DNA from: Dehalococcoidia bacterium
GTDB taxonomy: Bacteria; Chloroflexota; Dehalococcoidia; Lucifugimonadales; JAGWBF01
Reading direction: 5' to 3'
DNA length: 64,000 nucleotides
Assembly: GCA_965237875.1 (NCBI GenBank)
Contig: CBDEGP010000001.1
Coordinates: forward strand, 1,051,355 to 1,115,354
Shown here: piece after piece, positions 1-64,000 of the stretch
Numbering within the stretch: the stretch's first letter is position 1
How the letters are laid out: each line of letters opens with the position of its first letter
Program-made: the position numbers and the translations under genes
The notes under the pieces: model-generated
Seen by the model: the letters and a program-made list of their open reading frames with translations, nothing else
Databases searched by the model: none
Told to the model about the DNA's origin: nothing

Positions 1-1208
1 CCGGGAGTCGGCGACTCGTAAGTTTCCTGCCCCTCTGCGGCCTCCCCGGGGACGATGAGCATTGAAAAAAGCTGGGGCTGCCCCCATATAGCGTACTCGA
101 TGGCCTTCATCCCGTTCTCCTCGAGGATTCCATCGCATATCCGGCGGTATTCCAGCGTCTTGGATATGGGAAGGGCCACGTGGAGATAGTCAAACGACCT
201 CCATCTGCGCTCCCACCGTACCTTTCTGGGCTGGCCCAGCATCTCCTCTTTGTACCACAGCCCTGACGAATGGCGTTGGTTCCAGTATTCCAGGGTCGGG
301 TCCGGGCCAAGGTCGACGCCCCCATAGCTTTCACATACTTCGAGGCGCCTGCGGGACTGGGCTTCAACCCCTTCCTTGAACCCTTCATGCATCAGATAGA
401 GATAGACCCGGTGGTCGGCATCCTCCGTCAGGTCCACCAAAGAGGGTCTGATTCCCAGGGCCAGGCATTCCGCGACGGCATTGAAACCGGATTCGAAGGA
501 TGGGAATTCCAGCGCCGAGAACAAACGCTCTTCCGGGACTCTGAATACATTAAGCGTAGCCTTGGTGATTACGCCGAAAGCGCCTTCCGAACCGATGAAC
601 AAATGGTTTAGATTAGGGCCGGCTGAGGACTTGGGAACGGCCCTAGTTGTCAGCAGCTCCCCGGTGGGAAGCACGACCTCCAGGGCTGCGACTTGCCGGC
701 CCATGGGGCCGTGGGCCCCGGCCAGGTATCCCACGCCGTTGGTGGATATTGCTCCCCCCACGGTGGCAATAGGGACGCTCCAGGGGTCATGCCCAATCAT
801 TAGACCGTAGGGTTCCAGCGCAGCGCCCACGTCCGCAAGTATCGCTCCCGCCTCGACTACAACGGTCATGTCCTCTGCATTGACGGATATGACGCGGTTG
901 AGGCCTTTCAGGTCCAGGATGACGCCTCCCTGGACCGGTATAGCTCCTCCCATGACTCCGGTCCCTCCTCCGTGGGGGACCACGGGGACCTTATAGCTGC
1001 AGGCGAGGCGCATGACTTGGGACACCTGATCGGCGGACCCGGGTTTGACCACCGCCCAGGCCATGGCGTTGAGAATGTCAGCGTCGTGAAAGACCCTGTG
1101 AGGCGTAAGTGCGTCGCAGGAGTATCGGTCCAGGTCGGCTGCGTCCACCGAAACGTTGTCCTGGCCGCAGACCTCGATCAGCCGGCCCAGAAACTCGGCG
1201 TCAATCAT
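1..1208 (-). CDS. FAD-binding oxidoreductase (GlcD / FAD-linked oxidase family), 3' end runs off the window
   Basis: Absent from the ORF track because it has no in-window stop. My reverse-strand translation from ATG 1208 stays open to base 2. It reads MIDAEFLGRLIEVCGQDNVSVD...VVPHGGGTGVMGGAIPVQGGVILDL...GSEGAFGVITKATL, a FAD_binding_4-type signature. Confidence 0.85.
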   Translation of the reverse strand, partial: MIDAEFLGRLIEVCGQDNVSVDAADLDRYSCDALTPHRVFHDADILNAMAWAVVKPGSADQVSQVMRLACSYKVPVVPHGGGTGVMGGAIPVQGGVILDLKGLNRVISVNAEDMTVVVEAGAILADVGAALEPYGLMIGHDPWSVPIATVGGAISTNGVGYLAGAHGPMGRQVAALEVVLPTGELLTTRAVPKSSAGPNLNHLFIGSEGAFGVITKATLNVFRVPEERLFSALEFPSFESGFNAVAECLALGIRPSLVDLTEDADHRVYLYLMHEGFKEGVEAQSRRRLEVCESYGGVDLGPDPTLEYWNQRHSSGLWYKEEMLGQPRKVRWERRWRSFDYLHVALPISKTLEYRRICDGILEENGMKAIEYAIWGQPQLFSMLIVPGEAAEGQETYESPTP

Positions 1209-1325
1209 GACTGCGGCGGTGGAGCCCAGAATGCAGAACTCTTGTCATAGCGGCGGCAGGCAAACGGGCGGCTCCGTCGGACGGTGGTCCAACAGAGCGG
1301 CCCGGCAGAGTCGCCGTCCTGGTCA

Positions 1326-2687
1326 TCAGCCGTACTTCCAGCGAGTTCCCTGAGAGGTGTCTTCCAGCATGACCCCCAGTTGAGTCAGACGGTCTCGTAT
1401 GGAGTCGGCCATGTTGTATTGCTTCTCCGCCCGCAACTCTGTGCGGACCTGAAGCAGTAGGTCCACGAAGGGGGCCACGTCATTTTCGCCCGCCGACTTG
1501 GGTTTACGAAAGGTAAGCCCAAGCGCTCCGCCCAACTCCCTCAAGCATGCTTGGGCGCCCTCCACGTCGGAGCCTGATTCCCTGGCCCTGTTTATTTCGC
1601 GGGCCAGATCGAACAGGACGGCCAAAGCTTGCGGAGTGTTCAAGTCCGCCTCCATGGCCTCGATGAAGCGGCCCTTCAGGGGCAATGGGTCAAGGATATC
1701 GCCGCCGGTCCCGGCTCCGGGTTCGAGGGCGGCCCTGAGTCGTTCGGCCGCCCGTTCGTTGGCTGTCACACTTTCTTCAGTGTAGTTGACAGGGCGCCGG
1801 TATGATGAACTCAGGAAGGTGATGCGTATGGCGTCCGGTGAGTGCATCTTGAGTCCATCCTCCAGAGAAACCAGGTTCCCCAGAGATTTGCTCATCTTGT
1901 CGTCGCCCATCTGAAGCAGCCCGTTATGCACCCAAAACCTGGCGAAGGGCCTGACCCCGGTATAGGACTCACTCTGGGCGGCCTCGTTCTCATGGTGAGG
2001 GAAAATCAGGTCCTGGCCCCCTCCATGAATGTCGATAGTCTCTCCGAGGTACTCCATCGACATGGCGGTGCATTCGATGTGCCAACCCGGCCGTCCCGGT
2101 CCCCACGGGCTTTCCCACGAAGGTTCTCCCGGCTTGGCCCCCTTCCAGAGGGCAAAGTCCATGGGGTCTTCCTTTCCTTCACCGGGCTCGACTCTGGCGC
2201 CGGACAGCATTCCGTCCAAGCTGCGGTGACTCAGAGAGCCGTAACCCTCCGACTTGGCGACCCGGAAATACACGTCACCAGTGGCTGCATAGGCGTAGTC
2301 CTTGTCAATCAGGGACCCGATGATTTCGATCATCCGGGGTATCTCTCTCGTGGCTCGCGGGTATACGTTGGCCCGTTGGACGTTGAGGGCGTCCATGCTG
2401 TTCATGAAGTCCTGGATGTGGATTTCAACCAGTTCTTCAAAGTCGATTCCCTCTTTTTCCGACCTCTGTATGATCTTATCGTCAATGTCCGTGAAGTTCT
2501 GGACGTGCTCCACCGCGTATCCCTTGTATTCAAGATACCGGCGCAGCGTGTCGAAGATGACGTAGCTCATGGCGTGTCCCATGTGGGCCGGGGCGTAGGG
2601 GGTGATCCCGCAGACGTACATCTTGACCGTGTCGCCCGCCGGTGAAAACTCTTGCTCCATGCCGCTCTGGGTGTTGAAGAGCTTCAC
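1326..2687 (-). CDS. cysS: cysteine--tRNA ligase
   Basis: ORF 1326..2921. It has a HIGH-type motif (PYAPAHMGHA) and KMSKS (DDKMSKSLGN). I trimmed the start to GTG 2687, which has GGAGGA 7 nt upstream and overlaps the ispF stop as GTGA. The upstream 78 codons lie inside ispF in another frame. Confidence 0.93.
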   Translation of the reverse strand: MKLFNTQSGMEQEFSPAGDTVKMYVCGITPYAPAHMGHAMSYVIFDTLRRYLEYKGYAVEHVQNFTDIDDKIIQRSEKEGIDFEELVEIHIQDFMNSMDALNVQRANVYPRATREIPRMIEIIGSLIDKDYAYAATGDVYFRVAKSEGYGSLSHRSLDGMLSGARVEPGEGKEDPMDFALWKGAKPGEPSWESPWGPGRPGWHIECTAMSMEYLGETIDIHGGGQDLIFPHHENEAAQSESYTGVRPFARFWVHNGLLQMGDDKMSKSLGNLVSLEDGLKMHSPDAIRITFLSSSYRRPVNYTEESVTANERAAERLRAALEPGAGTGGDILDPLPLKGRFIEAMEADLNTPQALAVLFDLAREINRARESGSDVEGAQACLRELGGALGLTFRKPKSAGENDVAPFVDLLLQVRTELRAEKQYNMADSIRDRLTQLGVMLEDTSQGTRWKYG

Positions 2688-3193
2688 CGCGCTTCCTCCG
2701 AGGGCGGAGGGTCCGCCTCTTCCAGAAGGGCCACTGCGTAGGCCGCCATTCCCTCCTCCCTTCCGACAAAGCCAAGATGGTCCGTGGTGGTGGGCTTTAT
2801 GCTCACGTCGGTCAAAGGGATAGACAGGGAACCGCTGATTCTGGCGCTCATTTCGGAAACAAGAGGCCCCAGCCTGGGCCTCTGAGCCAGTATTGTAGCA
2901 TCCACGTTGACGATGCGCCAACCGGCCCGCCGGACAAGCTCGGCCGTCTGGGAAAGAAGGGTCAGGGACGAGACGCCTTTCAACGATTCATCGCCGGACG
3001 GAAAGTGGGTCCCTTTGTCCCCAAGGGCGGCGGCGCCAAGAAGAGCGTCCATTATGGCGTGCGCCAAGACGTCTCCATCGCTGTGGCCTGAAAGCCCCTT
3101 GTCGAAGGGTGCGTAAACCCCGCCAAGCACCAGGTCTCGCCCCTCCACGAGCGGATGGGCGTCGAAACCGACCCCGACCCTAGAGCGGGCCAT
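2684..3193 (-). CDS. ispF: 2-C-methyl-D-erythritol 2,4-cyclodiphosphate synthase
   Basis: 169 aa with the GVGFDAHPL and GHSDGDVLAHA motifs. It overlaps ispD by 14 nt. Confidence 0.95.
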   Translation of the reverse strand: MARSRVGVGFDAHPLVEGRDLVLGGVYAPFDKGLSGHSDGDVLAHAIMDALLGAAALGDKGTHFPSGDESLKGVSSLTLLSQTAELVRRAGWRIVNVDATILAQRPRLGPLVSEMSARISGSLSIPLTDVSIKPTTTDHLGFVGREEGMAAYAVALLEEADPPPSEEAR

Positions 3194-3926
3194 TGGCGCT
3201 GCGCCGGGCGTGGCCTGCCCGTAAGAATGTTTCGGCTACGGCCATGTCTTCCGGGGTCGTAACCTTCAGGTTTTCATAGGAGCCCATGAAAACTTTCACA
3301 GCGCCCCCCATACGCTCCACCAAGGCCGCGTCGTCGGTGACGGTGACGCCGGGCGGACAGGAGTCGTGGGCTTTAATCAGCAAGCCCCAGTCGAAGACCT
3401 GGGGCGTTTGGACCATCCATAGGCTCTCGCGGGGAGGCGTATTCTCAACGAACCGGCCTAGCGAGACTGTCTTTATGGTGTCCTTGGCTGGGACCGCCGC
3501 TATAGCCGCCCCCGTCTCCTTAACGGCCTCCAGCGCCCGTTCCATCATGTCGGGAGCGACACAGGGCCTGGCGCCGTCGTGGACTGCGACCCATTGGCAT
3601 CCGGACCTGTCGGCGTTTTCCAATCCATTTCGCACCGAGTCCTGACGGCGGGCGCCGCCCTTGCATACATGGTCAGGGGTGAGCTTTGACCAACCCATGT
3701 CCCTCGTCATGGCCCTGCCGGCTTCCAGGGCGCTTTCGGACAAGACCAGGGTTATGGAGCCGACGCATGGCATTTCCTGGAATGCGTTGATGGTGTGGGC
3801 AATGAGAGGGATGCCCATGATCGGAGTGAAAATCTTGTCAACGCCGGACATGCGCCTGCTCTCACCGGCGGCCGCAAGTATGACGGCAACGGCGCCGTCG
3901 GAAAGTTGTTCCCGGTCGGCGGCCAA
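3180..3926 (-). CDS. ispD: 2-C-methyl-D-erythritol 4-phosphate cytidylyltransferase
   Basis: 248 aa with the VILAAAGESRRM nucleotide-binding motif. TTG start. Its position immediately upstream of ispF matches many monoderms. Confidence 0.92.
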   Translation of the reverse strand: MAADREQLSDGAVAVILAAAGESRRMSGVDKIFTPIMGIPLIAHTINAFQEMPCVGSITLVLSESALEAGRAMTRDMGWSKLTPDHVCKGGARRQDSVRNGLENADRSGCQWVAVHDGARPCVAPDMMERALEAVKETGAAIAAVPAKDTIKTVSLGRFVENTPPRESLWMVQTPQVFDWGLLIKAHDSCPPGVTVTDDAALVERMGGAVKVFMGSYENLKVTTPEDMAVAETFLRAGHARRSANGPL

Positions 3927-3928
3927 AT

Positions 3929-4795
3929 CTACCCCGCCTTGGGATTAGCGAATATGATGCGCCCGGCGGCCGTCTGGAGGACTCTTGTCACCGTAACGTC
4001 CTGCAGGCTGTTGATGTATCTCCGCCCGCCATCCACAACCACCATGGTCCCGTCGTCCAGGAACGCCACTCCCTGTCCTATCTCCTTGCCTTCCTGCACG
4101 ATGTTGACGGTCAGGTCTTCCCCGGGAAGGACGGAGGGCCTCAGTGCGTTGGCCAAGTCGTTGACGTTGAGGACCTGGATTCCCTGGACTTCTGCAACCC
4201 TGTTCAGGTTGAAGTCGGTGGTCATTATGGGGGAGTCCATGCTCTTGGCCATTCTGACCAATTGCCCGTCCACGTCGGACCCCGGAGAGAGGCTCACGTC
4301 CACCACCTGAATGGGTATCGAGGTCTCTCTGCGCAGCTTGGCCAACACTTCCAGGCCGCGACGGCCTCGTGTCCGGCGCATGGAGTCTGAGGAGTCGGCG
4401 ATGTGGCGGAGCTCGTCCAGGATGAATGAAGGTATGATGAGCTTCCCCTGGATGAATCCGGTGAGGCCCAGGTCTGCGATCCTGCCGTCGATAATGGCGC
4501 TGGTGTCGATCAGAATCTGCCCAGCGCCGCCAGCCTGGTCTCCGTCGGCGTTCGACTGGAATACGCCGGGCATGTCACCCGATCGAGCCACGCCTATCAG
4601 CAGGCCCAGAAGCCCAAGGGATGCGCTTACGGCCAAGGGGACGCCCCAGGACATCCAGCCTTCCAGTCTGAACAAGGGTATCGAGATGAGGACGGCCACC
4701 ACCAGCCCGGCCACCAGCCCGAGAGCGCCTGAAACGAGGGTGGAAGTGGGCACGCGGCCAAGGCCGTGCACTGTTCTGGAAACAGGTTTGAACAT
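3929..4795 (-). CDS. membrane-anchored PIN/TRAM domain protein (YacL-like)
   Basis: N-terminal TM helices, a PIN-like core (QILIDTSAIIDGRI) and a C-terminal TRAM-like segment (LTVNIVQEGKEIGQGVAFLDDGTMVVV). It sits upstream of ispD as B. subtilis yacL does. The start is uncertain: ATG 4795 (used here) or TTG 4834. Confidence 0.8.
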   Translation of the reverse strand: MFKPVSRTVHGLGRVPTSTLVSGALGLVAGLVVAVLISIPLFRLEGWMSWGVPLAVSASLGLLGLLIGVARSGDMPGVFQSNADGDQAGGAGQILIDTSAIIDGRIADLGLTGFIQGKLIIPSFILDELRHIADSSDSMRRTRGRRGLEVLAKLRRETSIPIQVVDVSLSPGSDVDGQLVRMAKSMDSPIMTTDFNLNRVAEVQGIQVLNVNDLANALRPSVLPGEDLTVNIVQEGKEIGQGVAFLDDGTMVVVDGGRRYINSLQDVTVTRVLQTAAGRIIFANPKAG

Positions 4796-5031
4796 GGGTG
4801 AAGGTGCGGTTTGCGCTCCCGACAGTATAGTCAATGGTTATTGCAGCATCAGGACCGCCTTGAGCGTCCGGCGCCCTTCATGCCGGCGCCCATGCCGCTC
4901 AGTGGAGCCATCCCGTACGCCAAGGGCTGTGACGTAAGAATACCATAGCACTGAAACGCGGAGAAGGCCGGAAGGCGCTTGTAATTTCCGCTTTTCCCGG
5001 CGCCCTGCGTAAACGTCCGACCGTGGTACAT

Positions 5032-5850
5032 TCAAGTCGATGCGCCCACGGTCACGGGCGTCCCGACTCCCGCCTTCAGCTCCTCAGCGGCGCTGCCGTT
5101 CTTGACCGCCACTTCCAGGTAACCGGCGCTGCCTATCAAGGCCGCCAAGCGGCCGCCGTGGGCATAGTACAGTGAGAGCCTGTCTATGACTCTGCCGCAT
5201 ACCTCGACGCGGACTTGGCGCCAACCGGCCAGGTCCTTTTCGCGTATGTTGGTCACCATGTTGCCGAACCTGTCCACGTAGACCACTTGTCCCCGCAGCC
5301 CGGCGTCTTGTTTGAGAGGACCGGGGAACGGGAGCCGTATGATTTCGGCAACCTCCGGCCCCAGGTCATCGGGAGGGACTCCCAGGGAGAGGTGAGCTGC
5401 AACCGGAGCGAATACGTCTCTGCCGTGGAACGTGGCGCTGACGGGCGTCAGCATGTACTTGGGGTTTGTGATGCGATAGGCTCTCCATCCTTGCGGTAAG
5501 CGATGCTTGCCTGGGGTTTCTATTTCGGAGTTCTCGCCCGCCGCCAGGCTGAACATGCCGTTGTCCGGTCCCACGAAATATCCAGCGGGTCCGGACAGGG
5601 CCAGGGCGTCCCGTGAGGAGCCGACGCCCGGGTCCACGACCCCGACGTGAATGGCGTCCTTGGGAAAGAATTTGACGCTTGAGCCCAACACGAAGGCGCC
5701 TTGCCGGACGTCCTGGGGTGAGACCTGGTGGGAAATGTCTACAACGGACGCCGCCGGGTTGATCCCATAAATCACACCCTTCATAACGCCAACGTAGTTG
5801 TCGGACATCCCGAAATCGGTGGTGAATGTGATGAGGCCGGAAGACCCCAC
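5032..5850 (-). CDS. SAM hydroxide adenosyltransferase-like protein (DUF62, chlorinase/fluorinase family)
   Basis: 272 aa. The N-terminus ITFTTDFGMSDNYVGVMKGVI is typical of the family. GTG start with GGAGGA 5 nt upstream. Confidence 0.85.
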   Translation of the reverse strand: MGSSGLITFTTDFGMSDNYVGVMKGVIYGINPAASVVDISHQVSPQDVRQGAFVLGSSVKFFPKDAIHVGVVDPGVGSSRDALALSGPAGYFVGPDNGMFSLAAGENSEIETPGKHRLPQGWRAYRITNPKYMLTPVSATFHGRDVFAPVAAHLSLGVPPDDLGPEVAEIIRLPFPGPLKQDAGLRGQVVYVDRFGNMVTNIREKDLAGWRQVRVEVCGRVIDRLSLYYAHGGRLAALIGSAGYLEVAVKNGSAAEELKAGVGTPVTVGAST

Positions 5851-5865
5851 GCTGTCCTCCGAAGT

Positions 5866-6075
5866 CTAGGCGAAACGGACGCTGATGATGGACATTATCA
5901 GAAAAACCACCGCCAGGACGATGGTGAACTGGAACAGGGTCTTCTCCAGCCCGCGCCTGGTGCGAAAGGTGGACTGGGCGTTCCCAAAGAACCCCGACCC
6001 GCTTTCACGGACCTGCATGAGTATGACTCCCACGAGAATGACGGACACCAGGACTTGAGCGAGTTCAAGAGCCAA
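5866..6075 (-). CDS. secG: preprotein translocase subunit SecG
   Basis: 69 aa. Two hydrophobic helices flank LMQVRESGSGFFG (the Gly-rich SecG loop). TTG start. Confidence 0.8.
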   Translation of the reverse strand: MALELAQVLVSVILVGVILMQVRESGSGFFGNAQSTFRTRRGLEKTLFQFTIVLAVVFLIMSIISVRFA

Positions 6076-6081
6076 TTCGAA

Positions 6082-7599
6082 TCACACCCGTTCCGATTTT
6101 ATTGCTTTCAGCTTAGCGTCTACCAGAGAGGCGACCAGGTCGGGCTTGCTCTGCCCTCTCGTAGCCTTCATCACCTGGCCGACCAGGTATTTTGCGGCGT
6201 TCTCTTTGCCTTTCAGGTAGTCGCCCACGGCCTGTGGGCTGTTCTTGACGGCTTCTTCCACGGCCGCATCCAGCGCCGACGAATCACTAATCTGGACGTA
6301 GCCGCGCTGCTTGACGACGGCGCCTGGGCTTGCGCCTGTGTTGAAAGCCTCCTCCAGCACGGTTTTGGCCAGGCTGGAGCTCAAGGCCCCGTCGTCGATC
6401 AGTTCCATGAGCTCGCGCATCCGCTCCGGCGGGAACCTGGACTCGGAAATGTCCACCCCGTCCAGGTTGAGCAGCCTCCCCAACTCGACCAGAATCCAGT
6501 TGCACAGACCCTTGGCCCTGGAGCGGAGTCCCTCTCCGGTCAATGGGCCGGCAGCCAGGGCCGCTTCGAAGTAATCTGCGGTCGCCCTTGAGGCGGTCAG
6601 GAGCCCAGCGTCGTATTCCGACAGGCCGAACTCGTCCATGAACCTGCTGCGCCTGAGTGCGGGCAGCTCGGGCAGAGAGGACTCCAGCGATTCAATCCAC
6701 GAGGCGTCAAGCGACAGCGGAGGAAGGTCCGGCTCCGGGAAATACCGGTAGTCGTGGGCTTGCTCTTTGCTCCGCTGGGATACGGTAATCTCCCGCCCCT
6801 CGACCCAGCCTCGGGTCTCCTGTGTGACCCTGGCGCCGTCGTGGAGGACTTGAACCTGCCGCTCAGTCTCGTACTTGAGGGCGTTGTAGACGGCCCTGAA
6901 GCTGTTCATGTTCTTGACTTCGACTTTTTGGCCCAGCTCTGTCGCGCCTACGGGACGGACGCTGATGTTGGCGTCGCACCGGAAGTTGCCGTCCTGCATG
7001 TTTCCCGTGGTTACGCCAAGGTACTGGAGTATGGAATGGATGCTTGTCAGGTAGCTGCGCGCTTCCTCGGGCGTCCGCATGTCGGGCTCGCTTACTATCT
7101 CCATCAGGGGAACGCCGGAGCGGTTCACGTCCACCAGGCTATACGCCTCACCCGAACTGTCGCGCAGGTGGATGAGCTTGGCGACGTCCTCTTCCAGGTG
7201 GACTCTGGTTATACCGACCCTGGTCGTTTTCCCGGCGGCTTCCAGCCCGGCGGCTTCCAGGTCGAGAAAGCCTCCGACGGCTATGGGCATGTCATACTGG
7301 GATATCTGGTAGCCCTTCATAAGGTCGGGATAGGGATAATTCTTACGGTCGAACTTGGTGTATCGAGAAACAGTGCAGTTGAGGGCCAGGCCGGTCATCA
7401 TCGTCAACTCCAGGGCGCGCTTATTGATGACGGGCAACGTTCCCGGCGCTCCCAGGCATACCGGGCACACCAGCGTGTTGGGTCCAGCGGCCTGGTAGTC
7501 AGCCCTGCATGAGCAGAACATCTTGCTCTGAGTGAGGAGCTGTACATGGACCTCTAGACCTATGACGGTCTCGTAGTCTGTGGTTGTGGATGCGGTCAT
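6082..7599 (-). CDS. gatB: Asp-tRNA(Asn)/Glu-tRNA(Gln) amidotransferase subunit B
   Basis: VIGLEVHVQLLTQSKMFCSC N-terminus and a C-terminal GatB/YqeY-type tail. I prefer ATG 7599 to the TTG 7620 used by the ORF track. Confidence 0.93.
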   Translation of the reverse strand: MTASTTTDYETVIGLEVHVQLLTQSKMFCSCRADYQAAGPNTLVCPVCLGAPGTLPVINKRALELTMMTGLALNCTVSRYTKFDRKNYPYPDLMKGYQISQYDMPIAVGGFLDLEAAGLEAAGKTTRVGITRVHLEEDVAKLIHLRDSSGEAYSLVDVNRSGVPLMEIVSEPDMRTPEEARSYLTSIHSILQYLGVTTGNMQDGNFRCDANISVRPVGATELGQKVEVKNMNSFRAVYNALKYETERQVQVLHDGARVTQETRGWVEGREITVSQRSKEQAHDYRYFPEPDLPPLSLDASWIESLESSLPELPALRRSRFMDEFGLSEYDAGLLTASRATADYFEAALAAGPLTGEGLRSRAKGLCNWILVELGRLLNLDGVDISESRFPPERMRELMELIDDGALSSSLAKTVLEEAFNTGASPGAVVKQRGYVQISDSSALDAAVEEAVKNSPQAVGDYLKGKENAAKYLVGQVMKATRGQSKPDLVASLVDAKLKAIKSERV

Positions 7600-7670
7600 G
7601 AGTCTAAGCCAGTATAACAATTGGGTGTTGGGGCTTACAATTCCTCAGCCTTACCATTTTGGGCCTTAGC

Positions 7671-7705
7671 GTGTTGGGGCCGTCTTGAGTGTTGGGCCGT
7701 CTTGA
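7671..7705 (+). repeat. tandem repeat GTGTTGGG(G)CCGTCTTGA x 2
   Basis: An 18-nt and a 17-nt copy that differ by one G. More TTGGG motifs lie nearby, in the pcm/gatB spacer. Confidence 0.85.
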
Positions 7706-7720
7706 CTATTGGGCAATGAG

Positions 7721-8395
7721 TCACCGGTTGTCCTGAGGGCCGGCGTCCAGGCGATTGGGATGCCAGGCTTCATTGCCCACCAGCGGCACGAAGCGGCACG
7801 CCCCAAGAACGCGCACGTTGTACCCCTCTCCGGTCCTGTCCACCTTCATCAGAGTCTGTTCGTCCAGGTTCCCGATGGGTATGACCATGCGGCCTCCCAA
7901 AGAGAGCTGAGAAATGAGGGAATGAGGCAGTTTGGGCGCGCCGGCGGACACTATGATGGCGTCGAACGGGGCCTTGTCAGGGCAGCCCAGTTCCGCGGAA
8001 GCCAGCCCGACCTCCAGATTGGCATACCCCAAGGCGTCCAGTCGTTCTCTGGCTTGACTCTCCAGGTCAGGCATGATTTCCACGGACAGGACCTTCCCCC
8101 TCGGCGCCATCTCGGCCAGAATGGCGGCTTCATACCCGCTTCCCGTGCCCAATTCCATGATCGACTCGGTTCCCCGCAAGTCCAAGAGGCTAACCATCAT
8201 GGCAACGATGTAGGGTTGGGAGATGGTCTGCCCCGATCCTATGGGCAAGGGGATGTCTGCATAGGCCAGATGCCGGGTTGCGTCAGGCACAAACATCTCA
8301 CGCGAGACCTTGTACATGGCGTCGACCACTTTGTCGTCGCGCAGCTCCCTGCGGAGCTTTTCCAGCAGTCTGTTCTTATCGCGTTCCAGGTCCAC
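7721..8395 (-). CDS. pcm: protein-L-isoaspartate O-methyltransferase
   Basis: GQTISQPYIVAMM and the ELGTGSGYEAA SAM-binding motifs. The start is uncertain. GTG 8395 has GGGAGG upstream and gives a typical ~224 aa; the ORF extends to 8509. Confidence 0.85.
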   Translation of the reverse strand: MDLERDKNRLLEKLRRELRDDKVVDAMYKVSREMFVPDATRHLAYADIPLPIGSGQTISQPYIVAMMVSLLDLRGTESIMELGTGSGYEAAILAEMAPRGKVLSVEIMPDLESQARERLDALGYANLEVGLASAELGCPDKAPFDAIIVSAGAPKLPHSLISQLSLGGRMVIPIGNLDEQTLMKVDRTGEGYNVRVLGACRFVPLVGNEAWHPNRLDAGPQDNR

Positions 8396-8628
8396 TCCCC
8401 GCCCCTCCCAAGCTCCATGATAGCATCCGCAGCCGATTCGCCTCAATTCCTGGCACACCATGTCGGCGCCCAACGGTCCGAGGCGCATGGCGGGGCAGGG
8501 CCTTTTCATTCTCGGCAGTCGTCAACGTAGTCCGTTCGTGGTGAGCAACGTTATGCCCCGGGGCCGGGGCTGAGCAACAGCGAATAGCTGAAAGCGTTTG
8601 CGTGACAGCATGTTGAAAGGCGGTGCAT

Positions 8629-8655
8629 CTGGATTCCGGCCTCCGCCGGAAAGAC
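8629..8655 (+). repeat. 27-nt repeat CTGGATTCCGGCCTCCGCCGGAAAGAC
   Basis: 26/27 identical to 59570..59596. It contains the TTCCGGC/GCCGGAA hairpin. Confidence 0.8.
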
Positions 8656-8680
8656 GTATGCGGGGCTGTGTCATGTCGTA

Positions 8681-8701
8681 GGGGCGACCGGTGGTCGCCC
8701 C
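8681..8701. repeat. palindrome GGGGCGACC-ggt-GGTCGCCCC
   Basis: A 9-bp perfect inverted repeat in the 427-bp pcm/haem-cluster spacer. Confidence 0.7.
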
Positions 8702-8830
8702 GGCCCATTCGAGAGCAGTTAGTTGAAAGTTTGTCGAACCATGAGCGGACGGCCCTTCCAGGCCCAGGGTGAACGGAAAGGGCGCTGGCATGGAGAAAAT
8801 GAAAAGGCCCTGCATGGCGGGGCCGTGTCG

Positions 8831-8860
8831 TTGACCCTTAAAAGCGCCCTGTGCTAACCT
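8831..8860 (+). promoter_or_regulatory. candidate promoter of the haem cluster (TTGACC-18-TGCTAACCT)
   Basis: A -35-like TTGACC at 8831..8836 and an extended -10-like TGcTAACCT at 8852..8860, 77 nt upstream of ATG 8937. Confidence 0.35.
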
Positions 8861-8936
8861 AGCCCTAGCGAGTGAAACCGGTACGGCGCGCCCCGCATAA
8901 CGGGCCTGCACCTATCAGCCCACGGGAGATCGAAGG

Positions 8937-9968
8937 ATGCCGGAAATGGACTTGGCGGACCGGAAGTTGCTTAACATAATCCAGTCGGGCTTCCCACTGG
9001 CGGAGAAACCGTACCAGGAGATAGGAAGCCGTCTGGACATAAGCGAGGAAGAGGTCCTCGAGCGTCTGGAAGGACTCAGACAACAGAACGTGGTGCGTCA
9101 AATCAGCGCCATCTTCGACACCCGGCGATTGGGTTACAAGACCAGCCTTATCGCAATGGCTTTCGACGAGGATAAACTCACTGCAGGCGCCTTGAAGATC
9201 AACGAGCACCCCGGAGTCAGCCACAACTACGCGCGGGAGGGGTCGTACTACAACCTCTGGTTCACGTTGGCAGTGCCTCCCGGAGAAGTTGTGGAGGATG
9301 CGGCCCGCGTAATGGCCCGTGAAACGGGAGCGGTGTCCATGAGAAACATGCCCACTATCCGGTTCTTCAAGATAGGCGTCAATTTTGACATGGTCAAAGA
9401 GAAGGGCGCCGCCTATCAGTATTTCAGCCCTGACGGGTACAAAGCCGGTCAGTCCGATTCCAAGCCCCAACAGGTCAGCGCTGACTGGAACAAGCCGGTC
9501 CCCTTGAGTGACTACGACGTCCGGTGCATCCGGGAGCTTCAGGAAGACCTTCCGATGGCTTCCGGCCCTTTCGACGGGATGGCGAAGCGGCTTGGCGTGT
9601 CTGTCCCCGGCCTCTTCAAGATAGCGGATGAATTCGTGGAACGGGGCATAATGCGCAGGTACAGCGCCGTGCTCTACCACAGGAAGGCTGGATTCCAGGC
9701 CAACGGCATGGGTGTATGGAATGTCCCTACGGAGCGGTCCGAGGAAGTGGGAATGATCATGGCCTCGAACCCCGCCGTCACCCACTGCTACGAGAGGCCC
9801 ACGTTCCCCGACTGGCCCTATACCCACTTTTCCATGATACATGCCACCTCAAAGGATGCGTGCGAGGACATCGCCGGGGAAATATCCGCGTCCACCGGGA
9901 TCACGGACTACCTGATGCTCTACAGCACCCGGGAGTACAAGAAGACCCGGGTGCGTTATTTCGTATAG
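8937..9968 (+). CDS. fused AhbA/AhbB-like (NirD/L-like) siroheme decarboxylase
   Basis: 343 aa built from two tandem Lrp/AsnC-like halves (LLNIIQSGFPLAEKPYQEI... and IRELQEDLPMASGPFDGMA...). It is clustered with sirC-like, hemC, cobA-hemD and hemB. Confidence 0.8.
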   Translation: MPEMDLADRKLLNIIQSGFPLAEKPYQEIGSRLDISEEEVLERLEGLRQQNVVRQISAIFDTRRLGYKTSLIAMAFDEDKLTAGALKINEHPGVSHNYAREGSYYNLWFTLAVPPGEVVEDAARVMARETGAVSMRNMPTIRFFKIGVNFDMVKEKGAAYQYFSPDGYKAGQSDSKPQQVSADWNKPVPLSDYDVRCIRELQEDLPMASGPFDGMAKRLGVSVPGLFKIADEFVERGIMRRYSAVLYHRKAGFQANGMGVWNVPTERSEEVGMIMASNPAVTHCYERPTFPDWPYTHFSMIHATSKDACEDIAGEISASTGITDYLMLYSTREYKKTRVRYFV

Positions 9969-9978
9969 GCGGGAATGG

Positions 9979-10620
9979 ATGGCGGCGTATTACCCGGTGT
10001 TCCTGGACCTTAAGGACAAGCTTTGCGTCATCATTGGGGGCGGCAAGATTGGCGAGCACAAAATCCGGCCTCTATTGGAATGCGGCGCCAGGGTCACTGT
10101 TGTCAGTCCTGAGGTCACCGAGGGCATCGAGGAAGCGGCAAGACGGGGGGACATCACCCTGCTCCGCCGCAAGTATGAAGAGGGGGACCTGAAAGGCTCG
10201 GCGCTGGCGATAGCCGCCACCGACCAGCGTCCTGTTAACAAGGTCATCGCCGCCGAAGCCGAAAGGGAGAGGGTGGTCCTGAACGTGGTGGACGACGCTG
10301 AGCTATGCACATTCATAGCGCCGGCCATAGTCAAGAAGGGCGCCGTGACGGTGGCGCTGTCAACAGGGGGCGCCAGTCCTGCGTTGGCCCGCAAGCTGAG
10401 GGAAGCCTTGGAGAGCAGCGACGTCTTGGAATACGCCGAGCTTGCCGACGTCCTGTCGGCGGCTAGGAAAAAGCTCAGGCAGCGGGGAATAACCGTTGAC
10501 CCGGACCGTTGGCAGGAGTGCATCACAGGCGATCTCATCGACATGGTGAAGTCGGGCCGCGACGAGGCGGCGGTGGAGAAGGTCCTCGCCGGCTTGACTC
10601 AACCCGCCGGGCGGTCCTGA
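9979..10620 (+). CDS. sirC: precorrin-2 dehydrogenase / sirohydrochlorin ferrochelatase (CysG N-terminal / Met8-like)
   Basis: 213 aa with a Rossmann motif VIIGGGKIGEHKIRPLLECGARVTVVSP. Tetrapyrrole cluster context. Confidence 0.8.
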   Translation: MAAYYPVFLDLKDKLCVIIGGGKIGEHKIRPLLECGARVTVVSPEVTEGIEEAARRGDITLLRRKYEEGDLKGSALAIAATDQRPVNKVIAAEAERERVVLNVVDDAELCTFIAPAIVKKGAVTVALSTGGASPALARKLREALESSDVLEYAELADVLSAARKKLRQRGITVDPDRWQECITGDLIDMVKSGRDEAAVEKVLAGLTQPAGRS

Positions 10621-10710
10621 ATCTCCGGGCATTTCCGCCGATGACCGGACCCCTGAACGGTTGAGCCCTTCCGGGCATCGGACGAGCTTAGTCCCAGTAC
10701 GAAAAAGTCT

Positions 10711-11643
10711 ATGGGCCTCCGAGAAGAAATCATCAGGATTGGCACTAGGGGAAGCGGCCTGGCCTTGATTCAGGCAAAGCAGGCGCTCCGGATTCTGGAG
10801 GACGCCTTTCCTGAGCGGCGCTGTGAAATAGTGACCATAAAGACCACTGCCGACGTCCGGTCTGACGAGCCGTTGGCGCGCCTTGGCAAGGGGATGTTCG
10901 TTAAGGAACTGGACCGGGCGCTCTTGGACGGCGACATTGAGATGGCAGTGCACAGCATGAAGGACGTCCCCACCGAGCTGCCCGAAGGACTGGCCATCGG
11001 CGCGACGCTGAAACGAGCCGACCCCAGGGACGCCTTGGTGGACAGATGGGGAGTCGGCCTCAAGGGGCTTCCACCGGGAGCCAAGATAGGCACCAGCAGC
11101 CCCCGCCGCGTGGCCCAGATCAAGTCCGTCAGGCCCGACCTGGACGTTCAAGACATGCGCGGCAACGTGGATACACGCCTCCGAAAAGCAAAGGGAGACG
11201 GTTATGACGGGGCAATCCTTGCGGTGTCCGGGCTAATGAGAATGGGCCTCGAGGGTGAGATCACCGAATATCTATCTCCGGAAGAGTTTGTTCCGGCGCC
11301 GGGCCAGGGCGCGTTGGCGGTGGAAGTGCGCAGCGGGGAAGGCGGACTGGACGACCTGATGGCCGCCCTCGATGACCCCGACAGCCGGAGGGCCACCGAG
11401 ACTGAGCGTAGATTCCTGCAAGAGCTGGGCGGAGGGTGCCGGACGCCCGCCGGAGCCTATGCTTGGCTGGAGGCTGAATCGGTGACCCTATCGGTGTTCT
11501 TGTCTACGCCCGACGCCAGCCAGGTGTTTCGCGCAACGGTTGCCGGACCCGCCGATCAACCTGAGGCCGTGGCCCGCCAAGCGTATCGGAAGCTCATGGA
11601 CGAGGGCGCAGCAAGTTTAGTGAACGAGGACGGAGGGTCGTAG
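10711..11643 (+). CDS. hemC: hydroxymethylbilane synthase (porphobilinogen deaminase)
   Basis: IRIGTRGSGLALIQA N-terminal signature. 310 aa. Confidence 0.93.
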   Translation: MGLREEIIRIGTRGSGLALIQAKQALRILEDAFPERRCEIVTIKTTADVRSDEPLARLGKGMFVKELDRALLDGDIEMAVHSMKDVPTELPEGLAIGATLKRADPRDALVDRWGVGLKGLPPGAKIGTSSPRRVAQIKSVRPDLDVQDMRGNVDTRLRKAKGDGYDGAILAVSGLMRMGLEGEITEYLSPEEFVPAPGQGALAVEVRSGEGGLDDLMAALDDPDSRRATETERRFLQELGGGCRTPAGAYAWLEAESVTLSVFLSTPDASQVFRATVAGPADQPEAVARQAYRKLMDEGAASLVNEDGGS

Positions 11644-11649
11644 CCTGGC

Positions 11650-13170
11650 ATGGACCCGAACAGAGGCAAAGTTTATCTCGTCGGCGGGGGGCCGGGAGAC
11701 CCGGGCCTGATCACCGTCAAAGGGCTGAGGCAGCTTCAGAGGGCCGACGTGGTTGTCTACGACCGTCTTGTGGACGCCAGGCTTCTGGACCATGCTCGAA
11801 AGGATGCCGAGCAGGTCTACGTGGGCAAAGGGCCGGACCAACACTCCATGAATCAGGAGGACATAAACCGCCTCCTGGTTGACCGCGCCTGTCAAGGCCG
11901 AATCGTCGTAAGGCTCAAGGGAGGAGACCCCTTTGTTTTCGGCAGAGGCGGCGAAGAAGCCCTGGCTTTGGCCGAGGCCGGCCTGGACTTCGAGGTGGTC
12001 CCCGGCGTGACGTCGGCTGTGGCGGCCCCCGCGTATGCGGGAGTTCCTGTCACCCACCGGGGGATTGCGACCAGCGTCACCATCGTCAGCGGCAGCGAAG
12101 ACCCTGCCAAGGACGGGTCTTCGGTCCGCTGGGACATGCTGGCGAAAATGGGCGGGACCATCGTGGCGCTGATGAGCTGGAGCGCCCTGGAGAAGGTGAC
12201 GGAAACGCTGATCGCGGAAGGCATGTCTCCCGACACCCCAGCGGCCCTGGTCCATTGGGGCACGGAGCCGCATCAACGCACCGTTGCCGGGACCCTCCGG
12301 AACATTCGGTCCAAGGGAGCGGAAGCCGGGTTGACCTCGCCGGTGACGGCGGTCATAGGAGAAGTTGTAGACCTGCGGCGCCATATCCGGTGGTTCGATG
12401 AGAAACTCCTCTTTGGAAAGACTGTGCTGGTCACACGGTCGCGGGCCCAGGCCTCTGCGTTGTCGGCTCTGCTGGAAGATGAAGGAGCCCGGGCCATCGA
12501 GCTGCCGACTATACGACTCGAACGGATGGCGCCGTTTACAGAGATGGACCAGGCCATCGCATCCCTGAGCGAATGGGAATGGGTGGTCTTTACCAGCGTA
12601 AACGGTGTGGAGGCGCTGTTCGACCGTATGAAAGAGCTGGGCCGGGACGCCAGGCAGCTTGCCGGGTCCAAAGTGGCCGCCATAGGTCCCGCCACGTCAG
12701 CTTCCCTGGCAAAGCGGGGCGTAATCGCCGACCTATTGCCGCGCGAGTACGTGGCAGAGTCTCTGCTTGAATCCCTGGCGGAGCGTGTGAGACCCGGCGA
12801 CAAAATACTTCTGCCGCGAGCGGACATAGGCCGAAACGTTCTGGAAGAGGGATTGGCCAAGATGGGGGCGCAGGTCCAAAGGCTGGTCGCTTACAGGACT
12901 GTGACGCCGCCTGAGTCCAGGGAACTGGCGTCGGAGCTTCTCTCCGGAGGCTCAGTGGACGTGGTGACTTTCACCAGCTCATCGACAGTTGAGAACTTGA
13001 TGAGTATTCTGGACGGAGATACGTCAAGTTTGAAGGGCGCCGTGGTGGCCTGCATAGGACCCATCACCGCCGCTTCCGCAAAGGCCGCGGGGCTTCAGGT
13101 GGACGTAGTGGCTTCCGAGCACACTATTCCGGGACTGGTGGACGCCATAAGAGGCGCTTTTCTGCCGTAG
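11650..13170 (+). CDS. cobA-hemD: bifunctional uroporphyrinogen-III C-methyltransferase / uroporphyrinogen-III synthase
   Basis: The N-terminal half carries the SUMT motif VYLVGGGPGDPGLITVKG. The C-terminal half, from about KTVLVTRSRAQASAL, is HemD-like. Confidence 0.9.
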   Translation: MDPNRGKVYLVGGGPGDPGLITVKGLRQLQRADVVVYDRLVDARLLDHARKDAEQVYVGKGPDQHSMNQEDINRLLVDRACQGRIVVRLKGGDPFVFGRGGEEALALAEAGLDFEVVPGVTSAVAAPAYAGVPVTHRGIATSVTIVSGSEDPAKDGSSVRWDMLAKMGGTIVALMSWSALEKVTETLIAEGMSPDTPAALVHWGTEPHQRTVAGTLRNIRSKGAEAGLTSPVTAVIGEVVDLRRHIRWFDEKLLFGKTVLVTRSRAQASALSALLEDEGARAIELPTIRLERMAPFTEMDQAIASLSEWEWVVFTSVNGVEALFDRMKELGRDARQLAGSKVAAIGPATSASLAKRGVIADLLPREYVAESLLESLAERVRPGDKILLPRADIGRNVLEEGLAKMGAQVQRLVAYRTVTPPESRELASELLSGGSVDVVTFTSSSTVENLMSILDGDTSSLKGAVVACIGPITAASAKAAGLQVDVVASEHTIPGLVDAIRGAFLP

Positions 13171-13254
13171 GGACGCGCAAGAAAACGTAATGCCGGCGGG
13201 CCGGCGGCCAATGAGACCGGCCGGCAATTTGCTCCAAGCTGGGAGGTGGGTTGA

Positions 13255-14232
13255 ATGGCCTTTCCGCAGACCCGTCTCAGAAGACTGAGAGAGTTGGCCC
13301 CGCTTAGGGAAGCCACCCGGGAAGTGAGCCTCTCGGTTTCCGATTTCGTCTACCCTTTGTTCGTAACCCACGGGCGAAACGTAAGGGAACCGATAGAGCC
13401 CATGCCGGGCGTCTTTCACCTGTCCTTGGATGAGCTTCTTCCGGAAGTGGCTGACGCCCACGAGTTGGGCATTCGCAGCGTCATGCTCTTCGGACTTCCT
13501 CAAAACAAGGACCCTATGGGCCTGGAAGCATACGACGAACAGGGAATCGTGCAAGAGGCCATCCGGGTCATCAAGGCGGCTGTGCCCGACATGCTGGTAG
13601 TAACCGACGTATGCCTCTGTGAGTATACGGACCACGGACATTGCGGAATCGTTGAGAATGAGCGGGTAGACAACGACCGTTCTCTGGAATTCCTCGCCAG
13701 GACAGCCGTTTCCCACGTCCTTGCAGGGGCGGACGTGGTGGCCCCGTCGGCTATGATGGATGGGCAGGTCGGGGCCATACGCAGCGCGTTGGACGACAAC
13801 GGGCTCACCCAAACCCCCATCATGGCGTACTCGGCCAAGTATGCGTCGGCCTTCTACGGCCCCTTCCGCGTGGCGGCGGACTCGACTCCCCAGTTCGGCG
13901 ACCGTTCGAGCTACCAAATGGACCCGTTCAACTGGCGCATGGCGATGAGGGAGATTCAGACGGACATAGAAGAGGGCGCGGACATCGTAATGGTAAAACC
14001 CGCGCTGTCTTACCTGGACGTGATAGCCAGAGCGAAGGAGCGGTTCGACCATCCCCTGGCCGCGTACAACGTCAGCGGAGAGTTCTCCATGCTCAAAGCC
14101 GCCGCAGCCAACGGATGGCTCGACGGAGACAAGGCCCTCATCGAAATCCTGGGATCAATAAAACGGGCCGGGGCCGACATAATCCTGAGCTACCACTCAA
14201 AAGAGGCCGCCAGGATTCTCAGGGCAGGCTGA
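13255..14232 (+). CDS. hemB: porphobilinogen synthase (delta-aminolevulinate dehydratase), Zn type
   Basis: Cys-rich zinc site DVCLCEYTDHGHCGI and a Schiff-base lysine context DIVMVKPAL. Confidence 0.95.
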   Translation: MAFPQTRLRRLRELAPLREATREVSLSVSDFVYPLFVTHGRNVREPIEPMPGVFHLSLDELLPEVADAHELGIRSVMLFGLPQNKDPMGLEAYDEQGIVQEAIRVIKAAVPDMLVVTDVCLCEYTDHGHCGIVENERVDNDRSLEFLARTAVSHVLAGADVVAPSAMMDGQVGAIRSALDDNGLTQTPIMAYSAKYASAFYGPFRVAADSTPQFGDRSSYQMDPFNWRMAMREIQTDIEEGADIVMVKPALSYLDVIARAKERFDHPLAAYNVSGEFSMLKAAAANGWLDGDKALIEILGSIKRAGADIILSYHSKEAARILRAG

Positions 14233-14345
14233 AGTCCCCCGGCAGGTTTGTGTTGCGGGGCGGGCTGCAAATGGCTAGAATGTGCTGGGTGAAAGTGAAT
14301 CTGTAAGCTCCAGCACGGACATAATCTCTAGGAGGTAGGCTCCCA

Positions 14346-14825
14346 ATGTTGAAAAACCTGTTCTCAAGAGTTCACCGGGTGTTCAAGGTCAGCGAGGCCC
14401 ATGCCCATTGCGACATCCCCTGCGGCATCTACGATCCTATCTCCGCCAAGATTGCGGCCCAGACCGTTCTCAAGATGGTGGCGCGGATCAACGCCCTCGC
14501 GGCGCCCGACGCAGCCTCAGCGGCGTCCCATGCCAACACGCTGAGCCGCTACATCACCGTCAAAGAGGACCACGCCGACCTGTGCAAGAAGGAGTTGGAC
14601 ATCCTCTGGCACGACTACTTTAGGCCAGACCACCTGGAGACGTACCCGGACCTCCACACCACCTTCTGGAACGCCAACAAGCTGGCCGGACGCAACAAGC
14701 AGAACGTCGATGAGGGCGCGGCCAGGGAACTTATAGCCACCGTCGACCAGATTGCAGAGATATTCTGGGCGACGAAGAACGTCGCCTATAAGGACGAGGT
14801 GGCGGACGTCCGGTACGGGACCTAA
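14346..14825 (+). CDS. sodN: nickel-containing superoxide dismutase precursor
   Basis: The nickel-hook HCDIPCGIYDP follows directly after a 20-aa leader MLKNLFSRVHRVFKVSEAHA. AGGAGG RBS. Confidence 0.93.
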   Translation: MLKNLFSRVHRVFKVSEAHAHCDIPCGIYDPISAKIAAQTVLKMVARINALAAPDAASAASHANTLSRYITVKEDHADLCKKELDILWHDYFRPDHLETYPDLHTTFWNANKLAGRNKQNVDEGAARELIATVDQIAEIFWATKNVAYKDEVADVRYGT

Positions 14826-14841
14826 CCTCAAGCCGTCAACA

Positions 14842-15405
14842 ATGAACGCGGGGAGCGCCCAGACTCCCGGTCCTCATGAGCAGTCCACGCTCAAGAGGGC
14901 GGGCGCCTGGGCGCTCTATCTTTTCAGGCCCATATTCACCCTTGCGTCCCTCCTTACGTCCACTCCCTATCGGATCAACGGAGCCAGCATGGGGTCAACC
15001 TTGAGGCATGGGGACTGCGTGTTGGTGAGCCGCATGACTGCGTGGCTGCGCCGCTGCTCCAGAGGCAGCGTCGTCGTGCTGAGGAGCCCGCGAGGAGGAC
15101 GGACTACATACGTCAAGCGAATCGTAGGGATTCCCAACGAGACGCTGCGCCTGGACGACGGCCGGGTGTTGGCCGACGGCTGCGTCATAGAAGAGCCATA
15201 CCTGAATATCGGCGCCCGGACCGAGCCAAAGTCAGCCTTTACGGAGTGGTTCCTGGACCCGGACGAATATTTCGTGTTGGGAGATTGCCGGTCGGACAGC
15301 GACGACAGCAGGGCTTACGGGACGGTGAAGTGGGCGTCGATAATCGGCAGGGTCTGGCTCAGATACTGGCCGCTCCGTCGGTTCGGCCTGGTCCGTAAGC
15401 CTTAA
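14842..15405 (+). CDS. sodX: NiSOD maturation peptidase (S26 signal-peptidase-like)
   Basis: S26 motifs GASMGSTL and VLGDCRSDSDDSR. It lies immediately downstream of sodN. I moved the start to ATG 14842 because the longer ORF (14752) overlaps the sodN 3' end. Confidence 0.82.
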   Translation: MNAGSAQTPGPHEQSTLKRAGAWALYLFRPIFTLASLLTSTPYRINGASMGSTLRHGDCVLVSRMTAWLRRCSRGSVVVLRSPRGGRTTYVKRIVGIPNETLRLDDGRVLADGCVIEEPYLNIGARTEPKSAFTEWFLDPDEYFVLGDCRSDSDDSRAYGTVKWASIIGRVWLRYWPLRRFGLVRKP

Positions 15406-16337
15406 AGGCAGGTATTAAGCACAGTGGCCGTCAACGCCTTTGTCGCCAGGGTCAGGAAGCCGTAGTCCAGGGTGTCCGGCGTGTCTCCGGGGCTGTGGTA
15501 GTGGGGATTACGGAAGTTGGCTGTGTCTGTGATCATTACCGCCCGCATCCCCGTCATCCAGAAGGGAGTGTGGTCGCTGCGAAAAATGTCGGTCAACTGG
15601 GGTATGGGCCGTTCGATTTCTATCGCGAGGACCGGAAGTTCGGGCGTCCATCGATGGGCGGACTTCACAAACTCCTCGCTCAGCGCCGCGCTCTCACCCA
15701 GGGCCACGGATGCGATGAAGTCGCCTCGGAAGTCCCGTTCCTGGACTTTAGCGAATGTTTCAGGCAGCGCTATGTCGAAGCCTGGGGGATGCCCCTGGCT
15801 GCCCGGCCCGGACGTGTAGGCCACCATTTCCAGGTTGTACAGCCCCTCGAACACAGGCGGCCCTTCGATTCCCTCCAGATAACTCACAAAGGCTGTGCTG
15901 CCGACCAGCCCGGCGCCCTCGGGTTGGACCTCCTCCATGTCGAAGGCCACGAACTCAATGGGCCGTTTCAGAGATACGCCTTGAAGGACTGCGGCGCATT
16001 CCAGCAGCGAAGCCACGCCTGAAGCGTTGTCGTCGGCGCCTGGTGAATCCGACGTGGTGTCGTAGTGGGCGCTCACCAGCAGGGGTCTGAGTTGGAGGTC
16101 GGCGCCGGGCCTTGAGCCAATCACGTTGACGCCGGGACCTCCGCCGCTGGGAAACTGCTGCATGGTGACTCCGCAGCCTGCGCTCCTGAGGGCGGCGGCA
16201 ATGCTGCGCCTGGCCCGCTGGAGATGATGCGGACTGGAGACGGCGTTTCGCGGAGCCTTGGCCAACTCTCTGACCCGGCCTTCCAAGCGGTCCCGGTCCA
16301 CCAGTTTCAAAGCAGGCGCTATTCTCTCTGTGTTCAT
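15402..16337 (-). CDS. M28 family zinc aminopeptidase
   Basis: HYDTTSDSPGADDNASGVASLLECA metal-ligand region. 311 aa. Confidence 0.85.
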   Translation of the reverse strand: MNTERIAPALKLVDRDRLEGRVRELAKAPRNAVSSPHHLQRARRSIAAALRSAGCGVTMQQFPSGGGPGVNVIGSRPGADLQLRPLLVSAHYDTTSDSPGADDNASGVASLLECAAVLQGVSLKRPIEFVAFDMEEVQPEGAGLVGSTAFVSYLEGIEGPPVFEGLYNLEMVAYTSGPGSQGHPPGFDIALPETFAKVQERDFRGDFIASVALGESAALSEEFVKSAHRWTPELPVLAIEIERPIPQLTDIFRSDHTPFWMTGMRAVMITDTANFRNPHYHSPGDTPDTLDYGFLTLATKALTATVLNTCL

Positions 16338-16386
16338 GTCGTGTGCATCTCCGATTTCCGGGTATCATATCAGACAGTAGGAGGAG

Positions 16387-17094
16387 ATGATGAACGGCGC
16401 CGACATAGAGTTGCTTAATGAGAAGGTTGTCAATTGCGTAAAATGCCCTCGGTTGGTGCATCACCGTGAAGAGACGGCAAGGGTCAAGAGACGGATGTAC
16501 CGGAACGACGAATATTGGGGCCGTCCCCTGACCGGTTTTGGAGCCGTAGACGCTCGCCTGCTTCTGGTGGGGCTGGCTCCGGCGGCCCACGGCGGAAACC
16601 GGACCGGGCGCATGTTCACCGGAGACCGGAGCGGCGACTGGCTGTATGGGACGTTGCACAAGTTCGGTTTTGCCAGCCAACCAACCTCGGAGCACAAGGA
16701 AGACGGGCTTGAGCTTATCGACGCCTACGTAACGGCGGCGGTCCGCTGTGCGCCTCCCGACAATAAACCCAGCCGGGAGGAGATGCTTCTATGCAGACCA
16801 TACCTGGCGGGTGAGCTTCGGCTGCTTTCCGGCGTAAGAGTGGTTGCGCCCCTTGGAAAAATCGCCTTCGACTCCTACCTCAAGGCCAGGCGAGATGTTA
16901 TGGGAGACGCCGAGCATGAACCCAAACCGAGACCCAAGTTCGGGCACGGAGAAACCTACACGTTCCCCGACGGAGTCGTCCTGCTTTCGTCATACCATCC
17001 CAGCCAGCAGAATACGCAGACAGGGCGGCTGACCCGGGAGATGTTCGAGGGGATATTCGCAAGAGCGCGGCGCATGATTGACGGCGGGGTTTAG
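16387..17094 (+). CDS. uracil-DNA glycosylase, family 4/5 fold (motif A fits family 5, UDGb)
   Basis: CVKCPRL Fe-S cysteines, VGLAPAAHGGNRTGRMFTGD (GLAPA instead of GEAPG) and SSYHPSQQN motif B. Confidence 0.8.
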   Translation: MMNGADIELLNEKVVNCVKCPRLVHHREETARVKRRMYRNDEYWGRPLTGFGAVDARLLLVGLAPAAHGGNRTGRMFTGDRSGDWLYGTLHKFGFASQPTSEHKEDGLELIDAYVTAAVRCAPPDNKPSREEMLLCRPYLAGELRLLSGVRVVAPLGKIAFDSYLKARRDVMGDAEHEPKPRPKFGHGETYTFPDGVVLLSSYHPSQQNTQTGRLTREMFEGIFARARRMIDGGV

Positions 17095-18428
17095 GCGGCG
17101 GCCGCCGCCGGTCGCGGGTCAGGGCGGGGCTCGCCCAGCAGCAGGAACAGGAAGGAACCAAGGATGCCCACTGCCGCCAGCGCCGCGAACACCGCCGTGT
17201 AGCTTCCATCCTGCCACTTGTAGCTCAGCCCGGCCAACGGCGGGGCGGCGATGGATATCATGTTGACTGAAATCATTGACAGTCCGGTGATCTTGGAGAA
17301 TTCCCTGCGTCCGAAATATGTGCCGCGCATCGACGACACCGGAGCTGTCCTTCCACCCATCCCCACGCCCAGCAGTACGGCGAACAGGTAGGCCATCGCA
17401 AGGTTGTCGGACATGAGGAGGACTATCACCGCCACCGGGGGGAAGAGGGAAAACCAAAAGAGAGTGTACTTGACGGGGACTTTGTCGCTGATGTATCCGC
17501 CGATAAGGTTGAACGCGCCTGCAACCGCCTGACTCACGGCGACTATCAGACCCACCGAGACCAGCGAGTAACCTCGATCGTCCAGCATTATGCCGAGGTG
17601 GAACAGGACTGTCGTATAAACGCCGGTGGTGACGGCGTGGCCTATGGAAATCCACCAGAAGGTGAATGTACGAATGGCTTCCTGCCACGTGTACCCCTGA
17701 TGCTGTTCCAACGGCGCCGAGGCCCCGGCCTCCCCGCTTGGGCGCTCAGAAGGGGGAATCCCGTCAGGATATTGCCCGTAGTCCTCGGGTCTGTTCCTGA
17801 TGTACCGGGTCATGGGCCAGGCCAACACCAGCATGGCGACGCCGATCCCCAGGGTTACGGTCCTCCACGCATCCGGTGAAAACCGGTCGGGGTCCACGGC
17901 CCATCCAAGCGCCGGCACTATCAAAAAAGCGCCTACGTAGAGCCCTTCCATGGATATGCTCATGGCCAGGTTCCGCCGCCGGTTGAACCAGTTGTTCAAC
18001 GAGGTCATCAGAGGAAGCCAACCCGCCAAGCCCGTTCCCGCGGCCATCAGCAGCAGAGCCAGGTAGAAGTGCCACAGTTCATTGACGCGGCTGAACACGA
18101 CGAAACCGACCCCAAGTATCAACATGCCCGCCATCACGACAAAACGGGAACCGTATTTGTGCGTTAGGTATCCGGAAAGAGGGGTGGAGATGGACCCCTC
18201 GGCTCTCTGCAATGACCAGGCGAGGCCCAATTGAGCCGGACTCCAGCCGAAGGTGTTCTTCATCAGCACGTTCCAAATAGTCGCGCCTTGGAATACAGGA
18301 ACGATGACAATGGCATGGATGAATGAGCTCAGCAAAGCGAGCCACCATCCATAGAACACTCCCCGGACGGCTCTTATCGGGTTGGGCATATACATTAACG
18401 CGGCTGTGTCTCCGGCGTGGGCTTGCAT
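17091..18428 (-). CDS. MFS transporter
   Basis: About 445 aa with about 12 hydrophobic segments and a central hydrophilic loop. The substrate is unknown. Confidence 0.8.
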   Translation of the reverse strand: MQAHAGDTAALMYMPNPIRAVRGVFYGWWLALLSSFIHAIVIVPVFQGATIWNVLMKNTFGWSPAQLGLAWSLQRAEGSISTPLSGYLTHKYGSRFVVMAGMLILGVGFVVFSRVNELWHFYLALLLMAAGTGLAGWLPLMTSLNNWFNRRRNLAMSISMEGLYVGAFLIVPALGWAVDPDRFSPDAWRTVTLGIGVAMLVLAWPMTRYIRNRPEDYGQYPDGIPPSERPSGEAGASAPLEQHQGYTWQEAIRTFTFWWISIGHAVTTGVYTTVLFHLGIMLDDRGYSLVSVGLIVAVSQAVAGAFNLIGGYISDKVPVKYTLFWFSLFPPVAVIVLLMSDNLAMAYLFAVLLGVGMGGRTAPVSSMRGTYFGRREFSKITGLSMISVNMISIAAPPLAGLSYKWQDGSYTAVFAALAAVGILGSFLFLLLGEPRPDPRPAAAAA

Positions 18429-18490
18429 CAAGTCCCGGAGGCTCGTTGACCCCTTGGCGCCGCCGCCCAGTTTACCGGCTTAAACCGCTA

Positions 18491-18519
18491 TTGACAAAGG
18501 CAGTGGGCTAAGGCAAAAT
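18491..18519 (+). promoter_or_regulatory. candidate sigma70-type promoter (TTGACA-17-CAAAAT)
   Basis: GCTATTGACA resembles the CCTATTGACA of the two SBP promoters. It lies upstream of the hydrolase-LLM gene pair. Confidence 0.4.
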
Positions 18520-18609
18520 TCACCCTGCCCGCCCAGGACACGGGATAAACTTGCTTGGGTTCCTGATGCAGGAATCAAGGGCGCCCAACATCTCCAGGAG
18601 GATTGCTCC

Positions 18610-19392
18610 ATGACCACCACCAAGAACTACACCGACGAATATGTTGACATCGGCGGGGGCCGGACCCATATCAAAAAGGGTGGCAGCGGGTCGCCGATAT
18701 TGTACCTGCATGGCGAAACCGGCAATCAACAGTGGAACGCATATATAGACGCCCTGGCCCAGAAGCACACCGTCTACGTGCCGTCACACCCCGGATACGA
18801 CCAGTCCGACAGGCTTCCCTGGGTTAATACGATTGCTGACGTGGTCCACTTCTACGTAGGCTTGATGAAAAAGCTGGGCCTGGATAACGTATCCCTGGTC
18901 GGCCACTCGATGGGCGGCTGGATTGCAGCCGAGATGTCCTGCCTGGAGAATCCCCGAATCAAGGCCCAAGTTCTCTTGGCGCCGGCGGGAATCAGACCGA
19001 GAGAAGGCGACATCACCGAGATTCTCATGGCGGGGCAAAACGAGTACATAGACAAATGGTGGGTGGACGTGGACAAAGCCCCCAGCAACGACGACCTGAG
19101 CGAAGAGGAGCGGAACGTGCTCTGGGCCAACAGAGAAATGGACTCCCGCCTTCTGTGGAAACCCTACATGCACAATCCCGTGCTGCCCCAATACCTGGAG
19201 ATGGGCAGCATCCCGACTCTGGTCTTGTTCGGAGCCGGGGACGGGATCATGCCGCTGAACTCAGGAGAGATTTACAACGAAGCGATCCCCGGTTCCCAGC
19301 TGCAGACCATCGACCAGGCCGGCCACAGCCCTCAAGATGAACAACCGGACGCCTGCGCTCAGGCTACGCTGGACTTCTTGGGGAGTGTCTAG
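18610..19392 (+). CDS. alpha/beta hydrolase (meta-cleavage-product-hydrolase-like)
   Basis: LVGHSMGGWIAA nucleophile elbow. 260 aa. AGGAGG RBS. Confidence 0.85.
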   Translation: MTTTKNYTDEYVDIGGGRTHIKKGGSGSPILYLHGETGNQQWNAYIDALAQKHTVYVPSHPGYDQSDRLPWVNTIADVVHFYVGLMKKLGLDNVSLVGHSMGGWIAAEMSCLENPRIKAQVLLAPAGIRPREGDITEILMAGQNEYIDKWWVDVDKAPSNDDLSEEERNVLWANREMDSRLLWKPYMHNPVLPQYLEMGSIPTLVLFGAGDGIMPLNSGEIYNEAIPGSQLQTIDQAGHSPQDEQPDACAQATLDFLGSV

Positions 19393-19448
19393 GTTCGGAG
19401 GAAGTCAGCATCCCGGGCCCGGGTTGAAGCCCACCAGGAGGCGGTGTA

Positions 19449-20618
19449 ATGAAGGATAAAGTAGAAGTATTCTGGTTCTCTGAACAGCCCTATGGTCACG
19501 TGACCAACGAAGACCTGGAGCCATACCCCTCAGGACGTCTCGGGTTCCCCAACACCCACTTCGATCCCAACAAGGCCCACGTGCTCTACAACCAGTACCA
19601 CGAACAATATGCTCTGGCCGATGAGGTGGGCTTCGACGGAATCATGTCCAACGAGCACCACGCTTCCTACTGGTGCATGAAGCCGTCGGTCAACATGGAC
19701 GCCGCGGTCATCTCCAAACTGACCAAGAATGTCAGGATAGCCATACTTGGGAACGTCATCGCGATTAACGATCCCGTCAAGATGGCCGAAGAGATAGCCA
19801 TGTTGGACTGCTTCTCCGACGGCAGGATCATCTCCGGGTTCGTGCGTGGAACGGCCGTGGAATCCCTGCAGGGAGGCATCGACCCCACGGAGAACTTCGA
19901 GCGGTTCCAGGAAGCCCACGACCTGATCATCAAGTGCTGGACGCAACCCGGACCCTTCCGCCATGAGGGGAAGTATTTCCAATACAGGGTGGTGAACCCC
20001 TGGGTGCTGCCGGTCCAGAAGCCTCGCCCTGAGATATGGTTCCCCGGCACGGGCAGCCCTGAAAGCGTCGTTTGGGCCGCACGGCATCAGCACCCCTACA
20101 TGAACCTGGGCGCGCTGATCGGCATGACCGAATACTTGAAGAACGTCTACATCGAGACGGCCCACGACATAGGCTTCCAGCCGGGGCCGGAGCATTTCGG
20201 GTACTTGCTGAGGTGCTTGGTCGCCGACACCGACGAGAAAGCCATTGAACTGGGCAAGTGGTTCATGTGGACCGAGGACCACAGGCAGAGGGGACCGAGA
20301 GAGCACAACGACCCGCCCGGCTACCAGAGCCGTGAAGCGGTGAACGTCAAAAGCCAGAGGCCCACAATCGGAACGGGCACCTTTGGGCGCAGGATGACGT
20401 ATGACCAGCTCCGCGACGTCAACAACATCATCGTAGGGAACCCGGACACGGTCATCGAGAAGCTGACGCAGATCATCGAACACCTGGACCCGGGTTACAT
20501 CCACATCTACGGCAACGAGGGTCTGATGCCCCATGAAGACGTGATGCGGTCGGTGGAGCTATTTGGCAAAGAGGTCGTCCCGGCGCTCCACGAGATACAG
20601 CTCAAGCCCTACGAATAA
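19449..20618 (+). CDS. LLM-class (bacterial luciferase-like) flavin-dependent oxidoreductase
   Basis: 389 aa with a GIMSNEHH motif. It is a close paralog of 31116..32303. Confidence 0.85.
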   Translation: MKDKVEVFWFSEQPYGHVTNEDLEPYPSGRLGFPNTHFDPNKAHVLYNQYHEQYALADEVGFDGIMSNEHHASYWCMKPSVNMDAAVISKLTKNVRIAILGNVIAINDPVKMAEEIAMLDCFSDGRIISGFVRGTAVESLQGGIDPTENFERFQEAHDLIIKCWTQPGPFRHEGKYFQYRVVNPWVLPVQKPRPEIWFPGTGSPESVVWAARHQHPYMNLGALIGMTEYLKNVYIETAHDIGFQPGPEHFGYLLRCLVADTDEKAIELGKWFMWTEDHRQRGPREHNDPPGYQSREAVNVKSQRPTIGTGTFGRRMTYDQLRDVNNIIVGNPDTVIEKLTQIIEHLDPGYIHIYGNEGLMPHEDVMRSVELFGKEVVPALHEIQLKPYE

Positions 20619-20652
20619 TTCCCTTAACCGGAACCGGAAAAAGATGAGAAGG

Positions 20653-20673
20653 CCCCGCAGGTCTAATGCGGGG
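20653..20673. terminator. bidirectional intrinsic terminator hairpin
   Basis: CCCCGCA-ggtctaa-TGCGGGG is flanked by an A-run upstream and a T-rich tract downstream. It sits between the convergent LLM and MetE-like genes. Confidence 0.6.
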
Positions 20674-20687
20674 TCTTTCATTTCGCG

Positions 20688-22217
20688 TCAGTATAGATGC
20701 CGGCGGCGGAGTTCGGAGGCGGCGTCGGCGATAGCCGTCAGCTTTGCCGCGGCGGTCTGGGCGGAAGCCACCGGATTGTCCGCAAAGGTGGCGAAACCGC
20801 AGTCGGGATTCAGCAGGACGCGGTCGGGGCCGAAAATGGAAATGGCCCGTTCCGCCCTTTCAATGATCTCTGCTGTGGGCTCGACGGAATTCAGCTTGGG
20901 GTTGACGACTCCCACGCCAACGCGCCGGTCGGCGGGAAGGCCGGATACGGCTTCCATGTCCCCGGCCCGCGGCGTGCAAAACTCTAGAAGATAGTTTCCC
21001 ACGTTCAACGAGGAGAGGGTGTCAACCAACGGCCCATAGCTTCCCGCAAGGGCCACTCCTTCGTCCTTGGACCAGTTGCCCCGGCAGACGTGCAAGGCCA
21101 GCCGCTCCATAGGCAGCCCTTTCACGACCTGATTGATCAGGTCTCCTGCGAAGGCCAACTCCTCTTCAGTGTCCATCTTCTCCGACAGGGCGCCGCACAT
21201 GAAGGACCTTCCGCCGGTGGGACTTCCGAACACCACCTCCGAAAGGACCGGCTCGTCGAATTGCACGAGAGCCGCCCCCTTGGCCAGAAGGAAGTGGAGC
21301 TCTTCGCGCAGTACGCGGACCACGTCACGGGCAAGCTCATCGCGGGCCCCGTAAGGACGCTCGGTGAGGCAGTCGAGCCACATGGTGCGGGTGAGCAGGT
21401 ATGGCCCCGGCAGAGCAACCTTCACGAGCCTGTCCGAGCAGGTCCGAACAAACTCGAACTCATGGACGGCCAGCGGACGGCTCCTTCCAAGCTTTCCAAA
21501 GACCACGGGATGCCGGACTTCCGATGCCGGAACGTCCAGGGCCCGGAGTTCACGTTCGAACTTCTCCGAGTCGTCGACCATGGCAGCCAAATCGCTGAGG
21601 GGTATGAGTTGGCAGTTGTCCAGCAAGCCTCCCACGAAGCTGGCGTAGCTATCCCGCCGCTGCTCACCGTCCGTAAGAACATCGACGCCTGCGCGAAGCT
21701 GGGCGTCGATGGAAAGCCGCACGGCGTCATCAGCCGTGGCTTGAAACTCCGCCTCATCCAGCCTGCCTTCAAGACGTTCGTGGACCGCCTGCAGCATCCA
21801 ACGGGGTCTCGGCCAACTGCCAATCCCGAACACGGACAACGGCTGTATTGCCGGGGCGGGCGCCGGCTGAGGAAGCGTTTCCGGGACTGTCACGTCAACC
21901 CGGAACTGTGCTCCAATGGACGCCATAGGCGCCGCGGCCGGCGCCGTTCTGCTGTTCGAGAAGGGGCCTTTGCAAACGAGGTAGCTGCGGCGGTCTCCGG
22001 TTCTAGTCCACGAGACCAGCTCGTTGTCAGTCATACGGCACCAAGCAGGCAACTCGACTTCGACGGTCGAGTCCGTTGACAGTATCTCCAGCAGCCCGCC
22101 GCGGTCCAGCGGGTCGATGTGGCGGCGAATCAGGAGCAACAGTCCGCCGCCGCAGTCGAGGTCGCCGCCGTCGAACCTGACGTCGGGTTGGTGGGCGTGT
22201 TTTTCGACCTGGTCCAT
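20688..22217 (-). CDS. fusion protein: N-terminal TusA-like domain + MetE-type (Meth_synt_2) Zn-dependent thiol alkyltransferase catalytic domain
   Basis: The N-terminus GGDLDCGGGLLLLIRR...LPAWCRMT parallels the stand-alone TusA-like gene. The C-terminal ~340 aa carries LALHVCRGNW, EFCTPRAG and LLNPDCGF (MetE zinc-ligand motifs). I took ATG 22217 as the start because the longer ORF overlaps the DsrE-like gene. The start is uncertain. Confidence 0.78.
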   Translation of the reverse strand: MDQVEKHAHQPDVRFDGGDLDCGGGLLLLIRRHIDPLDRGGLLEILSTDSTVEVELPAWCRMTDNELVSWTRTGDRRSYLVCKGPFSNSRTAPAAAPMASIGAQFRVDVTVPETLPQPAPAPAIQPLSVFGIGSWPRPRWMLQAVHERLEGRLDEAEFQATADDAVRLSIDAQLRAGVDVLTDGEQRRDSYASFVGGLLDNCQLIPLSDLAAMVDDSEKFERELRALDVPASEVRHPVVFGKLGRSRPLAVHEFEFVRTCSDRLVKVALPGPYLLTRTMWLDCLTERPYGARDELARDVVRVLREELHFLLAKGAALVQFDEPVLSEVVFGSPTGGRSFMCGALSEKMDTEEELAFAGDLINQVVKGLPMERLALHVCRGNWSKDEGVALAGSYGPLVDTLSSLNVGNYLLEFCTPRAGDMEAVSGLPADRRVGVGVVNPKLNSVEPTAEIIERAERAISIFGPDRVLLNPDCGFATFADNPVASAQTAAAKLTAIADAASELRRRHLY

Positions 22218-22257
22218 CAGCAGGGCCTTCGAGGAATTGGCGCCCAAGGGCTGCCCG

Positions 22258-22620
22258 CTAGTAGGTGACGCAAGGGCTGCCGTCGGAGAGGAACTCCACC
22301 AGCTTTGCGCCGCCGACAATCATGGCGCCGTCAACCAGGTTGTTCTCGTCGAGGCCGCGTTTCTTGAGGCAGGGCGCACAGACATAAATGGTTCCGCCTC
22401 CGCCGGCGAAGTTGTGCATTAAATCCTTCAGGGCCATGAAGCCCTCTTCGTGTATGTCGTCGGCGTAGCCGTTCTCGGCAAGGCGGACCCCTTCAGCGCT
22501 CAGGAAGACAACAGTCTCCTTCTCCGATCCCAGCGCGGCGTTTGCCACGACAAAGCCCACCGTCGCTCTGTCGGGGTCGTTCTTGGCGTTGGTGAGACTT
22601 ACGCAGAATTTTCCGGCCAT
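22258..22620 (-). CDS. DsrE/DsrF-like sulfur-relay family protein
   Basis: 120 aa. VVFLSAEGVRL...GGGTIYVCAPCLKKRGL is the typical DsrE-fold pattern with conserved Cys. GGGAGG RBS. Confidence 0.8.
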   Translation of the reverse strand: MAGKFCVSLTNAKNDPDRATVGFVVANAALGSEKETVVFLSAEGVRLAENGYADDIHEEGFMALKDLMHNFAGGGGTIYVCAPCLKKRGLDENNLVDGAMIVGGAKLVEFLSDGSPCVTY

Positions 22621-22650
22621 GTCGGTTTCCTCCCGGTTGGGGTTATGCGG

Positions 22651-22905
22651 CTATGATGTGTGTCTTTGCTCGATCCAGTAATCAGGGTGGTCGGCCCACA
22701 GCAAACGGCGGCCCGTCATCCGGCACCACGCCGGCAGGTCTTGGGGGGCGCCGAGGTCACGGGCAGTCAGTCTAAGGACCTCGCTGGGCTTGAGCTTCTG
22801 CATGCGTTGTCTGAGGAGGACGATGACCTCGCCGCAGCCCATGTCTCCCGCGTCCCATTCGTCGGCTACGGCGATTTCCTCCGATTGCTTTCGCTCATCC
22901 GGCAT
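22651..22905 (-). CDS. TusA-like (SirA family) small sulfur-carrier protein, CG variant of the CPxP motif
   Basis: 84 aa. DMGCGEVIVLLRQ and DLPAWCRMT correspond to TusA LRCPEPVMMVR and DIPGFC. Confidence 0.72.
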   Translation of the reverse strand: MPDERKQSEEIAVADEWDAGDMGCGEVIVLLRQRMQKLKPSEVLRLTARDLGAPQDLPAWCRMTGRRLLWADHPDYWIEQRHTS

Positions 22906-22969
22906 TGCTTATTCCACTGCCGCCGGGCGCCTCCCTGAAAGGCATCTCCCTAGCGAAGTATAAGAGATG

Positions 22970-22987
22970 TTAATATCACACATTAAC
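22970..22987. promoter_or_regulatory. inverted repeat GTTAAT-n6-ATTAAC (candidate operator)
   Basis: Perfect 6-bp arms. It is overlapped by the direct repeat TGTTAATATC (22969..22978) / TGTCAATATC (22991..23000). It lies in an AT-rich island of the tusA-like/amidohydrolase divergent spacer. Confidence 0.4.
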
Positions 22988-23027
22988 CACTGTCAATATC
23001 TGAGCCCAAATGCCGCGCCGCGCCTTT

Positions 23028-23036
23028 TGCTATAAT
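23028..23036 (+). promoter_or_regulatory. extended -10 element TGCTATAAT
   Basis: A perfect TGnTATAAT 29 nt upstream of ATG 23065, in an AT-rich divergent spacer. Confidence 0.45.
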
Positions 23037-23064
23037 CTTCCTCGTGTAAGGACCGGAGGCAAAG

Positions 23065-24201
23065 ATGTCCAAGAACGGCTATAGGGTTATCGACAGTGAC
23101 CTTCATTTGATGGAGCCTCCCGATCTATTCGAGAGATACATGGACACATCATTCAGAGACAAGGCTCCCAAACCCACGGCAAGGGGCGCCGGCCACTATG
23201 CCAGATGGACGCTGGAGGGCAGCCCCATACCTCCCTGGGGCCATGACGACCACGTATGGAAGGTGAACGAACCTATGGACAGGCGCGCCAAGGAGGTGAT
23301 GTCGGAGGGATGGGCCACCGGGTTTGACGCCTCAACGTCGTTAAGCGCAATGGACAAAGAGGGCATCGACGTAGCCGTCATGTTCCGCACTACGGCCAGC
23401 ATGTTCGTGTCCAAGGACTCCCTGGACGCCAAGCTGTCCCTCGAGATATGCAAGGCCTTCAACGATTGGGTGTCGGAGTATTGCAAGGACGACCCCGAAA
23501 GGATGAAACCCACGTCCATCGTTCCTCAGCAAGACCCTGAACTGGCGGCGCAGGAGGCCCGGCGAAGCGTCGAGAAGTTGGGCTCGGTAGGAGTGGTGAT
23601 GCTTCCCATGCCCGTGTCCGGGCGCCATCCCCACGACCCCGAGTTCGACGTCCTGTGGGCGGAGGCGGAGAGGCTGGGAGTCCCCATATGCTTCCACGGC
23701 ACCTCAGGCGCCGTTTCTCACGATTACGTCGGGGGCAGGTTCGCAGGCCACCCCGCCTATAGGTCCATACTCCACTCAACAGTCTTTCCCATCGAGCTTA
23801 TGATGGCCATGTCCAGCATGATCATGGGCGGAGTGATGGAGCGGTTCCCCAAGCTGAAGGTGGCTTTTCTGGAGGGCAACTGCTCCTGGCTCCCGTGGTG
23901 GCTGTATCGTTTGGACGATCAATGGGAGAAGTTCGGCCCCGGAGAAGAGGTGGACCTGTCCCTCAGACCCACCGACTATTTCCTGCGCCAGTGCTGGATT
24001 TCCGTGGACGCCGACGAGGTCCTCAGCGAAGACGTGGTGAGCAGGCTTGGCGACGACAACATCGTGTTCTCCACCGACTACCCTCATCCCGACTCGGCTT
24101 ATCCCCACGCTACGGAAGAGCTGCTGTCCATCGACGGGTTGTCGTCGGCGACCAAGAAGAAGATTCTCTGGGACAACTGCGCCAAGCTGTATGGCATCTA
24201 A
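23065..24201 (+). CDS. Amidohydro_2 family metal-dependent hydrolase/decarboxylase
   Basis: VIDSDLHLMEP and VFSTDYPHPDS motifs. 378 aa. Confidence 0.85.
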   Translation: MSKNGYRVIDSDLHLMEPPDLFERYMDTSFRDKAPKPTARGAGHYARWTLEGSPIPPWGHDDHVWKVNEPMDRRAKEVMSEGWATGFDASTSLSAMDKEGIDVAVMFRTTASMFVSKDSLDAKLSLEICKAFNDWVSEYCKDDPERMKPTSIVPQQDPELAAQEARRSVEKLGSVGVVMLPMPVSGRHPHDPEFDVLWAEAERLGVPICFHGTSGAVSHDYVGGRFAGHPAYRSILHSTVFPIELMMAMSSMIMGGVMERFPKLKVAFLEGNCSWLPWWLYRLDDQWEKFGPGEEVDLSLRPTDYFLRQCWISVDADEVLSEDVVSRLGDDNIVFSTDYPHPDSAYPHATEELLSIDGLSSATKKKILWDNCAKLYGI

Positions 24202-24202
24202 C

Positions 24203-25309
24203 ATGTCGGCGATGCCGGGCGAGCTCGACCGGCTCCTGAACCTCTACGATTTCGAGTCGGAGGCCCGCCGTATCCTGTCCAGGAATGTCTGGGGTTTCAT
24301 CGAGGCGGGGACCTACGAAGAGCACACGTTGAAGCGGAACCGCACGGCCCTGGACGCCGTGTGCCTCAGACCGCGGTTTCTGGTGGATGTAGGAACGCGG
24401 GACACGTCCGTGGCTGTCCTGGGAGAAAGAATCAGCTTCCCCGTGATGATAGCGCCGGCGGGTCATCACGGCATCGCCCATCCGGAAGGGGAGTGCGCCG
24501 TCGTTCGGGCCGCCGGCGCGGCTGGTACGGTCATGGGAGTCGGCGCCGACTCCAACTACACCCTGGAAGAGGTGGCCTCGCAGGCGACCGGTCCGATATG
24601 GTTTCAGCTCTATCACAGGAGCCGGGACCTCAGCGAGATGCTCGTAAGAAGGGCCGTGAACGCAGAATATTCGGCGCTCGTGGTCACCGTGGACAATCCG
24701 ATTCCGGGGACCAAGGAACGGGACATCCGCAACAGGTATCGGCGCCCCGAGGGTCTGGAGCTTGCCAATTTCGTTGGTGAGAAGGCCGGTCTCGGGCTTG
24801 TGAAGGGAACGCCGGAAGCCCAGACATGGGACATGCGAAGGCTGCCGTTTCGCTGGGAGGACGTTTCCTGGGTCAAGTCCGTCTCGTCGCTGCCTCTGAT
24901 AATCAAAGGAATACGCACGGCGGCGGACGCCGTCGGATGCGTCGAGCGGGGCGTGGACGGCATCGTGGTTTCAAACCACGGAGCGCGCCAGTTGGACGGC
25001 ACCCATTCGTCCATCGAGACGCTGCCGGAAATCGTGAACGCGGTGAACGGAAGGGCCGAGGTCTACTTGGACTCGGGCATCCGCCGTGGGACGGACGTGT
25101 TGAAGGCGCTTGCATTGGGCGCCAGGGCCGTGATGATCGGAAGACCCTTATTCTGGGGTCTGGCCGTGGGGGGTGAGGCCGGAGTCGCGCGGACGCTGGA
25201 GATTCTCAGAGCCGAGTTCGACCGGGCTATGGGCTACTGCGGAGTCACCGGAGTGGACGAACTCAGCCCCAACCTGGTCTCGTTGCCCGGCGAACACGGG
25301 TGGGTCTGA
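24203..25309 (+). CDS. FMN-dependent alpha-hydroxy acid dehydrogenase/oxidase (lactate/glycolate oxidase family)
   Basis: IVVSNHGARQLDG signature. I trimmed the start to ATG 24203, 2 nt after the upstream stop. The ORF track start at 24047 overlaps the amidohydrolase. Confidence 0.88.
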   Translation: MSAMPGELDRLLNLYDFESEARRILSRNVWGFIEAGTYEEHTLKRNRTALDAVCLRPRFLVDVGTRDTSVAVLGERISFPVMIAPAGHHGIAHPEGECAVVRAAGAAGTVMGVGADSNYTLEEVASQATGPIWFQLYHRSRDLSEMLVRRAVNAEYSALVVTVDNPIPGTKERDIRNRYRRPEGLELANFVGEKAGLGLVKGTPEAQTWDMRRLPFRWEDVSWVKSVSSLPLIIKGIRTAADAVGCVERGVDGIVVSNHGARQLDGTHSSIETLPEIVNAVNGRAEVYLDSGIRRGTDVLKALALGARAVMIGRPLFWGLAVGGEAGVARTLEILRAEFDRAMGYCGVTGVDELSPNLVSLPGEHGWV

Positions 25310-25324
25310 CGCTTACGGGCTCCG

Positions 25325-27028
25325 CTACCGGGTCAGCCGGATGCCCGCGGCCTCCCGGTCGAAGCAGTCCAGGGTAAGGTCGTCCCGCTCACCCCTCAGC
25401 ACGTCCTTGCGGACCCTCAGCGAGGGTGTCCGGGGCAGGTCTTCCCGCAGCTCTATGTACCGGGGCACTTTGAAATAGGCCACCCTCTCAGCGGCCCAGT
25501 AAATCACGTCTTCCGGGGTAAGTTCCACCATCTCGTCGGCGGGGAAAGCAGTTGTTTCGTCCTCCGTAGCTTGCTGTGTTGCCTGGAGGGGGTGGTATTT
25601 CCTGTGGACCACGTATGCCTTGACTTCCTCCTCACCCAACTCCGACGGCACCGCAATGACGGCGCAGTCCATCACCCCAGGATGGCGTTTGATGATGTCC
25701 TCGACCTCCTGGGACGATATGTTCTCTCCCCTGCGGCGGACCACGTCCTTCTTCCGGTCTACGAAATACAGGTGCCCGTCTTCGTCCACCCAACCAAGGT
25801 CTCCGGTGTGCAGCCAGCCGTCCTGGAGTGATTCGGCCGTCCGTTCCGGGTTTCGCCAGTACCCCGGCATGACAGCCGGATTGCGCAGGGTGATCTCTCC
25901 GGGGACGCGCGGGGGTTGCACGGCGCCCGCGTCATCCACGATCCTCAATTCATTCTGGAACCTGGGGTCCGGGTGCCAACGAGGTTTGCCGGACGACCCT
26001 TTTCGATGGGGCTCTCCGAGGCGCTCTATCGTCCCGTAGCAGGTCTCCGTCATCCCGAAGCCTATGAGGACGTCGGCGCCGAATCTACGCTCGAACTCCT
26101 CCAGCATCTCCGGAGCCATGGCGGGGGAACCGTAGAAGAGACGCACGCTGTTGTCCCGGTCTGAAGGCGACGGCTCCTGTTTGAGGAGCACGGGCATCAT
26201 CATGCCGATGAAGTTTACGACCGTAGACTGGGACTCCCGCACCTGGTCCCAGAAACGGGTGGCGCTGAACCTGTCCACCACCGTAAGGGTTGCGCCCAGG
26301 CACAGGGTCCCCATAGTCGAGTAATACTGGGCGTTGGCGTGGAAGTAGGGCATGCAAGTGAAGAACCGCTCGTCGGGGGTGGACTCTGTCCACGCAGCAA
26401 AACCCTGTCCCGATGCAGCGAACATGCTGTGGGTCAGCATGACGCCTTTGGGGTTTCCTGTGGTCCCTGAGGTGTACACCAGTATAGCCACGTCGCTGGG
26501 GTCGACTTCCGGCTGGTCGGCAGGGTCCAGCGGCGGGGCCGAATCCATCAGGTCCCAGAAGCTCAGCCATCCCTCCGGGAGGTCGGTGCCGCCCCCGATC
26601 AGGACGGACGCCTCGAGTGACGGACACTGGGCCGCGGCGGACCGGGCTACGTCCAGCAAGCTCTCGTGGGCAACAAGGACTTTGGACTCGGAGTCGTTGA
26701 GGATGTAGGCCGTCTCGTCCTGTTTGTAGGCTGTGTTTACGGTCACGCATATCGCGCCGAGGCGTGCCAGCCCCATCCATATAAAGAGAACCTCCCGTCC
26801 GTTGGGGAGGAATAGGCATACCCGGTCGCCGTGGCCCACCCCCAGCCGTGCGAATGCCTGGGCCGCCTTCCGCGTCGCTTCCTGGAACTGCGCGTAAGTT
26901 ACGTCGTGCTTGTCATAATGCAGGAAGACCTTCTCCGGGTGGCGTTCTGCGGCCGCATCGATTATCTCGCCCAGAGTCATCTCCCAGGGCAGCCGAGAAG
27001 GGTCTTTAGGCGCTATGATCAGGCTCAA
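25325..27028 (-). CDS. AMP-dependent synthetase/ligase (acyl-CoA synthetase)
   Basis: LVYTSGTTGNPKGV AMP-binding motif. The TTG start overlaps the upstream stop (TTGA). Confidence 0.88.
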   Translation of the reverse strand: MSLIIAPKDPSRLPWEMTLGEIIDAAAERHPEKVFLHYDKHDVTYAQFQEATRKAAQAFARLGVGHGDRVCLFLPNGREVLFIWMGLARLGAICVTVNTAYKQDETAYILNDSESKVLVAHESLLDVARSAAAQCPSLEASVLIGGGTDLPEGWLSFWDLMDSAPPLDPADQPEVDPSDVAILVYTSGTTGNPKGVMLTHSMFAASGQGFAAWTESTPDERFFTCMPYFHANAQYYSTMGTLCLGATLTVVDRFSATRFWDQVRESQSTVVNFIGMMMPVLLKQEPSPSDRDNSVRLFYGSPAMAPEMLEEFERRFGADVLIGFGMTETCYGTIERLGEPHRKGSSGKPRWHPDPRFQNELRIVDDAGAVQPPRVPGEITLRNPAVMPGYWRNPERTAESLQDGWLHTGDLGWVDEDGHLYFVDRKKDVVRRRGENISSQEVEDIIKRHPGVMDCAVIAVPSELGEEEVKAYVVHRKYHPLQATQQATEDETTAFPADEMVELTPEDVIYWAAERVAYFKVPRYIELREDLPRTPSLRVRKDVLRGERDDLTLDCFDREAAGIRLTR

Positions 27029-28677
27029 CCTGCAGTCCTCTCTTCCTCCCGCTGCCTTAACTCCACGCGCCGTATCTTGCCGCTGATGGTCTTGGGAAGC
27101 TCTGTGACGTACTCCACAGACCGGGGGTACTTGAAGGGAGCGGTTACGGTCCTCACGTGAGTCTGGAGGCTCTGAGTCAATTCGTCCGACGGATGATAGC
27201 CGGGGGCCAGGACCACGAACGCCTTGACGATGTGGCCCCGCATCTCATCCGGGCTGGCAACCACCGCCGACTCGGCGACGGCGGGATGCTCTATGAGGGC
27301 GCTTTCCACTTCGAAAGGCCCTATCCGGTAACCTGCCGATATGATTACGTCGTCGGCCCTGCCGACGAACCAGAAGTACCCGTCCTCGTCCTTGAATCCC
27401 TTGTCCCCGGTCAGGTACCAGTCTCCCTGGAAGCAGGACGCCATTGCGTCCTCATCCTTCCAATACTCTTTCATAAGGCCAACGGGCCGTTCGGGTTTCA
27501 CCTTCACGGCGATCTGGCCCTCCTCGCCCGTGGGAAGCTCGTCGCCCTCCTCGTCCACGATTGAAACTTCGAATCCGGGGGCCGGCTTCCCCATGGACCC
27601 GGGTTTTATGGGCATGCAACGGTAGTTTGCTACGAGCAGCGTCGTCTCAGTCTGGCCATAGCCGTCGTATATGTTCAGGCCGGTCCCTTCCTCCCAGACC
27701 TTCATAACCTCAGGGTTCAACGGCTCCCCTGCGCCGGTGCAGTGACGCAGGCTGTTGAGGTCGTATTTTTTCAGGTCTTCGAGCACCAGCATACGGTAGG
27801 CGGTGGGAGGCGCGCAGAAGCTGGTGACGCCGTACCGTTCCAGAATCCTCAACGTCAGGTCGGCGTCGAAACGTCCCACGGCGTTATGCTGCATGATGGC
27901 TGCGCCTTGGACCCATTGGCCGAACAGCTTCCCGTAGGCCGTTTTAGCCCAACCCGTGTCGGAAATGGCCCAGTGGAGGTCGGTGGGTTTCAGGTCATGC
28001 CAGAACTTGGCGGTGACGACGTGGGCCAGGGCGTATGACGCCTGGGTGTGGAGGACCATCTTGGGCGGACCCACCGTGCCGGAGGTGAAGTAGATGACCA
28101 GGGGGTCGTCGCTGCGGGTGGGTTCGACGCTTTCCAGGGCGGATGGCTGATTTTCCCTCTCCGTGCTCCAATTGGTCCAGCCGCGGCGTTCGCTGTCGAT
28201 TAGGATGACGTGCTTTAGCGTGGGGCATCCGGCGACGATTTCATCCACCTTGTATGCGTTCTCGGAGTCCACTATAGCCAGGCTGGCCTCGGCTCGGTTT
28301 ACCCGGTACTCGATGTCGTGGGGAGTGCACAGGACGGTGGCGGGCATCGGCACCACTCCCAACTTCATCATGCCCAGGATTGCCACGTACCATTCCGGAA
28401 TACGCGGGGCCATTATGAAGGCCCGCTCTCCTTTTTCTATGCCCAGGTTGAGCAGCAGGTTGGCGAACTTGTTGGAGAGGACCTTGAGGTCATGGAAGGT
28501 GTGCTTGTCGGCGGAGTCGCCCGACGAGTGCACCGACACCAAGGCCAGCTTGGTGTGGTCATCCGCCCAGTTGTCCACGACATCGAACCCGAAGTTGTAC
28601 AGTTCGGGGACGTCCAGCCGGAATTCCCGGCGGGCCTCTTCATAGTCCGGCATGTTGGGAGAAAGGTCTATTGTCAT
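27025..28677 (-). CDS. AMP-dependent synthetase/ligase (medium-chain acyl-CoA synthetase-like)
   Basis: IYFTSGTVGPPKMV AMP-binding motif. 550 aa. Confidence 0.88.
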   Translation of the reverse strand: MTIDLSPNMPDYEEARREFRLDVPELYNFGFDVVDNWADDHTKLALVSVHSSGDSADKHTFHDLKVLSNKFANLLLNLGIEKGERAFIMAPRIPEWYVAILGMMKLGVVPMPATVLCTPHDIEYRVNRAEASLAIVDSENAYKVDEIVAGCPTLKHVILIDSERRGWTNWSTERENQPSALESVEPTRSDDPLVIYFTSGTVGPPKMVLHTQASYALAHVVTAKFWHDLKPTDLHWAISDTGWAKTAYGKLFGQWVQGAAIMQHNAVGRFDADLTLRILERYGVTSFCAPPTAYRMLVLEDLKKYDLNSLRHCTGAGEPLNPEVMKVWEEGTGLNIYDGYGQTETTLLVANYRCMPIKPGSMGKPAPGFEVSIVDEEGDELPTGEEGQIAVKVKPERPVGLMKEYWKDEDAMASCFQGDWYLTGDKGFKDEDGYFWFVGRADDVIISAGYRIGPFEVESALIEHPAVAESAVVASPDEMRGHIVKAFVVLAPGYHPSDELTQSLQTHVRTVTAPFKYPRSVEYVTELPKTISGKIRRVELRQREEERTAG

Positions 28678-28698
28678 GGAGCAATGCCTTTACCGCTG

Positions 28699-28709
28699 AT
28701 TGAATCAAT
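28699..28709. promoter_or_regulatory. perfect palindrome ATTGAaTCAAT (candidate operator)
   Basis: It lies 22 nt upstream of the acyl-CoA synthetase start (28677, minus strand). Confidence 0.35.
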
Positions 28710-28738
28710 AAACCCCGGTGCGCGGCCCGTTGTGACCT

Positions 28739-28772
28739 GGCATGCCGCGGGCCGTGGCATGCCGCGGGCCGT
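28739..28772 (+). repeat. exact tandem duplication 2 x 17 bp GGCATGCCGCGGGCCGT
   Basis: Both copies are identical. Each contains the palindromes GCATGC and CCGCGG. It lies in the divergent acyl-CoA-synthetase/SDR spacer. Confidence 0.9.
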
Positions 28773-28827
28773 GGGGGGGATTATAAAGGCTGTCCGGCGC
28801 CGTCTCAACCCTGGTGAGTTGGCCCCG

Positions 28828-28836
28828 TGCTATACT
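28828..28836 (+). promoter_or_regulatory. extended -10 element TGCTATACT
   Basis: It lies 61 nt upstream of the SDR start at 28897, in the divergent spacer. Confidence 0.4.
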
Positions 28837-28896
28837 CCCGTTGACCCATTAGTTCGGTGGCTGATTGGCCCATTAGCTTATTACAAGGAGGCGGCC

Positions 28897-29646
28897 ATGC
28901 GGTTGGAGGGTAAAGTGGCCCTGATAAGCGGAGGCGCCAGGGGAATGGGCGCCGTAGAGGCCAAGCTGTTCGCAAGGGAAGGCGCTAAGGTCGTCCTTGG
29001 GGACGTGCTCGAAGCGGAGGGCATGGGCGTCGAGGCCGAAATCAATGAGTCGGGCGGAGAGTCCGTCTTCATCAGACTGGACGTGACAGTCGCGGCGGAC
29101 TGGGAAGCGGCTGTGGGCGTTGCAGTCGAGCGGTTTGGCAGATTGGACATCCTCGTGAACAACGCCGGCATATCCAACCGGGCCACATTGGAGGACACCT
29201 CCGAAGAGGCATGGGACCGCATGTTGGACATCAACGCCAAGGGCGTTTTCCTGGGATCAAGACAAGCCATACCGGCTATGCGAAGCGCCGGCGGAGGATC
29301 AATCATAAACATTTCGTCCATCTACGGACTCATCGGAAGCCGCACTTCAGCGGCGTATCACGCCTCGAAGGGCGCCGTGCGGCTGCTCACCAAGGCCACG
29401 GCCATCCAGCACGCCTCGGAGAATATCCGCGGCAACTCGGTGCATCCGGGTTTCATCCAAACGCCTATGACTGAAGCGTCGTTGTCTGACCAGGAACACA
29501 GGGAACGCATAATCGCTTCCACTCCTCTTGGGAGATTGGGGGTCTCGGAAGATATAGCCAAGGGCGTCCTGTACCTGGCGTCCGATGAGTCATCCTATGT
29601 CACAGGCTCCGAGCTTGTCATCGACGGTGGTTTCACGGCCCAGTGA
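28897..29646 (+). CDS. short-chain dehydrogenase/reductase (SDR)
   Basis: ISGGARGMG and YHASKGAV (YxxxK). I trimmed the start to ATG 28897, which has AAGGAGG upstream. The 28318 ORF start lies in the antisense/intergenic region. Confidence 0.9.
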   Translation: MRLEGKVALISGGARGMGAVEAKLFAREGAKVVLGDVLEAEGMGVEAEINESGGESVFIRLDVTVAADWEAAVGVAVERFGRLDILVNNAGISNRATLEDTSEEAWDRMLDINAKGVFLGSRQAIPAMRSAGGGSIINISSIYGLIGSRTSAAYHASKGAVRLLTKATAIQHASENIRGNSVHPGFIQTPMTEASLSDQEHRERIIASTPLGRLGVSEDIAKGVLYLASDESSYVTGSELVIDGGFTAQ

Positions 29647-29713
29647 AGGCGCCGGTTTGTGTTAAAATTCATCCTGCATCCCGATGGAACTTGCCATATT
29701 CGAAAGGAGCCTG

Positions 29714-30571
29714 ATGCTGCTCTCAGAACGCCGCCAGCGCTACCGCAACATCCTGGAAGGAGACCAATGCGTTCATCCTGCGTCGGTCTTCGACGCCATG
29801 TCCGCCCGTATGGCCGACTCCCTGGGGTTCGAGGTGGGGATGTTGTCGGGGTCAATCGCCTCAGGCGCGGTGCTTGGAGCGCCTGACATAATAGTCCTGA
29901 CCCTAACTGAGTTCGCACAGCAGGCCCGCCGTGTGACGCGCGCCTGCGACATCAGTCTCATGGTTGACGCCGACCACGGCTACGGCAACGCTATGAACGT
30001 CATGCGCACAGTAGAAGAGATGGAGGCCTCGGGCGTTTCCTGCCTTACCATAGAGGACACGGCGCTTCCCCGAGGTTTCAGGCACGGTGAAGAGCTGATA
30101 TCCCAGGAGGAGATGGTGGGCAAGCTGAAGGCCGCATTGTCCGCCAGGCAGGACCCAACCCTGGTAATAGTCGGACGGACCAACTCGCGGGCCTGCTCCG
30201 GGACCGAAGAGTTGGCTGAGAGGGCCAGGGCTTACGAAGCGACGGGCATCGACGGCATATTCGTCGCCGGGCTCAGCAGCGGCGAGGAGCTGGACGCCAT
30301 TCTAAGCGCGACCAAGCTGCCCCTGCTCCTCGGGTCTGCTCCGGCGTCTCTTGGCGGCAAGGAGGAGCTGGCGAAAAAGCGGGTCAGGATAGCCCTGCAA
30401 GGCCACCTTCCCTTCTATGCTGCGGCCAAAGCGGTCTACGACACCCTCAAGCATCTGGCGGATGGAGGGGCGCCGGCCGACATACAGGGCAACGTGGCCG
30501 CCGGAGAGCTGCTGGACATATCCATGAAGCAGCCTGAATACTCCACGTGGACCAAGGACTTTCTCAACTAG
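29714..30571 (+). CDS. isocitrate lyase / PEP mutase superfamily enzyme (methylisocitrate lyase / oxaloacetate decarboxylase-like)
   Basis: SLMVDADHGYGNAMN motif. I prefer ATG 29714 (AAAGGAG 4 nt upstream) to ATG 29684. Confidence 0.85.
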   Translation: MLLSERRQRYRNILEGDQCVHPASVFDAMSARMADSLGFEVGMLSGSIASGAVLGAPDIIVLTLTEFAQQARRVTRACDISLMVDADHGYGNAMNVMRTVEEMEASGVSCLTIEDTALPRGFRHGEELISQEEMVGKLKAALSARQDPTLVIVGRTNSRACSGTEELAERARAYEATGIDGIFVAGLSSGEELDAILSATKLPLLLGSAPASLGGKEELAKKRVRIALQGHLPFYAAAKAVYDTLKHLADGGAPADIQGNVAAGELLDISMKQPEYSTWTKDFLN

Positions 30572-30580
30572 GAGGCGGTT

Positions 30581-31084
30581 ATGGCGATGGAATCGGCGAT
30601 CTCGGAGATGCTCGACCGACAGGGGATACGGGACGTAATGGCCCGGTATTATCGAGGTATAGACAGAAAAGACATGGAGTTGGTGGGTGACTGCTTTACG
30701 GAGGACGCCTATGCCAGATACGGCACTTTCGAAGCCATTGGACGTGACCGCATCAAAGAAGTCCTCGGGACGATCGTTCGTTGCTTCGGCGCATCCATCC
30801 ATTTGAGGGGCGACCAGGAAGTCAAGCTCGACGGTGACACTGCCGAGGTGGAGACCTATGCCGTGGACTATTTGAACTATACCGTTGACGGCGTCCCCCA
30901 CCAGTCCACCCACGGCCTCAGATATCGGGACACCATGGTCCGGGAAGGCGAAGTATGGCGCGTGAAGCACAGGGTGCTCCAGTCCGACTGGACCCGCGCC
31001 TACCCCATTGACCCCACTGTACCCCTCCAGTTCGATTCGGACGCTTCCAAGACTCTGATAAAAGGGAGACAGATAGTCCAATAA
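30581..31084 (+). CDS. SnoaL-like / NTF2-superfamily protein
   Basis: 167 aa. IRDVMARYYRGIDRKDMELVGDCFTEDA is the typical SnoaL_4-type N-terminus. TAGGAGG RBS. Confidence 0.75.
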   Translation: MAMESAISEMLDRQGIRDVMARYYRGIDRKDMELVGDCFTEDAYARYGTFEAIGRDRIKEVLGTIVRCFGASIHLRGDQEVKLDGDTAEVETYAVDYLNYTVDGVPHQSTHGLRYRDTMVREGEVWRVKHRVLQSDWTRAYPIDPTVPLQFDSDASKTLIKGRQIVQ

Positions 31085-31115
31085 TTGATGACAATAGACT
31101 AGCGGGAGGTTGGCC

Positions 31116-32303
31116 ATGGTAGAGCAACTTGCACGGCCCAAGGACAAGGTGGAAGTCTACTGGTTCTCGGAGCAGCCCAACGGATACATCACCGACAACG
31201 ACCTGGAGAAGTACCCTTCAGGCCGCCTGGGATTCCCCAACTCCCACTTCGACCGGCACAAGGCCCACGTTCTCTATTCCCAGTACCACGACCAGTACGC
31301 CTATGCTGACGAGGTGGACTTCGACGGCATCATGAGCAACGAGCACCACTCGGCCTACTGGTGCATGAAGCCCGCAGTGAACCTGGACGCGGCGGTGATC
31401 TCCAAGGTGACCAGGAAGGTCAAAATCGCCATCCTGGGCAACGTCATAGCCATCAACGACCCCGTCAGGATGGCCGAAGAGATTGCCATGCTGGACTGCT
31501 ACTCCGGCGGTCGAATCATCTCCGGGTTCGTGAGGGGCGGCGCCGTGGAAAGTCTTCAAGGGGGCATCGACCCTTCCGAGAACCGGGAGCGGTTCGAGGA
31601 GGCCCACGACCTCATCATCAAGTGTTGGACAGAGCCGGGACCTTTCCGGTTCGAGGGCAAGCACTATCAGTACAGGGTGGTCAACCCGTGGGTCCTGCCA
31701 ATGCAGGAGCCGCACCCGGACATCTGGTTCCCTGGCACCGGCAGCCCTGAGAGCGTGGTCTGGGCGGCCAGCCACGGCCATCCCTACATGAACCTGGGCG
31801 CTCTGCTGGAGATCACCCAATGGCTAAAGGACATTTACATCGACACGGCTCGCGAAGCCGGATACAAGCCTGGGCCTGAGCACTTCGGCTACCTGCTCAA
31901 GGTGTTCTGCGCAGACACTGACGAAAAGGCCATCGAGATGGGGCGACGGTTCCTGTGGACTGAAAACCACCGCCAGCGTGGACCCAGGGAGCATGTGGAC
32001 CCGCCCGGTTATCAGTCGAGGGGAGCGCTGAAGGTCAAGGCGCAGCGGCCCACCGCGGGAGGTTTCGTTGGGAAGAAACTCAACTACGACGAGTTGCGGG
32101 GACTCAACAACATCATCGTTGGAAGCCCTGATACAGTGGTGTCAAAGCTGACGGAGGTCATCTCGCGCCTCAACCCCGGTTACCTGCACATATACGGCAA
32201 CGAGGGCGACATGCCCCACGAGGACGTGATGCGGTCCATCGAGCTGCTGGGCAGGGAAGTGATTCCCGCTTTGCACGAGATCAAGCTCCAACCCTACGAG
32301 TAG
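31116..32303 (+). CDS. LLM-class flavin-dependent oxidoreductase (paralog of 19449..20618)
   Basis: Collinear with the other LLM along its full length, roughly three quarters identical by eye. ATG 31116 sits 6 nt after GGGAGG. Confidence 0.85.
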   Translation: MVEQLARPKDKVEVYWFSEQPNGYITDNDLEKYPSGRLGFPNSHFDRHKAHVLYSQYHDQYAYADEVDFDGIMSNEHHSAYWCMKPAVNLDAAVISKVTRKVKIAILGNVIAINDPVRMAEEIAMLDCYSGGRIISGFVRGGAVESLQGGIDPSENRERFEEAHDLIIKCWTEPGPFRFEGKHYQYRVVNPWVLPMQEPHPDIWFPGTGSPESVVWAASHGHPYMNLGALLEITQWLKDIYIDTAREAGYKPGPEHFGYLLKVFCADTDEKAIEMGRRFLWTENHRQRGPREHVDPPGYQSRGALKVKAQRPTAGGFVGKKLNYDELRGLNNIIVGSPDTVVSKLTEVISRLNPGYLHIYGNEGDMPHEDVMRSIELLGREVIPALHEIKLQPYE

Positions 32304-32401
32304 CAGCGGGGGATGCTCGCCACCGGAACAAAAACACTCAGGTTATAGACGGAAACCGCAAATTTACCGCGGTTGGTGAAACCTGACCGAACGCGTTCCT
32401 A

Positions 32402-32430
32402 TTGACATATATTTGATTTAGTTGTTAAAT
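32402..32430 (+). promoter_or_regulatory. promoter of first SBP gene (TTGACA-17-TTAAAT)
   Basis: Consensus -35, 17-nt spacer and a near-consensus -10. The whole block is conserved at 34414..34442. Confidence 0.55.
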
Positions 32431-32461
32431 TCCCCAAACACGGCGGTCGGGAGGTCCTTGC

Positions 32462-34249
32462 ATGACGATTCTGAGGCTCCTCAAGTCAAGGTGGATGCTC
32501 ACTTTGCCTCTTCTGCTGGTCTTGGCGGCGGCAATGGCGTGCGGAGACGAGGCGACCCCAACGTCGGCGCCAACATCCACGACGCAGCCCACTCCGACTT
32601 CACCGGCCGCTACATCGACGCCCGAACCAACGACCCCGGCGGTTATGATAGAAGGTGAATACGGAGGCTCTGTCACGCTTTACAACTCGGCCTATGCCGC
32701 TCACTTCGATATGCACTTGGGGCCGTCTCTCCACTCCACCCGCGGTGGGAGGGCCGCCTTCAACGGGTTGGTGCATTACAACTTCGAGGACGCGCGGGAA
32801 GTTCTTTGCGACCTGTGCGCTGACTGGGCGCTGTCCGATGACGGGTTGACTTATACGTTCAACATGAACCCTGCCGCCACGTGGCAGGACGGGACCAAGG
32901 TTACTGCTGGAGACGTGAAGTACAGCCTGGACCGGATGGTGGCAGCAGGCGAAGTTAGACCGAGGTCGGGCGCCATCAGAGCGTATTACGAGAGTTCACG
33001 GGTCGTAGACGACGGGACCTTGGAAGTGACTACCTCGTTCCCCGCCGCCGCATTCTTGAAGTTCCTGGCCTTGGACTACATGGTGATTGTCAGCGAGGCC
33101 CATACCACATCGGGGGTCGACGTGGATCTGCCTGAAAACGTGATGGGTTCAGGAGCATTCCGGCTTGTGGACGTGATCAACGGAGAGAAATGGTCCTTTG
33201 AGAAGAACGAAAACTATTGGAAGCCAGGACTGCCGTTCCTGGATAGAGCGGACGTTCTTGTGATCCAGGGCAGGAGCAACCAGTTGGCCTCCTTGCTTAC
33301 TGGCCAGACCCTTAGCTCTATGGGCGCTCCCAGCTCGGTAGATTCGTCCACCCGACCCTCCGCGATAGAGCAGTCCGGTGGGAAGTTGAGACCCAGCGAA
33401 GCGCTGACTGGCCCGATAGCGGCCTTCGTAAACCATTTGAATCCTCCTTTCGATGACGTCAACGTCAGAAAGGCCGTCAACCTGGCAATCAACAGGCAGG
33501 AGTTCAAGGACGGCGTCTACCAAGGCGTCATGTGGCCCGGCTCCTATTTCGGACCTGGCGTTGCCAACGGGGAGGCCGAAACTTCCCAGTGGGAAGGGTA
33601 CAGAGTGAACGCCGACGGCTCCAAAGTACAGGAAGACCTGGACACGGCAAGGGCCTTGCTCGAGTCATCAGGCTACGGTTCCGGCAATCCGCTCAAGTTC
33701 GACATCATGGTGAGGACCGTCAGCATATACCCGACTGCCGCAGTCTTCCTGAAAGAGCAATTCGAGGCGATAGCGCCCTGGGTGGAAGTAGAGATCGAAG
33801 AAGTTGAAAGCGTCGCAGGCATCACGCGTCAGGCGTCCGGTGAGTTCCAGATGAGCTACAGGATCATCGCAACCTTGACAGACGACCCAGACGGGGTCTT
33901 CCTGCCCATATACCTGCCGGGCGGCTCTGAGAACCCTCTGGGTTACGAGGACCCAAGGGTCGTGGACATCTTCGAACGGCAGAAGAGGGAGCTCGACCCC
34001 GCGACGCGGCTGGAGCTTCTGAGGGAAGCCGACGACATCCTAAGACAAGGTGAAAGCCAGTGGTTCCAGGTGGGTTGGGGACCCAGCTTTGGAGTGGCCA
34101 GCGTCAAGCTGAAGAACTTGGGTCTATGGCCCAACCAGTACGGGGAATACCTCCGGCCCATAGACATGCTTGCAGGGTTGGAGCACGTCTGGCTCGACCC
34201 TGACGCTCCGCTGTACGACCCCGACAACCCGCCGTACCCCGCGCCGTAA
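32462..34249 (+). CDS. ABC transporter substrate-binding lipoprotein, family 5 (peptide/nickel/opine type)
   Basis: Signal peptide with lipobox LAAAMAC, a Pro/Thr-rich linker, then an SBP_bac_5-like body. It has its own promoter and terminator. Confidence 0.85.
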   Translation: MTILRLLKSRWMLTLPLLLVLAAAMACGDEATPTSAPTSTTQPTPTSPAATSTPEPTTPAVMIEGEYGGSVTLYNSAYAAHFDMHLGPSLHSTRGGRAAFNGLVHYNFEDAREVLCDLCADWALSDDGLTYTFNMNPAATWQDGTKVTAGDVKYSLDRMVAAGEVRPRSGAIRAYYESSRVVDDGTLEVTTSFPAAAFLKFLALDYMVIVSEAHTTSGVDVDLPENVMGSGAFRLVDVINGEKWSFEKNENYWKPGLPFLDRADVLVIQGRSNQLASLLTGQTLSSMGAPSSVDSSTRPSAIEQSGGKLRPSEALTGPIAAFVNHLNPPFDDVNVRKAVNLAINRQEFKDGVYQGVMWPGSYFGPGVANGEAETSQWEGYRVNADGSKVQEDLDTARALLESSGYGSGNPLKFDIMVRTVSIYPTAAVFLKEQFEAIAPWVEVEIEEVESVAGITRQASGEFQMSYRIIATLTDDPDGVFLPIYLPGGSENPLGYEDPRVVDIFERQKRELDPATRLELLREADDILRQGESQWFQVGWGPSFGVASVKLKNLGLWPNQYGEYLRPIDMLAGLEHVWLDPDAPLYDPDNPPYPAP

Positions 34250-34271
34250 AGCCGGTCCACTGTAGAATTAG

Positions 34272-34306
34272 TTGGCCGCTGCCGCAACGATTCCGGCAGC
34301 GGCCAA
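34272..34306 (+). terminator. 13-bp perfect stem hairpin after first SBP gene
   Basis: TTGGCCGCTGCCG-caacgattc-CGGCAGCGGCCAA followed by TACTATTTG. Confidence 0.55.
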
Positions 34307-34413
34307 TACTATTTGCAACTTGGCGGACGCCTATATGATTAGTTCTAGGCCAAATCATAGACGGTAATCGTAAATCTATGGTGTATGCTGAAACCTAACC
34401 CAATCCGTTCCTA

Positions 34414-34442
34414 TTGACATCCTTGAATGATGTCTGTTAAAT
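34414..34442 (+). promoter_or_regulatory. promoter of second SBP gene (TTGACA-17-TTAAAT)
   Basis: It has the same architecture as 32402..32430. It is preceded by the terminator hairpin of the first SBP gene. Confidence 0.55.
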
Positions 34443-34473
34443 TCGCCGAAATCTACGGTCGGAGGTTCCTTGT

Positions 34474-36432
34474 ATGACCGTCCTAAGGCTTCTCAAATCA
34501 CGGTGGTTGCTTGCTTTGCCAGTCTTGTTGGTCCTGGCAGCGGCAATGGCGTGCGGTGGGGATAAAGCGACTCCGGTCCCGACTCCTACACCTCTGAACT
34601 TCGAAGAGCTCGCATCTCAGTTCGGACAGCAGGTCCTCGCAGGCATCCAAATCCCAGAGGGGTTGTCGGCAGAGGATGTGCAGCAAATTGTTGAACAAGC
34701 AATGTCCGAGATTCCTGAGGGTTTGACGGTCGAGGAAGTTCAGGCAATAGTGAACAAAGCGGTTTCCGAGATAGACATACCTCCCACGGCAACGCCGGGC
34801 GCGATGATGCCAGGCGACGGCATGATGATGCCGGAAGGCGAATATGGCGGCAGTATTACCCTCTACAACTACGCCTACGCGTCCCACTTCGACTTGCACG
34901 TGGCCCCCGCGTTGGACTCTACCCGTGGAGCACGGCCAGCCTTCAACGGGTTGGTGCACTACAGCTTCAAGAACCCTCAAGAGGTCCTCTGCGACTTGTG
35001 CACCGACTGGAAACTGTCCGACGATGGGCTGAAATACACGTTCAACATCAACCCGGCGGCCACTTGGCAGAACGGCTCCCCGGTTGCGGCCTCAGACATA
35101 AAGTTCAGCCTCGACCGCATGGTGGAACCGGGCGAACCTCGCCCAAGGGCAGGCGCAATAAAGGCTTACTACGCCAGTTCCCAGGTTATTGACCCGACGA
35201 CAATCGACGTGACCATGTCCTTCCCTGCCGGGGCTTTCCTGAAGTTCCTGGCTTTGGACTACATGGTTATGGTCAGCGAGGCCCACACTACTTCGGGAGT
35301 CGACGTTGATCTTCCCGAAAACGTAATGGGGTCCGGAGCGTTCAAGCTGACTGAAGCCGTGGTGGGAGAAAGCTGGCTCTTTGAGAAGAACGACAATTAC
35401 TGGAAGTCCGGACTTCCCTTCCTTAACCGAGTGGACGTCATCGTTGTCAGAGGTCGGAGCAACCAGCTGGCTTCCATGCTCACCGGTCAGACTCTTAGCT
35501 CGACCGGCTCACCCGGCGGCGTGACTCCCGCCACCCGGGACGCTGCCATAGAGCAGTCCGGCGGCAGGCTCAGACCCAGCGAGGCCTTAACCGGCCCCAT
35601 AGCGGCCTTCGTAAACCACATCAATCCTCCCTTTGACGATGTCAACGTGAGGAAGGCGGTTAACTTGGCCATCAACCGCCAAGAGTTCAAAGACGGAGTC
35701 TACGACGGAGTAATGTGGCCGGGTTCCTACTTCGGGCCCGGCGTAGCCCACAGTGAAGCAGAGGTGTCCCAGTGGGAGGGGTACCGGGTGAACGCGGACG
35801 GGTCTAAGGTCCAAGAAGACCTGGATGCGGCCAGGGCACTGTTGGAGTCATCGGGCTACGGTCCCAACAACCCTCTTGAGTTCGACATTATGGTCAGGAC
35901 CGTCAGCGTCTACCCGACGGCTGCTGTGTTCCTCAAAGAGCAATTTGAGGCCATCGCTGACTGGGTGAACATAGGCATTGAGGAAGTCGAGAGCGTGGCA
36001 GGGATAACTCGGCAGGCGTCCGGAGAATTTCAGCTGAGCTACCGGATTATCGCCACTCTCACCGACGACCCGGACGGAGTCTTCTCACCGATATACCTGC
36101 CGGGCGGCTCTGAGAACCCTCTGAAGTACGAAGACCCCAGAATAGTGGACCTCTTCGAAAGGCAGAAGAAGGAGTTCGACCCGGCGAAGCGGCGAGAACT
36201 GCTGAGGGAGGCTGACAACATTCTCAGACAGGGTGAAAGCCAGTGGTTCCAGGTGGGTTTTGGACCCAGCTTTGGTGTGGCCAGCGTCAAGCTTCAGAAC
36301 CAGGGTCTGTGGCCCAACCAGTGGGGAGAATACCTCCGGCCCATAGACATGCTTGCTGAGTTGGAGCACCTCTGGTTCGATCCTGACGCTCCGCTCTACG
36401 ACCCCGACAACCCGCCATACCCGGCGCCGTAA
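34474..36432 (+). CDS. ABC transporter substrate-binding lipoprotein, family 5 (tandem paralog with repeat-containing linker)
   Basis: The mature domain is >80% identical by eye to 32462..34249. It has the same lipobox. The linker is replaced by a 2 x 20-aa repeat. Confidence 0.85.
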   Translation: MTVLRLLKSRWLLALPVLLVLAAAMACGGDKATPVPTPTPLNFEELASQFGQQVLAGIQIPEGLSAEDVQQIVEQAMSEIPEGLTVEEVQAIVNKAVSEIDIPPTATPGAMMPGDGMMMPEGEYGGSITLYNYAYASHFDLHVAPALDSTRGARPAFNGLVHYSFKNPQEVLCDLCTDWKLSDDGLKYTFNINPAATWQNGSPVAASDIKFSLDRMVEPGEPRPRAGAIKAYYASSQVIDPTTIDVTMSFPAGAFLKFLALDYMVMVSEAHTTSGVDVDLPENVMGSGAFKLTEAVVGESWLFEKNDNYWKSGLPFLNRVDVIVVRGRSNQLASMLTGQTLSSTGSPGGVTPATRDAAIEQSGGRLRPSEALTGPIAAFVNHINPPFDDVNVRKAVNLAINRQEFKDGVYDGVMWPGSYFGPGVAHSEAEVSQWEGYRVNADGSKVQEDLDAARALLESSGYGPNNPLEFDIMVRTVSVYPTAAVFLKEQFEAIADWVNIGIEEVESVAGITRQASGEFQLSYRIIATLTDDPDGVFSPIYLPGGSENPLKYEDPRIVDLFERQKKEFDPAKRRELLREADNILRQGESQWFQVGFGPSFGVASVKLQNQGLWPNQWGEYLRPIDMLAELEHLWFDPDAPLYDPDNPPYPAP

Positions 36433-36453
36433 GGACGACCAACAACAAGACAC

Positions 36454-36490
36454 GTTGACCTCTGCCGGAACGCCAACGGCAGAGGTCAAC
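36454..36490 (+). terminator. 14-bp perfect stem hairpin after second SBP gene
   Basis: GTTGACCTCTGCCG-gaacgccaa-CGGCAGAGGTCAAC. It occupies the same position and has the same loop size as 34272..34306, but the stem has compensatory changes. Confidence 0.5.
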
Positions 36491-36583
36491 CTGATTAAGC
36501 ATCACTGACGGTGCTTTGCCCTCACCCACGGGGAGAGGGAGCAAGTATCCGACAGCGCAATGGGAGGTGTGGGAGATTAGCCA

Positions 36584-37543
36584 ATGACCGCATACGTGAT
36601 AAAAAGGCTGCTCCTGTTTATCCCGACGGTTGTCATCGTATCGTTTGTTGCCTTCTTCATCATCAATATTCTTCCGGGAGATCCAGCTCTCGTGATGCTC
36701 TTGGGCGAAGGCGAGGGATCTTCCTTCACCGAGGAAGAGTTGAATAACCTTCGCCACGAACTGGGCACCGACCGCCCGTTGGTCGTGCAGTTCGGGGACT
36801 GGTTCGGCGGAGTGTTGACCGGGGATTTCGGTACTTCTTTTAAGACCAAAACCCCTGTTATAGAAGCTCTGAAACGCCGGTTTCCCATCACCATCCAGTT
36901 GGCGGTGATGTCGGTCATTCTGTCGATGGTTCTCGCCGTGCCCCTGGGAGTGTGGTCCGCCGTAAAGCAGGACTCGTCTGTTGATTATGGGACCAAGGTG
37001 TTCACGATCCTATTCGTGGCGGCCCCGACGTTCTGGATAGCGTTGTTGCTGCAGACTGCGCTGACTAGATGGGCAGGTTGGCTCCCTTCGTTATTGTACG
37101 TGGATCTGTGGGATAGACCTCTGGAGAACCTGGAAATCTTGATATTCCCGGCTATGGTCCTTGGGCTCCACGATATGGCCTTCATAGCGAGGCTCACCAG
37201 GTCTTCCATGTTGGAAGTACTTCGGGAGGACTACGTACGGACCGCTCGGGCCAAGGGGCTGAAGGACTGGGTGGTGATAGGACGTCACAGCTTGAAAAAC
37301 GCCTTCCTGCCCATACTTACAGTCTCAGGTTGGAGGTTCTCCAACCTTCTGGGCGGCATTGTAATCATAGAGACTATATTCAACCTTCCCGGAATAGGGA
37401 ACCTGCTAATCACAAGTCTTAACGCCAGGGATTTCCCGTCCATCCAGGCGCTTATCTTGGTGCCTGCCCTGTCAGTGATGACCGTCAACCTTGTGATAGA
37501 CCTTCTATATGGATGGTTAGACCCAAGAGTGCGCTACGCGTAG
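36584..37543 (+). CDS. ABC transporter permease (DppB/OppB-like)
   Basis: 319 aa, multi-TM, with a DYVRTARAKGL EAA-loop motif. Confidence 0.88.
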   Translation: MTAYVIKRLLLFIPTVVIVSFVAFFIINILPGDPALVMLLGEGEGSSFTEEELNNLRHELGTDRPLVVQFGDWFGGVLTGDFGTSFKTKTPVIEALKRRFPITIQLAVMSVILSMVLAVPLGVWSAVKQDSSVDYGTKVFTILFVAAPTFWIALLLQTALTRWAGWLPSLLYVDLWDRPLENLEILIFPAMVLGLHDMAFIARLTRSSMLEVLREDYVRTARAKGLKDWVVIGRHSLKNAFLPILTVSGWRFSNLLGGIVIIETIFNLPGIGNLLITSLNARDFPSIQALILVPALSVMTVNLVIDLLYGWLDPRVRYA

Positions 37544-37568
37544 GGGAGTTCTGTAGAGCTGATTAGCG

Positions 37569-38504
37569 ATGTTGGATAATCTCAGAGATAGTACGACCAG
37601 TGCGCCGGTGAAGAGACGAGAATGGCTCGGGTTCCTATCGGTCTTTGGAGAGCTCTTGAGGTTCTCCAGGAGAAAGCCTCTGGGAGCGGCTGGAGCCGTC
37701 ATCCTCATCGGCATTACCGTTGTGGCTATATTCGCGCCAGCAATAGTGCCCCAGGACCCGACAAAAACCCATGCAAGGGAGACGTGGTCAATACCTGGTA
37801 CTAAGTCTATTGACGGCGAAAGGACTTATTTGCTGGGCACTGACGAGGCGGGCAGGGATAACCTGAGCCGCCTCATATTCGGCGCCAGGATTTCCATGCT
37901 GGTCGGAGTCCTCAGCGTCGCTCTTGGCATCACTGCGGGGGCGTTGTTGGGCATCACCAGCGCCTATCTTGGAGGCGCCTTCGACCTCTTTTTCCAGAGG
38001 GTCATAGACGGCTTTATGGCCTTTCCGGGGATTATTCTGGCGCTGGCCATAGTGTCCGTGTTGGGCCCCTCGGTGTGGAACGTGATTTTCGCGTTGTCCT
38101 TCTTCCTGGCTCCGGGCACCGCCCGCACCGTCCGCTCCCAAGCACTCAGCATAAAGGAGATGGACTATGTGTTGGCGGCCAGGGCTGTGGGCTCGTCCCC
38201 GATACGCATTATTTTCCGGCATCTGTTGCCCAATTGCTTCGCCATATACATTATTCTAGCGTCCCTGACCCTAGGCACGGCCATTACGGCTGAAGCTTCT
38301 CTGGGGTTCCTTGGGCTAGGGGTGCCGCCGACCACGCCGACCTGGGGCGGCATGCTCAACTCAGCCAGCAACGACTTTTTGCTGAAGGCCCAGTGGGCCG
38401 TCATAGCTCCAGGCGTGGCCATAGCACTGGCCGTTTACGGAGCGAACCTTTTCGGCGACGGCATGCGCGACGTTTTGGACCCCCGCCTCCGTGGCAGCCG
38501 CTAG
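37569..38504 (+). CDS. ABC transporter permease (DppC/OppC-like)
   Basis: 311 aa with a DYVLAARAVGSSPIRIIFRHLLPN motif. Confidence 0.88.
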   Translation: MLDNLRDSTTSAPVKRREWLGFLSVFGELLRFSRRKPLGAAGAVILIGITVVAIFAPAIVPQDPTKTHARETWSIPGTKSIDGERTYLLGTDEAGRDNLSRLIFGARISMLVGVLSVALGITAGALLGITSAYLGGAFDLFFQRVIDGFMAFPGIILALAIVSVLGPSVWNVIFALSFFLAPGTARTVRSQALSIKEMDYVLAARAVGSSPIRIIFRHLLPNCFAIYIILASLTLGTAITAEASLGFLGLGVPPTTPTWGGMLNSASNDFLLKAQWAVIAPGVAIALAVYGANLFGDGMRDVLDPRLRGSR

Positions 38505-38541
38505 CCAAAGGGGGCAGCACTGGGTTTCCCCCTCATCCTAA

Positions 38542-38565
38542 CCTTCTCCCGCCAGGGGGAGAAGG
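38542..38565. repeat. REP-like hairpin CCTTCTCCC-gccagg-GGGAGAAGG
   Basis: A 9-bp perfect stem. It has the same style as the hairpins at 43357, 51628 and 36519. Confidence 0.6.
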
Positions 38566-38608
38566 AATACACGCCACCCCGTCACTCTCCATCGCCCCTT
38601 TCCCACCT

Positions 38609-38768
38609 GTCATTCCGAGCGCGGCGAGAAATCTAAGAGCGCTGCTCGTAGTCAAGCCACCTTTTCGGAAACATGGCTTTTCGACGCGGACGCCGGATTG
38701 CTCGACGACTTAGCTCTGAGGTACAGATTTGAGATTCCTCACTCCGCTGCGCTCCGTTTCGGAATGAC
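38609..38768. mobile_element. MITE-like 160-bp element bounded by 10-bp perfect terminal inverted repeats GTCATTCCGA...TCGGAATGAC
   Basis: The left end is GTCATTCCGAGCGCGGCGAGAAATCT. The right end reverse-complements to GTCATTCCGAAACGGAGCGCAGCGGAGTGAGGAATCT. It has no coding capacity and lies in the 400-bp spacer after the permease genes. Confidence 0.5.
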
Positions 38769-38904
38769 AGTATCGAGGGTGTTTGACCGGACTGCCCATA
38801 TCCGGCGGGGCGCCTGCCGTCCCATATTTCGTTGACACCGGTATGGCTGGACTTTAAACTTCCAACAAGCCCTGGAACTCTCGTTTTTGATACAGGAGTC
38901 AGCT

Positions 38905-39990
38905 ATGAAAGCCGCCGTCTTCCATGGTCCCAACCAACCGCTTGCGATTGAAGACGTGGATGTCGACAAACCCAGAGCCGATGAAGTCTTGCTCCGCACC
39001 GGCGCCAGCGGCGTGTGCCACAGCGACCTCCATTACGTTGACGGCGCTTATCCCAAAGTCCCGCCGGCCATCCTGGGCCACGAGGGTGCAGGAGTGGTGG
39101 AAGCCGTGGGGGATGCGGTCACGTACGTACAACCGGGCGACCACGTGATAACGTGTCCATCCGTCTACTGCGGCAACTGCAAGAAGTGTCTGAGAGGCCA
39201 GTTTCACCTCTGCTTGGACAAGCCTGCCCGGGCCCAACAGGACACTCCCCGGTACAAGCTCGCTTTATCGGGTGAGACTCCTGAGCAGATGGCCGGGCTG
39301 GGCACCTTTGCCGAGCAAATGCTGGTCCACCAGAACTCGGTGGCCAAGATACCGGAAGACGTTCCGATGGATAGGGCGGCCCTCATTGGCTGCGGGGTCA
39401 CCACCGGCGTGGGTGCAGTGCTCAACACGGCAAAGCTTCCCGCAGGAGCCACAGTCGCCGTATACGGAGTGGGGGGCGTTGGTCTTTCGGCGGTCCAGGG
39501 CGCCAGAATAGCAGGCGCATCTCAGATAATCGCCGTGGACCCAATGGGCGGCAAGCTGGACCGGGCGGCTGAGATGGGCGCCACTCATACTGTCGATTCT
39601 TCCAAGGAAGACCCGGTGGAGGCCATCAGGGAGCTTACCGGAGGCGGGGTGGAATACTCCTTTGAGGCCGTAGGCAACAAGCAGGCCGCGGAACAGTGCT
39701 ATGAATGTCTCCAGAAGGGCGGCACGGCCACCATCATAGGCATGATCCCCTTTGGCCAGAAAATCTCCATTAACGGGGCGTCCTTCCTGGGTGAGAAGAG
39801 GATTCAGGGCAGCCTTATGGGCTCCAACAGGTTCAGAATCGACATGCTCGACTACATCGAATACTACCGTCAGGGCAAGCTGATGCTGGACGAAATGATC
39901 ACCCGCAGGGGCCGATTGGAAGACGTAAACGAGGCATTTCGCGCCATGAAGGCCGGCGAGGTTGCCAGGACGGTCCTGACGTTCGACTAG
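38905..39990 (+). CDS. zinc-dependent alcohol dehydrogenase (MDR family)
   Basis: GVCHSDLHYVDG catalytic zinc motif and CGNCKKCLRGQFHLC structural zinc motif. I prefer ATG 38905 (CAGGAG 6 nt upstream) to the TTG at 38887. Confidence 0.9.
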   Translation: MKAAVFHGPNQPLAIEDVDVDKPRADEVLLRTGASGVCHSDLHYVDGAYPKVPPAILGHEGAGVVEAVGDAVTYVQPGDHVITCPSVYCGNCKKCLRGQFHLCLDKPARAQQDTPRYKLALSGETPEQMAGLGTFAEQMLVHQNSVAKIPEDVPMDRAALIGCGVTTGVGAVLNTAKLPAGATVAVYGVGGVGLSAVQGARIAGASQIIAVDPMGGKLDRAAEMGATHTVDSSKEDPVEAIRELTGGGVEYSFEAVGNKQAAEQCYECLQKGGTATIIGMIPFGQKISINGASFLGEKRIQGSLMGSNRFRIDMLDYIEYYRQGKLMLDEMITRRGRLEDVNEAFRAMKAGEVARTVLTFD

Positions 39991-40008
39991 GCTAGGTCAG
40001 GCGGGTCA

Positions 40009-40209
40009 ATGGTCTGGAAGAGGATTTTAAGCGACTCAGACGAGCCCCGGCTCCCGTCAAACTCCACGGTCCCCCCAGCCAACAGAGGGGGCCAGGACCT
40101 GTTGACGGCATGGGCTTTGGCGCCGTTCATGCTCATCAAGCTGCTGCTGGCCCCCGTAAAGGCAGCCCTGGGAATCAACAAAAACCGGGAGCCGTCAAGC
40201 CGTAGATAA
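40009..40209 (+). CDS. possible small membrane protein (66 aa), unsupported by homology
   Basis: The ORF starts 19 nt after the adh stop. Third-position GC is about 75%, like real genes here. It has one hydrophobic segment, LLTAWALAPFMLIKLLLAPVKAAL. I recognise no motif. Confidence 0.3.
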   Translation: MVWKRILSDSDEPRLPSNSTVPPANRGGQDLLTAWALAPFMLIKLLLAPVKAALGINKNREPSSRR

Positions 40210-40225
40210 TGAGTGTCTTCAAGAT

Positions 40226-40381
40226 ATGACCGGACGTCCTGAGTGGTATTACGACCACCCTCCCGCCTGCACGTGCCAGGGCTGCCAGGATCGGCGGCTG
40301 GGAAGGCACCGCGGAAGCGGCAAGCAGGGGTTGCTTTCCAAGCTCAAAAAGGCGCTCTGGCCCTTCGGAAATCGCCGCTAA
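40226..40381 (+). CDS. unannotated 51-codon ORF encoding a Cys-rich basic peptide (MTGRPEWYYDHPPACTCQGCQDRR...)
   Basis: It falls below the 60-aa cut-off of the ORF track. Its first 21 residues are paralogous to the N-terminus of the CAP protein at 41233. The WYYDHPPACTC core differs between the two copies only at synonymous third positions (cac/cat, ccc/ccg, acg/acc). Third-position GC is about 76%. Confidence 0.65.
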   Translation: MTGRPEWYYDHPPACTCQGCQDRRLGRHRGSGKQGLLSKLKKALWPFGNRR

Positions 40382-40431
40382 AAGTCCTTCGGTCCCGTCA
40401 ATGCCGTCCATGTCGATAAGGAGGGAGAGTC

Positions 40432-41211
40432 ATGCCCAAAGGCGTCCTTCTGGTTTTCACCAACTGCAGCGATCCGGCCCGCCACGACGAGTACAACAGC
40501 TGGTACTGCCACACCCACTTCCCCGATCTCAGCGCCGCCTCTGGGTTCGTCCGGGCCAGGCGCTACGCCAACGCCTATCCCGATGAAGGCCCGACCCAGT
40601 ACCTGGCGGTCTACGAGGTGGAGGGGCCCGATGTAATGGACTGCATCAAAGACATCTCGCGCATCGGGTTTGGGGCCTACAGCCTGGGCAGGCACATCGA
40701 CTGCCTTGAGTCCGGTGGAGGCTATTACTTCGAGGAGATAGACCCGTCGCAGTACGCTCCTCTTGAGGTTGTAGACTATCCGCCGACGCCTGAGCGGTCG
40801 GACCTGCTGGGGATACCGGACTTCAAGCCCATCGCCCGAACCCTTCCCAGGGCGCTCCGGTTGGTGTTTTCGGACACCTCGGACCCGACCCGGGACGAGG
40901 AGTTCAACCGTTGGTACAGCCACACCCACCTGCCTGACCTGCTCCAGGCGGAAGGCATGACGGAGTCGGCCCGCTACCGGAACCTCGCCCTGGAGAGGGG
41001 CCCCGCTAAGTACCTGGCCCTCTACTGGTACGACCATCTCGACGTCAAGCAGGCGCTGCTGAATATGGGAAAGCTCGCCCTAGCCGCCCGGGAAAAGCAC
41101 ATGATTGACTGCCTAGACGTGAAAGGCCTCCACACATACCTGGAGATAGACGCCGACTCATACCCGCCCCCGGAGGTCCTGGACTATCCCAGGGAGGCGC
41201 CGCGACGGTAA
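40432..41211 (+). CDS. tandem-duplicated ferredoxin-like (EthD/DUF4286-like dimeric alpha/beta-barrel) protein, function unknown
   Basis: Two ~130-aa repeats each carry LLVFTN/LRLVFSD..DP.R..E[YF]N.WY.HTH.PDL...ARRY and end in EID....Y.P.EV.DYP. GGAGGGAG RBS. The fold assignment is tentative. Confidence 0.7.
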   Translation: MPKGVLLVFTNCSDPARHDEYNSWYCHTHFPDLSAASGFVRARRYANAYPDEGPTQYLAVYEVEGPDVMDCIKDISRIGFGAYSLGRHIDCLESGGGYYFEEIDPSQYAPLEVVDYPPTPERSDLLGIPDFKPIARTLPRALRLVFSDTSDPTRDEEFNRWYSHTHLPDLLQAEGMTESARYRNLALERGPAKYLALYWYDHLDVKQALLNMGKLALAAREKHMIDCLDVKGLHTYLEIDADSYPPPEVLDYPREAPRR

Positions 41212-41232
41212 GGCGCTCCCCAACCCGCGACT

Positions 41233-42525
41233 ATGGGAAGACCAAACTGGTATTACGACCATCCTCCGGCCTGCACCTGCCGGGCATGTCAGGGCCGAAA
41301 GAGAATACGAAGGATAAGACCAATTTGGTTTTCGAAATCGGAACCTCGCGAAGGACCTGCCAGGAATCAACCGCCGGATTATTGGTCCCCTCCTGCGAGA
41401 CGCAGAAGCGGCTGTGTGGGTGGGATGATCAAGGTCGTCGCAATAGGGATAGGTTTACTGATTCTAGTAGCCGTGTGCAACGGGGTTTTTGGACGATTCT
41501 CGGATGAGGGTTACACTGTTCCACTCAACGGCGGTCCGATTCCGAACGTCACCTCAGCTGTCGTCACCAAAGACCTGAAACAACACATGCTGGTATTGAT
41601 TAACCGGGACAGGGACGCTAACGGCCTCAATCCCGTCGTTCTGGGATTCAACGAAGCGCCGCAACGTCATGCAGAAGACATGCTGCGGTATAGCTATCTG
41701 TCGCACTGGGGTCGGAACGGCCTTAAGCCGTATATGAGGTATACGCTGGAAGGTGGGACAGGACTTACTTCAGAAAACATCAGTGGTTTGGCTTGTCCCT
41801 TAACCCCTGGTGGGAGGTATCGCACTGTAGACCTCATGACAGATATTGAAGAATCACAAACCGGATTTATGCAAAGTCCAGGGCATCGACGGAGCATCCT
41901 GGACCCCGGGCACACGATCGTTCATTTGGGGATTGCATGCGATAAGTTAGGTTGCTCGGTGGTCCAGTTGTTCGACAGGGATTACCTCAGCTACATAGAC
42001 CTTCCGTCAATTTCGAGCGATGGTCTCCTTACGTTTACCGCCGAGTTTGTTGACGGGTTTGAGTTGTCCGGTGTGCAAGTCTGGTACGACGAAATTCCTC
42101 GCTCCCTCACCTTTGGCCAACTAGGGGCAGCCCATTCCTATTCTGTTGGACAGCGGCCTGTCGCCTCAATTAGACCCCCACTGAAACTGTATCAATATTA
42201 TAGAGAGGATTCTTTCACGCGCGCCCGGGAGCTTTCCCAAGACCCCTACAAAATTGACCCTAACACCGCACCTCCCCATAGGGTGAACAAAGGAGATTAC
42301 GAAGATTGTGTGGAACCTCCCAAAGCCACCACGCGGGTGGAAGAGACTGTGCCTTGGGTGACTGCTGACGAGTGGGAACAATCCGACGGAGAAACTTCCG
42401 TGTCCGCTACTATAGGTCCGGCAATGGAGTCATTCGGTCCCGGTGTCTATACAATTCTGGTGTGGGCTGACCATACGTTGGGTGAATCAGTTCCCGTGAG
42501 CGAGTATTCGATATTCGTGGAATAA
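41233..42525 (+). CDS. membrane-anchored CAP/SCP (YkwD-like) domain protein with cytoplasmic Cys-rich N-terminal motif
   Basis: The N-terminus MGRPNWYYDHPPACTCRACQGRKR is followed by a basic stretch and a TM helix MIKVVAIGIGLLILVAVCNGVFG. The CAP core follows (NRDRDANGLNPVVL...HAEDM...SENI...SPGHRRSILDPGHTIVHLGIA), then a ~190-aa unrecognised C-terminal region. Confidence 0.8.
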   Translation: MGRPNWYYDHPPACTCRACQGRKRIRRIRPIWFSKSEPREGPARNQPPDYWSPPARRRSGCVGGMIKVVAIGIGLLILVAVCNGVFGRFSDEGYTVPLNGGPIPNVTSAVVTKDLKQHMLVLINRDRDANGLNPVVLGFNEAPQRHAEDMLRYSYLSHWGRNGLKPYMRYTLEGGTGLTSENISGLACPLTPGGRYRTVDLMTDIEESQTGFMQSPGHRRSILDPGHTIVHLGIACDKLGCSVVQLFDRDYLSYIDLPSISSDGLLTFTAEFVDGFELSGVQVWYDEIPRSLTFGQLGAAHSYSVGQRPVASIRPPLKLYQYYREDSFTRARELSQDPYKIDPNTAPPHRVNKGDYEDCVEPPKATTRVEETVPWVTADEWEQSDGETSVSATIGPAMESFGPGVYTILVWADHTLGESVPVSEYSIFVE

Positions 42526-42572
42526 TAACCCTATTCGGGGCGGAATGGGGAAATTGACGAGCGAGGTGAAGC

Positions 42573-43328
42573 ATGGGAAGGATGGACGGCAAGGTGGCGA
42601 TCATCACGGGCGGGGCCAGGGGTCAGGGCGCCTCGGAGGGAGTCCTGTTTGCCCAGGAAGGGGCCAAGGTTGTGCTTGGCGACATACTGGATGAGGAAGG
42701 CGCTGGCGTGGAGGCCCGCATCCGTGAGGCGGGCGGCGATGCCACGTACGTTCGCCTGGACGTAACCCTGGCCGACGACTGGGAACGGGCCGTGGAGTTG
42801 GCCGAAAGCGCCTATGGCAAGCTGGACGTGCTGGTGAACAACGCCGCCATATTCATGCCCAACGGCATAGAGGACACCACCGTGGAGCAGTGGGACCGGC
42901 TGATGGCCATAAACGCCAAGGGCGTGTTTCTAGGGACCAAGCATTCGATACCGGCCATGCGCAGGGCCGGCGGCGGGTCGATCGTAAACATATCTTCTAT
43001 AGCCGGGATGGTGGGCAACGTCAGGTCTGGTGTGGCCTACTCGGCGTCCAAGGGCGCAGTACGCCTGTTCACCAAGGCCACGGCCATACAGCACGCCAAG
43101 GACAACATCCGGTGCAACTCGGTGCATCCCGGGCCCATCGACACGCCAATGACCGAGGAGTCTAGGCGGGACCCTGCCCAGCAGGCGCAGAGGCTGGCCA
43201 GAGTTCCCATGGGACGCAGTGCGGCCCCTGAAGAGGTGGCCTATGGAGTCCTCTTCCTGGCTTCCGACGAGTCTTCCTACATGACCGGCTCGGAGATGGT
43301 CATCGACGGGGGAGTGATCGCCCAGTAG
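42573..43328 (+). CDS. short-chain dehydrogenase/reductase (SDR), paralog of 28897..29646
   Basis: ITGGARGQG and YSASKGAV. About 60% identical by eye to the other SDR. Confidence 0.9.
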   Translation: MGRMDGKVAIITGGARGQGASEGVLFAQEGAKVVLGDILDEEGAGVEARIREAGGDATYVRLDVTLADDWERAVELAESAYGKLDVLVNNAAIFMPNGIEDTTVEQWDRLMAINAKGVFLGTKHSIPAMRRAGGGSIVNISSIAGMVGNVRSGVAYSASKGAVRLFTKATAIQHAKDNIRCNSVHPGPIDTPMTEESRRDPAQQAQRLARVPMGRSAAPEEVAYGVLFLASDESSYMTGSEMVIDGGVIAQ

Positions 43329-43356
43329 AAGTCCCCGGCGTTTAACGTCCCGTTCA

Positions 43357-43393
43357 CCCCCATCTCAATCTTCCCCCTCCAAGGGGGAAGAGG
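43357..43393 (-). repeat. REP-like element (8-bp stem hairpin + conserved tail), inverted copy of 51628..51664
   Basis: The reverse complement CCTCTTCCCCcttggaGGGGGAAGATTGAGATGGGGG matches the other copy except for the 6-nt loop and the last base. It lies between convergent genes. Confidence 0.8.
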
Positions 43394-43418
43394 TTTTGCA
43401 AAGGTCCCAATAATGCGG

Positions 43419-44198
43419 CTAGACCTCCGCCCGTTCCATGAACACCGTGACGCCCAGGCTCTGGTAGTGCTCCCGGTTGGAGCGGGCGCCGCTGCGCATA
43501 CACACCTTTGTGTCGGAGCCTTTCAGCAGATCGATCATGTGCTCCAGACATTCCTGGTCTGTCGTCAGGGGGAATTCCGGGTGCCCCTCGCGGCTGAACG
43601 CGAGGTCGTTGGATACAGGATGTGCGCCCCAGGACAAGCAGTCAATTCCGGGTTTCCCCAGGTTGCGGGCGTTTATAACCGCCTCAACTGACTCTACCTG
43701 AAGCATGAGGACGCCGGTATGGCTCCACCACTCGGCGTACTCCGTACGGGTGGGAATCGAATGGGGCTCTCCGTCGCCTCCGGTCCATCCCGTGTCGTAT
43801 GCCACCCCGCCCCAGCCCCGCTTTCCCTTCTGCGGGTAGTAGAAGTTCTCCACTGCATCCTGAGCGGTGGCCTCATCGTCGCATTGAGGCACTTCGACTC
43901 CTCCAAGGCACAAGTCGAGTATGCCCCCTATCATGTAGGTCCACTTGGGACTCTTGATGCGGAGTTGGACTGGAACCTCGAACTCTTTGGCTATGTCGCA
44001 AAGCTGGAAAAGCGCCTCTTCGTTGTAGGGCATGTGCTGGCTGTCCACGGTGAAGAAGTCGTACGGGTAGGAGTTCACCAGCTGTTCGATTCTGCCGCGG
44101 TCCGCCGGAGTCCGCCCAAAGTTTCCCGGCGTCGCTATAAGCGAACAGCCTACAACTATGTCCCCCCGTCGGATCTTCTCCTTAAGGTTGCCTGGCAT
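43419..44198 (-). CDS. HpcH/HpaI family aldolase
   Basis: 259 aa. The DFFTVDSQHMPYNEE and GGVEVPQCDDEATA regions are typical of 2-keto-3-deoxy-acid aldolases of this family. Confidence 0.8.
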   Translation of the reverse strand: MPGNLKEKIRRGDIVVGCSLIATPGNFGRTPADRGRIEQLVNSYPYDFFTVDSQHMPYNEEALFQLCDIAKEFEVPVQLRIKSPKWTYMIGGILDLCLGGVEVPQCDDEATAQDAVENFYYPQKGKRGWGGVAYDTGWTGGDGEPHSIPTRTEYAEWWSHTGVLMLQVESVEAVINARNLGKPGIDCLSWGAHPVSNDLAFSREGHPEFPLTTDQECLEHMIDLLKGSDTKVCMRSGARSNREHYQSLGVTVFMERAEV

Positions 44199-44290
44199 GA
44201 TTGCCTCCTCGCATATTCAGATTTGGTCTGGTCCTAGCCACTCCGGCCCTCGTCGGAAAGACGGGCCAGGGGCTGCCTTCAATATTCGGT

Positions 44291-44740
44291 TCAGGCCTTT
44301 TCGCTGGCGTCCTGGCTCTCGTCCCATCCCAAGGCGTCGCCTTCGGAAAGCTGCATGGGCACTCCCCCTATCTCGCTTTCGTCGATGTCGAACCGGATAT
44401 ACCCCTTGGGACTCTTCAGCAGGGAGTCCCGCTTGATTTTGACCCCGTTGCCCCGCAGGTCGTTGAAGAGGTCCTCAATAGACACGCCGTCAGTGGCCCA
44501 GGCCACGTGGCCGAGCTGTGGGCCCTCCTCTTCCAGTTTTTTGGCCAGGGATGAATCGCCCACCGGAGATATGAAGTCCATGACTACGTCCCCCACTTTG
44601 TACATGATGTAGTCATAGATCACTCCGGTGTTGGACCTGCCCTCCTCCGCCGGGACCATGCTGAAATTCTTTTCGAAAAATGTCCTCACCGGCTGAACGT
44701 CCAAGACCTGATAGCTGACGTGGTGAACCCTTGTAAACAT
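44291..44740 (-). CDS. VOC (glyoxalase/bleomycin-resistance/dioxygenase) family protein
   Basis: MFTRVHHVSYQVLDV is a typical VOC N-terminus. I trimmed the start to ATG 44740, which has GAGGAGG upstream. Confidence 0.8.
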   Translation of the reverse strand: MFTRVHHVSYQVLDVQPVRTFFEKNFSMVPAEEGRSNTGVIYDYIMYKVGDVVMDFISPVGDSSLAKKLEEEGPQLGHVAWATDGVSIEDLFNDLRGNGVKIKRDSLLKSPKGYIRFDIDESEIGGVPMQLSEGDALGWDESQDASEKA

Positions 44741-44794
44741 GGCGCCTCCTCGACCTGTAGTATCTACTTTTTTAGGCGGCATGGGCCGCTGGCG

Positions 44795-45760
44795 TCAGAG
44801 CTTTCTCGGCGGCACAGGCAGTCCGGGGATTTTCATCCGGATGCGGCCCATGCTGCAAAGTCCCGTGTAGAAGAGAGTCTTGTTGTCCTCCATCCCCCAG
44901 CCGACGTTGGAAATCTGGTCCTTCCAGGGCAGTATCACGCGGAATGGCGGTTCCTCTATCCATATATTGCCCAGGTGTTTGCCCTCGGCGTCAGTGATGA
45001 AGATGGCGCCTCCGCCTGCTATGTAGAGGTTCCCCTCAATGTCCACTTTCATCCCGTCGAACACCCCCGCCGGGTAGCTTTCGGGAAGCTCGAACAGAAG
45101 CCGTTCCGACGCCCGGTTGATGGAGCCGTTGGGCATCAGGGCATAGGCCCAAATCCGGCGGTTCCGGCTCTGGGTCAGGTATAAGGTCTTTTCGTCGGGG
45201 GATATGGCCAACCCGTTGGGGGCCTTCAGGTCCACCAGCAGGACAATCTCACCCAGGTCTGGCGTGACCATGTAGTACCCCGACACGTCCAGGTCGCAGT
45301 GGGGGCTTGGGGCGCCGGGGTCCGAGAAGTAGATGCTGCCGTCGGACCGGCAGACCACGTCGTTGGGCCGGTTGAGGCGGACTCCCCTGTACCTGTTGGC
45401 GATGACGGTGGTGGAGCCGTCATGCTCGATGCGAGTTACTCTTCTCAAGCCCTGCTCGCACGCAACCAACCTACCCTGGGGGTCGCGGGTAAGGCCGTTT
45501 GCATAGTTGGTCGGCTCTTGGAAGATGCTGACGCCCTCGGTGGGGGACCACTTCATGCGCCGGTTGTGGCCGATGTCGCTGAAGAGTAAATAGCCGCCCT
45601 CAGCCCACCATACGGGCCCTTCAGGGTTGGGGTATATCCCCAGGCGACGGGAGTCCTGCTCGGGCAGTTCCTCGGCGCCGTAGTCTACGCTGAGGACCTC
45701 GTGTTGAGCATCGAGGTCGACGATGCGCTCCAAGCCAGGGGAGATCATCTCGACGGGCAT
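44795..45760 (-). CDS. SMP-30/gluconolactonase/LRE-like beta-propeller hydrolase
   Basis: 321 aa. The PNGLAISPDEKTLYLTQS and NRPNDVVCRSDGSIYFSDP repeats are typical of the SGL family. Confidence 0.82.
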   Translation of the reverse strand: MPVEMISPGLERIVDLDAQHEVLSVDYGAEELPEQDSRRLGIYPNPEGPVWWAEGGYLLFSDIGHNRRMKWSPTEGVSIFQEPTNYANGLTRDPQGRLVACEQGLRRVTRIEHDGSTTVIANRYRGVRLNRPNDVVCRSDGSIYFSDPGAPSPHCDLDVSGYYMVTPDLGEIVLLVDLKAPNGLAISPDEKTLYLTQSRNRRIWAYALMPNGSINRASERLLFELPESYPAGVFDGMKVDIEGNLYIAGGGAIFITDAEGKHLGNIWIEEPPFRVILPWKDQISNVGWGMEDNKTLFYTGLCSMGRIRMKIPGLPVPPRKL

Positions 45761-45810
45761 GAATTCCTCCTAGGACGGCTGTAAGGCGTTGTATGTGAAG
45801 CGGGTTTGGC

Positions 45811-46683
45811 CTAGCCGAACATCTCCCTGGCGACATTCTCCATCACGGCCAGACACTTGTTGACGGTGTCGGCGTCGCCCATGCCGAAGACCACTCGGTC
45901 GGCTCCGGCTTCCAGATATCCGTTCAGGTGGTCGGGGTCAGGAGGGCGGCCGAAGATGGTGAATTCGATGGCCGATGGGTCTCGCCCCGCGGCCAGGGCC
46001 CACTCGTCCACTTTGGCCCTGCTCTCCTTCATCACGTCTATGCTTATCCAGTGGGGCAGCCAGCCGTCTCCCCAGCGGGCAACCCGCCGGAGGACCCGGT
46101 CCGGGGACGTGCCCTGCCCGTCTCCGCCTCCGCCCAGGATTATCGGAGGGTGGGGTTCCTGGGCGGGCTTGGGAAAGACCCGCACCGGGGGGAAGTCGTA
46201 GTATTTTCCGTGGTATTCCGACTCATCCTTGGTCCAGAGTTCTTTGAGGGCTTCTACGTTTTCCCTGACCTGGCTCCATCGGTGGTCATAGTCCGCGCCA
46301 AGAATCTCCAACTCTTCCCGGAATATCCCGCTGCCTATGCCGAAGAGGAACCTCCCTTGGGACAGCCGGTCCAGAGTGGCGATTTCCTTGGCGAGGATGA
46401 GGGGATGCCGTTGAGGAACGATTACGATGCCGGTCCCAAGCTTCAGGGTGGAAGTCACGGCCGAGGCTCTGGACAACGCTACGAATGGGTCCAGCATGCT
46501 CCATATGTTGGCGCCATACTGGCCGGCCTCGTTGGACGGATGGGGTGTGCTGGTGGAGACGGGAACGAATGGGTGCTCACAAATCCATATTGATTCAAAC
46601 CCCATCTCCTCCCCGGGTTTGGCTAGAGCGGCGGGGTCAACCGGGCTTCCAACGGCGGACGGCACGGAGAAGCCGACCTTCAT
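45811..46683 (-). CDS. LLM-class F420-dependent-type oxidoreductase
   Basis: 290 aa with the GFESIWICEHP motif. It belongs to the short LLM subclass. Confidence 0.82.
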   Translation of the reverse strand: MKVGFSVPSAVGSPVDPAALAKPGEEMGFESIWICEHPFVPVSTSTPHPSNEAGQYGANIWSMLDPFVALSRASAVTSTLKLGTGIVIVPQRHPLILAKEIATLDRLSQGRFLFGIGSGIFREELEILGADYDHRWSQVRENVEALKELWTKDESEYHGKYYDFPPVRVFPKPAQEPHPPIILGGGGDGQGTSPDRVLRRVARWGDGWLPHWISIDVMKESRAKVDEWALAAGRDPSAIEFTIFGRPPDPDHLNGYLEAGADRVVFGMGDADTVNKCLAVMENVAREMFG

Positions 46684-46840
46684 GATTCCCTCCTCAATCT
46701 GCTTGTCCGATGGGGGGCCACGGATGGCCGGTCAAGCGGATGGGACTGTAGATGGCTCTAATGGCCTGTGCCTTTAAGTTGTCAGGAATGCGCTTGATGG
46801 GCGCCAGCGGAGCTAAGTCCGATCGGCGCCCGTCAAGGGC

Positions 46841-47995
46841 CTAGTGGATGTTGTATACCCTGGAGGCGTTGTCCCACAGTATCTTCTGCTTCTCCTCCGG
46901 ACTGCAGTCGCCAAGGAGCTTTGCGGCGATATCGCGGGACTTGGGGAATGTGCCTTCGTCGTGGGGATAGTCGGCGCCGAATTGGATGTTGTCCACACCG
47001 ACTACGTCTCTCAACCGCATGGTGTAAGGGTCTTCCTGGGTGCCCACGAAGCAGTTCTGGTACCAGAAGTCGCTGGGCAGCGTTCCTGGCTTGAACTTGT
47101 ACCGGTCAAGTCTTGTGGATGCGCTGACCCTCTCGGTATAGGTGTAGTTCATACGCTCGAGGAAGCTGGGGATCCAGCTTACCTCGAACTCGATGACTCC
47201 CACCTGGAGTTTGGGGTGCCGCTCGAAGACTCCGGAGAAGACCATGTCTCCGATGGCCATGCGCGGGTAGATGTCGATGTTGGCCAGGAAGGCGGGACTT
47301 AGCGATATGGGGTCCATGAATTCGTTGTCGGGAGACGGCCGGTTGCAGCCGATGTGGAGGGCGACCGGCAACTCCAGGTCCTCGCAGGCCGACCAGAAGG
47401 GCTCGTACATCGGATGGCTGTATCTCATGCCGGGCGTCGTCCCCACCGGGACCATGGCTCCAACCAGACCCATCTTCTTGCACCGCTCCAACTCTATGAT
47501 GGCGGCTTCGCCGATTTCGGGGTTCAGCAATGCGTTGCCGTAAAGCCTGTCGGGATGGGCGCTGCAAAACTCGGCCATCCAGTCGTTCCAAGTCTGCTGA
47601 ATCACGTGCAGGAGATCGGTGTCCCCAACTTTATATAGATGGAGCCCCAAGGTGGAGAAATGTATCGCCTTGTCAATTCCGTCTATGTCCAGGTCTTTGA
47701 CGCGCTCGTCAGGATCGTTGGCTCCAGGCCGAATGTGCTCTTCCCGCACTCTGGTTTTGCCTATTTCAGCCCTGACAGCCGGGTCCTTTTCGTATCTGCG
47801 TCCGGGATGAGCGCCTGGCGAGAGTCCCACGAGGCGCAAGTCGCCGCTGAACCACATATCCACATCATCCAGGCTTCTCAGAACGGGGGCCTGGTCTCGA
47901 TATTCTTTGGGCATTCGGGTCGTCCACAGGTCCGACGCCTCGAATGTGTGGTCGTCCGCCGAGAGTATCTTGTAACCTTCCAGCGCTTGTGCCAT
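46841..47995 (-). CDS. Amidohydro_2 family metal-dependent hydrolase/decarboxylase
   Basis: ILSADDHTFEASD and FGADYPHDEG motifs. I trimmed the start to ATG 47995, which has GAGGAGG upstream. Confidence 0.85.
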   Translation of the reverse strand: MAQALEGYKILSADDHTFEASDLWTTRMPKEYRDQAPVLRSLDDVDMWFSGDLRLVGLSPGAHPGRRYEKDPAVRAEIGKTRVREEHIRPGANDPDERVKDLDIDGIDKAIHFSTLGLHLYKVGDTDLLHVIQQTWNDWMAEFCSAHPDRLYGNALLNPEIGEAAIIELERCKKMGLVGAMVPVGTTPGMRYSHPMYEPFWSACEDLELPVALHIGCNRPSPDNEFMDPISLSPAFLANIDIYPRMAIGDMVFSGVFERHPKLQVGVIEFEVSWIPSFLERMNYTYTERVSASTRLDRYKFKPGTLPSDFWYQNCFVGTQEDPYTMRLRDVVGVDNIQFGADYPHDEGTFPKSRDIAAKLLGDCSPEEKQKILWDNASRVYNIH

Positions 47996-48176
47996 CGCCG
48001 ACCTCCTCATATGGGGCCTTACTTCCTGGGCCTCTGGTCGATATGCGATAGGGCGTTTCCGGTGAACACCCATCGTTCCCGTTAGTCTAATGCCCAAACG
48101 AGCAGAGGTTCCGGGGGGCCGTTTCGGGCGTCGGATGGACTAATTCTACTCCGGCAGGTCTATATGTCAAGCTGAC

Positions 48177-48190
48177 GAAACACGTGTTTC
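48177..48190. promoter_or_regulatory. perfect 14-bp palindrome GAAACACGTGTTTC (candidate operator)
   Basis: It lies in the divergent spacer between the five-gene catabolic operon (minus) and gatC (plus). Five GGACT pentamers surround it. Confidence 0.4.
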
Positions 48191-48301
48191 TGGACTAACT
48201 CGACATGCATTGGGGGACTGCCTCATGCTCCTCAAGGGACTATAATGACTCAAGCATAGTACAAAACCACGGCGGACTGTACAGACGGAAAGGATAAGAA
48301 T

Positions 48302-48592
48302 TTGGCCCTAACCGGAGACGAGGTGCGGCACATCGCAGCCCTTTGCCGCATCGGAATGACGGAAGAGGAGCTGGAGTTGATGGCAGGGCAACTATCCCAG
48401 GTCCTGGAAATGTTTCAGACGCTTCAGGGCCTTGACACTGGCGGGGTCGAGCCGACTGCCCACTCCATATCCCTGGAAACTGTGCTTCGAGAGGACCAAT
48501 CGGCCCCATCGGACCCTGTGGAAAGGGTCCTCTCCAATGCGCCGGTTAGGGAAAACGACCTAATCCGCGTCAAGGCGGTGTTGGAAGACTGA
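48302..48592 (+). CDS. gatC: Asp-tRNA(Asn)/Glu-tRNA(Gln) amidotransferase subunit C
   Basis: 96 aa. [24 protein letters not shown] is typical of GatC. TTG start. It lies directly upstream of gatA. Confidence 0.88.
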
Positions 48593-48594
48593 AC

Positions 48595-50064
48595 ATGTCA
48601 GGGAACGCTCGCCCGGACGAGCTTTACGATTTGACAATCCATCAAGCCCAGGCGTTGATTGCGCAGGGTGAGATAAGCGCGTCCGACGTCGCCAAGGCAT
48701 GCCTGGCCCGCATCGAGGAAATTGAGGACAAGGTGCGGGCCTTTGTGACCGTCACGGCTGACAATGCCTTGCAGCAGGCTGAACGACTGGACAACACGAG
48801 AGGGAACGGCGGCCCTTTGACGGGCATGCCTGTCCAGATCAAAGACTTGATCAGCACTCGAGGAGTGGCGACCACTTGTGCATCCCGAATGTTGGAGGAG
48901 TACGTGCCCACCTATGACGCTGGAGTGGTGGAGAGGCTGAATGCCTCCGGAGCCGTGATGGTGGGCAAGGGAAACATGGACGAGTTCGGCATGGGCTCCT
49001 CCACCGAAAATTCGGCCTTCTATCCCACCCATAACCCCTGGGACCTGGACCGAGTGCCCGGCGGCAGCAGCGGCGGCGGCGCCGCTGCTGTGGCGGCGGG
49101 GGAGGCGTTTTACGCCCTGGGTTCCGACACAGGAGGGAGCATCCGGCAGCCTGCCTCCCTGTGTGGCCTGGTGGGAATGAAGCCCACCTACGGCCTGGTA
49201 AGCAGGTACGGGCTTATAGCCTATGCGTCCTCATTCGACCAGATTGGCCCCATCACCAAGGACGTGACCGACTGCGCCCTGGTCCTGAAAGCCATCGCCG
49301 GCCACGACGCCAGAGACTCCACGTCCCTTTCCGTCCAGGTCCCGGACTATCAGGCCGGTCTTGCCGGAGGCGTATCCGGGCTCAGGGTGGGAATGCCCCG
49401 TGAATACTTTGCGGAGGGCATGGAGGAGGGGGTCCGAAAAGCTGTGGAAGCCGCAGTCTCGCACATGGAGGACCAAGGGGCCCGCATCGTGGAGACATCC
49501 CTCCCCAGCGCCGGTTATGCCCTGGCCTGTTACTACATACTGGCCCCCTCGGAGTGTTCCGCCAACCTGGCCAGGTATGACGGCGTCAAGTACGGCTACT
49601 CCTACCGGGACACGGACAACATGTGGGAGGCTATGGAGAAGACGCGCCAGCGGGGTTTCGGCCCGGAGGTCAAAAGACGGATCATGTTGGGCGCTTACGC
49701 CCTATCCGCCGGGTACTACGACGCCTACTATTTGAAGGCTCAGAAGGTGCGCACACTTATCATAGAGGAATTCCGAAAAGCCTTTGAGAGCTGCGATGTT
49801 CTGGTAACCCCTACGTCGCCCACCGTGGCATTCAAGCTGGGAGAGAAACTGGACGACCCGCTTCAGATGTACCTGAGCGACGTATACACTGTGCCGGTCA
49901 ACGTAGCCGGACTCCCAGCCATATCAGTGCCGTGCGGGTTCAGCCGGGGTCTGCCGGTGGGGCTTCAACTCATAGGTCCGCCGCTGTCGGAAGAGACCCT
50001 TCTGCGGGCTGCATACGCCTACGAGCAGTCCACAACCTGGCATCAGGCCCGGCCGCAACTGTAG
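48595..50064 (+). CDS. gatA: Asp-tRNA(Asn)/Glu-tRNA(Gln) amidotransferase subunit A
   Basis: Amidase signature [14 protein letters not shown]...[12 protein letters not shown]. 489 aa. Confidence 0.95.
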
Positions 50065-50222
50065 GGGCAAGCCTCGTGCCTGCCCTGTTGGCCTGGCCAA
50101 CCAGAGTCCTCTGATTGTGAGTAAGGGCGCCCACGAGGAGCGCCCCTACGGATTGTTTTGGAGTGAGGCTGGACGCTTCCTTGGCTCTTCCTGCGGCGGG
50201 CGGGCGGCGCTAGAATTGGCCC

Positions 50223-51608
50223 ATGAAACGCACCCCGATAGCTGAGATCATAAAGCAGGACTCCGCGGGAGGCCGGTTTCTTGTGCAGGGTTGGGTGAAG
50301 ACTCGCCGGGTCTCCAAAACCGTCGCCTTCATTCAGGTCAACGACGGCTCCACGCTCTCCGATTTGCAGGTGGTGGCTGACGAGTCCACAGAGGGCTACG
50401 GCCTTGTCGAACCCCTTACCACCGGATGCAGCGTCAGCGTCGAGGGGAGTCTCGTCGAGTCCATGGGGAAGGGGCAAAGGTTCGAACTCCGGGCTTCGAC
50501 AGTGCAGCTGCTGGGGACAGCGGACCCGGACACATACCCCCTACAGAAGAAGCGGCACAGCCTGGAGTTCCTCCGGGAGATTGCCCACCTGCGCCCCCGC
50601 ACCAACACTCTGGGGGCGACGGCCAGGGTCAGGAGCGCCGCCGCTTTCGCCATTCACAGCTTCTTTCAGAACAAGGGATTCGTCTACGTTCAGACGCCCA
50701 TCATCACCGGAAGCGACGCCGAGGGCGCCGGCGCCATGTTCCGGGTGACCACCCTTGACATAAATGACCCTCCCCGAGTGGACGGAGCCGTTGACGACAG
50801 CCTCGACTTCTTTGGAGGTCCGGCCTACTTGACGGTGAGCGGACAGTTGGAGGCGGAGATATTCGCCCTGGCCCTGTCCAACGTCTACACCTTCGGCCCC
50901 ACCTTCCGCTCGGAGAACTCCAACACCTCGCGTCACCTGGCCGAGTTCTGGATGGTCGAGCCGGAGGTGGCCTTTTGCGAGCTGGACTGCCTCGCGGACC
51001 TGGCAGAGGAGTTTCTCAAGCACGTCTTTTCCTACGTGCTCGAAAACTGCCCGGAAGACATGGCTTTCTTCAACAAGTGGGTCGACGAGACGGCCATATC
51101 CACCCTGGAAGGCATCGTCAACTCCAATTTCGAGCGCATGACCTATACCGAGGCAATCGACGTTCTCACCCGCTCCGGCGAGCCCTTCGAGTTCCCCGTG
51201 CAGTGGGGCCTGGACCTCCAGTCGGAGCATGAGCGGTACCTGACCGAGAAGCACGTTGGCAGGCCCGTGGTCCTCACCGACTACCCCAAGGAAATCAAGG
51301 CTTTCTACATGAAGCAGAACGCCGACGGCAAGACGGTGAGGGCGATGGACGTACTGGTGCCCCGCATCGGGGAAATCATCGGCGGCAGCCAGCGCGAGGA
51401 CAGTCAGGAAGCCCTGCTGGACCGGATGCGGGAGTTGGGTCTGAATCAGGAAGAGTACTGGTGGTACTTGGACCTGCGCCGCTACGGTTCGGCGCCCCAT
51501 TCAGGGTTCGGACTGGGGTTCGAGCGCACGGTGCAGTTCATCACCGGCCTCCAGAACATCCGGGACGTAATCCCCTTCCCCCGCACGCCCGGCAACGCCC
51601 GCTTCTAG
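50223..51608 (+). CDS. asnS: asparagine--tRNA ligase
   Basis: Class IIb aaRS with an OB N-terminus ([23 protein letters not shown]) and motif 2 [21 protein letters not shown]. 461 aa. Confidence 0.9.
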
Positions 51609-51627
51609 GAGCGGCGCCTACACCATG

Positions 51628-51664
51628 CCTCTTCCCCATCTGAGGGGGAAGATTGAGATGGGGA
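51628..51664 (+). repeat. REP-like element (8-bp stem hairpin + conserved tail)
   Basis: CCTCTTCCCCatctgaGGGGGAAGATTGAGATGGGGA. It lies between the convergent asnS and mcrC. Confidence 0.8.
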
Positions 51665-51686
51665 TGGACGGCGGGCTGCCTTAGCG

Positions 51687-52961
51687 TCACGTGTCGACAA
51701 GCTCAAAGGTAGCGGGAGAGCGTGTGCGGTTGTTGGGTGGCAGCCCCAGCGCCTCATCGCGTAGCGCCTTCACCCGGCCCGCCATCCGCCGAACGTCTTG
51801 CAGAATCTCGTCGAGATGGAGGGACAGGTCTAGGGCTGCCACCTCCAGGCGTTTGCCGGAGTGCTGAACACGGTATATCGCCGTGTCCGCCTCGCCTTGG
51901 GCGTAGATGAGCATCCCGCCGGGCAGGTCGAGTGCTGTAGTGTAGGCCAATAACTGGTACAGGTTTGCGTTGGGGACACTCTCATTGGTGAGGTTCTTGT
52001 ACTTTGCGTCGCCCACGAACCTGCAAACGCTGCCGTCCCACCAAGTCAAATCGGGTTCGAGTTTCACGCGGCTGGCCCTATCGAGATATATGCGGCGACG
52101 GTCCTTGAGTTCTTTATCAGAGCAAAGAGCCTGGGCCAAGACCCCTAGAGCTTCTCTCAGTGCCTGGGTCACGAACTCCTGGAAGACGACGTTCATGTCC
52201 ATCAGGAACCCGGACGCCCGAACTGACCCGCGGCCGGACTCGAACGCGCTATGCCGCAGGATGAGCCGCGACAACACCACGACGTCCCTGTAATGCTCGT
52301 TCAGCCGGTCGAAAGGGACATCCGGCACATTGCGCGGCGGGAACTCGACAGGTGAGATGTTGTCCAGAATCCCCCCGATCCACCCCAGCCCCCTGCGCGC
52401 CGCCTGCGAACGCAGACGCATCCCGCCTAGCCGCCTAGCCGCCGCCTTCACCAGGCGGTTCTCCTGTATGTCGTCGGTGAACTCGTCGTACCGTACCTCG
52501 ACCGGCAAGGGGACCCCAAACCTGCGCCGTATCTGCTCGTCGAACTTGATGCGCCCGCGCACGGTGTGCAGAGCCTCTTCCTCGGTGAGGTATCCGTGGA
52601 GCAGCCCGCGAGAAAACGCCCTCCGCGCGGCGGCTGCCAAGGCCAGCGCCAGCGTATCGGGCAGCGACTCTTTCTCTTGAAAGTCGAACGCCCGCTTTTC
52701 CTGGGACTTGTAGGCGCCCATAGCGTAGCACGCAATCGAGAGCAGCTTCGGGATGCCGATCTTGGGCTGTATCAACACCGACAGGTCGCCAATCTCGACG
52801 GCGCCGACGGTGGAGCCGGGCGTCAGCCAATACGCGCCGTCCACGCCCGCGGCAGGCTCGAGGGTGACGGACGGCAACGCATCGCGGAGCATGTCACGCT
52901 CCTCGCTGGTGAGTTCGACCGCCTCGCTCTTCTGGTACTCCTTCAGATCAATCTGACGCAT
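51687..52961 (-). CDS. mcrC: McrC-like PD-(D/E)xK nuclease subunit of McrBC type IV restriction system
   Basis: 424 aa. LEPDLTWW...FVGDAKYK is the nuclease motif. Its start overlaps the mcrB stop by 14 nt. Confidence 0.85.
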   Translation of the reverse strand: MRQIDLKEYQKSEAVELTSEERDMLRDALPSVTLEPAAGVDGAYWLTPGSTVGAVEIGDLSVLIQPKIGIPKLLSIACYAMGAYKSQEKRAFDFQEKESLPDTLALALAAAARRAFSRGLLHGYLTEEEALHTVRGRIKFDEQIRRRFGVPLPVEVRYDEFTDDIQENRLVKAAARRLGGMRLRSQAARRGLGWIGGILDNISPVEFPPRNVPDVPFDRLNEHYRDVVVLSRLILRHSAFESGRGSVRASGFLMDMNVVFQEFVTQALREALGVLAQALCSDKELKDRRRIYLDRASRVKLEPDLTWWDGSVCRFVGDAKYKNLTNESVPNANLYQLLAYTTALDLPGGMLIYAQGEADTAIYRVQHSGKRLEVAALDLSLHLDEILQDVRRMAGRVKALRDEALGLPPNNRTRSPATFELVDT

Positions 52962-55344
52962 CGTTCATGCCGTCAGCCTGGCCTTCGGCGGCGGTTGCCG
53001 CCTGCGACTCGCCATCCTCTTGGGCGACGGACGGAGCGTCTGCCCGGCGCCGCAGCTTATCGAGCACGAATTCCTCGGCCAATTCATCTCCCCCGAACAG
53101 TCGTTCCTCCAGGTACGGGAGGACGCTGTGCTCCCATATGCGGCGGACAGCGTCCTCGTTGAGTCCTGGCTTCATGAAGTAGCTAGGTCCGATGGCGGCG
53201 TGCCGGTCGTCCTTCAACAGCGCATTGGCCCGTTCAACCATGTCGGCCACCCACTCCATGCGGTCCGCATTTTTGTGCAGCCATTTCCTGAGAACGCATT
53301 TCACCGGCTCGTCGTCCGGGTGAAACATCTTGAAGTAGAACCGGCGGCGCAGCGCCATGTCCACCAGGGCTATCGAACGGTCAGCCGTGTTCATCGTCCC
53401 GATGATGTACAGGTTGCGCGGTAGCGAGAACGGCTTGTCCGAGTATTGGAGATTCATCTTGCTGTCGCGGTACTCCAGCAGGAAGTACAGCTCCCCGAAC
53501 ACCTTGGCGACGTTGCCCCGGTTGATCTCGTCTATCACGAGGAAGTGGTCAGCGTCCTGCTCCTCCCGTGCGCGCTCGGCGGCCCGCAGCAACGGCCCGT
53601 CCCGCAGTACGAATCCGGGATGTCCATCCTCTGAGGCCCTGGGGCGGAAGCCCTGCACGAAGTCCTCGTAGGCGTAGGACGGATGGAACTGCACCAGTGT
53701 AACCCGCTCGCCCGACCCCGCAAGACACGCGGCCAGCTTTTGCGCAACGTACGTCTTCCCCGTGCCCGGCGGCCCCTGGAAGATGACCTGCCTCTTGTCC
53801 TTGAGCAGCATCTCGATCTCCTCCAGGAAATCGACGGGGAGATATACTTTCTCTGCGAGGATTTCTAAATTGGTAGGTTCAGGTGGCGGCGGCGGGGGCT
53901 CGCCATTCTGGGGCATTCCCCAGATCACTGACTGCGCGTCGAGTCGGTGGCGTAAGGTTAATCCACGCTCCGCCGCTTCCTCTATGAAACGGTCAAGGAA
54001 GCCAAGAGCGTGCTCATACTGTGCGACCATCTGGCGTAACGGAGTCTCCGATGACTCTTGTTTGGGTGTCGGGTGCCCTGTTTGTGCGTATGCACGTTCA
54101 AACAAACTTCGTCGGATAGGAGGGTGATCTTCTGCGCCAAGGCCCATCAACAAGACAGATACGATGTCTGTTAAAGCCGACGCCGACCTAATCCTGTCCA
54201 TCAGAATGCTGGTAGTGATGTGGAATCGTGTCTCAAGGTCCGGGTTTGTAGTTGACCACAGATTCCACAGTTCCTCTCGCATGGCATCGGGATTTTCGTC
54301 AAGTATCTCCTGGAATGTCGCTTTGACACGCCAATCGATGAGATTATTATGGTTCTTGAGCGCATCTTCTAACAGGTTTTGCCAATTACCAGCACCGTTA
54401 GCTACTGCACTACTGGCCTCTTCCAGCTTTCTGCCTATCTCCAGCTTGTATTCAATTTCTTCACTTTCCAGCCTACCTGAGTCAACGTATTCCTTAGCGC
54501 GCCTGATGAACTCATCCCACGGGTCAGGTGCAGGGGAACGCCACTTGTCTTGGATATCATCGTCATAGAAATCGAAATCTCTACCGAGCTCAGCCTCAAG
54601 ACCGTGGCGGATCTGCTGGATTTTTCGGTCAACGTCCTCGGTTGGTTGTGTGATATGGTGCGCGAACGCACTCGCGTCGGCCATGCTATTTTTATGCTCG
54701 ATGCTGACGGTACCCTCGAAGGTATCGGGATGGACCAGATGGAGTGTGGCCTCCCGCTGAATGTGTGGCCTATCGTGGGGGCCGTGAAGCAACTCGCTTC
54801 TTAGGTCAACCCGCAGAGCAAAGTTCTTGAACCCCCACGGGTCATCAAGCAATCGTTCTCGTTCATTCGAATCCCGCTCTTTCCATTGTTCGACGAATTC
54901 TATGAGAAACCCGACCTGAAATGGCCGGCCGATATGGAAATATTGCCCCGGGTTGGCGATGCCCGGCGTAAGACCCGCAACTAGTTCCGGTGGGATTGCT
55001 ACTGGCGACGGAGACCAGCTGAGCACGGTGTCCATCACTCTCCGTTCATTAACGCTATTCTTTGTGAACACTATAAGGAAGTAAACGTAAAGCACTTCGC
55101 CCATCAACTGATAGACCTCTGGGGGACTGCCTGCCAGCTGTCCCTGCAACTTATCAAGGAAGCTGGCATCCGACTCGTCCGGTTGGTTTAGGAACCTCCG
55201 GTGGAGTTCCCCAAGCCACCGGCTCGACCATATCGGCGTTCCCGGAGTGAACAACGACTCGTCGGTCCGCAGCGCGCGGTCTACCCATGCGCTGGCTGCC
55301 GCGTAAACGTTTTCGGCGCCTTCTAGTGTCTTTCTGCTGCCCAT
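52948..55344 (-). CDS. mcrB: McrB-like AAA+ GTPase subunit with ~515-aa unrecognised N-terminal region
   Basis: Walker A FQGPPGTGKTY, Walker B FLVIDEINRGN and the McrB signature IIGTMNTADRS. I trimmed the start to ATG 55344, which has GGAGAA upstream. The 147 extra codons of ORF 52948..55785 run antisense through the CoA-transferase gene. Confidence 0.87.
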   Translation of the reverse strand: MGSRKTLEGAENVYAAASAWVDRALRTDESLFTPGTPIWSSRWLGELHRRFLNQPDESDASFLDKLQGQLAGSPPEVYQLMGEVLYVYFLIVFTKNSVNERRVMDTVLSWSPSPVAIPPELVAGLTPGIANPGQYFHIGRPFQVGFLIEFVEQWKERDSNERERLLDDPWGFKNFALRVDLRSELLHGPHDRPHIQREATLHLVHPDTFEGTVSIEHKNSMADASAFAHHITQPTEDVDRKIQQIRHGLEAELGRDFDFYDDDIQDKWRSPAPDPWDEFIRRAKEYVDSGRLESEEIEYKLEIGRKLEEASSAVANGAGNWQNLLEDALKNHNNLIDWRVKATFQEILDENPDAMREELWNLWSTTNPDLETRFHITTSILMDRIRSASALTDIVSVLLMGLGAEDHPPIRRSLFERAYAQTGHPTPKQESSETPLRQMVAQYEHALGFLDRFIEEAAERGLTLRHRLDAQSVIWGMPQNGEPPPPPPEPTNLEILAEKVYLPVDFLEEIEMLLKDKRQVIFQGPPGTGKTYVAQKLAACLAGSGERVTLVQFHPSYAYEDFVQGFRPRASEDGHPGFVLRDGPLLRAAERAREEQDADHFLVIDEINRGNVAKVFGELYFLLEYRDSKMNLQYSDKPFSLPRNLYIIGTMNTADRSIALVDMALRRRFYFKMFHPDDEPVKCVLRKWLHKNADRMEWVADMVERANALLKDDRHAAIGPSYFMKPGLNEDAVRRIWEHSVLPYLEERLFGGDELAEEFVLDKLRRRADAPSVAQEDGESQAATAAEGQADGMNDASD

Positions 55345-55417
55345 CGTTCTCCTTCTGCCGTTGCGCTCGGCCCCGGTGCTCCTCGCCGGCGGAGGGGTCT
55401 GCCGTGTAACCCACCGC

Positions 55418-55427
55418 ATTATATAAT
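55418..55427. promoter_or_regulatory. palindromic ATTATATAAT giving a TATAAT -10 hexamer on both strands
   Basis: It is the only AT-rich block in the 115-bp divergent spacer between mcrB (minus) and the CoA-transferase (plus). Confidence 0.35.
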
Positions 55428-55459
55428 AGCGGTCGATAAACCCAGCAGGAGAGAACCCA

Positions 55460-56701
55460 GTGTCCAACAACATGCCCACTGTCGATGGAGCGTTGAGCGG
55501 AGTCAAGGTGGTTGACTGCACCCAAATCATGGCCGGGCCCTTCTGCACGCTGCTCTTGGCGGACATGGGCGCCGACGTGATTAAGGTGGAGAAGCCCAAC
55601 GGCGGGGACGACTCCCGTCGGCTGGGCCCGCCCTTCATCCGGGACTGGTCAGCCGCCTTTCTGGCCGTGAACCGCAACAAGAGAAGCATCGCGCTCGACC
55701 TGCGGACGGAGGAAGGTAAAGAGGTCTTCTTGCGGTTGGCGGAAGGGGCCGACGTAGTGGCGGAAAACTTTCGCCCGGGCGCCATGGACCGGCTGGGTTT
55801 GGGATATGGAGACCTGAAGCGTTTGAACCCGGCATTGGTCTACTGCTCGGTGTCGGGCTTCGGCCAGACGGGGCCATACAGCAGGCGGGGCGGGTTCGAC
55901 CTGGTGGCCCAGGGCATGAGCGGGATAATGAGCGTCACCGGAACGCCGGGCGGCCCCCCGGTGAAGGTGGGAGTGCCCATCACAGACCTTACGGCTGGGA
56001 TGTACGCCGCTTACGGTGTGCTCACGGCATACATCCACCGGCTCAAGACGGGTGAAGGCCAGCTGGTGGACACGTCATTGCTGGAAGCCGGAGTGGCCTA
56101 CACTTTCTGGGAGTCGTCCGTGTACTTCTCAACCGGGGAGACTCCGGGCCCGCTCGGCTCGGCCCACCGCCTGTCGGCGCCCTATCAGGCGTTAAGGACC
56201 GCCGACGGGTACATCAACCTGGGCGCCGCCAACCAGTCCACATGGGAAGCGATGTGTGCAGCCATCGGGAGAACGGACCTGTTGGAAGACCCAAGGTTCA
56301 CGTCCAACGCTGACCGGAAGCCCAGGGAGGCGGAACTGGCGGCCATCCTGGAGGAGACTTTCACTGCCGGAACCACAGAACATTGGGTTGAGGTACTGGA
56401 GGGGGCGGGAGTCCCGGCGGGGCCCATCATGGACATGGAGCAGGTCTACTCCGATCCCCACGTGTTGGACAGGGAGATGCTGGTGGAGCTCTCCGACCCG
56501 GAGTTGGGCGTCCTGAAGAACATAGGCATTCCGGTCAAACTGTCCAAGACTCCCGGACAGATCCGCAGCCGCGCCCCAAAGCTGGGAGAGCATACGGCGG
56601 AAGTCCTGGTGGGAGCGGGCTATTCGGAAGCTGAGGTCGCGGCTCTCATCGAGGCCGGTGTCGCGCTAAAGACCCCTCGCTCCTTGGCGAGAGAGGGTTA
56701 G
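55460..56701 (+). CDS. family III CoA-transferase (CaiB/BaiF type)
   Basis: GVKVVDCTQIMAGPFCTLLLADMGADVIKVE N-terminus. 413 aa. The start is GTG 55460 or ATG 55472. Confidence 0.9.
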   Translation: MSNNMPTVDGALSGVKVVDCTQIMAGPFCTLLLADMGADVIKVEKPNGGDDSRRLGPPFIRDWSAAFLAVNRNKRSIALDLRTEEGKEVFLRLAEGADVVAENFRPGAMDRLGLGYGDLKRLNPALVYCSVSGFGQTGPYSRRGGFDLVAQGMSGIMSVTGTPGGPPVKVGVPITDLTAGMYAAYGVLTAYIHRLKTGEGQLVDTSLLEAGVAYTFWESSVYFSTGETPGPLGSAHRLSAPYQALRTADGYINLGAANQSTWEAMCAAIGRTDLLEDPRFTSNADRKPREAELAAILEETFTAGTTEHWVEVLEGAGVPAGPIMDMEQVYSDPHVLDREMLVELSDPELGVLKNIGIPVKLSKTPGQIRSRAPKLGEHTAEVLVGAGYSEAEVAALIEAGVALKTPRSLAREG

Positions 56702-56743
56702 AGCCTGCCCTGAGCCTGTCGAAGGGGTGAGGGGGAAAGGTCT

Positions 56744-57133
56744 CTAGCCGGATGCGTGGTGATGGACCATCCGCCAACCGTCGGCGCCGCGGGCGAATAT
56801 GTTGGTGGCCTGAACGCCGAAGTTGGACGCCCGCGCGTCCACCACGCTGCTGATGTTTTCGATGCAATTCACCCAGGCCGCGTCTCCTTGGATGACCACC
56901 GTGGGGTTGGTGACGTTGAAGTGCATCAGAGACGTGTTGTTGAAGATGTTCGCCCAGCTTTGGCGCACACGCTCCCAACCTAGGAGCGGAGGCCAGCCCG
57001 GGTGGGTGCACAACACCCGGTCCGAATGTTCCCACACCTGGTCCATCCGGTCGATGTCCAAGCTTCCGAACGCCTCGTAGAAGTGCAGGTTCGCTTCCAA
57101 GACAGCCTGCGCCTCGGGGTGCTCCGAGGTCAT
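56744..57133 (-). CDS. NTF2-like (SnoaL/DUF4440-type) protein
   Basis: 129 aa, reading LEANLHFYEAFGSLDIDRMDQVWEHSDRVLCTHPGW. I trimmed the start to ATG 57133, which has AGGAGG upstream. Confidence 0.75.
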   Translation of the reverse strand: MTSEHPEAQAVLEANLHFYEAFGSLDIDRMDQVWEHSDRVLCTHPGWPPLLGWERVRQSWANIFNNTSLMHFNVTNPTVVIQGDAAWVNCIENISSVVDARASNFGVQATNIFARGADGWRMVHHHASG

Positions 57134-57174
57134 AACGGACCTCCTGACAGAATCGCTAACCCAGCAATAGATTG

Positions 57175-57312
57175 TACCAGACGGCGGCGACCTGGGAGAC
57201 GCCGGTTCTCGGCTCCTGAAGGGGCGAGACGTGCTACTATTCTCTGGGTTTGTGGGAGGCGGTGTTGTCCGATAAGGTTTCGCTGACAACTGAAGGCGCC
57301 GCAGCAGTCGTC
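57175..57312 (+). repeat. direct repeat copy A: relic copy of enoyl-CoA hydratase promoter, RBS and first ~16 codons
   Basis: It aligns without gaps with 58587..58724, about 75% overall by eye, with 16/16 and 30/32 identical cores. It includes TGCTACTAT, GGGAGG and the codons for KVSLTTEGAAAVV. Confidence 0.85.
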
Positions 57313-57349
57313 TATCTTTCAATGTATTCTTGGGCGGTCATTCGCATGC

Positions 57350-58480
57350 TTATGGAGCAGGCGCATTCTGAGTCGGCGGAGCGTGGTCGGGTATGTCCAG
57401 CTTGGCCACTTGTTCCTGCACCCAGGCGTAGATGGCGGAGTTGATCTTCACCTCCAACCAGCCGTCGCGGAAGCCTTCTATCTGTTGGTCCACAAGCCAA
57501 TTGGTCAAGGCCTGGTCCTTCATGCGTTCTCTCATCAGGTCGCTGACTTCACGCTGAGCGGGCCCGTCGAGCATCTGGATGATGTACGTGCCCGACTCTG
57601 TGAAAATCGGGCCGCGGACCTCATCGACCTGCAGACGCTCGATTTCGCCTTCTGGGTCGCCGTATATGGGCTTGTCCAGGAATGTGAAAGCGTCTTTAGG
57701 GACCCAACCCACGTAACCCTGGCCGTCTGCATACCGCCGTTCGCTGTTGACCTCTGCCGCGACCGCCGAGAAGTCCTCTTCTTCAAGCCGCTGCCGCACT
57801 TCTTCAGGGTCCGCTTGAGGGACGCCCACCTGAGTCTCCTGCAAGCTGGAGGGTAGAACGATCCACCGGAGCTCCACACTCTCCGCGATGGAGGGTATCC
57901 GTTCTCCCAGCTTTCCCCTGGTCCTTTCCCTCAGGATGCTCTCTTCCACAATTTCCCTGTAATCCGAGTCTGATATGTGGGCCGAGGTGAGGAATATCTG
58001 GTACCGCTCTCTGAATTCCCGCTCCAATTGTCCGGGAGCGGCCTCGTCGGGGTCATTCACTCTGGGAGCGAAGTTCTCACGGAGTCGGAGGTCCACGTTG
58101 GCGTCCGTGACGAAAATGTTAAAAGTCGGAGCGGCGCGCCTCATTATTCCGGCGTGTGTAAGCTCACTCAGCACCTCGAAGGGCGCTTTACCCACCTGGT
58201 AGGTCTGACCCAACGCCGCCGCTATGGACCGCTCCAGCCGTATCCTGGTTACTATGTCGTCCTGGGTGTAGACCTTGTCTCCAACCCGTACGGCCAGCGC
58301 CCTGTTGGTACCTACAGGAGTTGACGTCAGGGGTTCTGTGGTCTTGGTGGCCGTGTCATTCCCGGCGCTGGTAGGCATAGGCGTTGACGCTGGCGCAACC
58401 GGCGTGGCGCCCTGCCCGCCGCACCCTATCGTCGCAATAACTAGCGATACAGCCAAGTACAGACCGATTTTCTTGATCAC
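57350..58480 (-). CDS. PrsA/SurA-like lipoprotein with parvulin (PpiC) peptidyl-prolyl isomerase domain
   Basis: Lipobox VIATIGC, a Thr/Pro linker and a parvulin-like block YADGQGYVGWVPKDAF...GPIFTESGTYIIQML. GTG start. Confidence 0.8.
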   Translation of the reverse strand: MIKKIGLYLAVSLVIATIGCGGQGATPVAPASTPMPTSAGNDTATKTTEPLTSTPVGTNRALAVRVGDKVYTQDDIVTRIRLERSIAAALGQTYQVGKAPFEVLSELTHAGIMRRAAPTFNIFVTDANVDLRLRENFAPRVNDPDEAAPGQLEREFRERYQIFLTSAHISDSDYREIVEESILRERTRGKLGERIPSIAESVELRWIVLPSSLQETQVGVPQADPEEVRQRLEEEDFSAVAAEVNSERRYADGQGYVGWVPKDAFTFLDKPIYGDPEGEIERLQVDEVRGPIFTESGTYIIQMLDGPAQREVSDLMRERMKDQALTNWLVDQQIEGFRDGWLEVKINSAIYAWVQEQVAKLDIPDHAPPTQNAPAP

Positions 58481-58586
58481 GCATACCCCTCGCCAGGTCT
58501 CATTCTCGTGTGTCGGTGATAGCCTACGCCCTAGTCGATGCCGGTTCTCTCAACATGTCGTGAAACGGTAGTCCAACGCCTAATTT

Positions 58587-58724
58587 TACCAGACGGCGGC
58601 GACTCCGGAGGACGCGATTCGGGGGCCTACGCGGGTCAGGATGTGCTACTATACTCTGGGTTCGTGGGAGGCGGCATTGGCTGGTAAGGTCTCGCTGACA
58701 ACCGAAGGCGCCGCGGCGGTGGTC
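58587..58724 (+). repeat. direct repeat copy B: functional promoter/5' end of enoyl-CoA hydratase gene
   Basis: See copy A. The offset between the copies is 1412 bp, and they bracket the PPIase gene. Confidence 0.85.
58644..58652 (+). promoter_or_regulatory. extended -10 element TGCTACTAT of enoyl-CoA hydratase gene
   Basis: It lies 25 nt upstream of TTG 58677. An identical element is duplicated at 57232..57240. Confidence 0.4.
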
Positions 58725-59474
58725 ACGTTGAACGCGCCGGAAGCGCGAAACGCCCTGACCAATGAGACCATCGACGAACTGTCGGACGCCCTGGCGGAAT
58801 GTGGGTCCAGCGCTGTCCGCGCTGTGGTCCTGACCGGCGCAGGAAGCGCTTTCTGCTCAGGCGCCGACCTCAGGGAGTTCTACTCCTGGCTGGACCTGGG
58901 CGAGAAAGAGTTTTCGGCGAGGTTGTACGCCATCGCCGACCGGATACACACGAAGGTGGTCGAAAGCATTCGAAGCCTGCCCAAGCCGGTCATAGCGTCT
59001 GTGAACGGCGTCGCCGCCGGAGCCGGAGCTGCCATAGCGTTGGCGTGCGACTTCCGCATCGCCTCCGAGGACGCCCGGTTCTTCCTGGCGTTCGCCAACA
59101 TCGGGGCCACAGCCGACAGCGGCTCCACCTACTACCTGCCCCGGCTGGTGGGTCAGGCAAAAGCGATGGAAATCTACCTGATGAAGCAGCCCATGAGCGC
59201 CCAAGCCTGTCTGGAAATGGGCCTGTTCAACCGGGTTGCGCCTGCGGACAAGCTGGCAGCGCACACGATGGAAATCGCCCATCAGCTTGCCTCCGGTCCG
59301 ACCGCCGCGTATGGTCGGGTCAAGTCCCTCATGGACGGCTCGTGGACCTCCGACCTTGCCTCTCAACTGAAAGAAGAGGCAAAGATGTTGGGCGCCAGCG
59401 GCCTGACCCATGACTTCAAGGAGGGCATACGGGCGTTCATCGAGAAACGGGCGCCTGAATACGTGGGGGAATAG
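58677..59474 (+). CDS. enoyl-CoA hydratase/isomerase (crotonase) family protein
   Basis: VVLTGAGSAFCSGADL oxyanion-hole motif. I moved the start to TTG 58677, 5 nt after GGGAGG. The ATG 58641 of the ORF track lies at or upstream of the predicted -10 box. Confidence 0.88.
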   Translation: MAGKVSLTTEGAAAVVTLNAPEARNALTNETIDELSDALAECGSSAVRAVVLTGAGSAFCSGADLREFYSWLDLGEKEFSARLYAIADRIHTKVVESIRSLPKPVIASVNGVAAGAGAAIALACDFRIASEDARFFLAFANIGATADSGSTYYLPRLVGQAKAMEIYLMKQPMSAQACLEMGLFNRVAPADKLAAHTMEIAHQLASGPTAAYGRVKSLMDGSWTSDLASQLKEEAKMLGASGLTHDFKEGIRAFIEKRAPEYVGE

Positions 59475-59569
59475 AGGAGCGGAAGTGGCTCTTCTCCAGA
59501 GTCGGGGTTTTCGCAAATTTGGATGATGGCGTTGCTGAATCCGATGGTCGGATACGAGAATCGCAGTTT

Positions 59570-59596
59570 CTGGATTCCGGCCTCCGCCGGAATGAC
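59570..59596 (+). repeat. 27-nt repeat CTGGATTCCGGCCTCCGCCGGAATGAC
   Basis: 26/27 identical to 8629..8655. Its end, CCGGAATGAC, resembles the MITE-like terminal repeat TCGGAATGAC. Confidence 0.8.
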
Positions 59597-59659
59597 GGTT
59601 GTGCAAAGGTCTCGTCAAGGTCGAGAGACCATAGCCCGAACAAATAAGGAGGAAGGAAA

Positions 59660-60604
59660 ATGGTAAAGGACTTCTACCACACCGGTTTCGTCGTGGCGGA
59701 CTTGGATAAGTCCATGACATATTACAGGGACACCATGGGGCTTCAACTTCTCCGCCACGGAGAAAGCGAGACGGGGCCCGGCAGACCCAGCCCGCTGGGA
59801 TTCGACCACACCCACCTGAAAGTGGCCTTTCTCAGCCTGGGCAATGGACACCACCTGGAACTGATTCAGTACATAGACCCCGAAAGCCCGGAGGAGGGCG
59901 GCTTCAGGCCCAACGACCAGGGCGCAACTCACGTGGCCTTTTTCACGAGGGACGTGGACGGGTATGCGGCGGACATGTCCCAGAAGGGCCTTACGTTCCC
60001 CGGCACGGTCAACCGCCGGACCGACGACAACGGCAAGGTGGTCCGCAAGGTCGTCTACTCTCAGGACCCCGACGGGAACTGGTTGGAGTTCATCGAGCCC
60101 ATCATCGAGTGGGAAAAGGACCCTCCCCCCGAGGGAGGCCCACTGGTCTCGTTCTTCCACACGGGTTTCGTAGTGAAGGACATCGAGGAATCGGTGAAGT
60201 TCTACAAGGACAGCATGGGCCTCAACCTTGTGCGGCGCGTGGACAACGGACCGGCGACGGGCCTTAGTTCATCGGGCATCCAGGGGGCGCACTTACTTGC
60301 GGCCTTCTTCAGCATCAGCGAAAACCACCCGGGCCACCAGATTGAGCTCATCCAGTACCTCTATCCGGAAGGTGACGACAAGCATCTGGACCGCCACGTC
60401 CTGGGCGCGACCCACCTGTGCTTCTTCGTGGACGACATGGATGAGTTCTCCTCGTCAATGTCCGGGGGAGGACTCGATTTCCTCACGGACCCCGTAACCC
60501 TGGAACGAGGTGAGATGGTCTTGAAGGTCGCCTATGCGCGGGACCCCGACGGGAACTGGCTGGAGTTCATACAGCACGTAAGCGGCCCGCTTCCCTCGTC
60601 CTAG
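59660..60604 (+). CDS. tandem VOC-domain protein (glyoxalase / extradiol-dioxygenase-like)
   Basis: Two VOC modules (FYHTGFVVADLDKSMTYYRDTMGL and FFHTGFVVKDIEESVKFYKDSMGL). Each ends in DPDGNWLEFI. Confidence 0.85.
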   Translation: MVKDFYHTGFVVADLDKSMTYYRDTMGLQLLRHGESETGPGRPSPLGFDHTHLKVAFLSLGNGHHLELIQYIDPESPEEGGFRPNDQGATHVAFFTRDVDGYAADMSQKGLTFPGTVNRRTDDNGKVVRKVVYSQDPDGNWLEFIEPIIEWEKDPPPEGGPLVSFFHTGFVVKDIEESVKFYKDSMGLNLVRRVDNGPATGLSSSGIQGAHLLAAFFSISENHPGHQIELIQYLYPEGDDKHLDRHVLGATHLCFFVDDMDEFSSSMSGGGLDFLTDPVTLERGEMVLKVAYARDPDGNWLEFIQHVSGPLPSS

Positions 60605-60605
60605 G

Positions 60606-63056
60606 CTAGTTAAGCTCGACCACCGTGACCGAGTCTGCACGGAGCTCCGGGTCCGGCCCGAAGGACTTGACCAGAGGGTGGCGGACCAGGAGCTCCCTTA
60701 TAGCGGTGCGAAGGGCCCCGGAGCCCGTTCCGTGAAGTATGCGCACCGTGGACAGGCCCGCCAGCGTGGCGTCGTCCAGGAAGCCGTCAACACGGGATGA
60801 CGCCTCTTCGACTCGCATCCCTCGAAGGCTGATCTCCCTCTCGACCTTTGGCCGTTGCGGCCTCGAGTAACGGACGCTGGCCGGTGAGCCGGTCCTGGAC
60901 TGCGCCGGCCTGTCCAGCTGATGCACCGGCAGCCGGGCCCGCATTGAGCCCAGCAGGACCTCAATGGTGTCCCCCTCGGGTGGGTTCAGCGTTTCCACCG
61001 GCTGGGGCACGCCCTTGACGTACACCCGGTCGCCGGGTTTGAGTGAACCGATCCAATGACCCCTGGGTGTGGCCGGCGGCGCCCACCTGGGAGCTTCAAG
61101 CTCGGCCCGCACGTCTCCGATTATCTTCGAGGCCTCTTCAAACTCAGGGACAGGTTCGGGTTCCGCCCCGGTCTGTTCGGATGTTGCGGGAACGGAAGGC
61201 GGAGGATGGACGAGCCGTCTCTCCAATGCCCTCTCCACTCCGCGCAGCTTGGAAGCGACCTCGTCGACCTGCCGCCTCAGGCGGAAGCGGGCCTCTTCCA
61301 GCATCACTGCCTCGCGGTTCTGGAGATTGGTGAGCTTCTCGTCCAGTTGGGCCTGCTTCTCTGTCGCCTCGCGGAGAGCTTTGTCGGCGTCGTTGGACAG
61401 TTGGGCCGCCAGCCTCCGCTCCTCATGCAACTCCTTCAGTATACCTTCCGTCTCACGATGGACGGGAGCCAGGAAACTCCTGGCTTGCTCTACGGTTGCG
61501 TCCTCCAGGCCCAGGCGTGAGGCGATTGCCAGGGCGTAGCTGCTTCCCGGAAGTCCCACGGTCAGCTTATAGGTTGGGGCCAGGGTTTGCGGGTCCAGTT
61601 CCACCGAGGCGTTGGCCATCCCATCGTGCTCCTGGACGAAGGCGGCCACGTCCCTCTGGTGGGTGGTGGCTGCAACCCTTGCTCCTTTGTCGAAGAAGCT
61701 GAGCAGAATGGCTTTCGCAAGAGCGGCGCCCTCTTCGGGATCGGTGCTCGATCCCAGCTCGTCGATAAGCACAAGAGAACTGGGCGTCGCCTGCTCCATG
61801 ATGGACTTGAGGTTGGTTATGTGCGAGCTGAAAGTGGACAGCGAACGTTGGATGCTCTGCTGGTCGCCGATGTCCACGAACACGCGGTCGAACATGCTTG
61901 TCTGCGCCTCTTTGGCCGGGACCTGAAGTCCCGCCTGGGCCATGAGCGCCAGCAGCCCCATGGTCTTCAGGGCCACCGTCTTGCCTCCGGCGTTGGGGCC
62001 CGTAATAAGCAGGAGGGACCAGGGGTCTCCCAAGTGGACGTTCAGAGGCACGACCTCACCCTCGAGGAGTGGATGTCGTGCATCCACCAGTTTTAGTCGA
62101 TGAGGAACGCCGTGCCCGGAGGCGGCCAGGGTCACCTGCACACCGTTCAGCCGGATGGCGTAGCGACCCTTGGCCAGGGCCAGGTCCAGCCGCGCCAGGA
62201 GGTCCGAGGCAAGTTGTATGTCGTCCGCGCGGTACTCCACCTGGACGGATAGCGTCCTCAGAATCCTCTCTTCCTCCCGCTCCTGGGCCAGCTGGAACTC
62301 CCGCCATTGGTTGCCCAGGGGCACCGACGCCATCGGTTCCATGAACAGGGTGGCGCCGCTGTCGGATACATCGTGGACGATGCCGTTCAAGCGGTGTTTC
62401 ATCTCGGTCTTGACCAGCAGGACCATCCTGTTGTTGCGCTGAGTGATGATGGGTTCCTGAAGGATTCCCTGGCGTTCCAGCCGCCGTTTCGCACGCTCCA
62501 TGGAGTCCATCAGCCGACGGTGTGCGGCCCTGGTCTGCTGCCGCAGCTCTCCCAGTAATGGGCTGGCGCCGTCCAGGACCTCGCCCAATGTGCCAACCGT
62601 TTTGGCGATGTCCCGCTCGAGGTCCTCCATCACGGGCATCTCTTGGGTCATGGTGCGGAGCCGAGGGACGTCATGCTGCCTGTGGAGACTGTACCGCGCC
62701 TGGCGCGCAGCCCGAAGAGTCGCGCCCAGGTCCCTTAGCTCTGCCCCTGATAGGACTCCGCCGAGGGCAGCGCGCTCCAAAGCCTGTCCCACGTCGACGG
62801 CGCCGGAGAGGTCGGGTTCCGACCCCCGCTCCAGCAATAGCCGGGCCTCGGAAGTCTCCTCCTGGCGCATGGAGACGACCATCGGGTCGGACGAGGGCAA
62901 CAGGGACAGGGCAAGGACCCGGGCCGGGTCGAAGGTCGTGCAGTCGGCAAGCCGCCGGAGTATCAGCGGGAATTCCAGGAGCTCCAGGGCCGGGTCGTCG
63001 GCGCCGGGCCCGTTGGTGGCGGGGAGGCTGTCGGAGTTGGAGGCGACGTCGGTCAA
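60606..63056 (-). CDS. mutS2: endonuclease MutS2 (MutS ATPase + C-terminal Smr domain)
   Basis: Walker A ITGPNAGGKTVALKT and an Smr tail ISLRGMRVEEA...ILHGTGSGALR. The TTG start overlaps the upstream stop as TTGA. Confidence 0.92.
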   Translation of the reverse strand: MTDVASNSDSLPATNGPGADDPALELLEFPLILRRLADCTTFDPARVLALSLLPSSDPMVVSMRQEETSEARLLLERGSEPDLSGAVDVGQALERAALGGVLSGAELRDLGATLRAARQARYSLHRQHDVPRLRTMTQEMPVMEDLERDIAKTVGTLGEVLDGASPLLGELRQQTRAAHRRLMDSMERAKRRLERQGILQEPIITQRNNRMVLLVKTEMKHRLNGIVHDVSDSGATLFMEPMASVPLGNQWREFQLAQEREEERILRTLSVQVEYRADDIQLASDLLARLDLALAKGRYAIRLNGVQVTLAASGHGVPHRLKLVDARHPLLEGEVVPLNVHLGDPWSLLLITGPNAGGKTVALKTMGLLALMAQAGLQVPAKEAQTSMFDRVFVDIGDQQSIQRSLSTFSSHITNLKSIMEQATPSSLVLIDELGSSTDPEEGAALAKAILLSFFDKGARVAATTHQRDVAAFVQEHDGMANASVELDPQTLAPTYKLTVGLPGSSYALAIASRLGLEDATVEQARSFLAPVHRETEGILKELHEERRLAAQLSNDADKALREATEKQAQLDEKLTNLQNREAVMLEEARFRLRRQVDEVASKLRGVERALERRLVHPPPSVPATSEQTGAEPEPVPEFEEASKIIGDVRAELEAPRWAPPATPRGHWIGSLKPGDRVYVKGVPQPVETLNPPEGDTIEVLLGSMRARLPVHQLDRPAQSRTGSPASVRYSRPQRPKVEREISLRGMRVEEASSRVDGFLDDATLAGLSTVRILHGTGSGALRTAIRELLVRHPLVKSFGPDPELRADSVTVVELN

Positions 63057-63484
63057 GGCACTCCTAACGCATAGTCGGCGTGGCGGACGGTAAACTCAAG
63101 CCTGGACCTTGAGGGGTCGTATTCCATATACCAGTGGTTGATGACATCCCGTCCCAGCAGGGACGGGAGTCCCCGATTCCGTTCGTGCGGCTCTGCAACC
63201 AGCAGATCGACCGAATAGAATATCGTCTGGGGCGTATCCGCAAAAGAGAGGATGGCCGCTTCTCGGAAGTACGGTGAGCTGCCGCCTACGCCCCTGAAGG
63301 TCTGTCTGTCCCTAAGTTGACTGAAGGGAACGTGGGCTTTTTCCGCATCCAACGGATGCAGACACGTACTGTCCGCCCCTGTGTCGAGCAAGAAAAGCGT
63401 CTCTACACTGACTTGGAAGCGTGGAAAATTGACTATACCTTTAACGTAGGGCCTTCCTCGTTTGTCGAACCTGCCGACGATCAT
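63053..63484 (-). CDS. retropepsin-like (clan AA) aspartic protease
   Basis: 143 aa with the catalytic LFLLDTGADSTCL and the SLLGRDVINHW flap/dimer motif. It has 4-nt overlaps with both neighbours. Confidence 0.8.
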   Translation of the reverse strand: MIVGRFDKRGRPYVKGIVNFPRFQVSVETLFLLDTGADSTCLHPLDAEKAHVPFSQLRDRQTFRGVGGSSPYFREAAILSFADTPQTIFYSVDLLVAEPHERNRGLPSLLGRDVINHWYMEYDPSRSRLEFTVRHADYALGVP

Positions 63485-63792
63485 AAAATCAGCACAGGAG
63501 GGTCGGAATCCAGGAACTCAATCACGACCTCTCCGGCGCGTATCCCCTGATTCTCCACTTTCTCGATGACTTCGTCTGAGGAATCGCCTATGACCAGCAC
63601 GCCATCCTTTCCCATCGCCACCCACTTATCGGGGTGTTTCTCCGTCAAGGACTCCCGTTCGTTCATCATGCGGTCTATGGTCCTCTGGAACTGTTCCATC
63701 CTTTCCTGCAAGGCAGCAACCCCGCCCATCTCTTCAATCATCGCACAGGTGTCTTCGATGAGTTGTTTCTTCACGCTCGGCGTCAAAGCCAC
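63481..63792 (-). CDS. small DUF5678-like protein with coiled-coil N-terminus
   Basis: 103 aa. The KWVAMGKDGVLVIGDSSDEVIEKV pattern resembles DUF5678. GTG start with GGAGG 6 nt upstream. The family assignment is from memory only. Confidence 0.55.
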   Translation of the reverse strand: MALTPSVKKQLIEDTCAMIEEMGGVAALQERMEQFQRTIDRMMNERESLTEKHPDKWVAMGKDGVLVIGDSSDEVIEKVENQGIRAGEVVIEFLDSDPPVLIL

Positions 63793-64000
63793 GTTCAGCC
63801 TCCGGCCCCTTAGTCCAATGCTAAAAGTGTATCACATGCCTGTCGTCGATATCGCCGGAAGCATGGCCAGGCGTCTCCCGACGATGCGGCAGCTATGGGG
63901 TCCGTCAAAGTGAACCGGCCTAATTGCTCAACTATACATGGCCATATACAGGACATGCCGCATGAGGCTTGCAGTATTGTCATAATCATTGATATTCTCT

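Follow-up and report, generated by a model that had tools for sequence, protein, structure and literature searches.

Three co-directional open reading frames on the minus strand of the window (the whole 64-kb stretch of Dehalococcoidia DNA that was analyzed) encode a free TusA-like protein, a DsrE-like protein, and a fusion of a TusA-type domain to a MetE-type barrel; below, we refer to them as the trio. All three lie at the coordinates given in an earlier note on this DNA, and the intergenic gaps within the trio measure 30 and 40 nt. The longest open reading frame for the fusion spans 20688..22319 from a TTG start; we chose the ATG at 22217, the start of its homologs, which yields the 509-residue protein described in that note. 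The features of the locus are:

22967..22996, minus strand: promoter-like site, TTGACA-18 nt-TAACAT, about 60 nt 5' of the TusA start, a match to the consensus only
22651..22905, minus strand: free TusA-like carrier, 84 aa
22834-22836 and 22723-22725, minus strand: active Cys24 and second Cys61 of the free TusA-like protein
22258..22620, minus strand: DsrE-like protein, 120 aa, with a Cys81-x-Pro83-Cys84 motif at 22369-22380
20688..22217, minus strand: TusA::MetE fusion, 509 aa from the ATG at 22217
21954..22217, minus strand: TusA-fold domain of the fusion, residues 1-88, with Cys22 (22152-22154) and Cys60 (22038-22040)
21843..21953, minus strand: Pro/Ala-rich linker of the fusion, residues 89-125 (..TAPAAAPMAS..LPQPAPAPAIQ..), its composition read from the sequence
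20688..21842, minus strand: core MetE-type (beta/alpha)8 domain of the fusion, residues 126-509 plus stop
21816-21818, 21663-21665, and 21255-21257, minus strand: predicted homocysteine-pocket residues S134, E185, and D321
21183..21221, minus strand: inserted, family-specific loop, residues 333-345 (..GGRSFMCGALS..), with Cys341 at 21195-21197
21090-21092, 21084-21086, 20982-20984, and 20799-20801, minus strand: putative Zn ligands H376, C378, E412, and C473
20653..20673, minus strand: GC-rich hairpin, CCCCGCA-7 nt-TGCGGGG, 15 nt past the fusion stop codon

The promoter-like site is the sole sigma-70-like match between positions 20400 and 23200 (shuffled sequence gives a mean of 0.3). The hairpin, which sits between convergent genes, may be a terminator; it was missed by the terminator scan because its T-run is offset.

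The free TusA-like protein scores 31.8 bits against the Pfam TusA family (PF01206; cut-off 28.6). Its Cys24 and Cys61 align with Cys19 and Cys56 of E. coli TusA (1DCJ/3LVJ) and are conserved in 99% and 100% of 128 homologs, respectively. In both TusA copies of the trio, a C-G-x-x motif (DMGCGE, DLDCGG) replaces the canonical C-P-x-P, as the earlier note had pointed out, and the glycine is kept family-wide. The other motifs listed there are also present (DMGCG/DLDCG, LPAWCRMT in both copies, LALHVCRGNW, EFCTPRAG, and LLNPDCGF), with the exception of LL[LI]R, which reads VLLR in the free protein. The DsrE-like protein scores 54.7 bits against Pfam DsrE (PF02635; cut-off 22.7), its Cys81 aligns with the cysteine of the DsrE/DsrF-like structure 3MC3, and C81, P83, and C84 are each 100% conserved in 126 homologs. 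Narrower assignments were rejected: with the TusA equivalog of the tRNA 2-thiouridine relay (NF001423, cut-off 78) the free protein reaches 29 bits and the fusion 24, and with the TusC/TusD/DsrE/DsrF equivalogs (e.g., TIGR03010, cut-off 94) the DsrE-like protein reaches 16 bits. Neither paralogous DsrE-family partners nor DsrC/TusE recur in trio loci.

The Pfam assignments that the earlier note had anticipated hold for the free TusA, the DsrE-like protein, and the Meth_synt_2 domain, and fail only for the N-terminus of the fusion, where residues 27-81 reach 21.4 bits with the TusA model, under the cut-off of 28.6. This region does model as a TusA fold: when residues 1-92 were modeled with AlphaFold, E. 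coli TusA took the first three places among the PDB matches (3LVJ_C, 1DCJ, and 3LVK), with a TM-score of 0.87 and an rmsd of 1.5 A to 3LVJ_C, and the model has a beta-alpha-beta-alpha-beta-beta order and pLDDT values of 73-89. The domain is paralogous to the free TusA (BLASTP E 2e-6, with phmmer matches as well), and its carrier cysteines, C22 and C60, are conserved in 99% and 98% of 154 fusion homologs. Of the linker that follows, residues 89-102 have a pLDDT below 50 and the columns vary in the family alignment; it could act as a swinging arm for the TusA domain.

Residues 132-486 of the fusion match Meth_synt_2 (PF01717) with 86.3 bits (cut-off 21), and the top Foldseek matches of the barrel are MesD and MetE structures (target-normalized TM-scores of at most 0.84), the best structural match being MesD (3RPD; TM 0.82, 23% identity). 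The predicted Zn ligands follow the pattern His-x-Cys...Glu...Cys (E. coli H641, C643, E665, and C726), while S134, E185, and D321 correspond to the homocysteine-binding Ser/Glu/Asp of the E. coli enzyme (S433, E484, and D599). Both sets have aligned counterparts in MesD (3RPD) and in the MetE of T. maritima, in agreement with the Zn site proposed earlier, and the roles that we give them are taken from PMC7857596. Each of these residues is conserved in at least 97% of 154 distinct homologs, as are three family-specific cysteines of the barrel, C202, C283, and C341. The last of these, 100% conserved, lies in a loop that has no counterpart in MesD 3RPD (a gap in the alignment) and that is probably mobile because its pLDDT is low. 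The intact pocket argues for homocysteine as the recipient of the methyl group rather than for relay sulfur as the nucleophile, one of the two roles that the earlier note had suggested for this sulfur.

The fusion has no folate domain (Meth_synt_1, 13.6 bits versus a cut-off of 27), and the label that such genes currently bear in genomes, 5-methyltetrahydropteroyltriglutamate--homocysteine methyltransferase, is for this reason almost certainly wrong; the TusA carrier domain occupies the place of the folate-binding N-terminal domain of full-length MetE. The equivalogs for full MetE were rejected (TIGR01371, 59 versus 930 bits; NF003556, 68 versus 541 bits). The protein is far under every NCBIfam methionine-synthase equivalog cut-off, even that of the closest model, NF003317 (156 versus 406 bits). 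The architecture proposed earlier stands, with TusA and DsrE each present as a free protein and a further TusA domain joined covalently to a Zn barrel of the MetE type.

The trio is found at 60% identity or more in hundreds of species from about ten phyla. It is conserved in the genomes of at least 544 species and in 403 stretches of metagenome DNA, and is frequent in lineages from soils, fresh water, and the sea, among them aerobic Dehalococcoidia, Planctomycetota, Latescibacterota, and Verrucomicrobiota. We examined 161 related loci, 81 from genomes (80 from a genome scan plus a Paracoccus replicon) and 80 from metagenomes. Where the flank is long enough, almost all of them contain the three genes together, which bears out the conserved neighborhood envisaged in the earlier note, and DsrE is still directly upstream of a fusion with only 44% identity. 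Gene clustering of 80 loci gave no recurrent neighbors beyond TusA and DsrE. Our literature search found no account of the trio, NCBIfam holds no dedicated model, and the author of the earlier note likewise knew of no such system; within the literature searched and NCBIfam, the trio is a widespread, undescribed module.

Genes for selenium utilization are found in the flanks of 13 of the 161 loci. The commonest is selD, in eight loci (L039, L080, L071, L092, L106, L124, L135, and L138), followed by selB in three (L051, L160, and L090) and selA in two (L081 and L146). At most about 0.9 such loci are expected by chance in the 1.21 Mb of flank (P ~2e-11, or ~5e-6 when the loci are collapsed to 8 independent arrangements). 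In three further loci, an adjacent LysR scores above the 250 bits that the equivalog NF040786 requires, "selenium metabolism-associated LysR" (L014, 285 bits; L050, 272; L069, 267), and the sel-gene and selenium-LysR loci span at least six clades of the family. In the Planctomycetota (L106 and L092), a single strand reads TGase > TusA > DsrE > fusion > small gene > selD, and this selD carries an in-frame UGA (CGGUASK). Two Paracoccus replicons have the order SufS < > TusA-DsrE-x-x-fusion-selA-trxB; selB and the gene of a UGSC selenoprotein lie near the trio. Outside the clade of the window, the trio thus co-localizes non-randomly with selD, selA, selB, or a selenium-associated LysR. Within that clade (32 Dehalococcoidia and Latescibacterota loci) no sel gene was found within about 6 kb, the 64-kb window contains no SelD homolog, and about 90% of all loci have no sel gene in the flank at hand. 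We consider the selenium link of the trio to be moderately supported.

Sequence alone cannot tell sulfur from selenium in carriers that use cysteine, and the earlier note had proposed sulfur. In such a scheme, sulfane sulfur would be the cargo of the relay, and the fusion would link it to an alkyl transfer within ordinary metabolism of sulfur. Methanethiol or dimethyl disulfide, for example, might be salvaged in the form of Cys-S-S-CH3, with homocysteine receiving the methyl group and assimilation the persulfide sulfur; the sel genes would be neighbors through shared thiol or redox regulation only. The TusA and DsrE proteins characterized so far do carry sulfur (PMC4175335, PMC11094781), the clade of the window has no sel gene nearby, and some flanks contain sulfatase genes and sulfonate- or phosphonate-like transport genes. 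A SufS-type cysteine desulfurase adjoins the Paracoccus trio, but enzymes of this type double as selenocysteine lyases. A relay devoted to sulfur is also at odds with the flanks of the 161 loci, which show no recurrent cys or met genes and no recurrent genes for rhodanese, sulfite reductase, Sox, Dsr, or sHdr, with the absence of SAM, T-box, and B12 riboswitches from the 21 loci searched for them, and with an enrichment of selD, selA, selB, and the selenium LysR that is well above chance in at least six clades. We therefore regard the sulfur scheme as unlikely. Nothing in these observations ties the trio to sulfur assimilation or methionine biosynthesis; the specific neighbors that recur are instead the sel genes, the selenium LysR, and the UGSC selenoprotein gene. 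Its general idea, a relay-borne chalcogen engaged in alkyl transfer, still fits; selenium is the more likely element because of the sel-gene neighbors and of a probable selenocysteine that, in a sister clade, takes the place of an invariant cysteine.

This sister clade consists of unfused relatives that lack the TusA domain and contain a conserved in-frame TGA at the position of Cys341. The organisms use the standard genetic code, and the TGA probably encodes selenocysteine. Unfused clades, too, retain the DsrE-like partner. The neighborhoods of more distant unfused relatives contain no selenium gene; they include a gene resembling those of acyl-CoA dehydrogenases, a protein of the phosphonate-binding type, and OsmC, and one such neighborhood presumably resembles sulfur-scavenging operons, which would again favor sulfur.

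The alternation of Cys and TGA at position 341 raises another possibility, namely that the fusion adds a fifth type to the folate-independent "core" methionine synthases, with residue 341 as the catalytic nucleophile. This residue would be an encoded selenocysteine in the sister clade and, in the Cys forms, a persulfide or perselenide installed by TusA/DsrE, the selenium possibly being derived from SelD as a labile cofactor. Like Co(I) in corrinoid enzymes, such a soft nucleophile could strip the methyl group from a poor donor; it would then pass the group to Zn-bound homocysteine. The intact Zn site and homocysteine pocket, the prevalence of selD (8 loci) among the sel neighbors, and the DsrE-like partner of the unfused clades are all consistent with this scheme, as is a precedent among the folate-independent core synthases MesA-MesD (Price et al. 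2021, PMC7857596): MesD (3RPD), the nearest solved structure, works with a partner protein, MesX, and an unknown methyl donor. Like MesD, the fusion is a single MetE barrel without a folate-binding domain that conserves the H-C-E-C and Ser/Glu/Asp residues and is accompanied by separately encoded partners. It differs from MesD in its N-terminal TusA domain, its Cys341 loop, and the low identity given above, and the trio seems to differ from MesA-MesD generally in having TusA and DsrE as partners, rather than MesX (DUF1852) or a corrinoid protein; it also has sel genes as neighbors. The Sec forms retain the DsrE-like partner, however, which means that the relay does more than stand in for Sec; the 21 loci gave no riboswitch link to methionine regulation; and selA or selB neighbors (5 loci) would be superfluous for a labile selenium cofactor. 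Carriers of the trio, such as Paraburkholderia, presumably also have MetE or MetH, so the trio would not be their only methionine synthase. A further core synthase of this kind appears to us quite improbable.

The reading that we prefer, although we would put it slightly below an even chance, is that the trio is a chalcogen relay, probably for selenium, that is coupled to Zn-dependent methyl transfer to homocysteine and supplies SelD. Methylated selenium (e.g., dimethyl diselenide, methylseleninate, or methylselenol) would be bound as Cys-S-Se-CH3 at C22 of the TusA arm, at Cys341 of the loop, or at both. In some lineages, a thiol enzyme of the transglutaminase type, an ABC importer resembling PhnCDE, or a pair of membrane/periplasmic proteins could deliver the external selenium compound. 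The TusA arm would offer Cys-S-Se-CH3 to the barrel much as, in MetE, the N-terminal domain offers methyl-folate; Zn-activated homocysteine thiolate would take the methyl group, forming methionine and leaving a Cys-S-Se(-) perselenide. The perselenide could then move between TusA and DsrE, whose C-x-P-C pair would free it as selenide or give it to SelD, and the resulting disulfide would be re-reduced, perhaps by the thioredoxin system. The carrier-bound methyl-selenide would thus probably release selenium that is handed to SelD. Thiolate attack on a methyl-selenide is chemically demanding, and we know of no characterized enzymatic precedent without a corrinoid. More tentatively, the trio and its unfused relatives may together represent an unrecognized selenium pathway in which a MetE-type Zn enzyme uses a protein-tethered methyl-selenide, or Sec/perselenide at position 341, to make methionine, the selenium reaching SelD via TusA/DsrE.

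The Zn sites of the MetE family activate soft nucleophiles. One could imagine the opposite direction, a detoxification of selenium (or tellurium or sulfide) in which the carrier perselenide would act as nucleophile in the Zn site and be methylated to volatile methylselenol or dimethylselenide. Multi-cysteine carriers are known to bind selenite-derived selenium (PMC5322559), and import/export components and reductase genes are present in some loci. Yet such an enzyme would not need the homocysteine-binding residues, which are at least 97% conserved; neither a methyl-donor-binding domain nor a SAM methyltransferase recurs with the trio; and the neighbors are selenium-utilization genes (selD, selA, and selB), not resistance genes. 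Detoxification is therefore very unlikely.

A close functional analog of the preferred selenium relay is YedF (TIGR03527), a selenium-associated fusion of TusA/SirA-like and DsrE-like modules with a CGXC motif (Lin et al. 2015, PMC5322559). YedF statistically co-localizes with selD, Sec lyase, and a selenium-associated LysR, and its STRING partners include a transglutaminase-like enzyme (PMC5322559). The trio has the same TusA-type and DsrE-type modules, with a C-x-x-C pair in the DsrE part, but here they are separate proteins, an enzyme carries a further TusA copy as a fused domain, and the motifs differ (C-G versus C-P-x-P; C-x-P-C versus C-G-x-C). No trio protein matched the YedF family model at E <= 1, and the resemblance is one of function, an analogy only. 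Another parallel is found in Methanococcus maripaludis, in which selenium starvation induces a TusA/TusD pair together with the Sdm methyl-selenide methyltransferases (PMC11097638); SdmABC is described there, citing Niess and Klein (2004), as a methyl-selenide demethylation system. In both cases, TusA/DsrE-type proteins would act with Zn-type methyltransferases of the UroD/MetE superfamily to mobilize scarce methylated selenium. Unlike the trio, the Sdm system uses a corrinoid protein, coenzyme M as acceptor, and UroD-family enzymes, and the Sdm/Tus genes are neither fused nor adjacent and are found only in archaea.

The sulfur relays TusA-TusBCD (E. coli) and TusA-DsrEFH-DsrC (Allochromatium), as well as the thiosulfonate-carrying DsrE3A and TusA proteins of Metallosphaera (PMC4175335), share the carrier folds and aligned active cysteines of the trio, in which TusA and a DsrE-family protein may likewise pass a chalcogen from one cysteine to another. 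In contrast to these systems, the trio lacks TusB/C/E or DsrC and any tRNA-thiolation, Dsr, or sHdr context, its DsrE is a single small protein with C-x-P-C, and its acceptor would be a Zn alkyltransferase. That alkyltransferase has the barrel and the predicted Zn-thiolate activation of full-length MetE and epoxyalkane:CoM transferase; it differs from the former by the TusA carrier in place of Meth_synt_1 and from the latter by an acceptor pocket of the homocysteine type rather than the CoM type.

Free selenide is toxic, and SelD has a poor affinity for it; to our knowledge, only candidate carriers (YedF, rhodanese, and NifS-like lyases) have been proposed for its supply to SelD. The trio offers testable candidate genes for the acquisition and safe delivery of selenide in bacteria. 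If the proposed pathway is correct, it would be a bacterial route for scavenging organic or methylated selenium, with a new family of MetE-like selenoproteins carrying Sec at the Cys341 position. Should the proposed chemistry prove right, the MetE superfamily would include an enzyme whose substrate is tethered to a carrier protein, a swinging TusA arm taking the place of the folate domain, and methyl transfer from selenium or sulfur to homocysteine would be shown. Given its spread, the trio could take part in the environmental turnover of organic selenium. In two lineages, the trio is flanked by sulfatase genes, for which a selenium model has no explanation. The trio is also present in cultured, genetically accessible strains of Paracoccus versutus, Paraburkholderia tropica, Burkholderia, Duganella, and Massilia.

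The window encodes three closely spaced minus-strand open reading frames (ORFs), each lying where the earlier note had read a free TusA-like gene, a DsrE-like gene and a TusA::MetE-like fusion from the sequence:

22651-22905, minus strand: TusA-like gene, ORF of 84 aa
22258-22620, minus strand: DsrE-like gene, ORF of 120 aa
22217 (ATG) to 20688, minus strand: fusion gene, 509 aa, start as in homologues
22996-22967, minus strand: sigma-70-like site (TTGACA-18-TAACAT), about 60 nt upstream of the TusA gene; a single site

The longest ORF of the fusion begins at a TTG at 22319, and the ATG at 22217 is the start in all homologues. The genes are separated by 30 and 40 nt, a GGGAGGA Shine-Dalgarno sequence can be read ahead of the DsrE gene, and a GC-rich hairpin lies 3' of the fusion stop codon. 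Pfam recovers most of the proposed domains: the free TusA-like protein exceeds the threshold for TusA (31.8 bits), the second protein matches DsrE (54.7 bits) and residues 132-486 of the fusion match Meth_synt_2 (86.3 bits), but the N-terminus of the fusion falls below the TusA threshold (21.4 bits). None of the three proteins reaches equivalog level in an NCBIfam search.

The N-terminal domain of the fusion and the free TusA are paralogues. Modelled by itself (pLDDT 79.5), the fusion domain has a beta-alpha-beta-alpha-beta-beta order, and its top three PDB matches are all E. coli TusA (3LVJ_C, TM 0.87, rmsd 1.5 A), so that it does model as the TusA fold on which the earlier note had staked its reading. 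In the free TusA, Cys24 aligns with the persulfide-carrying Cys19 of the E. coli protein and Cys61 with Cys56, with C-G in place of the canonical C-P-x-P, while Cys81 of the DsrE-like protein falls on the Cys of the DsrE/DsrF-like structure 3MC3. The AlphaFold model of the full fusion (pLDDT 79, pTM 0.74) contains a Pro/Ala-rich linker (residues 89-125, ..PQPAPAPAIQ..) that varies within the family and is modelled with low confidence; in composition it resembles the linkers that serve carrier domains as swinging arms, and it may play such a role here. The structures nearest to the catalytic part are the core methionine synthase MesD (3RPD) and the C-terminal barrels of MetE. When the sequence is aligned with 3RPD and T. 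maritima MetE, H376, C378, E412 and C473 occupy the zinc-ligand positions and S134, E185 and D321 the three homocysteine-binding positions, residues given for the E. coli enzyme as H641/C643/E665/C726 and S433/E484/D599, respectively (Price et al., PMC7857596). A loop at residues 333-345 (..RSFMCGALS..) is an insertion absent from 3RPD and is modelled as mobile. The structural reading of the trio in the earlier note was right.

The fusion matches more than 7,000 database proteins, the best 120 of which are all about 500 aa long and 70-88% identical to it. Relatives are encoded in at least 544 stretches of the species-representative genome collection and in 403 metagenome stretches, with hosts that include Dehalococcoidia, Latescibacterota, Planctomycetota, Verrucomicrobiota, Binatota, Acidobacteriota, Actinomycetota and Obscuribacterales and, among the proteobacteria, Paracoccus and the Burkholderiales (Paraburkholderia tropica, Burkholderia, Duganella, Massilia). 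The closest relatives are Dehalococcoidia (86% identity, shared synteny), which assigns the window to this group; full-length fusions remain at least 60% identical across phyla, and clustering at 50% identity reduces the family to a handful of representatives. The family (loci L001-L163) is unusually uniform; identities of 60-88% even between Chloroflexota and Pseudomonadota suggest that it is very strongly constrained, has recently spread by horizontal transfer, or both.

No gene set other than TusA-DsrE-fusion is common to all loci with enough flanking sequence, and a fusion of just 44% identity still has DsrE directly upstream, so the neighbourhood that the earlier note expected to recur in related genomes does so. 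Among 154 distinct fusions, C22, C60, S134, E185, D321, H376, C378, E412 and C473 are each at least 97% conserved, as are three additional cysteines, C202, C283 and C341; C24 and C61 of the free TusA are 99-100% conserved (128 sequences), and C81, P83 and C84 of the DsrE-like protein 100% (126 sequences).

The genes that surround the trio bear on its function. Among Paracoccus, P. ferrooxidans and P. versutus carry the trio on large replicons, with a divergent SufS-family desulfurase upstream; selA (PF03841, 502 bits) starts 78 nt past the fusion and is followed by trxB, and a few kb upstream of the trio lie selB and a selenoprotein gene of the UGSC family that contains an in-frame TGA (..GLAN-TGA-GSCTSW..; L081 2496-3065, minus strand; L164 9498-10289). 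The latter is annotated as two "hypothetical proteins" divided at the selenocysteine (Sec) codon, and in P. ferrooxidans the region of about 21 kb comprising selB, the UGSC gene, the trio, selA and trxB is located between two ISPme2 copies. In Planctomycetota-type loci a single strand encodes, in order, a transglutaminase-like protein, TusA, DsrE, the fusion, a small Cys-rich secreted protein and selD, the selenophosphate synthetase gene. This selD has an in-frame TGA as the Sec codon of its N-terminal motif (..CGGUASKLGP..; L039 about 5440-6465, L080 about 2540-3565, L092, L106), for which reason plain ORF calling cuts off the N-terminus. In some loci of this type, the free TusA is extended at its N-terminus by about 110 aa rich in Cys (C-x-x-C ... 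C-x-x-C), which resemble a zinc ribbon (L039 2338-2934; L126 about 6100-6928).

Using E. coli SelD and Paracoccus SelA and SelB as queries, we scanned the flanks of 161 loci, 1.21 Mb in all and 7.5 kb per locus on average. selD was found in eight loci (L039, L080, L071, L092, L106, L124, L135, L138), selA in two (L081, L146) and selB in three (L051, L160, L090). These 13 genes compare with about 0.9 expected if every genome contains selA, selB and selD in 4 Mb (P about 2e-11), and reducing the loci to eight independent arrangements leaves P at about 5e-6. Three further loci encode a trio-adjacent LysR regulator that exceeds the equivalog cut-off (250 bits) of the NCBIfam model for the selenium metabolism-associated LysR, NF040786 (L014, 285 bits; L050, 272; L069, 267); a LysR subfamily has likewise been tied to selenium genes by Lin et al. 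(PMC5322559). Together, the sel-gene and selenium-LysR loci represent at least six family clades at 70% identity. The examined flanks of the window's own clade (32 loci) contain no sel gene.

The earlier note had proposed a sulfur relay serving methionine or other organosulfur chemistry, and a sulfur version of the relay is a rival. No recurrent methionine, cysteine, Sox, Dsr, sHdr or tRNA-thiolation genes were observed in the examined trio loci, and no SAM, T-box, cobalamin or other riboswitch was detected at the Rfam gathering threshold in the window, 11 genome loci and nine loci of unfused relatives. Together with the sel-gene neighbours, this shifts the functional reading from sulfur and methionine chemistry towards selenium.

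A sister clade of the fusion probably uses selenocysteine. Unfused relatives (370-397 aa, 33-49% identical) have a small DsrE-like gene with a C-G-I-C motif directly upstream. Among the matches listed for a low-GC subfamily, 63 of 118 proteins have an in-frame TGA at the position of fusion Cys341 (..SFY-TGA-GALS..) and the other 55 a Cys (..SFMCAALS..). TGA-type genes occur at L167 513-1700 (TGA at about 1173-1175) and L169 10001-11188, as well as in L172, L174, L175 and L176. The organisms use the standard genetic code, on the evidence that every Trp codon of the TGA-type gene is TGG and, on a 73-kb contig, nine other genes have no internal stop and TGG for all 18 Trp codons. Gene callers either split the gene, on that contig into pieces of 220 and 162 aa, or render the TGA as Trp. 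The TGA is retained over 64-100% identity. Such alternation of TGA and Cys is the classical signature of Sec, and the residue is probably selenocysteine; the TGA-type subfamily probably represents a new family of selenoproteins, and a 2026 review of prokaryotic selenoproteins does not include a MetE-like member among those given (PMC13188914). In a search for a SECIS element, the fold of a single sequence was no more stable than that of shuffled sequences (z = +1.35); folding of the sister-clade alignment gave only a 5-bp hairpin, conserved 18 nt downstream and supported by one compensatory pair, which is suggestive of a SECIS element at best. The alternation marks residue 341 as a putative catalytic nucleophile or redox residue and again ties the family to selenium-using organisms. 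It would also suit a rival in which the enzyme is a methionine synthase catalysed by Sec or a perselenide; within the trio itself, no TGA replaces a conserved Cys codon in any of the 161 loci.

More distant Cys-type unfused relatives adjoin an acyl-CoA-dehydrogenase-like gene, a phosphonate-binding-type protein and OsmC, and we do not carry the selenium reading over to these relatives. In Tissierellia-like contigs the phosphonate-binding-type gene (L177 7168-7989) is directly upstream of the Cys-type relative with no permease or ATPase gene close by, an arrangement independent of the Burkholderiales importer described below. One 597-aa relative (L168 868-2661) has its MetE-like domain fused to an N-terminal NTP_transf_3 nucleotidyltransferase, not to TusA.

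Similar components are associated with selenium in other systems. YedF, which joins a TusA/SirA-like domain to a DsrE-like one bearing a CGXC pair, is statistically tied to SelD (PMC5322559), and selenium starvation of Methanococcus maripaludis induces a TusA/TusD pair about 20-fold along with the Sdm methyltransferases, which mobilise methyl-selenides (PMC11097638). The trio unites the same three ingredients as a single operon, pairing TusA-type and DsrE-type carriers with a zinc methyltransferase of the UroD/MetE superfamily. No paper on the fusion or the trio was found in the searchable literature; the finding is real, and the module is undescribed, with parts drawn from known families.

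Given the established architecture, conserved residues, gene set and non-random selenium neighbourhood of the trio, we lean towards a selenium-related function. MetE's N-terminal domain assists in presenting the methyl donor. The fusion has, at the position of this domain, a TusA carrier borne on a flexible arm, while its acceptor half-site (zinc and the homocysteine pocket) is intact. On the simplest reading, the methyl donor would be borne on a cysteine, as Cys-S-Se-CH3 or its sulfur analogue; the methyl group would pass to homocysteine, and the perselenide left on C341 or C22 would be relayed through the C-x-P-C motif of DsrE or C24 of TusA to SelD. This specific demethylation chemistry is a tentative proposal that we consider rather doubtful, and detoxification is a further rival. 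With this module, the long-standing question of how selenium reaches SelD can be tested directly in cultured bacteria, hence its high interest.

Other genes accompany the trio in subsets of the loci. A transglutaminase-like thiol enzyme with a conserved Cys/His/Asp triad, exported by a signal peptide (TAT-type in Paracoccus), is encoded directly upstream of TusA in 22 of the 80 metagenome loci and, among the genome loci, in about seven that span several phyla; in some loci it is encoded inside the trio (examples: L085 2199-3344, L118 8458-9564, L057 4654-5880, L081 3469-4575); it is likely a fourth component of the module. A PhnD/PhnE/PhnC-type ABC importer separates DsrE from the fusion in about 17 Burkholderiales loci (e.g., L055 3384-6001). 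Its PhnD-like protein cannot be called a selenate binder, because it matches the "putative selenate" model TIGR04553 at only 73 against 250 bits. The same gap in Paracoccus and three betaproteobacterial loci contains a C-x-x-C membrane protein and a 522-aa protein with a hydrophobic, signal-like N-terminal segment; the Paracoccus representatives (hyp168 and hyp522) have no sequence match in Pfam, NCBIfam or the PDB. A YdjA-like nitroreductase follows the fusion in one Burkholderia locus only (L055 7605-8315; Burkholderia sp. Ac-20365), an anecdotal parallel to E. coli K-12, in which ydjA, encoding a minimal nitroreductase, is directly upstream of selD (L083 3966-5677).

Sulfatase genes with the C-x-P-x-R motif are immediate neighbours of the trio in Latescibacterota and in one clade of Dehalococcoidia (L003-L009, e.g., L007 4544-5953 and 8477-9955; L013 8222-9703). 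We considered whether the trio might serve to mature sulfatases or to use sulfate esters, and dropped the idea because these flanks, in genomes rich in sulfatases, trace to about two evolutionary events and offer no chemical rationale; the selenium model leaves them unexplained. The neighbours of the trio in the window (a luciferase-like monooxygenase, an amidohydrolase, an FMN dehydrogenase, an alpha/beta hydrolase and an MFS transporter) were likewise rejected as parts of the module, since no loci but those of three closely related Dehalococcoidia (L001, L011, L064) share their synteny.

Elsewhere, the window encodes a second luciferase-like monooxygenase (31110-32303), closely similar at its N-terminus to that at 19449-20618, a nickel superoxide dismutase (14346-14825; PF09055, 159 bits) and a siroheme-decarboxylase NirDL-like gene (8937-9968), adjoined by genes that, by eye only, resemble those of heme biosynthesis.

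Follow-up and report, generated by a model that had tools for sequence, protein, structure and literature searches.

The window, a stretch of 64,000 nucleotides from the genome of a Dehalococcoidia bacterium, contains a genuine gene that lies below the annotation length cut-off. It encodes a protein of 51 residues (P0001), the basic-tail form of a Dehalococcoidia protein family marked by the motif H-x3-C-x-C-x2-C, here called the knuckle. The head formed by this motif is probably folded around zinc. Several P0001-type proteins have already been called in public collections, without receiving a name.

The translation given for the ORF in the first-pass annotation was reproduced exactly. P0001 has orthologues in each of the four remaining genomes of its genus, in two g12 genomes (g12 being a second genus) and in a single additional MAG. 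Across these eight genomes, pairwise dN/dS was 0.03–0.19, with the exception of one very close pair with few changes, which bears out the earlier suggestion of selection on the peptide. Variable sites at codon positions 1, 2 and 3 numbered 11, 10 and 37. All indels were multiples of three, none of them disrupting the frame. The position of the stop was fixed, while the stop codon itself varied (TAA, TAG, TGA). An antisense ORF overlaps the gene (40175-40411). By frame arithmetic, the third positions of P0001 are the first positions of the antisense ORF, and therefore it is the plus frame that is under selection. The Shine-Dalgarno sequence was weak (TGAGTGT), with GAG(G/T)GT conserved 12–17 nt upstream.

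Knuckle-only remnants do exist, as a 19-codon stub in one sister genome (G003) and a 31-codon stub at another locus (L068). P0001 could thus be imagined as the non-functional 5′ fragment of a decayed gene for a knuckle protein with a transmembrane (TM) helix, or as a chance ORF. The dN/dS values, the conservation of tail and stop, and more than 50 homologous small proteins of the same design argue against such a remnant, and bring this highly improbable reading close to refutation.

A second unannotated small ORF starts 18 nt past the ADH stop and ends 16 nt before the ATG of P0001 (Table 1). It was open in all five genomes of the genus, with omega between 0.09 and 0.21 and variable sites by codon position of 22/12/43. 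It probably encodes a small membrane protein and is transcribed together with the knuckle gene.

Table 1 Features of the knuckle locus and the third knuckle gene of the genome. Positions refer to the window unless a contig or locus is named.
Feature	Position	Strand	Description
Second unannotated small ORF	40009..40209	+	66 aa, hydrophobic core LLTAWALAPFMLIKLLLAP
P0001 knuckle gene	40226..40381	+	51 codons, stop included; N-terminal His-Cys3 knuckle and basic tail, net charge +8
P0001 knuckle core, residues W7-C20	40244..40285	+	WYYDHPPACTCQGC; proposed ligands H11, C15, C17, C20
P0001 basic hydrophobic/aromatic C-terminal tail, residues 33-51	40322..40378	+	KQGLLSKLKKALWPFGNRR; predicted helix 33-43
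P0003, tandem DUF4286/EthD-like protein	40432..41211	+	259 aa; PF14114 27.5 bits against a cut-off of 25.8, two stretches
P0002, single-pass membrane protein	41233..42525	+	430 aa; N-terminal knuckle, basic linker, TM helix, CAP-like ectodomain, C-terminal domain
P0002 knuckle-coding segment, residues 1-20	41233..41292	+	homology to sister genomes stops just beyond
Variable lower-GC cassette (linker, TM helix, ectodomain)	41297..42550	+	replaced between genomes of the genus
P0002 predicted TM helix, residues 65-86	41425..41490	+	hydropathy; positive-inside charge bias
Third knuckle gene of the genome	G000:C2:108923-109084 = L003:1423-1584	-	54 aa, knuckle and SEC-C motif; PF02810 E 1.8e-8

The N-terminus of the downstream protein P0002, MGRPNWYYDHPPACTCRACQGRKR, is near-identical to the start of P0001. 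With residues 1–30 of P0002 as the query in a six-frame search of the 3.25-Mb genome, the likeness pointed out in the first-pass annotation was recovered with 74% identity over residues 2–24 (E 1.4e-10). Within the WYYDHPPACTC core the two DNA copies differ at three sites in 33 nt (CAC/CAT, CCC/CCG, ACG/ACC), and all three differences are synonymous, as had been stated. The motif H-x3-C-x-C-x2-C occurred only five times in the six-frame ORFs of at least 40 aa of this genome, three of the five being members of the family; with a motif so rare, the match between P0001 and P0002 is far beyond chance.

Residues 4–20 of P0001 fit the motif preceded by R-x-(N/E)-W-(Y). The residues R4, W7, H11, P12, P13, C15, C17 and C20 were invariant in 52 basic-tail proteins, and the consensus of the whole family reads M-x-R-(P/T)-N-W-Y-x-(D/E)-H-P-P-A-C-T-C-x-x-C, followed by basic residues. 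A family profile of 30 columns, built from 23 members, found the P0001 ORF in its own genome with an E-value of 1.8e-15. Run against 1.84 billion protein representatives (50% clusters, ~15 billion proteins), it matched 179 clusters at E ≤ 1e-3. Among the matches listed, 147 of 149 cluster representatives had H-x3-C-x-C-x2-C exactly, and in 128 of these 147 the His lay within the first 20 residues (residue 11 in P0001).

No Pfam or NCBIfam model matched the knuckle motif, the only PDB sequence matched by the motif profile was a chance stretch of 10 residues in ComFB, and a literature search for the motif string found nothing. The ESM Atlas gave no usable match. The previous statement that no named family covers the motif thus held in Pfam, NCBIfam and the PDB, and judged by sequence the knuckle family is undescribed and new to the databases searched. 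Membership of P0001 in the SEC-C family was rejected, the model PF02810 (C-x-C-x8-C-(H/C)) giving no match at E ≤ 1. Longer, fused forms share too few 5-residue words with P0001 and all escaped a word-based homologue search; they were recovered by the exhaustive profile search.

The family members fell into four designs, counted here as representatives among the matches listed: (a) a knuckle plus a SEC-C motif (PF02810), ~52 aa long, with 17 representatives; (b) a knuckle followed by a short basic tail with abundant Leu, Trp and Phe, 42–60 aa long with a median net charge of +7, with 24 representatives; (c) a knuckle, a basic linker, a TM helix and a variable ectodomain, up to 868 aa long, with 85 representatives; and (d) a few proteins of varied sizes, with a DnaJ-type CxxCxGxG finger after the knuckle or with 2–4 knuckle repeats. 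P0001 belongs to design (b), and design (a) was regarded as the commonest form of the family. By Pfam scan, a CAP domain was present in 22 of 75 longer members and a DnaJ-type CxxCxGxG finger in 3 of 75. Three to four repeats of H-x3-C-x-C-x2-C were seen in P0006, P0105, P0082, P0119 and P0144, and a DnaJ-type CxxCxGxG finger directly after the knuckle in P0066, P0093, P0111, P0117 and P0152.

The genome studied here has exactly one gene each of designs (a), (b) and (c), so that the free-standing and the TM/CAP-fused versions, whose co-existence had been claimed, were both found. Only two SEC-C motifs were detected in this genome, one in the 54-aa knuckle protein and the other at the end of an 892-aa frame, which we take to be SecA; SecB was not detectable in the genome, which is 94.7% complete. 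Genomes tend to carry at least one small form, whether (a) or (b): of the two, only (b) in genus g12, (a) in most other genera of the family, and both in the genus studied here. At three loci we observed tandem paralogues with knuckle, TM helix and CAP domain (L061:3001-6049, L062:2992-6000 and L068:3001-6217), and at the last of these the 31-codon knuckle-only stub lies upstream of a full-length copy. The tandem copies and the stub are signs of duplication and decay in knuckle-TM-CAP genes.

The motif was present in 33 of 41 sampled relatives of the order and in 15 of 400 genomes sampled from the phylum, all 15 from the same class. Named records came from Dehalococcoidia/SAR202 MAGs, one Acidimicrobiia MAG and one unclassified MAG. 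The family is essentially restricted to the Dehalococcoidia, with nearly all of its members there. Strains of Dehalococcoides mccartyi encode a 67-aa protein with a knuckle and a TM helix, annotated as “hypothetical protein”. Since D. mccartyi is cultivable, the knuckle protein is within reach of bench tests. A 67-aa protein of the same kind is encoded at L077:1418-1618 (minus strand), between a phosphoglycerate-mutase-like gene and an aspartate kinase gene, and shares a cluster with the D. mccartyi proteins AAW39208.1 and ACZ62612.1. Some records of 67-aa homologues carry the label “cobalamin biosynthesis Mg chelatase CobN”, an apparent mis-annotation.

Four invariant ligands within ten residues suggest a single tetrahedral metal site. 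In the small t antigen of polyomaviruses (SV40 ST), a site with the same C-x-C-x2-C spacing and one upstream ligand (His122 or Cys103) binds a single Zn, and a helix begins with its last two Cys (PMC1945078), which makes a metal knuckle plausible for P0001. AlphaFold2 (AF2) predicts the same placement of the last two Cys in the P0001 knuckle. The upstream ligand is 8–16 residues away in small t, in contrast to 3 in P0001. Small t is a viral PP2A-binding protein, to which no sequence or fold homology was detected, and the comparison is one of analogy only. By that analogy, its CxCxxC site would be the closest chemical analogue of the knuckle.

The AF2 models, made with family alignments, had a mean pLDDT of 68 for P0001 and 73 for the SEC-C form, a moderate confidence only. 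Confidence was highest around the knuckle in both small forms (pLDDT ~80), and a helix was predicted from the second or third Cys onward (residues 18–28 in P0001, 17–29 in the SEC-C form). Foldseek found no match for the P0001 model in the PDB, and the Z-scores of a wide VIA-align search with the SEC-C-form model did not exceed 2.9, which is meaningless. From ligand conservation, the small t precedent and the AF2 secondary structure we infer that the P0001 knuckle probably binds Zn(II). The N-terminal module of ~20 residues, R-P-x-W-Y-Y-D-H-P-P-A-C-T-C-x-x-C, would fold round one Zn(II) held by His11, Cys15, Cys17 and Cys20. Pro-Pro would stiffen, and Trp/Tyr would pack, the loop that carries the His and the CxC, with the last Cys capping the helix. 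We class the knuckle as a putative minimal zinc-knuckle-type module, and as a small putative zinc protein.

A CxCxxC site can also take As(III) or other soft metals in place of Zn. Its thiol spacing is that of the As(III) site in R773 ArsR, and three-Cys As(III) coordination, in AfArsR, is the stated topic of a published paper. Together with the small size of the peptide and the 2–4 motif repeats in some family members, this could point to metal or metalloid handling, with P0001 serving as a buffer or chaperone that has one site for a soft metal (Zn, Cd, Cu(I), As(III)), and not as a structural zinc knuckle. We consider such a role unlikely: no ars, czc or cop genes were adjacent at the loci examined, the invariant His, Pro-Pro and aromatic residues look like those of a folded module, and buffering would ill explain an N-terminal head on many membrane proteins and beside SEC-C motifs.

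The second part of P0001 is its basic tail, in which Leu, Trp and Phe are abundant. Its hydrophobic moment of 0.52 was no higher than that of composition-matched shuffles (z -0.77; median z 0.64), and we therefore do not claim a demonstrated amphipathic membrane-binding helix; from composition, such a helix is a guess. The SecA-type SEC-C modules (PF02810; YecA/AscA, YchJ) are likewise tiny Cys/His metal modules on very basic peptides, but their spacing is C-x-C-x8-C-H/C and they are C-terminal, unlike the N-terminal H-x3-C-x-C-x2-C of the knuckle, and P0001 has no SEC-C motif.

The order of the genes for ADH, the 66-aa ORF, the small knuckle protein, the tandem DUF4286 protein (P0003), the knuckle-TM-CAP protein (P0002) and SDR was kept in the five genomes of the genus. 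In L040 (JAGWBJ010000006.1), the small-gene orthologue is directly followed by one ORF of 781 aa (P0163; 3184-5526), a fusion of a knuckle, a tandem DUF4286 part, a TM helix, a Pro/Thr-rich linker and a CAP ectodomain. The tandem DUF4286 part was 46% identical to P0003, and the CAP ectodomain 66% identical to that of P0002. A protein of 611 aa from an ENA metagenome (P0181) has the tandem DUF4286, TM and CAP parts without the knuckle; its CAP part resembles the cassette type of G001 and G003. From these natural fusions it follows that P0003 and P0002 are the split form of one transmembrane protein. P0003 would be the cytoplasmic partner of P0002, with the tandem ferredoxin-like domain inside and the CAP domain outside. 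Where the knuckle is present it stays N-terminal, even with 260 residues inserted before the TM helix, as in the L040 fusion. Tandem DUF4286/EthD-like proteins form a large paralogous expansion, with nine matches in the genome studied here and up to 12 in relatives; close orthologues of P0003 (89–91% identical) were found only in its own genus among the sampled relatives.

The L040 locus is collinear with the g12 loci (91–95% nucleotide identity) except for two insertions that flank the small gene. The first is the gene for the 781-aa fusion. The second (2416-2853) encodes a TM helix, a knuckle variant HDSTCRCPPC and a C-terminal J domain (PF00226 E 2.2e-10). With two insertions of knuckle type around one small gene, knuckle genes thus tend to cluster. 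The g12 loci lack the second inserted gene, which in L040 separates the peroxiredoxin gene from the small knuckle gene. No universal partner gene was found for the basic-tail genes, whose neighbors differ by lineage (a PDZ protein, Prok-JAB, a Lon N-terminal domain protein, GlmU, CorC). As judged from gene order and fusions, the local link of P0001 with the tandem DUF4286 and CAP proteins is real and this neighborhood of three genes appears to be a genuine functional unit.

The knuckle of P0002 had been described as fused to a TM helix and a CAP domain. The TM helix stood, on hydropathy and on the charge bias: the net charge of the N-terminal tail is +10, and that of the 30 residues past the helix is 0. 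The CAP assignment was weak for P0002 itself (PF00188: E 0.017, 16.4 bits, with a cut-off of 21.1) and clear in its homologues, which have 38–66% ectodomain identity and pass the PF00188 model (L034, 2.3e-9; L006, 6e-15). A PDB sequence search with the ectodomain profile gave no match. CAP/SCP/YkwD (PF00188) is the ectodomain type of P0002, not of P0001, and is shared with the 22 of 75 fused family members. P0002 is anchored by its N-terminal knuckle and TM helix, in contrast to the signal peptide or lipobox of CAP/SCP/YkwD proteins.

Homology of the P0002 gene to G001, G002 and G003 (82–84% nucleotide identity) broke at 41279-41297, just after the knuckle codons, and resumed at 42550-42560, past the stop codon. 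The segment between these breakpoints measured 731, 1757 and 1039 bp in the three sister genomes and 1253 bp here, and its GC content was ~0.52, compared with ~0.62 in the flanks. The CAP gene was a pseudogene in G003, with a CAG to TAG change at codon 20, leaving the 19-codon knuckle stub, and a 1-nt deletion. G001 carried a truncated version of 167 aa, and G002 a different ectodomain. The locus is an example of a variable surface-protein cassette exchanged behind a conserved N-terminal handle. While the CAP gene decays or changes, the small gene and the tandem DUF4286 gene remain ~90% identical within the genus, and the small gene is the stable core of the locus.

The resemblance between P0001 and the N-terminus of P0002 had been read as that of a soluble mimic: the free knuckle would imitate the cytoplasmic tail of P0002 and compete for a partner, for example the tandem DUF4286 protein, as a decoy or regulator. 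Consistent with this, the small gene adjoins tandem DUF4286 and CAP sequences in two different flanking contexts (in its own genus, g1, and in L040), and the natural fusions show knuckle, tandem DUF4286 and TM-CAP parts acting together. The co-occurrence of free and fused versions, put forward as a check, failed: the small-gene orthologues of G020 (93% complete) and G023 (90%), which are 82–88% identical, stand alone, with no second knuckle gene found by the profile at E ≤ 0.01. In both genomes, the small gene is flanked by a peroxiredoxin gene on one side and by queG on the other. At some 35 further basic-tail loci, no fused paralogue lay within 3 kb, and in G001–G003 the small gene is still under purifying selection where the CAP gene has decayed or been exchanged. 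With the small gene alone in g12 and the CAP gene unstable, a dedicated decoy of the neighbor's tail is unlikely. The likeness of P0001 and P0002 is not peculiar to this pair of neighbors, because the motif is invariant family-wide and any two members match about equally. As G020 and G023 hold the P0001 orthologue as their sole knuckle gene, P0001 appears to be autonomous of its fused paralogue.

The small ORF ends 50 nt upstream of the tandem DUF4286 gene, and 43 nt upstream of queG in g12, and its Shine-Dalgarno sequence is weak, as could be expected of a leader peptide (uORF) that acts in cis, its translation adjusting the genes that follow. We regard this as very unlikely, given that the whole peptide, including its C-terminal tail, is kept before unrelated genes (tandem DUF4286, QueG, Prok-JAB/PDZ), that the knuckle module also heads large proteins, and that a search for terminator or antiterminator structures found none.

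The fused forms share with zinc-dependent anti-sigma (ZAS) factors (zf-HC2, H-x3-C-x2-C) the layout of an N-terminal cytoplasmic His/Cys motif, a TM helix and an extracytoplasmic domain, and small Cys-rich peptides resemble RiPP precursors. We give next to no weight to the knuckle being an anti-sigma-like signaling head or P0001 a RiPP precursor. For ZAS, the ligand spacing differs, the knuckle segment has ~20 residues as opposed to the 80 of the anti-sigma domain, and zf-HC2 gave no match at E ≤ 1 for P0001 or P0002. No sigma factor gene is adjacent; the genome has three genes of the sigma-70 family (Sigma70_r2), found at C1:561 kb, C1:683 kb and C2:1650 kb, and each is separated by hundreds of kb from the knuckle genes at C1:1091-1093 kb and C2:109 kb. 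For RiPPs, no maturase-like neighbors were found in the neighborhoods examined. The missing zf-HC2 match and sigma factor neighbor led us to reject the anti-sigma reading, and the gene neighborhoods make a RiPP precursor or a leader peptide unlikely.

Heads of the zinc-ribbon type (PF13240/PF13248) top single-pass membrane proteins of Firmicutes and Actinobacteria. They are CxxC...CxxC ribbons. The knuckle-TM forms follow the same logic, a minimal metal module in the cytoplasm being connected through a basic linker and a TM helix to a variable ectodomain, but the knuckle has no such Pfam match, is restricted to a lineage and also occurs as free small proteins. In architecture, the knuckle proteins come closest to single-pass membrane proteins headed by an N-terminal zinc module, anti-sigma factors among them.

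For P0001 and its relatives, we favor a zinc knuckle joined to one of three anchors, a SEC-C motif, a basic tail, or a TM helix with a variable ectodomain, which may serve as a cytoplasmic interaction module near the membrane or the ribosome. The small forms would be autonomous, trans-acting proteins held by their tails at an anionic surface; we put forward this tethering only tentatively. In the genus studied here, P0001 may be co-transcribed with the unit of tandem DUF4286 and knuckle-TM-CAP proteins. The knuckle occurs in combination with a SecA-type metal-binding domain, a DnaJ-type zinc finger, a J domain or TM signal-anchors. The SecA-like (SEC-C) metal-binding domain of E. coli is reported to bind ribosomes and SecB (10.1101/613315; 10.1101/2020.07.21.215244). 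The joined modules and the distribution of the small forms hint at a role at the interface of ribosome, Sec machinery or membrane, where the tail of design (b) might replace the SEC-C anchor.

It is a long shot that the knuckle is a Dehalococcoidia-specific zinc module of a protein-targeting or proteostasis network, marking nascent N-in type II membrane proteins. If this were true, the knuckle, as the first element out of the ribosome, would mark and orient type II membrane proteins, and the small free forms would be trans-acting factors recognizing or regulating nascent knuckles, one tethered by a SecA-type metal-binding domain and the other by a basic tail. It would also explain the repeated fusions to SEC-C, the DnaJ-type CxxCxGxG finger and the J domain, and the knuckle-coding DNA would double as a 5′ handle for swaps of the ectodomain cassette.

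For now these findings are of modest practical value, which proof of metal binding and of a partner would raise. P0001 is a case in which length cut-offs hide a real, conserved gene, and a compact, lineage-restricted His-Cys3 module is now defined. Carriers of the module include the abundant ocean clade SAR202 and the organohalide respirer D. mccartyi. The strict N-terminal position of the module and its three interchangeable anchors suggest an unrecognized cytoplasmic function, proximal to the membrane or the ribosome, in a phylum whose envelopes are unusual.

Follow-up and report, generated by a model that had tools for sequence, protein, structure and literature searches.

A DUF5678 and retropepsin-like protease gene pair between acVLRF1 and mutS2 of a Dehalococcoidia bacterium: a candidate mobile protease-inhibitor cassette

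Free-standing bacterial retropepsins are almost unstudied. Related enzymes include the retroviral proteases, which are excised from polyproteins, and APRc (ApRick) of Rickettsia conorii (structures 5c9b, 5c9d and 5c9f), which is anchored in the membrane and is not known to have a DUF5678 partner. The HIV-1 protease is inhibited by its own upstream transframe/p6* peptide. For the DUF5678 family, we found no paper describing it. PDC-M08 of PADLOC, a candidate system of two genes with a small retropepsin-like protease as component B, is one of 145 phage-defence candidates that were obtained through "guilt by embedding" (Payne et al., bioRxiv 10.1101/2024.01.29.577857). Here we describe a locus of a Dehalococcoidia bacterium in which a retropepsin-like protease gene follows a DUF5678 gene and precedes mutS2. 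Its features are given in Table 1 in the numbering of the window, that is, the whole stretch of 64,000 nucleotides that was analysed.

Table 1. Features of the gene pair and the adjoining DNA, in window numbering
Feature	Position	Strand	Basis and remarks
DUF5678 partner gene, 103 aa	63481..63792	(-)	ORF list; GTG start
Retropepsin-like aspartic protease gene, 143 aa	63053..63484	(-)	ORF list; ATG start
mutS2, 816 aa	60606..63056	(-)	ORF list; TTG start; gene 3' of cassette
Partner-gene leader with Shine-Dalgarno GGAGG	63793..63812	(-)	Read from sequence
Upstream motif TGTGATACACTTTTAGCATTGGAC	63813..63837	(-)	Near-identical in 4 pair-carrying same-genus genomes
Lower-GC intergenic DNA	63838..64000	.	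Composition; runs on to ~64047 past window

The gene structure described in the earlier note was confirmed from the ORF list and the sequence. On the minus strand, tcat at 63481-63484 reads ATGA, a 4-nt overlap of the partner stop and the protease start, and tcaa at 63053-63056 reads TTGA, so that the protease stop overlaps the TTG of mutS2. The quoted motifs are also present in the translations, namely KWVAMGKDGVLVIGDSSDEV in the partner and, in the protease, DTGA (residues 34-37) and LLGRD (residues 109-113). The GGAGG of the partner gene (63799-63803) lies 6 nt before the GTG and is kept in 4 same-genus genomes; direct reading of the sequence revealed no Shine-Dalgarno-like sequence for the protease ATG. 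The TTG of mutS2 is the sole in-frame ATG/GTG/TTG codon 5' of the region that encodes the conserved N-terminus of MutS2. The codon is kept in 5/5 genomes of the genus, with AGGAG or AGGGG 4 nt upstream, and this Shine-Dalgarno sequence sits within the final codons of the protease gene. The mutS2 product matched TIGR01069 of NCBIfam at 734 bits (cut-off 400), and carries MutS_V (E 1.6e-34) and C-terminal Smr (E 8.7e-19) domains.

Profile searches bore out the assignment of the protease to the retropepsin-like enzymes of clan AA, with scores above the cut-offs of the Pfam families PF13650 (Asp_protease_2; 30.5 bits, cut-off 24.3) and PF00077 (RVP; 22.7 bits, cut-off 20.7), and a score under that of PF13975 (26.6 bits, cut-off 28.2). 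The proposed "TIGR03698-type" label did not hold, as the protease had no NCBIfam match at E <= 1, whether to TIGR03698 (clan_AA_DTGF), TIGR02281 (clan_AA_DTGA) or any other model. Across the 38 aligned sequences, D34, T35, G36, G68, L110 and G111 are invariant (38/38), A37, G65, G67 and R112 are at least 90% conserved, and the DTG, the GG of the flap and LLG show no variation. We take these to be the catalytic Asp-Thr/Ser-Gly, the glycine-rich flap and the downstream G-R-D/N-type motif. The AF2 model of the protease (pLDDT 92.3, pTM 0.86) yielded 42 PDB matches at E <= 0.001 in Foldseek, and among the matches listed all are retropepsins (APRc, FIV, HIV, SIV, RSV, EIAV and HTLV). The best fold match was APRc 5c9f (E 2e-6, TM 0.63 by target), and the FIV protease matched with a TM of 0.66 and 27% identity. 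A profile search with the protease likewise recovered ApRick (E 1e-6) and FIV protease (E 2.4e-6). A single-lobe retropepsin fold is thus predicted, and model and conservation together predict a catalytically intact dimeric enzyme. The single-lobe fold and the DTG active site are common to this protein, APRc and the retroviral proteases compared (FIV, HIV-1/2, RSV, EIAV and HTLV), at an identity of merely 17-27%. In contrast to them, the window protease is a free-standing cytoplasmic protein of 143 residues with its own partner gene. The same genome holds nine other small retropepsin-like ORFs; five were scanned, and 5/5 resemble TIGR03698, with 37-53 bits, below the cut-off of 57.35.

The small partner protein matched Pfam PF18929 (DUF5678) over residues 49-93 with 25.7 bits (cut-off 23.2, E 1e-5), in agreement with the similarity suggested earlier, as did 35/38 of its aligned homologues. 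Its AF2 model (pLDDT 89.8) begins with long helices at residues 5-21 and 24-52, the "coiled-coil N-terminus" of the earlier note. The DUF5678 domain that follows is small, with a beta-beta-alpha-beta arrangement, and leads into a conserved tail at the C-terminus. The tail ends in ...PPVLIL-stop, and nearly all homologues finish in ...LIL; L103, W57 and P54 are conserved in at least 90% of the aligned homologues. No clear structural match to the partner fold was found. The nearest ESM Atlas clusters bear PF18929 but score 0.86-0.88 and constitute a lead only. The partner displayed no HTH, RHH or AbrB-type Pfam match at E <= 1, and since it has no recognisable DNA-binding domain, autoregulation of the classical type II kind is unsupported.

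The two genes were found to travel together. A survey of ~47 loci, drawn from relatives and from species-representative genomes, revealed a DUF5678-like gene preceding the protease in every one, so the co-occurrence that had been suggested as a check is constant and pairing is obligate for this protease. At 16/19 protease places in 30 relatives, excluding the window's own, a DUF5678-like match lies immediately upstream on the same strand, and the remaining 3 have a weaker DUF5678-like ORF at the same position. At 29/29 protease-holding species-representative loci, the end of the partner gene lies at most 15 nt from where the protease gene begins. Pfam-wide, the pairing is not absolute: among 18 DUF5678 matches in a sample of 100 further genomes from the phylum, 6 precede a PF13650 match, 7 fall within open frames of 551-575 aa and 5 are small ORFs without a protease match. 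No fused partner-protease forms were found with this query.

The distribution of the pair is patchy. The protease occurs in 14/31 genomes, with up to 5 copies in a single genome, and its neighbours vary, including metabolic, restriction-modification, Fic, Abi_2, HEPN, PIN and HigB-like genes; many copies are flanked by ordinary metabolic or transport genes. Latescibacterota copies are nested within Dehalococcoidia copies in the tree (support 99/90). At five loci the protease is frameshifted or truncated while the partner is intact; no locus showed the opposite. Two genomes of the same genus (G000 and G003) are 88-92% identical at both cassette ends, but identity drops to 45-73% in the partner domain and the body of the protease. 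As judged from these alignments, the cassette is a mosaic within the genus, in which the interacting parts have been swapped as an allele. No plasmid or phage copies of the module were found. On the strength of these gene comparisons, the pair is a self-contained, horizontally mobile two-gene module.

We modelled two protease chains with one partner chain, alongside three controls, as the earlier note had recommended for the pair. The complex scored 0.83 (runs 0.82-0.84) versus 0.35 for the best of the 3 controls, and the runs share at least 94% of contacts, with a partner pLDDT of at least 88. The 0.83 mark is attained by 116/157 solved complexes and 2/215 mismatched pairs, counts that apply only roughly here because the alignments were made by us and three chains were used, unlike in the calibration of the tool. 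Binding of the partner to the protease dimer is thus supported by a model that stood well above its controls. In this model both protease copies have a pLDDT of 91 and the partner contacts D34 of each. Its contacts on the second copy comprise only residues 34, 36-39, 41, 63-66, 70, 95 and 109, which are active site and flap, and the partner side of the interface includes residues 99-103. The placement of the tail in the cleft is read from these interface residue lists, because the tool gives no contact pairs for the tail. As the model sets the ...LIL tail at both catalytic aspartates, a role as inhibitor or antitoxin is suggested, and the partner probably plugs the protease active site.

Based on this model, we propose that the partner would wrap one protomer of the protease dimer while its free C-terminus (...PPxLIL-COOH) occupies the catalytic cleft and lies on both aspartates and one flap. 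The tail would act as a built-in, product-like inhibitor, and the partner would resemble an antitoxin in its role. If the partner were released or lost, the protease would become free to cut cellular or phage targets, and the overall action may be akin to that of an addiction or abortive-infection module. The arrangement recalls HIV-1 p6*, in which a segment encoded just 5' of the protease also has a hydrophobic free C-terminus in the active site: here ...LIL is encoded directly before the protease start, and the modelled interface includes the tail and both catalytic aspartates. The window pair differs in consisting of separate genes, so that processing is not needed.

The pair had been called toxin-antitoxin-like, and much of the description stands. 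As in type II systems, a small gene precedes that of an enzyme and overlaps it by 4 nt, and the active site is covered in the predicted complex. The module is conserved and coupled, it is mobile and occurs patchily in multiple copies, its enzyme has decayed at some loci that keep an intact partner, and other toxin-antitoxin modules are co-located. The part that does not fit is the partner, which has no DNA-binding domain; the putative toxin, moreover, would be an aspartic protease, for which we found no description as a toxin of such systems in the literature on retropepsin-like proteases. Distant relatives of the pair are listed in PADLOC as PDC-M08. PDC-M08B profiles match 23/38 aligned proteases (best E 6.9e-8), and PDC-M08A matches 1/38 partners (E 0.0025). 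The window protease matches PDC-M08B weakly (E 0.0079, 14.2 bits), and the window partner has no PADLOC match. Eco57I or type ISP restriction-modification genes immediately precede three related loci, whereas the window copy sits in a ribosome-rescue gene pair and not in a defence system; PDC-M08 itself is a candidate only.

The DNA around the pair is also distinct in composition. A composition scan gave a GC content of 0.51-0.55 over ~63046-64045 versus 0.61-0.70 in mutS2. The AT-rich DNA reported beyond 63.9 kb therefore does have a lower GC content, but the dip is modest and also spans the pair together with the 255-nt intergenic region. The suspicion of a further accessory region near the window end proved right: just outside the window lie a MazE/AbrB-PIN toxin-antitoxin pair (64048-64685 in window numbering), transcribed divergently from the cassette, and a Zeta/AAA_33-like gene. 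The upstream motif may serve the cassette as an extended -10-type promoter or as an operator, and the promoter region of the cassette probably now drives mutS2 too. A consensus scan found no sigma-70 site on the minus strand.

The position of the pair admits more than one explanation. acVLRF1 is a Vms1-like release factor, MutS2 is a collision sensor, and acVLRF1-mutS2 is a conserved ribosome-rescue gene pair. Among relatives, 16/20 mutS2 loci have acVLRF1 on the same strand, upstream of mutS2. The earlier note had offered two readings, a protease-gated link to MutS2 and a selfish two-gene cassette in the mutS2 leader. In a gated ribosome-rescue or stress module, the protease would cooperate with or target MutS2, acVLRF1 or stalled-ribosome products, or its dose would be set by operon translation, and the cassette would have been recruited to the operon for that reason. 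The cassette does lie inside a conserved rescue gene pair, the TTGA overlap and the Shine-Dalgarno sequence are kept in 4/4 pair-carrying same-genus genomes, and two distinct pair lineages, those of genus g1 and of genome G011, stand 5' of mutS2. We nevertheless regard such a module as very unlikely. Adjacency to mutS2 is rare rather than the rule (4 loci of ~47, besides the window's own), 15/19 protease loci of relatives lie elsewhere in the genome, away from mutS2, and 27/29 species-representative loci have neither mutS2 nor acVLRF1 within 5 kb. In 8 relatives acVLRF1 abuts mutS2 directly, without cargo, and in other genera the same gap houses unrelated genes (a BglII-type restriction-modification system, PIN, HicB or RCC1-repeat genes). 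The same-genus genome G004 has lost the pair and retains mutS2 and the upstream motif TGTGATACACTTTTAGCATTGGAC, fused directly to a protease remnant of the last 22 codons. In G011, which is nested among genomes without a pair at mutS2, the pair stands ~270 nt away from mutS2, with a protease that is cut short by a TAA. The patchiness of the pair, the G004 deletion and the GC dip over the cassette favour the cassette alternative. Since acVLRF1 is the usual neighbour, the gap gathers varied cargo and G004 lost the pair, the coupling to mutS2 is best read as a by-product of insertion. We propose that the gap is an insertion hot spot shared with other toxin-antitoxin modules. The mutS2-adjacent pairs form three clades in the tree, and well-supported branches require at least two origins; without a genuine hot spot, two independent captures 5' of mutS2 would be a coincidence that has no explanation. 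The two lineages could instead have been captured between acVLRF1 and MutS2 for a function as a translation-stress switch. Coupled translation would then set the ratio of inhibitor to protease, and during mass stalling, for example upon phage takeover, the protease would slip its tail-plug inhibitor and attack components of translation or rescue. This would be a novel type of abortive response, based on a protease and tied to ribosome quality control. We give this idea little credence.

Another alternative is a benign, host-serving processing protease, with DUF5678 as its dedicated substrate, as a regulator, or as a folding or assembly partner in the manner of a pro-domain-like chaperone. The tail in the cleft would then be a product complex, and the pair would be neither toxic, selfish nor defensive. 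The absence of a DNA-binding domain in the partner, the metabolic and transport genes around many copies and the lack of a strong PADLOC match for the window copy all agree with it, and a tail modelled in the active site suits a product as well as an inhibitor. Such a role sits poorly with the patchy, multi-copy distribution across phyla, with repeated decay of the protease and never of the partner alone, with allele replacement of the interacting parts within one genus, and with co-location with toxin-antitoxin and restriction-modification genes here and at several loci. Moreover, the partner C-terminus is encoded as a free end, and therefore no cleavage is required to make the tail. We consider a benign protease unlikely, and hold it probable, if by no means assured, that the pair is an autonomous mobile protease-inhibitor cassette, inserted at acVLRF1-mutS2 and without a dedicated MutS2 function.

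A mobile protease-inhibitor cassette of this kind would have implications beyond the locus. The pair gains a concrete mechanism proposal, in which the conserved free C-terminus of the partner plugs the catalytic cleft, and in population-genetic terms it bears the marks of a module for addiction or defence, namely asymmetric decay, allele swapping and inter-phylum transfer. If confirmed, an aspartic protease would join the toxin and effector enzymes, and a product-mimic tail the modes of neutralisation. A tempting but wrong inference, that of a MutS2-linked protease, is also removed.

The linkage of acVLRF1 and mutS2 was noticed in passing and may be the more interesting result. Its conservation bears on nascent-chain release after ribosome splitting in bacteria without RqcH.

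The three genes at this locus overlap one another as the earlier note had proposed: the ORF list and the sequence confirm a coupled layout in which the partner gene overlaps the protease gene in ATGA and the protease stop overlaps the TTG start of mutS2 in TTGA. The domain calls of that note also hold, with the partner matching Pfam DUF5678 at 25.7 bits (cut-off 23.2) and the protease matching both Asp_protease_2 (30.5, cut-off 24.3) and RVP (22.7, cut-off 20.7). Its 'TIGR03698-type' label fails, since the protease has no NCBIfam match at E <= 1. The mutS2 product is MutS2 by NCBIfam TIGR01069 (734 bits), and PHROGs returned nothing under E 0.05. The partner gene carries GGAGG 6 nt ahead of its GTG, no Shine-Dalgarno-like sequence was read before the protease ATG, and AGGAG lies 4 nt upstream of the mutS2 TTG, within the final protease codons. 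This TTG is the only in-frame standard start ahead of the conserved MutS2 N-terminus and is kept in five same-genus genomes. Comparison within the genus revealed an indel just past it that is 12 nt long and in frame, which argues that the stretch after the TTG is coding. The protease lies in the -1 frame relative to the partner gene. A programmed -1 frameshift joining the two, in the style of gag-pro, was considered and rejected, as the junction lacks a canonical slippery heptamer and some relatives show gaps of 1-13 nt in place of the overlap.

Features of the locus and of related loci. G numbers are genomes (G000, own genome; G001-G004, same genus; others, relatives or sampled genomes) and L numbers individual loci; L002 is own-genome DNA running past the window end; "gap" is the interval between acVLRF1 (a Vms1-like release factor) and mutS2
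Feature	Position or locus	Strand	Details
DUF5678 partner gene	63481-63792	minus	103 aa, GTG start (ORF list and sequence)
Retropepsin-like protease gene	63053-63484	minus	143 aa, ATG start (ORF list and sequence)
mutS2	60606-63056	minus	816 aa, TTG start (ORF list and sequence)
MazE/AbrB-type antitoxin and PIN toxin	L002 5403-6040 = window 64048-64685, just outside the window	plus	77 aa and 138 aa; divergent from cassette
AAA_33 / Zeta_toxin-like P-loop protein	L002 6488-7066, outside the window	minus	192 aa; between PIN module and acVLRF1
acVLRF1	L002 7202-7957 (G000:C1:1117201-1117956), beyond window end		PF18859, 103.7 bits
Gap cargo	G009 (L071)		BglII-type endonuclease and N6/N4 DNA methylase
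Gap cargo	G007 (L065)		PIN gene and small partner
Gap cargo	G017 (L074)		HicB antitoxin
Gap cargo	G014 (L076)		RCC1-repeat and dockerin-domain genes
Gap cargo	G011		membrane protein and DUF5678-protease pair
Gap cargo	G002		pair alone
Gap cargo	G001, G003		pair and MazE/AbrB-PIN module
Gap cargo	G000		pair, MazE/AbrB-PIN module and Zeta/AAA_33-like gene
Pair neighbour	L080, L081, L097		Eco57I or type ISP restriction-modification
Pair neighbour	L084		SNF2-PLD gene with patatin
Pair neighbour	L085		HEPN
Pair neighbour	L093, L099, L103		Fic
Pair neighbour	L106		Abi_2 and Uma2
Pair neighbour	L105		HigB-like with HTH gene
Pair neighbour	L104		GIY-YIG
Ordinary pair neighbours			MFS transporters, amidase and GreA, enolase-superfamily genes, PEP carboxylase
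Other own-genome Asp_protease_2 places	L111-L119, e.g. C1:951457, C2:1060287, C2:519499, C2:479881
Long-frame DUF5678 matches	G212:C138, G190:C1, G201:C10, G168:C9, G084:C10, G156:C107, G228:C12

The presence of both genes was surveyed in 31 genomes (30 relatives and the own genome). The protease occurred in 14 of them, at 20 places, and the partner in 13, at 18 places. At 16 of the 19 protease places outside the own genome, a partner match lies directly upstream on the same strand, and at the remaining three (two in G022, one in G029) that position is taken by a weaker DUF5678-like ORF. The apparently solitary partner of another relative, G012, is followed by a 32-codon protease remnant. Scanning one genome per species yielded 31 loci, with MAG labels of Dehalococcoidia (26), Latescibacterota or Latescibacteria (4), and Alphaproteobacteria (1, a 29-residue fragment); in all 29 loci with more than a protease fragment, the partner ends at most 15 nt from the protease start. 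PF18929 was matched by 35 of the 38 aligned partners. Fused partner-protease forms were absent among 139 near-length hits (longest listed 171 aa), as they were among proteins of 252-2000 aa, although this absence is weak evidence. Across the whole Pfam family, the link between DUF5678 and protease is weaker than at these loci: 100 further genomes sampled from the phylum gave 18 DUF5678 hits, six of which precede a PF13650 hit, seven of which lie within open frames of 551-575 aa, and five of which are small ORFs without a protease match. The long-frame matches, from seven genomes, are weak (20-30 bits), and none of them adjoins a PF13650 match. They represent either a different domain architecture or spurious hits.

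The protease displays the hallmarks of a retropepsin. Residues D34, T35, G36, G68, L110, and G111 are invariant in all 38 aligned proteases, which points to selection on catalysis. All matches listed for the structure model (pLDDT 92.3) were retropepsins, led by APRc (5c9f, E 2e-6) and the FIV protease (TM 0.66 by target, 27% identity), and a PDB sequence profile search agrees with this identity. A single-protein search of the own genome found no second copy of this protease; the Pfam-profile search revealed nine further, more distant retropepsin-like ORFs. The own genome and G035 both show an expansion of retropepsin-like genes, with 10 and 17 Asp_protease_2 profile matches, respectively. PF18929 occurs in the own genome at this locus only. 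ORFs of 74-175 aa were resolved at six of the nine other places, none of them with a DUF5678-like gene upstream. Five of these other ORFs were compared with NCBIfam models, and all five resemble TIGR03698, at 37-53 bits, under the cut-off of 57.35.

The partner proteins nearly all stop at the same point (...PPxLIL-stop), with conservation of 90% or more at L103, W57, and P54. The model of the partner (pLDDT 89.8) starts with two long helices, continues as a small beta-beta-alpha-beta domain, and ends in a C-terminal tail. This fold is unmatched by a Foldseek search of the PDB (best E 0.64), a wide VIA-align search (best Z 4.2), and a PDB profile search (best E 0.13), a result that does not imply novelty of the fold. 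A complex of three chains, two copies of the protease and one of the partner, was predicted from self-supplied alignments and scored 0.83 (runs of 0.82, 0.83, and 0.84), versus 0.35 for the best of three controls. In a calibration set up otherwise than this three-chain prediction, 116 of 157 solved complexes attained this score mark, as did 2 of 215 mismatched pairs. The runs share at least 94% of contacts, with a partner pLDDT of at least 88. Collectively, the three-chain model supports binding of the partner to the protease.

In the model, the helices and domain of the partner are seated on one protomer, and the partner interface takes in residues 99-103. Contacts with the second protomer are limited to residues 34, 36-39, 41, 63-66, 70, 95, and 109, which correspond to the catalytic site and flap. 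From these residue lists, we infer that the free C-terminal tail of the partner would reach into the substrate cleft and lie between the catalytic aspartates of both protomers, where it could act as a product-like inhibitor of the protease. HIV-1 protease has an inhibitor of its own in the C-terminus of the transframe peptide encoded upstream of it, and the likeness between the two systems would be an upstream-encoded C-terminus placed in the protease cleft. Most likely, the DUF5678 partner uses its C-terminal tail to restrain the retropepsin, and the two may operate as a toxin-antitoxin-like or abortive-infection-like module.

Close relatives carry the pair patchily, some of them in several copies (G022 shows five protease places, three with strong partner hits). 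Its neighbours vary between loci, from ordinary genes to genes of defence or mobile elements. Latescibacterota pairs (L080, L081, L083, L105) display 58-64% identity to the window protease, and two pairs from this phylum lie directly behind Eco57I-type restriction-modification genes. In the concatenated-pair tree, the Latescibacterota copies entered (L080, L081, L083) are nested in Dehalococcoidia copies with support of 99/90, and this nesting indicates transfer of the pair between phyla. At five loci (L033, L049, L105, L107, L108), the protease is frameshifted, internally deleted, or truncated beside an intact partner; an intact protease without a partner ORF was found at none of about 47 distinct loci. 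A tblastn search detected no copies on plasmids or phages. In its behaviour, the pair resembles a mobile module of the addiction or defence type.

Among known systems, the pair is a distant relative of PDC-M08, a PADLOC candidate. The PDC-M08B profiles match 23 of the 38 proteases, the window protease at E 0.0079 only, and the PDC-M08A profile matches one of the 38 partners. PDC candidates are described as the product of 'guilt by embedding' (bioRxiv 10.1101/2024.01.29.577857). Our literature searches returned only incidental mention of DUF5678, and nothing on PDC-M08 by name, on retropepsin-like proteases joined with toxin-antitoxin systems, or under the name acVLRF1. Four elements are new here: a model that puts the partner tail in the cleft, a decay that strikes the protease and spares the partner, the putative allele replacement, and the insertion history.

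The DNA upstream of mutS2 was compared at 20 mutS2 loci in 19 relatives. acVLRF1 (PF18859) lies upstream on the same strand in 16 of the 20 loci; it directly adjoins mutS2 in eight of these (G018, G008, G012, G005, G010, G016, G022, G015), and the gap, where present, holds variable cargo. This interval looks like an insertion hot spot. Adjoining the cassette is a VapBC-like module, the MazE/AbrB-PIN pair, with relatives in G001, G003, and G004, and the AAA_33 / Zeta_toxin-like gene occurs in the own genome only, among five of the genus. GC content is 0.51-0.55 over the cassette, versus 0.61-0.70 in mutS2.

A single ancestral insertion before mutS2, common to the genus of G000-G003 and to G011, was rejected, as the pair tree and the MutS2 tree are both against it. 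In the former, the five mutS2-adjacent pairs split into three clades (G000 with G002; G001 with G003; G011 with non-adjacent copies, 100/97), and the well-supported branches force at least two origins at mutS2. In the latter, G011 lies inside a clade of 12 genomes with 98% support, and the remaining 11 have no pair at mutS2. Two independent captures upstream of mutS2 would be the most economical reading; a less likely account is an early insertion, with allele replacement and many losses afterwards. Two captures are better explained by a hot spot than by a functional tie, with a small residue of doubt. The earlier suggestion of a selfish cassette in the mutS2 leader is supported. The competing suggestion of a protease-gated MutS2 module is not supported, given that the pair is deleted and mutS2 is kept in G004.

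The G004 deletion (L060 480-800, G004:C60) runs from just past the conserved upstream motif to approximately protease codon 119. The genome retains this motif, a 22-codon protease remnant, the Shine-Dalgarno sequence, and the mutS2 TTG, with the motif joined to the remnant, which still overlaps the TTG. As G004 lost the pair and kept mutS2, the pair is dispensable for mutS2. The 5′ region of the cassette is plausibly a promoter of the extended -10 type and has probably come to serve mutS2. The conserved upstream motif, which spans window 63813-63837, has a putative promoter role; a promoter and terminator scan of the minus strand detected neither a sigma-70 consensus site nor a terminator.

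Comparison of window 63053-63837 with L061 and L062 shows that, within the genus, the cassette is also a mosaic. Two stretches, one at each cassette end, show 88-92% identity between G000 and G003, the first from the upstream motif through approximately partner codon 28 and the second covering the last ~40 protease codons, versus only 45-73% across the partner domain and protease body. G000 and G002 are 74-93% identical throughout. In the MutS2 tree, G002 is nearer to G001 and G003 than G000 is, a position by which the G001/G003 allele looks like an in-place replacement of interacting parts. The mosaic as a whole points to allele replacement, or diversifying co-evolution, of these parts.

The acVLRF1-mutS2 linkage reaches beyond the family of the own genome. 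In a class-wide sample of 121 genomes, acVLRF1 was found in 40, and in 12 of the 39 other than the own genome it abuts mutS2 on the same strand in reverse order (mutS2 first); these 12 span 10 families. The own-genome protein carries the GGxSQ motif as GGTSQ (residues 155-159), a family motif according to Burroughs and Aravind (2019, PMC6514570), a paper from whose main text MutS is absent. A search of the own genome (94.7% complete) detected no RqcH (NFACT_N, PF05833). Together, the linkage across families, the GGTSQ motif, and the RqcH result suggest that acVLRF1 is a Vms1-like hydrolase acting on the products of MutS2 ribosome splitting. If true, this would place a Vms1-like release step after such splitting. 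In G004, the intact acVLRF1 lies on another contig, and G004:C60 also holds a duplicated stretch of 36 codons from the 3′ end of acVLRF1, fused to a ResIII-like fragment.
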